13,375 nt of DNA from a virus. The translations under genes and the position numbers were made by a program. Position 1 is the first letter of the stretch; every line of letters starts with the position of its first letter. Where the stretch lies: the IMG/VR virus record IMGVR_UViG_3300012983_001730. One strand, 5' to 3'. Positions 1 through 13,375 of this stretch are shown piece after piece. The notes under the pieces were generated by a model. That model saw only the letters and a list, made by a program, of their open reading frames with translations. It made no database searches and was not told the origin of the DNA.

Positions 1-6555: not shown

Positions 6556-7347
6556 TTAGAAATGCCAATGATAATTGTCGTTACGACCTTCGGCGCGAGG
6601 GCCAGGCAAGTTAATGCATTTCTTGTGTTCATTTCTTGCGTGACGCTGGCTCATATTGCGCCAAGTGTCGACGTCCGGGATAATGTCCAGAAGCAGATAA
6701 TCATCAATCTGGTCATAGGTTACGCCCATATTATCCTCGTCAGTCTGACCAGTCATACCATCCGCAGGCGCCTTATCAACCAGGTGACGAGGAATCTCCT
6801 TCATTGCACGACCCATCATGAGAACTTCACGAACAGTCAGCTCCTGGAATAGATGGAAGTCGCCGGCGAGATCGCCATACTTGGTGGTGTAACCAATCCA
6901 ACCCTCGGACCAGTTACCAGTATTGACTACACGACCTCCATAAATTGCTGCGATAGCATATAGAGTTACCATACGCATACGAGCAGGAACATTTGTACGA
7001 ACAGCAGGAATTTCGCAATCGCCGCGACCTACGCAGCCATAAAATGCATCAACTGCAGGCTCGATATTGATTTCATCATACTTGATACCAAGAGCCTCGC
7101 AGACTTCATAGGAATGCGCGATGTCTGCCTGAGTGCCACAAGGCATCAATACGCCGTGAACCCTGTCTGCGCCCAGTGCTCGGACAAGCAGGGCGGCCGC
7201 AATTGTAGAATCTTTACCACCGGAAATACCGATGATAGCCTTGGTCTCAGGACCAGCATTTTTCACGAAATATTTACGAATCCACTCAACAGTGTACTCA
7301 ATCTGATATTTGGGGTCAAATTCCCACTTTCTCTTATCCTTACCCAT
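6556..7347 (-). CDS. nadE: NH3-dependent NAD+ synthetase (NadE, PP-loop ATP pyrophosphatase).
   Basis: PP-loop GISGGKDS is present. The length (263 aa) and overall pattern match single-domain NadE. The ribosome-binding site GGAGGA is 8 nt upstream of the ATG at 7347. The stop of the macrodomain gene is 1 nt upstream. Confidence 0.85.
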   Translation of the reverse strand: MGKDKRKWEFDPKYQIEYTVEWIRKYFVKNAGPETKAIIGISGGKDSTIAAALLVRALGADRVHGVLMPCGTQADIAHSYEVCEALGIKYDEINIEPAVDAFYGCVGRGDCEIPAVRTNVPARMRMVTLYAIAAIYGGRVVNTGNWSEGWIGYTTKYGDLAGDFHLFQELTVREVLMMGRAMKEIPRHLVDKAPADGMTGQTDEDNMGVTYDQIDDYLLLDIIPDVDTWRNMSQRHARNEHKKCINLPGPRAEGRNDNYHWHF

Positions 7348-7348
7348 T

Positions 7349-7852
7349 TCACTTTCCTCCGTTATAATGAACGATATAGACTACATAGTCTTCATCAAAA
7401 ACTTCTCGAATCATAGCTTCGATTACATTCCAGTTTGCGCCACCACGGTCACAGCCAATCAGATAAGGAAAACCGATTGTAGAACCTTTAGGAAGAACCT
7501 GCTTAAGATTGTTCAAACAAATCCAAAACGCATCATAGGAAGTGTAACGCTTGCCATCATAACCATAGTTATTCTGTGCAAACATATTGCAGACATGCTG
7601 ATGTTTAATGTCTTTCATAAAGTCCTCATACAGAGGAACGAGCTGAACATCACCGAGCATCATATTGACACCAGTTGTTACCATTGCATCATATTTTGCT
7701 CGATATGCGTCATAAACTTGCGGATAGGTATCGCGAATCTGCTTCGCGATACCAGACGCCATTTTGCCCTGACAATTCACCTGATGGCAAATCACATCAA
7801 GATTCATGTCTTTCTGTACTTTGAGTAAGTCACCAGGCATATGAACTATCAT
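7349..7852 (-). CDS. Macrodomain protein of the TARG1/OARD1/DarG-like class (ADP-ribose binding, de-ADP-ribosylation or O-acyl-ADP-ribose deacylase).
   Basis: PGDLLKVQKDMNLDVICHQVNCQGKMASGIAKQIRDTYP parallels the TARG1 N-terminal signature GDLF…D…HC.S.D..MG.GIA..F. I took the start at the third ATG (7852), which gives GGAGGT-6 nt-ATG and a TAATG overlap with the nadV stop. The ORF-track start at 7858 has a ribosome-binding site too close. Confidence 0.7.
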   Translation of the reverse strand: MIVHMPGDLLKVQKDMNLDVICHQVNCQGKMASGIAKQIRDTYPQVYDAYRAKYDAMVTTGVNMMLGDVQLVPLYEDFMKDIKHQHVCNMFAQNNYGYDGKRYTSYDAFWICLNNLKQVLPKGSTIGFPYLIGCDRGGANWNVIEAMIREVFDEDYVVYIVHYNGGK

Positions 7853-9324
7853 TAGCATACCTCCGGATAAAGATTTGCACGAATCTGCTGGAAAGTCTGC
7901 AGATTGTAGTACTGACCATCCTTGTAGATAGTCTTCATAACAGTGAGATTGTCACCAACCCACTCAGAGAAACCATCAATGCACTCGAAAGTGCCATCGG
8001 GATGCTTCTGAACCATGCAGCAACCCTTCTGAGACTTCTTCAGTCCACCAACGTCGGTCTTAGGGTCCTTGTAGATAGGAACTTCCTTGCCACCGAAGAC
8101 ACCATAGGTAGCCTTCATAGCCATACCCCAAGTATCACGAGTCAGAACAGTGAACTTGTTATCCGGGCTGAACAGAGCGTGGAAGCAGAAGGCGCCAACG
8201 CCGAAGACCACATTAGTAGAAGCAAAGCCCAGCTTTTCGAGGGACTCATAAATCTGCTCAACGCGATTCAGAGTGCAGCCATCACCGTAAATCAGACCAA
8301 TGTGAGGGTCAAGAACCTTATAGCCAGCGGCATTGATAGTGCCACCGAAAACATCCCACAGCTTCTGAATAGTGCCAACGGAGATAGCAACCATGTCGCC
8401 GGAGTCAGGACGAATGAGCAGCTTGCCATTGTGGGCGAGAATTTCGTCCTTGCAAGCAGGGATAATATTGTTTACCATATTCCAGTAGTCATAGGTATCA
8501 GATACCATAGAGAAACTGGTGTTAGGATAGATTTCAGTCAACATACGCTTTACGAAAGTGATTTCATCGCCGTCGATCGCGTAGTTAGCAGCCATAACAG
8601 AGTGCTCAGTAGAAACGGCACCAACGCCAATCTTGTGCTCTGCACAATTAGCATAGTAGTACTCGTCCAAATAAGGTAGAGCAGGAATAGTGGAAGTCTT
8701 ATTGAAAGACAGGAGCCAAGAAGCAGAGCAACGAGTTGCATCTTCCAGGCAGCTCATACCACGGAAACCGAAGTCAGCCATTGCCATATAAGGGTCGGCG
8801 CCAGGAGCAGTCTGAGAGTAGAACTTCTCAGCAACCTTGTGATATTCCCAACCTACGGTCGCATATGCGCACATAGGCCACACTTCAGTCTGGAGCAGGC
8901 ACTCAAGCCACTGAATGACCCAAGCGAAACGAGGGTGAGTATTGCGCATCTCAACCAGAGGAATTCCCATATTGATTACAGAACCCTCGGGAATTGCGCG
9001 GATTTCTACAGGCAGGTAGCCCAGTTCATGTAGTTCGATGATACGGTCTCGCGCCACATTGCCAAGACCAAGGTGGGCATCGATGTAATGGTCATATTCA
9101 TACATAACCTGTTCGATGGTTTCATAGAAGAACTCTTCAAAGCCCTTCTGCATATCCATAATGAAAGGCTGAATACCATAAACAACCATCTTAGGGAAGT
9201 TGTCATTCATTGCCTTTCGAGCAGTCAGATAAGATACCAGATACTCCTGGTTATCGGGATACATCAGAGGGTGGCACTGCTTATAAGAGTCACTGTACAG
9301 CATAATCATCTTACGAAAATTCAT
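7852..9324 (-). CDS. nadV: Nicotinamide phosphoribosyltransferase (NAMPT / NadV family).
   Basis: LYSDSYK N-terminal motif; FGFRGMS; MVSDTYDYWN; LLIRPDSGD; GYKVLDPHIGLIYGDG; KDPKTDVGGLKKSQKG. These align position by position with human/bacterial NAMPT (VVSDSYDIYN, LIIRPDSGNP, GYKLLPPYLRVIQGDG, KDPVADPNKRSKKG). The ribosome-binding site AAAGGAGAT is present. Confidence 0.9.
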   Translation of the reverse strand: MNFRKMIMLYSDSYKQCHPLMYPDNQEYLVSYLTARKAMNDNFPKMVVYGIQPFIMDMQKGFEEFFYETIEQVMYEYDHYIDAHLGLGNVARDRIIELHELGYLPVEIRAIPEGSVINMGIPLVEMRNTHPRFAWVIQWLECLLQTEVWPMCAYATVGWEYHKVAEKFYSQTAPGADPYMAMADFGFRGMSCLEDATRCSASWLLSFNKTSTIPALPYLDEYYYANCAEHKIGVGAVSTEHSVMAANYAIDGDEITFVKRMLTEIYPNTSFSMVSDTYDYWNMVNNIIPACKDEILAHNGKLLIRPDSGDMVAISVGTIQKLWDVFGGTINAAGYKVLDPHIGLIYGDGCTLNRVEQIYESLEKLGFASTNVVFGVGAFCFHALFSPDNKFTVLTRDTWGMAMKATYGVFGGKEVPIYKDPKTDVGGLKKSQKGCCMVQKHPDGTFECIDGFSEWVGDNLTVMKTIYKDGQYYNLQTFQQIRANLYPEVC

Positions 9325-9342
9325 ATCTTAAATCTCCTTTTC

Positions 9343-9879
9343 TTATTCAAAATCGCCTTTGATATCAACTTCAATGTCATTCGGAATAATATCCGCTGCG
9401 CCTTGAACTTCTTCAAAGACGCGATTTAAGTAGCCGTCAATTGCAGCTTCGAATTCAGATTCTGTACAATCTTCTGAAACTCCAACTTCACTCGGCTCAA
9501 AAGTGAATAGATAAGTTACTGACACATAGGCTTGTTTCTTCATCTTAGGCTTCCTTTCTGCATGACCGCAGGTAGCAACTGCTTCGGCATCGCCAGGACA
9601 TCTCTGAGTGCCGCAACGACTACAAAATTCCTTTTGAAAATATTCAATCATATGAGGTTGAAGAATATATTGCTTTTTGCCATCAACCCATTTCCAAAAG
9701 AAGCGACCAGAGCGAGGATAGCAGAAATTGGGATTTTCAAAATCCGCTTTTACATTGGACTGTGCTACTGGTAAACCGGGTGACCACGGCCACCAACCAA
9801 TAGGCACGAAATCAATTCCATCAGCTTCTGGGCATTTCGCCCATTCTTTCTCCCAAAATTCATTCATTGTATACACCAT
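9343..9879 (-). CDS. Hypothetical Trp/Cys-rich protein (178 aa) co-transcribed immediately upstream of nadV.
   Basis: The ORF is clean. The N-terminal half is Trp-rich (WEKEW, GWWPWSPG, FFWKW). A Cys cluster CSRCGTQRCPGD…CGHAE suggests metal binding. I recognise no family. There is a weak ribosome-binding site (AAGGAAAG). Confidence 0.6.
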   Translation of the reverse strand: MVYTMNEFWEKEWAKCPEADGIDFVPIGWWPWSPGLPVAQSNVKADFENPNFCYPRSGRFFWKWVDGKKQYILQPHMIEYFQKEFCSRCGTQRCPGDAEAVATCGHAERKPKMKKQAYVSVTYLFTFEPSEVGVSEDCTESEFEAAIDGYLNRVFEEVQGAADIIPNDIEVDIKGDFE

Positions 9880-10048
9880 TCTTTCCTTCTTTGTAGTACC
9901 CAGCGCATCTCAACTTGCTGAGAGGGACGGGTTTATGGTCTGAGAAATATAAGGTTCCCTTATCAGACACTCTATACTTGGCTACCTCTTGGGTGCCATC
10001 TTTGTAAATTAACAATAACTTTTTGCCTTTAATAAAGTGCTGATGCAT
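9860..10048 (-). CDS. Small hypothetical protein (62 aa), leader gene of the nadV operon.
   Basis: Good ribosome-binding site (AAAGGAGAAAAGCC-ATG). It lies ~38 nt downstream of the predicted transcription start site of the promoter at 10099-10127. It overlaps the next gene's start by 20 nt in another frame. Confidence 0.45.
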   Translation of the reverse strand: MHQHFIKGKKLLLIYKDGTQEVAKYRVSDKGTLYFSDHKPVPLSKLRCAGYYKEGKNGVYNE

Positions 10049-10098
10049 GGCTTTTCTCCTTTTCTCTTGTTTTTTCTCTTTCCTTACTTTCTATATAT

Positions 10099-10127
10099 AT
10101 TATAACATATTTTTATTAAAAAATCAA
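10099..10127 (-). promoter_or_regulatory. Copy 3 of the conserved promoter cassette (TTGATT-17 nt-TGT-TATAAT).
   Basis: TTGATT at 10127..10122 and TATAAT at 10104..10099. It is followed by ATATATATA and an AAGTAAGGAAAG leader. It is fused to the terminator at 10120-10152. Confidence 0.65.
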
Positions 10128-10152
10128 AGAAGCCCTATTTGCATAGGGCTTC
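10120..10152 (-). terminator. Rho-independent terminator after the lipoprotein gene.
   Basis: Perfect 10-bp stem GAAGCCCTAT (10129-10138) / ATAGGGCTTC (10143-10152) with loop TTGC. On the minus strand it is followed by TTTGATTTTTT. Confidence 0.7.
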
Positions 10153-10164
10153 TCTATCTTTTCT

Positions 10165-10680
10165 TTATTCAAAAGTAATGGACAGCTCGTCCGTACGATA
10201 GAGCTCATTCCAATCAGCGTCATAAATTGCCAATTTAAAGGCAATTTTATCAATGCTTTCTGTAATGTTATTGCGGTCAAGGTCTTCCTTCATAAACGAG
10301 AAGGTTTCATTTGCCTTTTTACCTTCCGCAATTTCAATCGTGAAATAAGGGTCAATCATACAGTCATTAACCGAAGTCTCGACCATGGCAACATAGATTG
10401 TCTTATCTGTTGGGTTTTCAACATAAACATCAACAGTATAAGCATCCCAGAAGTCGTCACGATAAGGTTTACTTGTTACTTTGAAGATGACACGGTCATT
10501 AGAAACCAAAGTAACAGGATTAAAAACGACTTCGTCCACAGCAGTCTCATCCTCGGAAGGGTCAACAGTTTCGGAAATCGAAGTGTCCGGCTCGGTTGTG
10601 TCAGGAGCAGGGTCGCCCGCACAGGCAACCAAGCTGAAACACATACACAGAGCCAAAATCAAAGCCAAAAACTTTTTCAT
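10165..10680 (-). CDS. Secreted lipoprotein (signal peptide plus lipobox LVAC), function unknown.
   Basis: MKKFLALILALCMCFSLVAC-AG is a classic type II signal peptide with Cys20. The following segment is acidic and Thr/Pro-rich, then there is a beta-rich domain. Confidence 0.75.
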   Translation of the reverse strand: MKKFLALILALCMCFSLVACAGDPAPDTTEPDTSISETVDPSEDETAVDEVVFNPVTLVSNDRVIFKVTSKPYRDDFWDAYTVDVYVENPTDKTIYVAMVETSVNDCMIDPYFTIEIAEGKKANETFSFMKEDLDRNNITESIDKIAFKLAIYDADWNELYRTDELSITFE

Positions 10681-10697
10681 TTGGTTCAGTTCCTTTC

Positions 10698-11471
10698 TTA
10701 AATAATCTCAATCAGTTCATTCTGAGCATTTCCAGGGAAGATGCTATTGGTAGTGAAAATCTTCTCTACCAGACCAGAATTCACCAAATCTCCATTGAAA
10801 ATAGTCATCTCACAGTGAGTGACATAGAGATAAACCTTTGCTGCGCCAGCGTCCTTGAGAGCCTTAGCAGTATGGTAGAAAGTGCCACCACGAGAGCAGA
10901 TATCGTCAACAATCAGAACATTCTTGCCAACAACTACATCGGGATGCATGAGGTCCAGACCCTCAATCTTACCATCTGCCCAATTACGACGCTTCACGCC
11001 GAAGGAATAAGGCTTGCTGACCATACCAGAGTAGCGCTTCATTGCGCCCTCGTCAGGGTAGCACATAACCAGATTTTCGTCTGCAATCTTCTCAATTACA
11101 GTTTCGATATGGGCCTGCGCAGATACAACCTGCACATTATCCAGAAGAGCCTCGCACACATTGGAATGAGGGTCTTCGATGTACACAGCAGCAAATCCCA
11201 GGTCATTGATGGTTTCGCAGAAATACTTCAGCGTAAACACATCAGTAGGAGCCTTAACCCGGTCCATACGAGCATGAGGGCAGTAAGGCATATACAGGCT
11301 CAGAGGAAGGTGCTGATAATGCTTGCGGATGCAGATGATGGTAAACAGCTCGGCATCATTCTCATAGTTCCAGATTACCAGACCGTTTTCCAGCTGCTCT
11401 GGCAGATGCATGAGCAGAGTATTGTCGGGATAAGAAAGCTGGTCAATTACAACATTTCCAATTCGAATCAT
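10698..11471 (-). CDS. prs: Ribose-phosphate pyrophosphokinase-like protein (Prs / PRPP synthetase family), a short divergent form. It could be the Adps-type ADPR pyrophosphokinase of the NARP1 pathway.
   Basis: The PRPP-binding loop VLIVDDICSRGGTF is present. MPYCPHARMDR matches the Prs IPYFGYARQDR pattern, and EDPHS matches the VDLHA region. At 257 aa it is ~60 aa shorter than canonical Prs. The ribosome-binding site AAAGGAGAAG is present. Confidence 0.8.
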   Translation of the reverse strand: MIRIGNVVIDQLSYPDNTLLMHLPEQLENGLVIWNYENDAELFTIICIRKHYQHLPLSLYMPYCPHARMDRVKAPTDVFTLKYFCETINDLGFAAVYIEDPHSNVCEALLDNVQVVSAQAHIETVIEKIADENLVMCYPDEGAMKRYSGMVSKPYSFGVKRRNWADGKIEGLDLMHPDVVVGKNVLIVDDICSRGGTFYHTAKALKDAGAAKVYLYVTHCEMTIFNGDLVNSGLVEKIFTTNSIFPGNAQNELIEII

Positions 11472-11472
11472 A

Positions 11473-11661
11473 TTACTTCTCCTTTATCAATCTACTATAA
11501 ACTTCTTCGATTCGGTCGCTATCTTCCCATCCCATCTGCCTATATGCAGCCAATCTCAATATTGCACAATACTTTTTGAAATTTTGCTTTGCATATATGA
11601 AGAGGGATGGGGAGTAAGGAATATCGTTTTGCTTTAGAAAAGCAATTTGTTCATCATTCAT
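11473..11661 (-). CDS. Small hypothetical protein (62 aa), translationally coupled between pncA-like and prs-like.
   Basis: ATGAATGA overlap with the upstream stop. TAAT-ATG junction with the downstream start. I recognise no domain. Confidence 0.5.
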   Translation of the reverse strand: MNDEQIAFLKQNDIPYSPSLFIYAKQNFKKYCAILRLAAYRQMGWEDSDRIEEVYSRLIKEK

Positions 11662-12226
11662 TGATAACCTTAATCTGGCAAGACTTCATAGTTTCCAGAG
11701 CTGCCAGATGACGCTCGGGAGTAACACCGGCGCAGCAACTTGCGTCAACAGTTACCTGCACTTCAGGACAGTAAGCCTTAATCAGCATCGCATTGGAAAC
11801 AACGCAGATATCGGTGCAAACGCCCATGAGGATAACCTCGTCGATAGGATTGTCGGGGAGAATGTCGCGGATAATTTCAGCCAGGCGAATAGAACCAAAG
11901 GTATTCTTGAGAACGCGGCTCTTCATAATGTCCTTAGCAGAGTAGAAGCAGAAATTGCTACCATAGTCCACAACGCTGGAAATCTGCTTATTGATGCTCC
12001 AGCCCGGGGTGCCCTCGATACAGTGGGGAACAGGCAGGTTCTTACCCTCCTGGGTATCCATATAGTCAGCGTAATGGGTGTCCTTGGTGAACATAATCAG
12101 ATTGTCACCGGCGTTCAGTTCTTTCAGACGCTCCACCATTACAGGAACGATTGCCTGAGCCTCAGGACTGCCTAGAGCGCCGTCGATGAAATCATTCTGC
12201 ATATCAACTACAACAATAACTTTCAT
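11654..12226 (-). CDS. pncA: Nicotinamidase/pyrazinamidase PncA (isochorismatase-family cysteine hydrolase).
   Basis: VIVVVDMQNDF (catalytic Asp). TKDTHY…PVPHCIEGTPGW parallels the M. tuberculosis PncA metal site TKDFH…PPHCVSGTPGADF. The catalytic Cys is in GVCTDICV. The ribosome-binding site AAAGGAG is present. Confidence 0.8.
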   Translation of the reverse strand: MKVIVVVDMQNDFIDGALGSPEAQAIVPVMVERLKELNAGDNLIMFTKDTHYADYMDTQEGKNLPVPHCIEGTPGWSINKQISSVVDYGSNFCFYSAKDIMKSRVLKNTFGSIRLAEIIRDILPDNPIDEVILMGVCTDICVVSNAMLIKAYCPEVQVTVDASCCAGVTPERHLAALETMKSCQIKVINE

Positions 12227-12260
12227 AAGGTATTAACTCCTTTTCTTACTTTATATATAT

Positions 12261-12289
12261 ATTATAACATATATTTTATAAAAAATCAA
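12261..12289 (-). promoter_or_regulatory. Copy 4 of the conserved promoter cassette (TTGATT-17 nt-TGT-TATAAT).
   Basis: TTGATT at 12289..12284 and TATAAT at 12266..12261. It is followed by ATATATATA and an AAAGTAAGAAAAGGAG leader. It is fused to the terminator at 12280-12311. Confidence 0.65.
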
Positions 12290-12311
12290 GGGCGAGGTTT
12301 TACCCTCGCCC
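12280..12311 (-). terminator. Rho-independent terminator after the right-edge coiled-coil gene.
   Basis: Perfect 8-bp GC-rich stem GGGCGAGG (12290-12297) / CCTCGCCC (12304-12311) with loop TTTTAC. On the minus strand it is followed by TTGATTTTTT. Confidence 0.7.
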
Positions 12312-12323
12312 TCTATCTATCTC

Positions 12324-13375: not shown

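Follow-up and report, generated by a model that had tools for sequence, protein, structure and literature searches.

A Phage NAD+ Gene Module as a Possible Deamidated Variant of NARP1

Introduction

The window analyzed here, a stretch of 13,375 nucleotides of viral DNA, contains a gut-phage cluster whose minus strand encodes five proteins of NAD metabolism, namely PncA, a macrodomain protein, NadE and two proteins that resemble Prs and NAMPT. This set raises the question of whether the Prs-like and NAMPT-like proteins form a NARP1-type pair, and what the roles of PncA and NadE would be beside them. NARP1 consists of Adps and Namat and is known from the phages SpbetaL1, Bas63, FADO and ICP1 (Osterman et al. 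2024). NARP1-AP, of Vibrio phage Gary, consists of Adps-Adpp-Namat (Osterman et al. 2026, preprint).

Organization of the NAD Module

The first-pass annotation placed all five proteins within 7349-12226. All are present (by Pfam, the macrodomain by profile), but NadE lies outside that interval. From high to low coordinates, the features are as follows:

12261-12313, minus strand: terminator-like hairpin and promoter-like site upstream of PncA (consensus match)
11654-12226, minus strand: PncA-type nicotinamidase, 190 aa (PF00857, E = 4.9e-24)
11473-11661, minus strand: 62-aa ORF in the gap between PncA and Adps (no Pfam or PHROG match)
10698-11471, minus strand: Adps-family ADP-ribose pyrophosphokinase of Prs fold, 257 aa (PF14572 and PF00156)
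10165-10680, minus strand: predicted lipoprotein, 171 aa (N-terminal signal with a Cys lipobox)
10099-10156, minus strand: terminator-like hairpin, then promoter-like site, between the two transcription units (consensus match)
9860-10048, minus strand: 62-aa ORF, orf62b (no Pfam or PHROG match)
9343-9879, minus strand: 178-aa ORF, orf178, with a Cys-rich stretch (no Pfam, PHROG or NCBIfam match)
7852-9324, minus strand: Namat-like transferase of the non-Asp (Ser-type) clade, 490 aa (PF04095 and PF18127)
7349-7858, minus strand: Adpp-like macrodomain, 169 aa (profile of the protein and its relatives)
6556-7347, minus strand: NH3-dependent NAD synthetase NadE, 263 aa (PF02540, 9e-51)
6492-6554, minus strand: terminator-like hairpin (16-bp stem) just past NadE, then promoter-like site (consensus match)

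Three sites, at 12313-12261, 10156-10099 and 6554-6492, combine a hairpin and T-run with a downstream TTGATT-17-TATAAT, by consensus match only. In the middle one, the 14-bp stem and T-run occupy 10156-10125 and the promoter-like site 10127-10099. These sites bound two transcription units and fit a first unit, PncA-orf62-Prs-like-lipoprotein, and a second, orf62b-orf178-NAMPT-like-macro-NadE, in agreement with the two operons proposed earlier. The 62-aa ORF at 11473-11661 is conserved in the closest relatives (L006-L009) only. The lipoprotein, for which the sole family match in Pfam and PHROG is a signal-peptide-like PHROG, is missing from the relatives beyond L006-L008, where the Namat-like gene lies directly 3' of Adps; it is probably an insert in the module, outside the pathway. 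Homologues of the 178-aa ORF (38-47% identity) occur a few kb off the module in L010-L017. Phage modules of this kind also adjoin RNA-repair genes (RNA ligase, Tpt1/KptA, Thg1, Pnkp-like kinase, phosphoesterases), as well as NADAR.

Placement of the Prs-Like Protein in the Adps Family

The first-pass annotation had called for a comparison of the Prs-like protein with Adps and bona fide Prs. In neighbor-joining trees, the protein nests in a clade with 100% bootstrap that holds the validated Adps of Bas63, FADO and ICP1 and is separate from the Prs of E. coli, B. subtilis, human and archaea. Its catalytic and donor-site residues R68, H102, D140, K160, D189 and D190 are conserved, and its PP loop, DD(I/L)(C/S)S.GGTF, is identical with that of the FADO and Paenibacillus NARP1 Adps. 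Signatures of the Adps family have been reported from the ICP1 structure (PMC13586617). In the window protein, the Adps-specific I169 and C192 and the F198 lid are present, and the C-terminal alpha11-alpha12 module is missing.

A housekeeping Prs identity was rejected on the basis of this tree position and of scores far under all NCBIfam Prs equivalog cut-offs: 73 bits (cut-off 296) and 68 bits (cut-off 297), the same pattern as for the FADO Adps.

A Namat-Like Transferase with a Remodelled Pyridine Pocket

The nearest solved relative of the NAMPT-like protein is the SpbetaL1 Namat (9W5X, 1e-100), with human NAMPT at ~1e-52. In the trees, the Namat superclade, which includes the window protein, splits from Nampt at 100% bootstrap; within it, the protein falls in a sister clade apart from the known Namat, the non-Asp clade, for which monophyly has 100% support. 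The residues of its catalytic core (D12, Y14, F185, R188, H241, R305, D307) are retained in the window protein.

The pyridine pocket is different. The wall of the nicotinamide tunnel and its hydrogen-bond network are built from H191, G217 and D219 (PMC4186856). Specificity for nicotinamide is determined by human D219, and a Ser occupies that position in human NAPRTase (PMC7096376, PMC4442680); in SpbetaL1 Namat, the corresponding D215 hydrogen-bonds nicotinamide, and D215A causes an 8-fold loss of activity (PMC12774641). In the non-Asp clade, this amide-reading Asp is replaced by Ser or Ala. The window protein carries Ser211 at the D219 position, K209 at G217, A183 at H191, G235 at S241 and S238 at A244. 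Comparison of 89 unique non-Asp with 83 Asp/Glu sequences gave H191, G217, D219, S241, A244, I309 and S165 as the discriminating positions. The pyridine substrate has thus probably switched to nicotinate, as judged from the pocket residues.

The adenine clamp retains 'IYGD' and the F392 equivalent. The SCH clamp is interrupted by a 10-aa insertion, GVGAFCFH[ALFSPDNKFT]VLTRD, and in the window clade the Y396-equivalent aromatic is gone and the Arg40 equivalent of the SCL is Met. The use of ADPR-PP is, because of these three changes, less certain in the window clade than in the Clostridium branch described below. Altogether, the protein departs from three sequence criteria of Namat: the Nam-binding Asp, the SCH motif and the SCL stacking residue.

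PncA, Macrodomain and NadE

The best solved relatives of the PncA-like protein are the PncA of P. horikoshii (1ilw, 5e-15) and M. tuberculosis (3pl1, 3e-10), and in an alignment to the former both the catalytic residues (D8/K98/C141) and those that bind the metal (D49/H51/H68) match. The macrodomain gene overlaps the stop codon of the Namat-like gene. A single-sequence Pfam search with its product gave no match; the profile gave matches that span entire macrodomain structures (BT1257, 1e-19; TARG1, 1e-12; Poa1p, 1.7e-12). The macrodomain that Vibrio phage Ceto encodes in its Adps-macro-Namat operon is related to the protein (32% identity, E = 1e-12), and both belong to PHROG 335, 'phosphatase'. 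NadE scores 167 bits against TIGR00552 (cut-off 64) and contains the SGGxDS motif; its best solved relatives are 3fiu, the NadE of Francisella (3e-32), and 2e18 (4e-30).

Co-Occurrence across Viral and Bacterial Loci

Both PncA and NadE lie within 10 kb in 87/98 viral loci with a Ser- or Ala-type transferase, and the remaining 11 are cut by contig ends; the grouping of these genes, recurring as it does, is not due to chance. In control loci with an Asp/Glu Namat (n = 80), Adps is found in 77, whereas PncA and NadE are found in none. In bacterial genomes, the 52 loci with PncA, Adps and NadE comprise 50 of Ala type, one of Ser type and L237, the Namat-like ORF of which is unclassifiable as to pocket type, and PncA and NadE are missing in 14/14 Asp-type loci. 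Three full-length Clostridium loci have no nearby NadE or PncA. The association of the pocket with PncA and NadE has a single origin in the tree; it therefore represents one evolutionary event kept across a deep clade, rather than many independent ones.

Adps adjoins the Namat-like gene in essentially all modules, and an Adpp-like macrodomain is present in about half of them, which fits only an ADPR substrate. Tight four- or five-gene operons are found in L076, L066, L036 and L081. In Clostridium chromosomes, the same four genes lie amid ordinary chromosomal genes, the operon being followed by the ADPR-responsive regulator NrtR. In this basal branch, the pocket is of Ala/Ser type and the adenine clamp, IGSYTYQYNTRD, is that of a canonical Namat throughout; clamp and regulator both support ADPR as the likely substrate. 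The module is widespread among large virulent-looking phage contigs.

A Proposed Route through Nicotinic Acid

The suggestion of a NARP1-type pair is supported, with refinements. An Adps-clade enzyme and a transferase of the Namat superclade lie three genes apart, which is within the 10-gene distance by which NARP1 is defined, but the pair is not canonical, given the three departures from Namat. PncA and NadE had been read in the first-pass annotation as a sign of a deamidated, non-canonical route; the active-site and co-occurrence data point the same way, and the probable substrate switch to nicotinate goes beyond what was foreseen.

With moderate confidence, we regard the window as encoding a deamidated NARP1 variant with an associated phosphatase. 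A host immune NADase would split NAD+ into nicotinamide and ADPR, or ADPR-1''-phosphate, from which the macrodomain is predicted to remove the 1''-phosphate where needed. Adps would then pyrophosphorylate ADPR with ATP to ADPR-PP, while PncA would deamidate nicotinamide to nicotinate. The Namat-like enzyme, having lost the amide-reading Asp network, is predicted to join nicotinate and ADPR-PP into nicotinic acid adenine dinucleotide (NaAD), and NadE would amidate NaAD to NAD+. The family memberships of the enzymes, the remodelled pocket and its strict linkage to PncA and NadE are observed; from these we infer nicotinate specificity, ADPR-PP as donor in the insertion-bearing clade, NaAD as intermediate and an anti-defence role. 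If true, this would be an undescribed way of rebuilding NAD+ from the debris of immune NADases via nicotinic acid; no description of such a route was found in the searchable literature.

The main rival, which we consider unlikely, is a Preiss-Handler or Francisella-type route in which the Ser/Ala NAMPT-fold enzyme would convert nicotinate from PncA and PRPP to NaMN. Host NadD or phage NadM would then form NaAD for NadE or, alternatively, NadE would form NMN for NadM. The pocket change favors nicotinate and is silent on the ribosyl donor, the SCH clamp of the window clade is broken, and the best solved relative of NadE is the Francisella enzyme, an NaMN-preferring NMN synthetase. NadM-like NMNAT genes with the motif GRFQxFHxGH lie within 10 kb in 9/98 related loci, vs. 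0/80 controls. Among the nine are L034 and L009, which are most closely related to the window once its own contig lineage is set aside. This distribution suggests that some phages, at least, pass through a mononucleotide. PRPP can also be used by Namat in vitro without ADPR-PP (10.1101/2024.02.11.579819; PMC12774641). However, the Prs-like protein nests among validated Adps and keeps their donor-site lid, and SpbetaL1 Adps had no Prs activity in a preprint assay (10.1101/2024.02.11.579819). The constant neighborhood of Adps, the macrodomains in half of the modules and the intact adenine clamp of the Clostridium branch also argue against NaMN. No NMNAT was found within 10 kb in 89/98 loci, the compact operons among them, or, as the first-pass annotation had noted, in the window, part of a ~192-kb genome (Pfam on all ORFs, tblastn with NadM-like queries).

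A further alternative concerns the purpose of the module rather than its chemistry and is compatible with every route considered: general recycling or boosting of NAD+, not counter-defence. The module would recover ADPR and nicotinamide left by NAD consumers of the phage or cell, such as Tpt1 RNA repair, ADP-ribosyltransferases and NAD-dependent ligase. Tpt1 consumes NAD+ and yields ADPR-phosphate species, and both the adjoining RNA-repair genes and NADAR and the chromosomal Clostridium operons beside NrtR speak for such a role. It is nevertheless improbable, as NARP1 and NARP1-AP counter SIR2, TIR, SEFIR and RES NADases experimentally (10.1101/2024.02.11.579819; 10.64898/2026.01.28.702374) and the module is common in virulent-looking phages.

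Least probable is a canonical NARP1 with phosphatase, in which nicotinamide and ADPR-PP would give NAD+ and PncA and NadE would merely boost the host Preiss-Handler pathway in parallel: Adps, a Namat homologue and a macrodomain do match the operational NARP1 and NARP1-AP definitions, and gut jumbo phages are reported to carry assorted NAD synthesis genes, e.g., pncA, nadE and NAMPT (PMC11662467), but this leaves unexplained why all PncA/NadE-linked Namats lack the Nam-binding Asp while all unlinked ones have Asp/Glu, runs against the activity loss of D215A, makes PncA and the transferase compete for nicotinamide and leaves NadE no phage-made substrate.

Comparison with Known Systems

Like NARP2 (Nampt and NMNAT, KVP40) and NARP3 (PnuC and NadR, Bas30), the module would be a phage-encoded means of NAD+ restoration. 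Unlike them, the window has no NMNAT, PnuC or NadR, and its transferase lies outside the Nampt clade of NARP2 (100% bootstrap), although a few related modules have a NadM-like NMNAT nearby. With the Preiss-Handler pathway (PncA, PncB, NadD, NadE), it shares the first and last enzymes and NaAD as the predicted penultimate compound; PncB and NadD are absent from the window, and Adps, together with a single ADPR-transferase reaction in which the ADPR moiety is used again, is predicted to replace them.

The module resembles NARP1 in that a pyrophosphokinase of the Adps clade and a transferase of the Namat superclade occur in one neighborhood, with the catalytic residues of both conserved and a predicted chemistry in which a pyridine base displaces the pyrophosphate of ADPR-PP. 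In contrast to NARP1, the transferase comes from a separate sister clade, with Ser211 for the Nam-binding Asp, the H191-G217-D219 network replaced, the SCH motif split and Met for the SCL Arg; three unrelated ORFs separate it from Adps, PncA and NadE are obligatory partners, and the predicted product is NaAD instead of NAD+. As in NARP1-AP, a Poa1p/TARG1-class macrodomain, homologous to that of the Ceto operon at 32% identity, directly adjoins the transferase, but the order is Namat-like followed by macrodomain, vs. Adps-macro-Namat.

Finally, the pocket recalls the switch between NAMPT and NAPRTase (human D219 vs. S214), with Asp in the users of the amide and Ser in the user of nicotinate; the window has Ser. 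Here, the change is found within a single family, NAMPT/Namat, whereas the human pair belongs to two distantly related ones, NAMPT and NAPRT, and the window clade has also changed at H191, G217, S241 and A244.

Gene Content and Organization of the NAD Module

All substantial ORFs of the window, including the NAD module, are carried by the minus strand. The five NAD-metabolism genes proposed in the first-pass annotation were confirmed by their Pfam, PHROGs and NCBIfam assignments, the macrodomain being recognized by a profile match. The annotation had placed the module at 7349-12226; the gene content holds, but NadE (6556-7347) falls just beyond that range.

Features of the NAD module and its flanks
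12313-12261, minus strand: terminator-promoter-like element
11654-12226, minus strand: PncA-like isochorismatase-family hydrolase (Pfam, PHROGs, NCBIfam)
11473-11661, minus strand: 62-aa ORF
10698-11471, minus strand: Prs-like protein, 257 aa (Pfam, PHROGs, NCBIfam)
10165-10680, minus strand: lipoprotein
10156-10099, minus strand: terminator-promoter-like element
9860-10048, minus strand: 62-aa ORF
9343-9879, minus strand: Cys-rich 178-aa ORF
7852-9324, minus strand: NAMPT-like protein, 490 aa (Pfam, PHROGs, NCBIfam)
7349-7858, minus strand: macrodomain, 169 aa (profile match to macrodomain structures)
6556-7347, minus strand: NadE (Pfam, PHROGs, NCBIfam)
6554-6492, minus strand: terminator-promoter-like element

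In each of the three terminator-promoter-like elements, a strong hairpin with a T-run is directly followed by TTGATT-17-TATAAT with an extended TG. Terminator-like sites number 14 in the scan, compared to 4.4 ± 1.9 in shuffled sequence. The placement of these hairpins and promoter-like elements, which are consensus matches only, fits the two adjacent operons proposed earlier. The triple compound element resembles a terminator-promoter cassette reused between gene blocks. In no lineage but the window's own is the Prs-like gene split from the NAMPT-like gene by the lipoprotein (10165-10680), the second 62-aa ORF (9860-10048) and the 178-aa ORF (9343-9879); the related loci L010-L017 have homologues of the 178-aa ORF elsewhere near the module. 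No RyR-domain (RyDEP-like) protein was found by Pfam among the small ORFs of the module, and PADLOC returned only weak DarG-macro and PRTase-motif matches for the region, which are uninformative.

Other genes of the window include those of a major-vault-protein "shoulder" domain protein (12324-13334; PF11978, 2.5e-27) and of a 510-aa SPFH/flotillin protein (2439-3971) with a long Ala/Glu/Lys-rich coiled region. The GC-rich, repeat-like coding sequence of the latter yields long spurious antisense ORFs, for example 2409-4043 on the plus strand. A 412-aa fusion of a PIN domain and a PhoH-like ATPase is encoded at 257-1495.

A megablast search with the region, covering 50,697 phage records, gave no near match among deposited phages, and the lineage is known only from metagenomes. 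Three IMG/VR viral contigs, including one of 191,974 bp, encode a Prs-like protein 100% identical to that of the window; a separate look-up of the exact protein gave contigs no longer than 9.2 kb. The closest matches in bacterial collections are MAG contigs labelled Acutalibacteraceae, Ruminococcus and Lachnospiraceae; hence, the host is likely a gut member of the Clostridia.

The Prs-like Protein Is of the Adps Type

NARP1 is defined by the presence of a Namat gene no more than 10 genes away from that of Adps, a Prs-family clade that pyrophosphorylates ADP-ribose (ADPR) (10.1101/2024.02.11.579819). The first-pass annotation had raised the possibility of such a pair and proposed comparing the 257-aa protein with Adps and with bona fide Prs. 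In this comparison, scores, trees and signature residues agree on an Adps-type protein. The score against the broad Prs model TIGR01251 is 99 bits, below the cut-off of 113, and those against the Prs equivalogs are 73 bits for NF002095 (cut-off 296) and 68 bits for NF002320 (cut-off 297). The FADO Adps, validated in vivo, misses the NCBIfam Prs cut-offs in the same way. By BLASTP, the Adps of FADO, Bas63 and Ceto score 100-124 bits, versus 56 bits for E. coli Prs. In neighbor-joining trees (300 bootstraps), the window lineage and the validated Adps form a 100% clade, which leaves out the class I Prs of E. coli, B. subtilis and human, as well as the archaeal class III enzymes. A tree restricted to database-derived sequences gave the same outcome.

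Family signatures were taken from the ICP1 Adps structure (PMC13586617). The acceptor residues R68, H102, D140, D189 and D190 are present, as are the Lys of the catalytic beta-hairpin (K160) and the Adps-specific donor-site residues I169, C192 and lid F198. The protein ends before the C-terminal alpha11-alpha12 module and is also devoid of the N-terminal helix of full-length Prs. Two signature positions deviate: F92 is replaced by Lys73, and D216 by Ser193, as in the FADO and Paenibacillus Adps, which share its type of PP loop (DDICSRGGTF). Membership in the Adps family is, at the level of sequence, well supported.

A housekeeping PRPP synthetase was rejected, as all Prs cut-offs are missed and both the N-terminal helix and the C-terminal module are absent. 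The D216-to-Ser change was also discarded as a mark of changed function, as Ser is common to the validated FADO Adps, Paenibacillus-type Adps and archaeal Prs. PHROG 619 was dropped as a discriminator, E. coli Prs scoring 193 bits versus 218 for the window protein; Adps and Prs were then told apart by trees and signature residues.

The Transferase Is Namat-Like but Forms a Separate Clade

Three ORFs separate the Adps gene (10698-11471) from that of the NAMPT-like transferase (7852-9324), which is within the 10-gene rule; in relatives, these genes adjoin or overlap each other. The best solved relatives of the transferase are the SpbetaL1 Namat structures 9W5X and 9W5W (1e-100), human NAMPT following at about 1e-52. 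In trees, Namat-type enzymes and Nampt (human, KVP40-like ValKK3, Mx1, RTH11) are split at 100%, and the window transferase belongs to a clade, monophyletic at 100%, whose sister group is canonical Namat. It possesses IYGD rather than the IQGD of Nampt, lacks the GGGLLQ helix, and keeps the catalytic core (D12, Y14, F185, R188, H241, R305, D307).

The adenine-side clamp motifs and the nicotinamide pocket are different from those of Namat. The SCH signature, GS-X-phi-X-phi-X-phi-TRD (PMC12774641), is interrupted in the window by a 10-aa insertion, GVGAFCFH[ALFSPDNKFT]VLTRD, with the position-3 Phe retained and the position-7 aromatic gone. The SCL motif of Namat has Arg, Lys or Tyr at its third loop position; the Arg40-equivalent is Met39 in the window, Met being invariant across the subclade with Ser at the D219 position (human numbering), while the Ala-type subclade retains the Arg. 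In the pocket, Asp215 and Ala242 of SpbetaL1 correspond to Ser211 and Ser238. Across the 97 classifiable related viral loci, the Asp215 position holds Ser or Ala, and Ser occupies the Ala242 position in all (97/97).

The proposal of a NARP1-type pair therefore stands for the Adps clade and for a Namat-superclade partner within 10 genes and fails for SCH, SCL and the nicotinamide pocket. Since these defining Namat features, including the nicotinamide-binding Asp, were tested and are absent, the module is not canonical NARP1; nor is it NARP2 or NARP3.

Some variants were encountered in the collection. Several Namat-like proteins of the Ser/Ala clade (in L010-L017, L021, L049 and L050) are 573-649 aa long, owing to a C-terminal extension or to a large insertion after RGDSGDP, the same place as the insertion of Bas63 Namat. 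Thirteen control loci within L161-L192 carry a canonical Namat with Glu for Asp at the D219 position and KSRD for TRD; these are still paired with Adps, without PncA or NadE. A divergent subgroup (L104, L106, L107, L110) has a KTAT pocket motif and an AGGFSM clamp, with PncA, transferase and NadE contiguous and an Adps-like gene, only 24-28% identical, about 3 kb downstream.

A Remodelled Pyridine Pocket

The pocket was compared between 89 unique Ser/Ala-clade sequences and 83 unique Asp/Glu-type Namat and Nampt sequences. The two groups are cleanly separated at twelve positions only. In human numbering, these include H191 to Gly/Ser/Ala, G217 to Asn/Lys, D219 to Ala/Ser, S241 to Gly, A244 to Ser, I309 to Leu and S165 to Gly. 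In human NAMPT, the nicotinamide tunnel is lined on one side by H191, G217, D219 and Y188, the network D219-H191-water-Y188 requires Gly at 217, and S165 packs on the 380 helix, the SCH equivalent (PMC4186856). Nicotinamide specificity is determined by D219, according to the statement in PMC7096376 that cites Khan et al. In SpbetaL1 Namat, Asp215 hydrogen-bonds nicotinamide, and D215A lowers the activity 8-fold (PMC12774641). In the window transferase, the negative charge at 219 is gone, a lysine (Lys209) is gained two residues earlier, and Ser238 stands at the Ala position. Such changes are what would be expected if a carboxylate took the place of the amide.

Linkage of the Pocket Type with PncA and NadE

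The related viral set comprises 98 loci on 96 distinct contigs (17 found via Adps, 80 via the transferase and 1 GenBank record), with a classifiable transferase in 97 loci from 95 contigs. The module was thus collected from at least 95 viral contigs, all distinct, and from over 50 contigs of bacteria or MAGs, by searches that were not exhausted. The D219 position is Ser in 29 and Ala in 68 of the classifiable loci. Both PncA and NadE are encoded within 10 kb in 87 of the 98, and in the remaining 11 the contig breaks off on the side on which the absent gene should lie. Tight operons are seen in some relatives, among them L076, in which PncA, Adps, transferase and NadE are contiguous (8578-12240), and L036 and L081, which add the macrodomain.

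By contrast, neither PncA nor NadE (0/80 each) was found in a control set of 80 viral loci retrieved by means of canonical Namat (67 with Asp, 13 with Glu), although Adps is adjacent in 77. Nearly all of these controls have Ala244 and an uninterrupted SCH motif, one locus being a truncated match. The contrast is not a habitat effect, as several control contigs share a metagenome with Ser/Ala contigs. The same division is visible among 80 bacterial and MAG loci: PncA, Adps and NadE occur together in 52 (50 Ala-type, 1 Ser-type, and L237 with an unclassifiable transferase), while the Asp-type loci (Chitinophagaceae, Tenacibaculum, Paenibacillus and others) have Adps in 12/14 and PncA or NadE in 0/14. 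According to the tree, the non-Asp state arose once, in a clade with subclades 40-45% identical. Hence, the association represents one event kept across a deep clade and not repeated convergence.

The PncA-like protein has the triad D8, K98 and C141 and the metal ligands D49, H51 and H68, aligning to D10, K94 and C133 and to D52, H54 and H71 of 1ilw, which we take to be the catalytic and metal residues of P. horikoshii PncA. NadE scores 167 bits against TIGR00552 (cut-off 64); its best solved relative is the Francisella enzyme, followed by archaeal NadE. At the positions presumed to set substrate preference in the Francisella enzyme, the window protein offers a mixed picture. The computed pocket remodelling and gene linkage support the earlier interpretation of a non-canonical route.

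The Macrodomain and RNA-Repair Neighbours

The macrodomain gene overlaps the stop codon of the Namat-like gene, so that a Poa1p-like macrodomain lies within two genes of the Adps-transferase pair, as in NARP1-AP. A single-sequence Pfam search of the 169-aa protein gave no match. A profile built from this protein together with eight of its relatives matches macrodomain structures along their whole length (BT1257, 1e-19; TARG1/OARD1, 1e-12) and the yeast ADPR-1''-phosphatase Poa1p over its full length (1.7e-12). The window protein shares 32% identity (E = 1e-12) with the Vibrio phage Ceto macrodomain, whose gene lies between those of Adps and Namat; this arrangement is the architecture described as NARP1-AP. 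In that system, the Adpp macrodomain turns ADPR-1''-phosphate, produced by RES-domain defence proteins, into ADPR (10.64898/2026.01.28.702374). By analogy, the window macrodomain most likely converts ADPR-1''-phosphate to ADPR.

The NAD module is adjoined by genes for a Pnkp-like AAA_33 kinase and two calcineurin-like phosphoesterases (4287-4928, 4867-5373, 5730-6440). In the neighbourhoods of L037-L081, RNA ligases, Tpt1/KptA, Thg1, a poly(A)/CCA polymerase head domain, HD and NADAR proteins are encoded. Together, these represent an RNA-repair gene set, of which the Tpt1 step consumes NAD+.

Ribosyl Donor and Proposed Pathway

In the proposed pathway, PncA would convert nicotinamide to nicotinate and Adps would convert ADPR to ADPR-PP. 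The transferase would then join nicotinate and ADPR-PP to NaAD, which NadE would amidate to NAD+. Several observations point to ADPR-PP as the donor. The Adps partner shows no change from the Adps of canonical NARP1 and is almost always adjacent. The transferase keeps IYGD and the F392-equivalent of the clamp, together with the Arg40-equivalent in the Ala-type subclade, and a macrodomain is present in about half of the modules. Furthermore, in a basal branch found in cultured Clostridium species, with the gene order Adps-PncA-transferase-NadE, the Ala/Ser pocket goes together with a Namat clamp, IGSYTYQYNTRD, that is perfectly canonical. The pocket change hence predates the SCH insertion and arose in an enzyme that, by its sequence, was still an ADPR-PP user. 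In C. sartagoforme (L254, 8631-13114), the Adps-PncA-Namat-like-NadE operon is followed by an NrtR-type regulator (NUDIX and NrtR winged helix) and sits between ordinary chromosomal genes on a 1.5-Mb contig. NrtR responds to ADP-ribose. Loci L246-L259 are of the same chromosomal Clostridium operon type.

A route through the mononucleotide NaMN would agree with the SCH insertion and the loss of the Tyr396-equivalent in the window's clade. It would also agree with the NadM-type NMNAT genes (GRFQxFHxGH) within 10 kb of 9/98 modules (L009, L019, L034, L037, L048, L049, L051-L053), two of which, L034 and L009, are the closest to the window among relatives not of its own contig lineage. NadM-like genes were found near none of the 80 canonical NARP1 loci, and NARP1 and NMNAT are reported not to co-occur in phages. 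The closeness of NadE to the Francisella enzyme among solved structures points in the same direction, that enzyme reportedly being an NMN synthetase. The window itself, as stated in the first-pass annotation, encodes no NMN adenylyltransferase: neither the family search nor NadM-like queries found one among its ORFs, nor does one occur within positions 162,497-186,111 of the near-identical 191,974-bp contig. On the evidence for and against an ADPR-PP donor, the ADPR-PP/NaAD route is somewhat favoured and the NaMN route appears rather improbable.

In our model, the module is a nicotinate-based, deamidated NARP1 with an associated phosphatase, widespread in gut-Clostridia phages and also chromosomal in Clostridium. 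We give an even chance to the complete proposal, in which the Ser/Ala enzymes make NaAD from nicotinate and ADPR-PP and form, with PncA, Adps and NadE, with or without the macrodomain, a self-contained pathway common in large gut-Clostridia phages and found also as an NrtR-linked Clostridium chromosomal operon. Family membership, pocket remodelling and gene linkage are computed; substrates, products and an anti-defence role are predicted.

Comparison with Known Phage NAD+ Systems

No description of nicotinate use by a Namat was found in the literature searched, which was incomplete, so that an earlier description is possible. None of the NARP1 papers searched mentions NadE, and nicotinic acid appears only in the NARP3 paper. 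In a survey of gut jumbo phages, pncA, nadE and NAMPT appear solely as annotations.

If the module works as predicted, it comprises a new enzyme reaction, and a sequence rule follows for sorting "nicotinamide phosphoribosyltransferase" entries, by Asp/Glu versus Ser/Ala at D219 and by PncA/NadE neighbours. ADPR-PP chemistry would then not be a phage-only invention but one that phages tune to their hosts' pyridine economy. Being frequent in gut metagenomes, the module is relevant to the ways in which Lachnospiraceae and Ruminococcaceae phages meet NAD-depleting immunity, as well as to nicotinamide-nicotinate traffic in the gut. The NrtR-adjacent Clostridium operon offers a cultivable system for this chemistry.

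NARP3 relies on a PnuC transporter and a NadR-like bifunctional enzyme, and no such Pfam families were found among the window ORFs. From NARP2, the module differs in its transferase, which is not in the PRPP-preferring Nampt clade (100% bootstrap). Its first steps would be those of NARP1-AP, and the enzymes at its two ends are those of the Preiss-Handler pathway. The known phage NAD+ routes, NARP1, NARP1-AP, NARP2 and NARP3, all operate on amidated pyridines; a working module of the predicted kind would represent a fourth counter-defence logic, through nicotinate and NaAD.

Follow-up and report, generated by a model that had tools for sequence, protein, structure and literature searches.

The locus studied here raises the question of what a small macrodomain protein does in a phage when its gene is set among genes for NAD+ metabolism. 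Depletion of NAD+ is among the commonest bacterial antiviral strategies, and the phage pathways that reconstitute it (NARP1, 2, and 3) form a fast-moving field. An earlier note, made from the sequence of this locus, had proposed two roles for the protein: a counter to the DarT toxin, which was its lead reading, or a step that processes ADP-ribose (ADPR) derivatives for the adjacent NAD+ enzymes. The window analyzed (13,375 nt in full length; IMG/VR virus record IMGVR_UViG_3300012983_001730) carries the following features:

6518..6554, minus strand: predicted intrinsic-terminator-like hairpin (16 pairs and a T-run), immediately beyond the stop codon of NadE
6556..7347, minus strand: NadE (263 aa), resembling NH3-dependent NAD+ synthetase and carrying an SGGKDS P-loop (Pfam NAD_synthase, 9e-51)
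7349..7852, minus strand: macrodomain gene (167 aa plus TGA), Adpp-like, predicted ADPR-1''-phosphate phosphatase
7860..7864, minus strand: GGAGG ribosome-binding site of the macro gene, read directly from the sequence
7852..9324, minus strand: Namat-like (Nampt-family) transferase (490 aa; catalytic His H241; Ser211)
10099..10156, minus strand: predicted terminator hairpin, then a conserved promoter cassette, TTGATT-17-TGTTATAAT (consensus scan and four-copy alignment)
10698..11471, minus strand: Adps-like pyrophosphokinase of the PRPS family (257 aa, lacking the PRPS C-terminal module); belongs to the preceding transcription unit
11654..12226, minus strand: PncA-like nicotinamidase with an isochorismatase fold (190 aa; Pfam Isochorismatase, 4.9e-24)

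The macro ORF was confirmed as a genuine phage gene and not a chance ORF. Its product has 2157 homologues (E ≤ 1e-5), matched 773 phage records as a tblastn query, and gave an AF2 model with a pLDDT of 90.4 and a pTM of 0.88; a 172-aa plus-strand ORF at 7310..7828 is the shadow of this gene. The coupling described in the earlier note can be read in the sequence on both sides: the macro ATG (7852-7850) and the TAA (7854-7852) that closes the 490-aa gene upstream overlap as TAATG, and the macro TGA (7351-7349) is followed after a gap of 1 nt by NadE, which begins at 7347. The GGAGG (7864-7860), which falls in the final codons of the gene before it, lies 7 nt upstream of this ATG, while an alternative ATG at 7858 would leave a spacing of 1 nt only. 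The GGAGG of NadE (7360-7356) in turn sits inside the macro gene, at its 3′ end. A single transcription unit is predicted to start at the 10099..10156 cassette, to comprise a 62-aa ORF, a 178-aa ORF, and the Namat-like, macro, and NadE genes, and to end at the 6518..6554 hairpin. RNA-repair-like genes come after the operon, and these encode a NinI-like phosphatase, an AAA_33 polynucleotide-kinase-like protein, and a phosphoesterase. A megablast search of the 4 kb around the macro gene against 50,697 phage records returned no match; the locus has no close cultured relative, and the nearest isolate relatives of its genes are Bacillus phages.

The macro protein displays the three-layer alpha/beta/alpha fold and the two glycine-rich ADP-ribose-binding loops, GKMASGIA (29-36) and GCDRGGANW (133-141), by which the macro superfamily (PF01661) is recognized, and its closest structural neighbours are BT1257, DarG, Poa1p, and TARG1. 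Profile searches for the Macro and DarG families, which the earlier note had named as a check, were run: relatives of the protein reach the Pfam Macro cut-off, but the protein itself stays below it (E 0.033, 14.6 bits against 22; no Pfam domain at E ≤ 0.01), and with the NCBIfam DarG model (NF048014), whose cut-off is 250 bits, it scores 39.6, the best stretch covering residues 5-61 only. The key columns are H23, N26, and Q93, all three invariant across 121 homologues. H23 and N26, which are kept in 61 of 62 IMG/VR relatives, align with H24 and N27 of the phage protein Adpp in both BLASTP and MAFFT. In the MAFFT alignment, Q93 occupies the column of DarG K80 and AdfM K78, which is Gln in the macro protein, in all aligned Adpp-type proteins, and in BT1257, but Lys in the M. 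tuberculosis DarG, the Asesino AdfM (gp217), PA7, and phiMa. The catalytic Lys had earlier been sought in 'KMASGIAK'; these residues (30-37) instead form the conserved glycine-rich loop, with a G-x-G-I-A that aligns across all compared macrodomains and has a role in binding ADP-ribose phosphate. The Lys84 column of TARG1 falls on Q93 by transitive alignment via DarG K80, and the Asp expected further downstream is a Gly, with the Asp125 column ('GCGLD' in TARG1, 'GCDRG' here) falling on G137; the TARG1 sequence used for the numbering was cross-checked against a partial PDB alignment. The description of the protein as a TARG1/DarG-like macrodomain thus holds for the structural class, while an orthologue of either DarG or TARG1 is excluded by Q93 in place of the catalytic Lys, Gly at D125, and the lack of a DarT-binding domain and a DarT gene (the 167-aa protein is macro-only, and the window annotation lists no DarT-like ORF).

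A tested precedent for a macrodomain in NAD+ reconstitution is given by NARP1-AP of Vibrio phage Gary, which is composed of Adps, the macro-domain phosphatase Adpp, and Namat (Osterman et al., bioRxiv 2026, 10.64898/2026.01.28.702374). In this January 2026 preprint, the first report of the macro-phosphatase trick, Adpp in purified form turns ADPR-1P into ADPR, the NARP1-AP operon overcomes aRES, and the anti-aRES phenotype is lost in H24A and N27A mutants (Table S4; positions marked in the Fig. S5 alignment). The same preprint names Poa1p as the closest characterised homologue of Adpp, finds a macro gene in 15% of classical NARP1 operons, takes a macro gene no more than two genes away from a NARP1 system as the context for NARP1-AP, and reports aRES to be commonest in Bacillota (10.4% of genomes, Table S3). 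The remark in the earlier note that neither of its roles was textbook was fair from sequence alone, but this precedent now stands beside it.

With the verified Gary Adpp (KNV71_gp137), the macro protein shares 30% identity (BLASTP, E 5e-12). Matches to other NARP1-associated macro proteins of Table S1 were stronger, the best being that of RYC (36% identity, 8e-33; the Gary Adpp gave 7e-10 in the same comparison), followed by PH357 (1e-26), 1.063.O (8e-26), and JG004 (5e-21). An HMM built from 10 of the Table S1 proteins scored the macro protein at 131 bits (E 2e-42), against 36.9 bits for an HMM of four DarG/AdfM sequences. The macro gene also lies directly downstream of a Namat-like gene, albeit a variant with Ser in place of Asp215, with the Adps-like gene 2.8 kb and four ORFs upstream. 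The family is, however, much wider than NARP1-AP: the Ceto Adpp as query matched 2716 phage records, a close macro homologue in Bacillus phage PK-3 adjoins a NADAR gene and not NARP1, and phage Kirov has 36 kb between its macro gene and Namat.

Taken together, we think it probable that the macro gene encodes an Adpp-type macrodomain hydrolase that acts on ADPR-1''P and feeds NAD+ rebuilding. This favours the second of the two roles in the earlier note, the ADPR-processing feeder step, which is what the published Adpp does in NARP1-AP and which agrees with the match to the NARP1-associated macro family, with H23/N26, and with the conserved gene neighbourhood. The frequency of aRES in Bacillota, set beside the Bacillus phages that are the nearest isolate relatives, also speaks for it. 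In the proposed scheme, bacterial defences of the aRES kind (RES-domain NAD+ phosphorylases) would break NAD+ into nicotinamide and ADP-ribose-1''-phosphate, a product that phage NARP1 could not use. The macrodomain would take off the 1''-phosphate to leave plain ADP-ribose, the Adps-like kinase (11471..10698) would pyrophosphorylate this to ADPR-PP, the Namat-like transferase, whose gene adjoins the macro gene upstream and is coupled to it in translation, would join ADPR-PP to a pyridine base, and NadE, encoded immediately downstream, would complete the dinucleotide. We infer the substrate (ADPR-1''P), the countered defence, and the flow of ADPR to the neighbours from homology and context. 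Many macrodomains act as ADPR-1''P phosphatases in vitro, so the physiological substrate of the macro protein does not follow from homology. The Adps-like gene lies outside the predicted transcription unit of the macro gene, a point against the Adpp reading.

The upstream partner, called nadV in the earlier note, is a Nampt-family gene that does flank the macro gene opposite NadE and is coupled to it, but its product groups by sequence with Namat rather than Nampt. In a PDB search, it matched the SpbetaL1 Namat (9W5X/9W5W) at 340.6 bits, compared to 164-181 bits for human and bacterial Nampt chains, and it shares 30% identity with the Gary Namat (E 6e-67). In the SpbetaL1 Namat, Asp215 (D219 in NAMPT) makes a hydrogen bond to the nicotinamide amide (PMC12774641, PMC12143786), and a selectivity-clamp helix carries the motif G-S-X-phi-X-phi-X-phi-T-R-D, in which an aromatic X stacks on the adenine (PMC12774641). 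Both elements are altered here. The Asp215 position, placed from the HMMER alignment of the PDB search and the residue numbering of the Namat paper (PMC12774641), is Ser211 in the Namat-like protein, and is Ala or Ser in every NadE-linked homologue (50/50 and 33/33 in two overlapping surveys), compared to Asp in Gary, Ceto, Thrax1, FADO, SpbetaL1, and the locus L037, none of which has a NadE nearby. The clamp region (about 8130-8202) reads G-A-F-C-F-H and F-T-V-L-T-R-D on the two sides of a 10-aa insertion; aromatic residues are retained at the first positions but the register is broken, and the insertions in relatives reach ~27 aa. The partner thus departs from verified Namat in both the Asp215 position and the clamp, and therefore ADPR or ADPR-PP as the intermediate at this locus is something that we only infer.

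The remaining members of the module could be assigned with the help of family models. NadE scored 166.7 bits with NCBIfam TIGR00552 (cut-off 63.65). The Adps-like protein shares 39% identity with the Gary Adps (E 4e-30), including a Lys equivalent to Gary K192, and matches phrog_619 at 3.2e-64, while the best PRPS in the PDB gave only 52.7 bits; no Adps structure was found in this PDB search. The Adps signature is a PRPS-like protein without the C-terminal alpha11-alpha12 module and with the catalytic-loop Lys retained (PMC13586617), and the protein shows these characters, the loss of the C-terminal module being judged from length and alignment ends; Phe18, Arg87, and Phe92 are the Adps-specific adenine-binding residues. 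That the gene encodes a true PRPP synthetase was considered and rejected, as it falls below all PRPS model cut-offs, just as verified Adps does (TIGR01251: 99.1 bits here, 99.9 for the Gary Adps, cut-off 113). The PncA-like protein carries D8, a K, and a C (GVCTDICV), together with the metal/substrate motif DTH...PHCIEGTPG, and its best PDB matches are the nicotinamidase/pyrazinamidases of P. horikoshii (4.9e-15) and M. tuberculosis (2.7e-10). The idea that NadD/NMNAT belongs constantly to the module was discarded: only 24 of ~160 surveyed loci (duplicates included) have a NadM-like gene, and the window has none.

This gene arrangement is widely conserved. In seven inspected relatives (54-74% identity), the order Namat-like, macro, NadE is kept, with PncA-like and Adps-like genes nearby. 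Among 62 non-identical IMG/VR loci, the macro gene has NadE directly downstream in 43 and, in 40, also the Namat-like gene directly upstream; a PncA-like gene lies within 7 kb of it in 43, and 42 loci have the complete set of four partners. Conversely, 18 of 28 NadE-type modules (64%) contain a macro gene, against the 15% noted for classical NARP1 operons, and the higher frequency could reflect a more integral, or a different, role. Since the amide-reading Asp is lost while NadE is always and nicotinamidase usually present, the Namat-like proteins with Ser or Ala suggest a deamidated variant of NARP1. We tentatively propose that large phages of the gut and the environment have such a 'deamidated' module for NAD+ reconstitution, so far undescribed, and that the macro gene is a frequent (~64%) part of it. 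In this route, the PncA-like nicotinamidase would turn the nicotinamide released by defence NADases into nicotinate, the macro enzyme (from ADPR-1''P) and Adps would provide ADPR-PP, the Namat-derived Ser/Ala transferase would join the two into deamido-NAD (NaAD), and NadE would amidate NaAD to NAD+. More conventionally, the Ser/Ala enzyme may make NaMN from PRPP, in which case the module is a phage Preiss-Handler pathway; this would leave the macro gene unexplained. Clusters of that kind (pncB-nadD-nadE) were described bioinformatically in a KEGG-based survey of gut jumbo phages (PMC11662467), and apart from this survey we found no literature linking NARP1 with NadE, NaAD, or nicotinamidase.

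Alternatives to the Adpp-type assignment differ in how far they depart from it. An unlikely one is a broad TARG1/MacroD-like hydrolase, which would deacylate O-acetyl-ADPR or remove mono-ADP-ribose from protein or RNA modified by host ADP-ribosyltransferase defences. Several homologues do bear the JGI name 'O-acetyl-ADP-ribose deacetylase', SIR2 genes, a possible source of O-acetyl-ADPR, lie within 8 kb in 16 surveyed loci and also occur in L004 and L012, and an ADPR product would still supply Adps. However, the window contains no SIR2 gene and only a minority of relatives do, K84 and D125 of TARG1 are both absent (Q93, G137), and the closest functionally tested relatives, Adpp and Poa1p, are phosphatases.

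The same chemistry could also serve another source of substrate, which we regard as quite improbable: ADPR-1''P (or Appr>p once its ring has opened) would come from Tpt1-type removal of RNA 2'-phosphates, or from partial hydrolysis of ADPR-PP, as a form of metabolite repair. The natural role of Poa1p is in tRNA splicing (10.64898/2026.01.28.702374), RNA-repair-like genes follow the operon here, NARP1-AP in the Vibrio phages Ceto and Gary has the same genes next to it, and relatives carry Thg1 and RNA-ligase-like genes; the 64% macro frequency in the module would suit a housekeeping repair role. Against this, a Tpt1/KptA gene was seen in none of the inspected loci, the coupling of the macro gene is to the Namat-like gene and NadE, with the RNA-repair genes past a predicted terminator and promoter, and a breakdown of ADPR-PP to ADPR-1''P is speculative.

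The lead reading of the earlier note, in which the macrodomain would act like DarG or AdfM and strip ADP-ribose from thymidine of phage ssDNA modified by DarT2, now appears very unlikely. It has an apparent basis in database matches, as the M. tuberculosis DarG macrodomain is the top single-sequence PDB match (E 1.5e-5) and PADLOC returned DarG at 3.5e-11, and a phage macrodomain anti-DarT2 factor is known in AdfM (PhiKZ gp104), with catalytic K78, DarG K80 (T. aquaticus/M. tuberculosis), and a 'P-T-K' motif (PMC13309987). NADAR genes, encoding a DarG1-type domain, further adjoin the macro gene or NadE in PK-3 and in 13 of the 62 relatives. The Lys column argues otherwise, the catalytic Lys (DarG K80/AdfM K78/TARG1 K84) being the invariant Gln of 121 homologues, and the macro protein carries 'H-Q-V-N', as in Adpp and Poa1p, where the DarG type has 'N-T-V-N'. 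The NF048014 match reaches neither the cut-off nor beyond the N-terminal 57 residues, the DarG/AdfM HMM scores far below the Adpp-type HMM, a DarT-binding domain is lacking, and DNA repair offers no explanation for the NAD-metabolism genes that flank the macro gene in 40 of 62 loci. We know of no macrodomain that cleaves Thoeris cADPR isomers or His-ADPR. A role in which the macrodomain binds or cleaves such ADPR-derived immune signals and passes linear ADPR on to the NAD-rebuilding enzymes has the slightest chance of all, as the conserved H/N pair is that of the phosphatase-type Adpp and the structural match to ThsA-Macro is far weaker than to Poa1p or DarG, although RyDEP, an accessory gene in other NARP1 operons, does convert immune signals to ADPR (PMC13232231).

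An Adpp-type assignment bears on annotation, as small phage macro proteins that defence-system HMMs call 'DarG' can be phosphatases of the Adpp type, and the Lys/Gln column tells the two types apart. It also carries the macro add-on of NARP1-AP beyond Vibrio, Pseudomonas, and Acinetobacter phages, into a large clade of phages of ~100-200 kb or more that come from metagenomes and are uncultured, in a conserved five-gene module whose chemistry probably differs (nicotinamide-specifying Asp lost, NadE and nicotinamidase present). If true, the deamidated route would be a further phage way of rebuilding NAD+ and a clean natural experiment on pyridine-substrate switching in Nampt-family enzymes.

Among known macrodomains, BT1257 of Bacteroides thetaiotaomicron (Q8A8B0; PDB 2AFC/2FG1; 26% identity) is a bacterial chromosomal, structural-genomics protein without an assigned function. 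With the DarG2/AdfM thymidine-ADPr DNA glycohydrolases, the macro protein shares an Asn (DarG N22, AdfM N23, N26 here) and the glycine-rich loop G-x-M-G-x-G-I-A, but differs in the Lys-to-Gln and 'NTVN'-to-'HQVN' changes and in its NAD-metabolism operon, and from DarG proper also in lacking the C-terminal DarT-binding domain and a DarT neighbour. Human TARG1/OARD1 (PDB 4J5R) has, besides K84 and D125 (Gln93 and Gly137 here), a Ser at the position of N26. Poa1p, the S. cerevisiae ADP-ribose 1''-phosphate phosphatase (PDB 6LFQ), matches the macro protein at E 0.0098 as a single sequence and 4e-5 as a profile, and has an H-x-x-N motif and no known catalytic Lys; unlike the macro protein, it is a eukaryotic tRNA-splicing housekeeping enzyme with no NAD-salvage gene context.

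NARP1-AP is the nearest known system. Its gene order is Adps, macro, Namat, whereas here it is Namat-like, macro, NadE, with Adps in the preceding predicted transcription unit, a Namat-like partner without the nicotinamide-binding Asp, and NadE and nicotinamidase added; this operon version of NARP1-AP appears to be undescribed. The macro protein here, a predicted phosphatase, has only 30% identity to the tested Adpp. Like Adpp, however, it is a single-domain phage macro protein of ~160 aa from the same sequence family, with an H-x-x-N motif (H24/N27 in Adpp, H23/N26 here), Gln in the DarG-Lys column, an adjoining Namat-family gene, and an Adps-family gene nearby.

The minus strand carries nearly all coding of the window, including a set of NAD-related genes in which the 167-aa macrodomain ORF (the macro gene) lies:

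12226..11654, minus, isochorismatase-fold, PncA-like gene with best matches to archaeal and mycobacterial nicotinamidases
11471..10698, minus, PRPS-like gene, here termed Adps-like (257 aa, short)
9324..7852, minus, Namat-like gene, called nadV in the earlier note
7852..7349, minus, macro gene (167 aa and a TGA stop)

As read from the sequence, the macro ATG (7852-7850) and the TAA stop of the 490-aa gene just upstream overlap in TAATG, and a GGAGG lies 7 nt 5′ of the start. An in-frame ATG at 7858 is an unlikely alternative start, given a GGAGG spacing of only 1 nt. A 1-nt gap separates the macro stop from the NadE ATG at 7347, and the GGAGG of NadE sits within the macro coding sequence, confirming the earlier observation that a macrodomain gene is coupled inside a NAD operon. 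Given 2157 database homologues (E ≤ 1e-5), tblastn matches in 773 phage records (every one <60% identity) and a confident AF2 model (pLDDT 90.4, pTM 0.88), we regard the gene as real. No near-identical cultured phage was found by megablast of 4 kb around the macro gene against 50,697 phage records; IMG/VR contigs of 99–100% identity exist, such as IMGVR_UViG_3300024272_001728 (192 kb).

The class first proposed, a TARG1/DarG-like macrodomain, was upheld by profile and PDB comparisons, although the Pfam Macro match fell below threshold (E 0.033) and DarG models matched only weakly and partially (PADLOC, 41 bits; NCBIfam, 39.6 bits against a cut-off of 250). Searching the PDB with a 41-sequence profile of the macro protein left the PDB macrodomain set unchanged, and PHROGs assigned the protein to phrog_335, ‘phosphatase’ (2.6e-36). 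Structure by itself leaves undecided whether the protein is a DarG-type glycohydrolase or a Poa1p-type phosphatase. We aligned the macro protein and three metagenomic relatives with seven macro proteins associated with NARP1, the phage NAD+ reconstitution pathway of Adps and Namat (Table S1, Osterman et al. 2026; verified Adpp of Vibrio phage Gary among them), with BT1257 and the Bacillus phage PK-3 protein, and with four DarG-type sequences (M. tuberculosis DarG, Asesino gp217, which is an AdfM, PhiKZ-like PA7, and Thermus phage phiMa). A clean division of these proteins emerges at two columns. The DarG/AdfM group carries [V/N/I]-T-V-N and P-T-K, counted among active-site residues in the AdfM paper (PMC13309987), this K being DarG K80 or AdfM K78. 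H-x-x-N and x-x-Q stand there instead in every Adpp-type protein, in BT1257, in PK-3 and in the window protein, whose residues are H23, N26 and Q93. These three do not vary across 121 close homologues, and 61 of the 62 non-identical IMG/VR relatives have them too.

The earlier note had proposed to look for a catalytic Lys in ‘KMASGIAK’ and for an Asp downstream. The former stretch proved to be the glycine-rich loop, which aligns across all macrodomains compared; its Lys residues are not invariant in the 41-sequence alignment (K30 below 90%, K37 at least 90%) and are replaced in several Adpp-type proteins. The DarG/TARG1 Lys column is occupied by Q93, and the column of TARG1 Asp125 by Gly137. 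The window protein scored 131 bits with an HMM built from ten NARP1-associated macro proteins versus 36.9 bits with one built from four DarG/AdfM sequences, a margin that is indicative only, the latter model being small. Within the Adpp kind, the macro gene is a new and divergent member.

The precedent comes from aRES defence proteins, which cleave NAD+ to nicotinamide and ADPR-1′′-phosphate, a product that NARP1 is unable to use (Osterman et al., bioRxiv 2026, 10.64898/2026.01.28.702374). By removing the phosphate from ADPR-1P, Adpp yields ADPR and NAD+ reconstitution resumes, an extension of the pathway named NARP1-AP. The Adpp mutants H24A and N27A lose function (Table S4, 10.64898/2026.01.28.702374); Gary H24 and N27 correspond to window H23 and N26. 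Homology to the Gary set holds for all three window proteins: macro (30% identity, E 5e-12), Namat (30%, E 6e-67) and Adps (39%, E 4e-30, catalytic-loop Lys conserved). Among the Table S1 macro proteins, those of RYC (8e-33), PH357, 1.063.O and JG004 are nearer to the window's than Gary's is.

We consider it probable that the macro protein is an ADPR-1′′-phosphate phosphatase, which would return the product of RES-type NAD+ cleavage to an ADPR pool that supplies the Adps-like and Namat-like enzymes; NadE would carry out the last step to NAD+. The fold, the family placement, the conserved functional residues, the missing DarG/TARG1 Lys and the conserved synteny are observed here, and the substrate, the defence being countered and the flow of metabolites are inferred. 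Caution is due in that only one Adpp has been tested, to which the window protein is 30% identical. The earlier note's second idea, a processing step feeding ADPR-derived substrates to the adjacent NAD enzymes, was right in kind. The family is widespread, with up to 2716 phage records (query, Ceto Adpp), and has members away from NARP1, in Kirov and in PK-3, where it adjoins a NADAR gene. A broader TARG1/MacroD-like function, as esterase or protein de-ADP-ribosylase, is unlikely with the TARG1 Lys absent and Gly137 at the Asp125 column. That the same chemistry serves ADPR-1′′P released in RNA repair or by ADPR-PP decay we find decidedly unlikely. The anti-DarT reading, which had led the earlier note, is unsupported by the Gln in place of the catalytic Lys and by the HMM scores, leaving an anti-DarT2 role very improbable. 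Interception of ADPR-derived immune signals merits hardly any weight.

The Namat-like protein (catalytic His, H241) scores 340.6 bits to the SpbetaL1 Namat crystal structures 9W5X/9W5W versus 164–181 bits to Nampt chains. The Adps-like protein falls under every curated PRPS cut-off, as do the verified Gary and FADO Adps (TIGR01251: 99.1, 99.9 and 96.5 bits, respectively, against a cut-off of 113), is much nearer to Gary Adps than to the PRPS entries of the PDB (best, 52.7 bits), and fits the described Adps signature (PMC13586617). NadE passed the nadE model, and the PncA-like protein has the D/K/C triad and the PHC-x-G-T-x-G motif.

Two features of the Namat-like gene depart from Namat:

8692-8694, minus, Ser211 codon
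~8130-8202, minus, clamp insertion at residues ~375-398 (GAFCFH-ALFSPDNK-FTVLTRD, 10-aa insertion)

In SpbetaL1 Namat, the nicotinamide amide is hydrogen-bonded by Asp215 (PMC12774641), equivalent to D219 in NAMPT (PMC12143786). Window Ser211 lies opposite this Asp (‘NKTSTIPA’ versus ‘TGTDTIPA’, HMMER alignment), and NadE-adjacent Namat-like proteins have Ala or Ser there in 50/50 macro-conditioned and 33/33 NadE-conditioned cases (overlapping sets). The Asp is kept in the Namats of Gary, Ceto, Thrax1, FADO and SpbetaL1, and no NadE was seen in the regions inspected around the first four; it is also kept in L037, the sole IMG/VR locus that combines the classical order Adps, macro, Namat with a lack of NadE. 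The same Ser/Ala clade has an insertion of 10 to ~27 aa in the adenine ‘selectivity-clamp’ helix motif, GS[FY]x[FY]x[FY]xTRD in Namat (PMC12774641). Because the amide-reading carboxylate is gone and a nicotinamidase and an NaAD amidase are co-inherited, the sequences suggest that nicotinate has become the pyridine substrate. Khan et al. reportedly found in 2006 that NAMPT D219S gains nicotinic acid activity.

A promoter-like cassette of ~50 nt, TTGATTTTTTATAAAA(A/T)ATATGTTATAATATATATA, occurs in four near-identical minus-strand copies laid out as TTGATT-17-TGTTATAAT, then ATATATATA..AAGT, three of them with a strong terminator-like hairpin directly 5′. These cassettes seem to break the region up into short transcription units, predicted by consensus only:

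12261-12313, 10099-10156, 6492-6554 and 5699-5727, minus, predicted cassettes
12289 to 10125, minus, predicted unit of PncA, a 62-aa ORF, Adps and lipoprotein
10127 to 6518, minus, predicted unit of a 62-aa ORF, a 178-aa ORF, Namat-like, macro and NadE

The predicted 171-aa lipoprotein (10165-10680, minus; signal peptide with LVAC lipobox) lies 3′ of the Adps-like gene and ahead of the terminator in the predicted PncA-Adps unit. In the macro gene's predicted unit, the promoter is followed by the 62-aa (9860-10048, minus) and 178-aa (9343-9879, minus) ORFs before the Namat-like gene, the 178-aa one Cys-rich and without a Pfam or PHROG match. Directly downstream of the NAD module are three RNA-repair-like genes (4287-6440, minus):

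6440..5730, minus, NinI-like metallophosphatase
5373..4867, minus, AAA_33 polynucleotide-kinase-like protein
4928..4287, minus, phosphoesterase

Vibrio phages Ceto and Gary, unrelated to the window, carry genes of like kinds (ATPase, phosphoesterase, RNA ligase and NinI-like phosphatase) beside their NARP1-AP operon. A functional link may exist between the genes for NAD rebuilding and those resembling RNA repair.

All seven relatives inspected (47–74% identity in one or other protein) keep the order Namat-like, macro, NadE with PncA-like and Adps-like genes nearby, PncA having shifted to the far side of NadE in one human-faecal scaffold. We surveyed 62 non-identical IMG/VR macro loci (38–99% identity, ±7 kb flanks) and 45 non-identical NadE loci (≥5 kb each side), both covering relatives of this clade only, as the seeds were short conserved peptides. 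The macro loci held Namat-like in 51/62, NadE in 52/62, PncA-like in 43/62, Adps-like in 44/62 and all four in 42/62; in 40/62 the macro gene was flanked immediately upstream by Namat-like and immediately downstream by NadE. Around NadE, the counts were macro 26/45, Namat-like 28/45, PncA-like 35/45 and Adps-like 27/45. A NADAR-domain gene (DarG1-type, ADPR-processing), absent from the window, often follows NadE in relatives (13 of the 62 loci), and in Bacillus phage PK-3 one adjoins the macro gene's nearest homologue from an isolate. Thg1, YqeY and a large protein of the vault/MVP-shoulder-like type (MVP_shoulder in L013 and L014) are also encoded on related contigs, as are, upstream, SIR2 and a NadM-like (FHNGH motif) adenylyltransferase; none of them falls inside the 13-kb window. 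Coordinates in these related loci are:

L008 9315-9755, L013 8411-8743, L014 8406-8759 and L002 4195-4674, NADAR genes
L004 356-1114 and 3386-3952, L012 1186-1929 and 2348-2899, upstream extra NAD genes

Two routes fit this gene set. In a phage Preiss-Handler route, PRPP and nicotinate would give NaMN, host or phage NadD would form NaAD, and NadE would yield NAD+. The disturbed adenine clamp of the Namat-like enzyme, together with host NadD, to our knowledge universal, keeps this route plausible. Such a route was noted bioinformatically in gut jumbo phages (PMC11662467). We favour a deamidated NARP1, in which ADPR-PP and nicotinate would give NaAD and NadE would yield NAD+, because the PRPS-like gene is Adps-like, ADPR-handling genes (macro; NADAR, 13/62) are common in the module, and a NadM-like adenylyltransferase occurs in only 24 of ~160 surveyed loci (duplicates included). 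No paper linking NARP1 to NadE, NaAD or nicotinamidase was found in the literature searched, of incomplete coverage. This testable hypothesis of a deamidated pathway, more than the macrodomain alone, is the main source of interest here. The operon looks like a new variant of NARP1-AP. The macro gene occurs in 18 of the 28 NadE-conditioned loci having Namat-like (64%), and is therefore frequent but not obligatory in the module, though far commoner than in classical NARP1 operons, 15% of which reportedly encode the macro-domain protein Adpp (10.64898/2026.01.28.702374).
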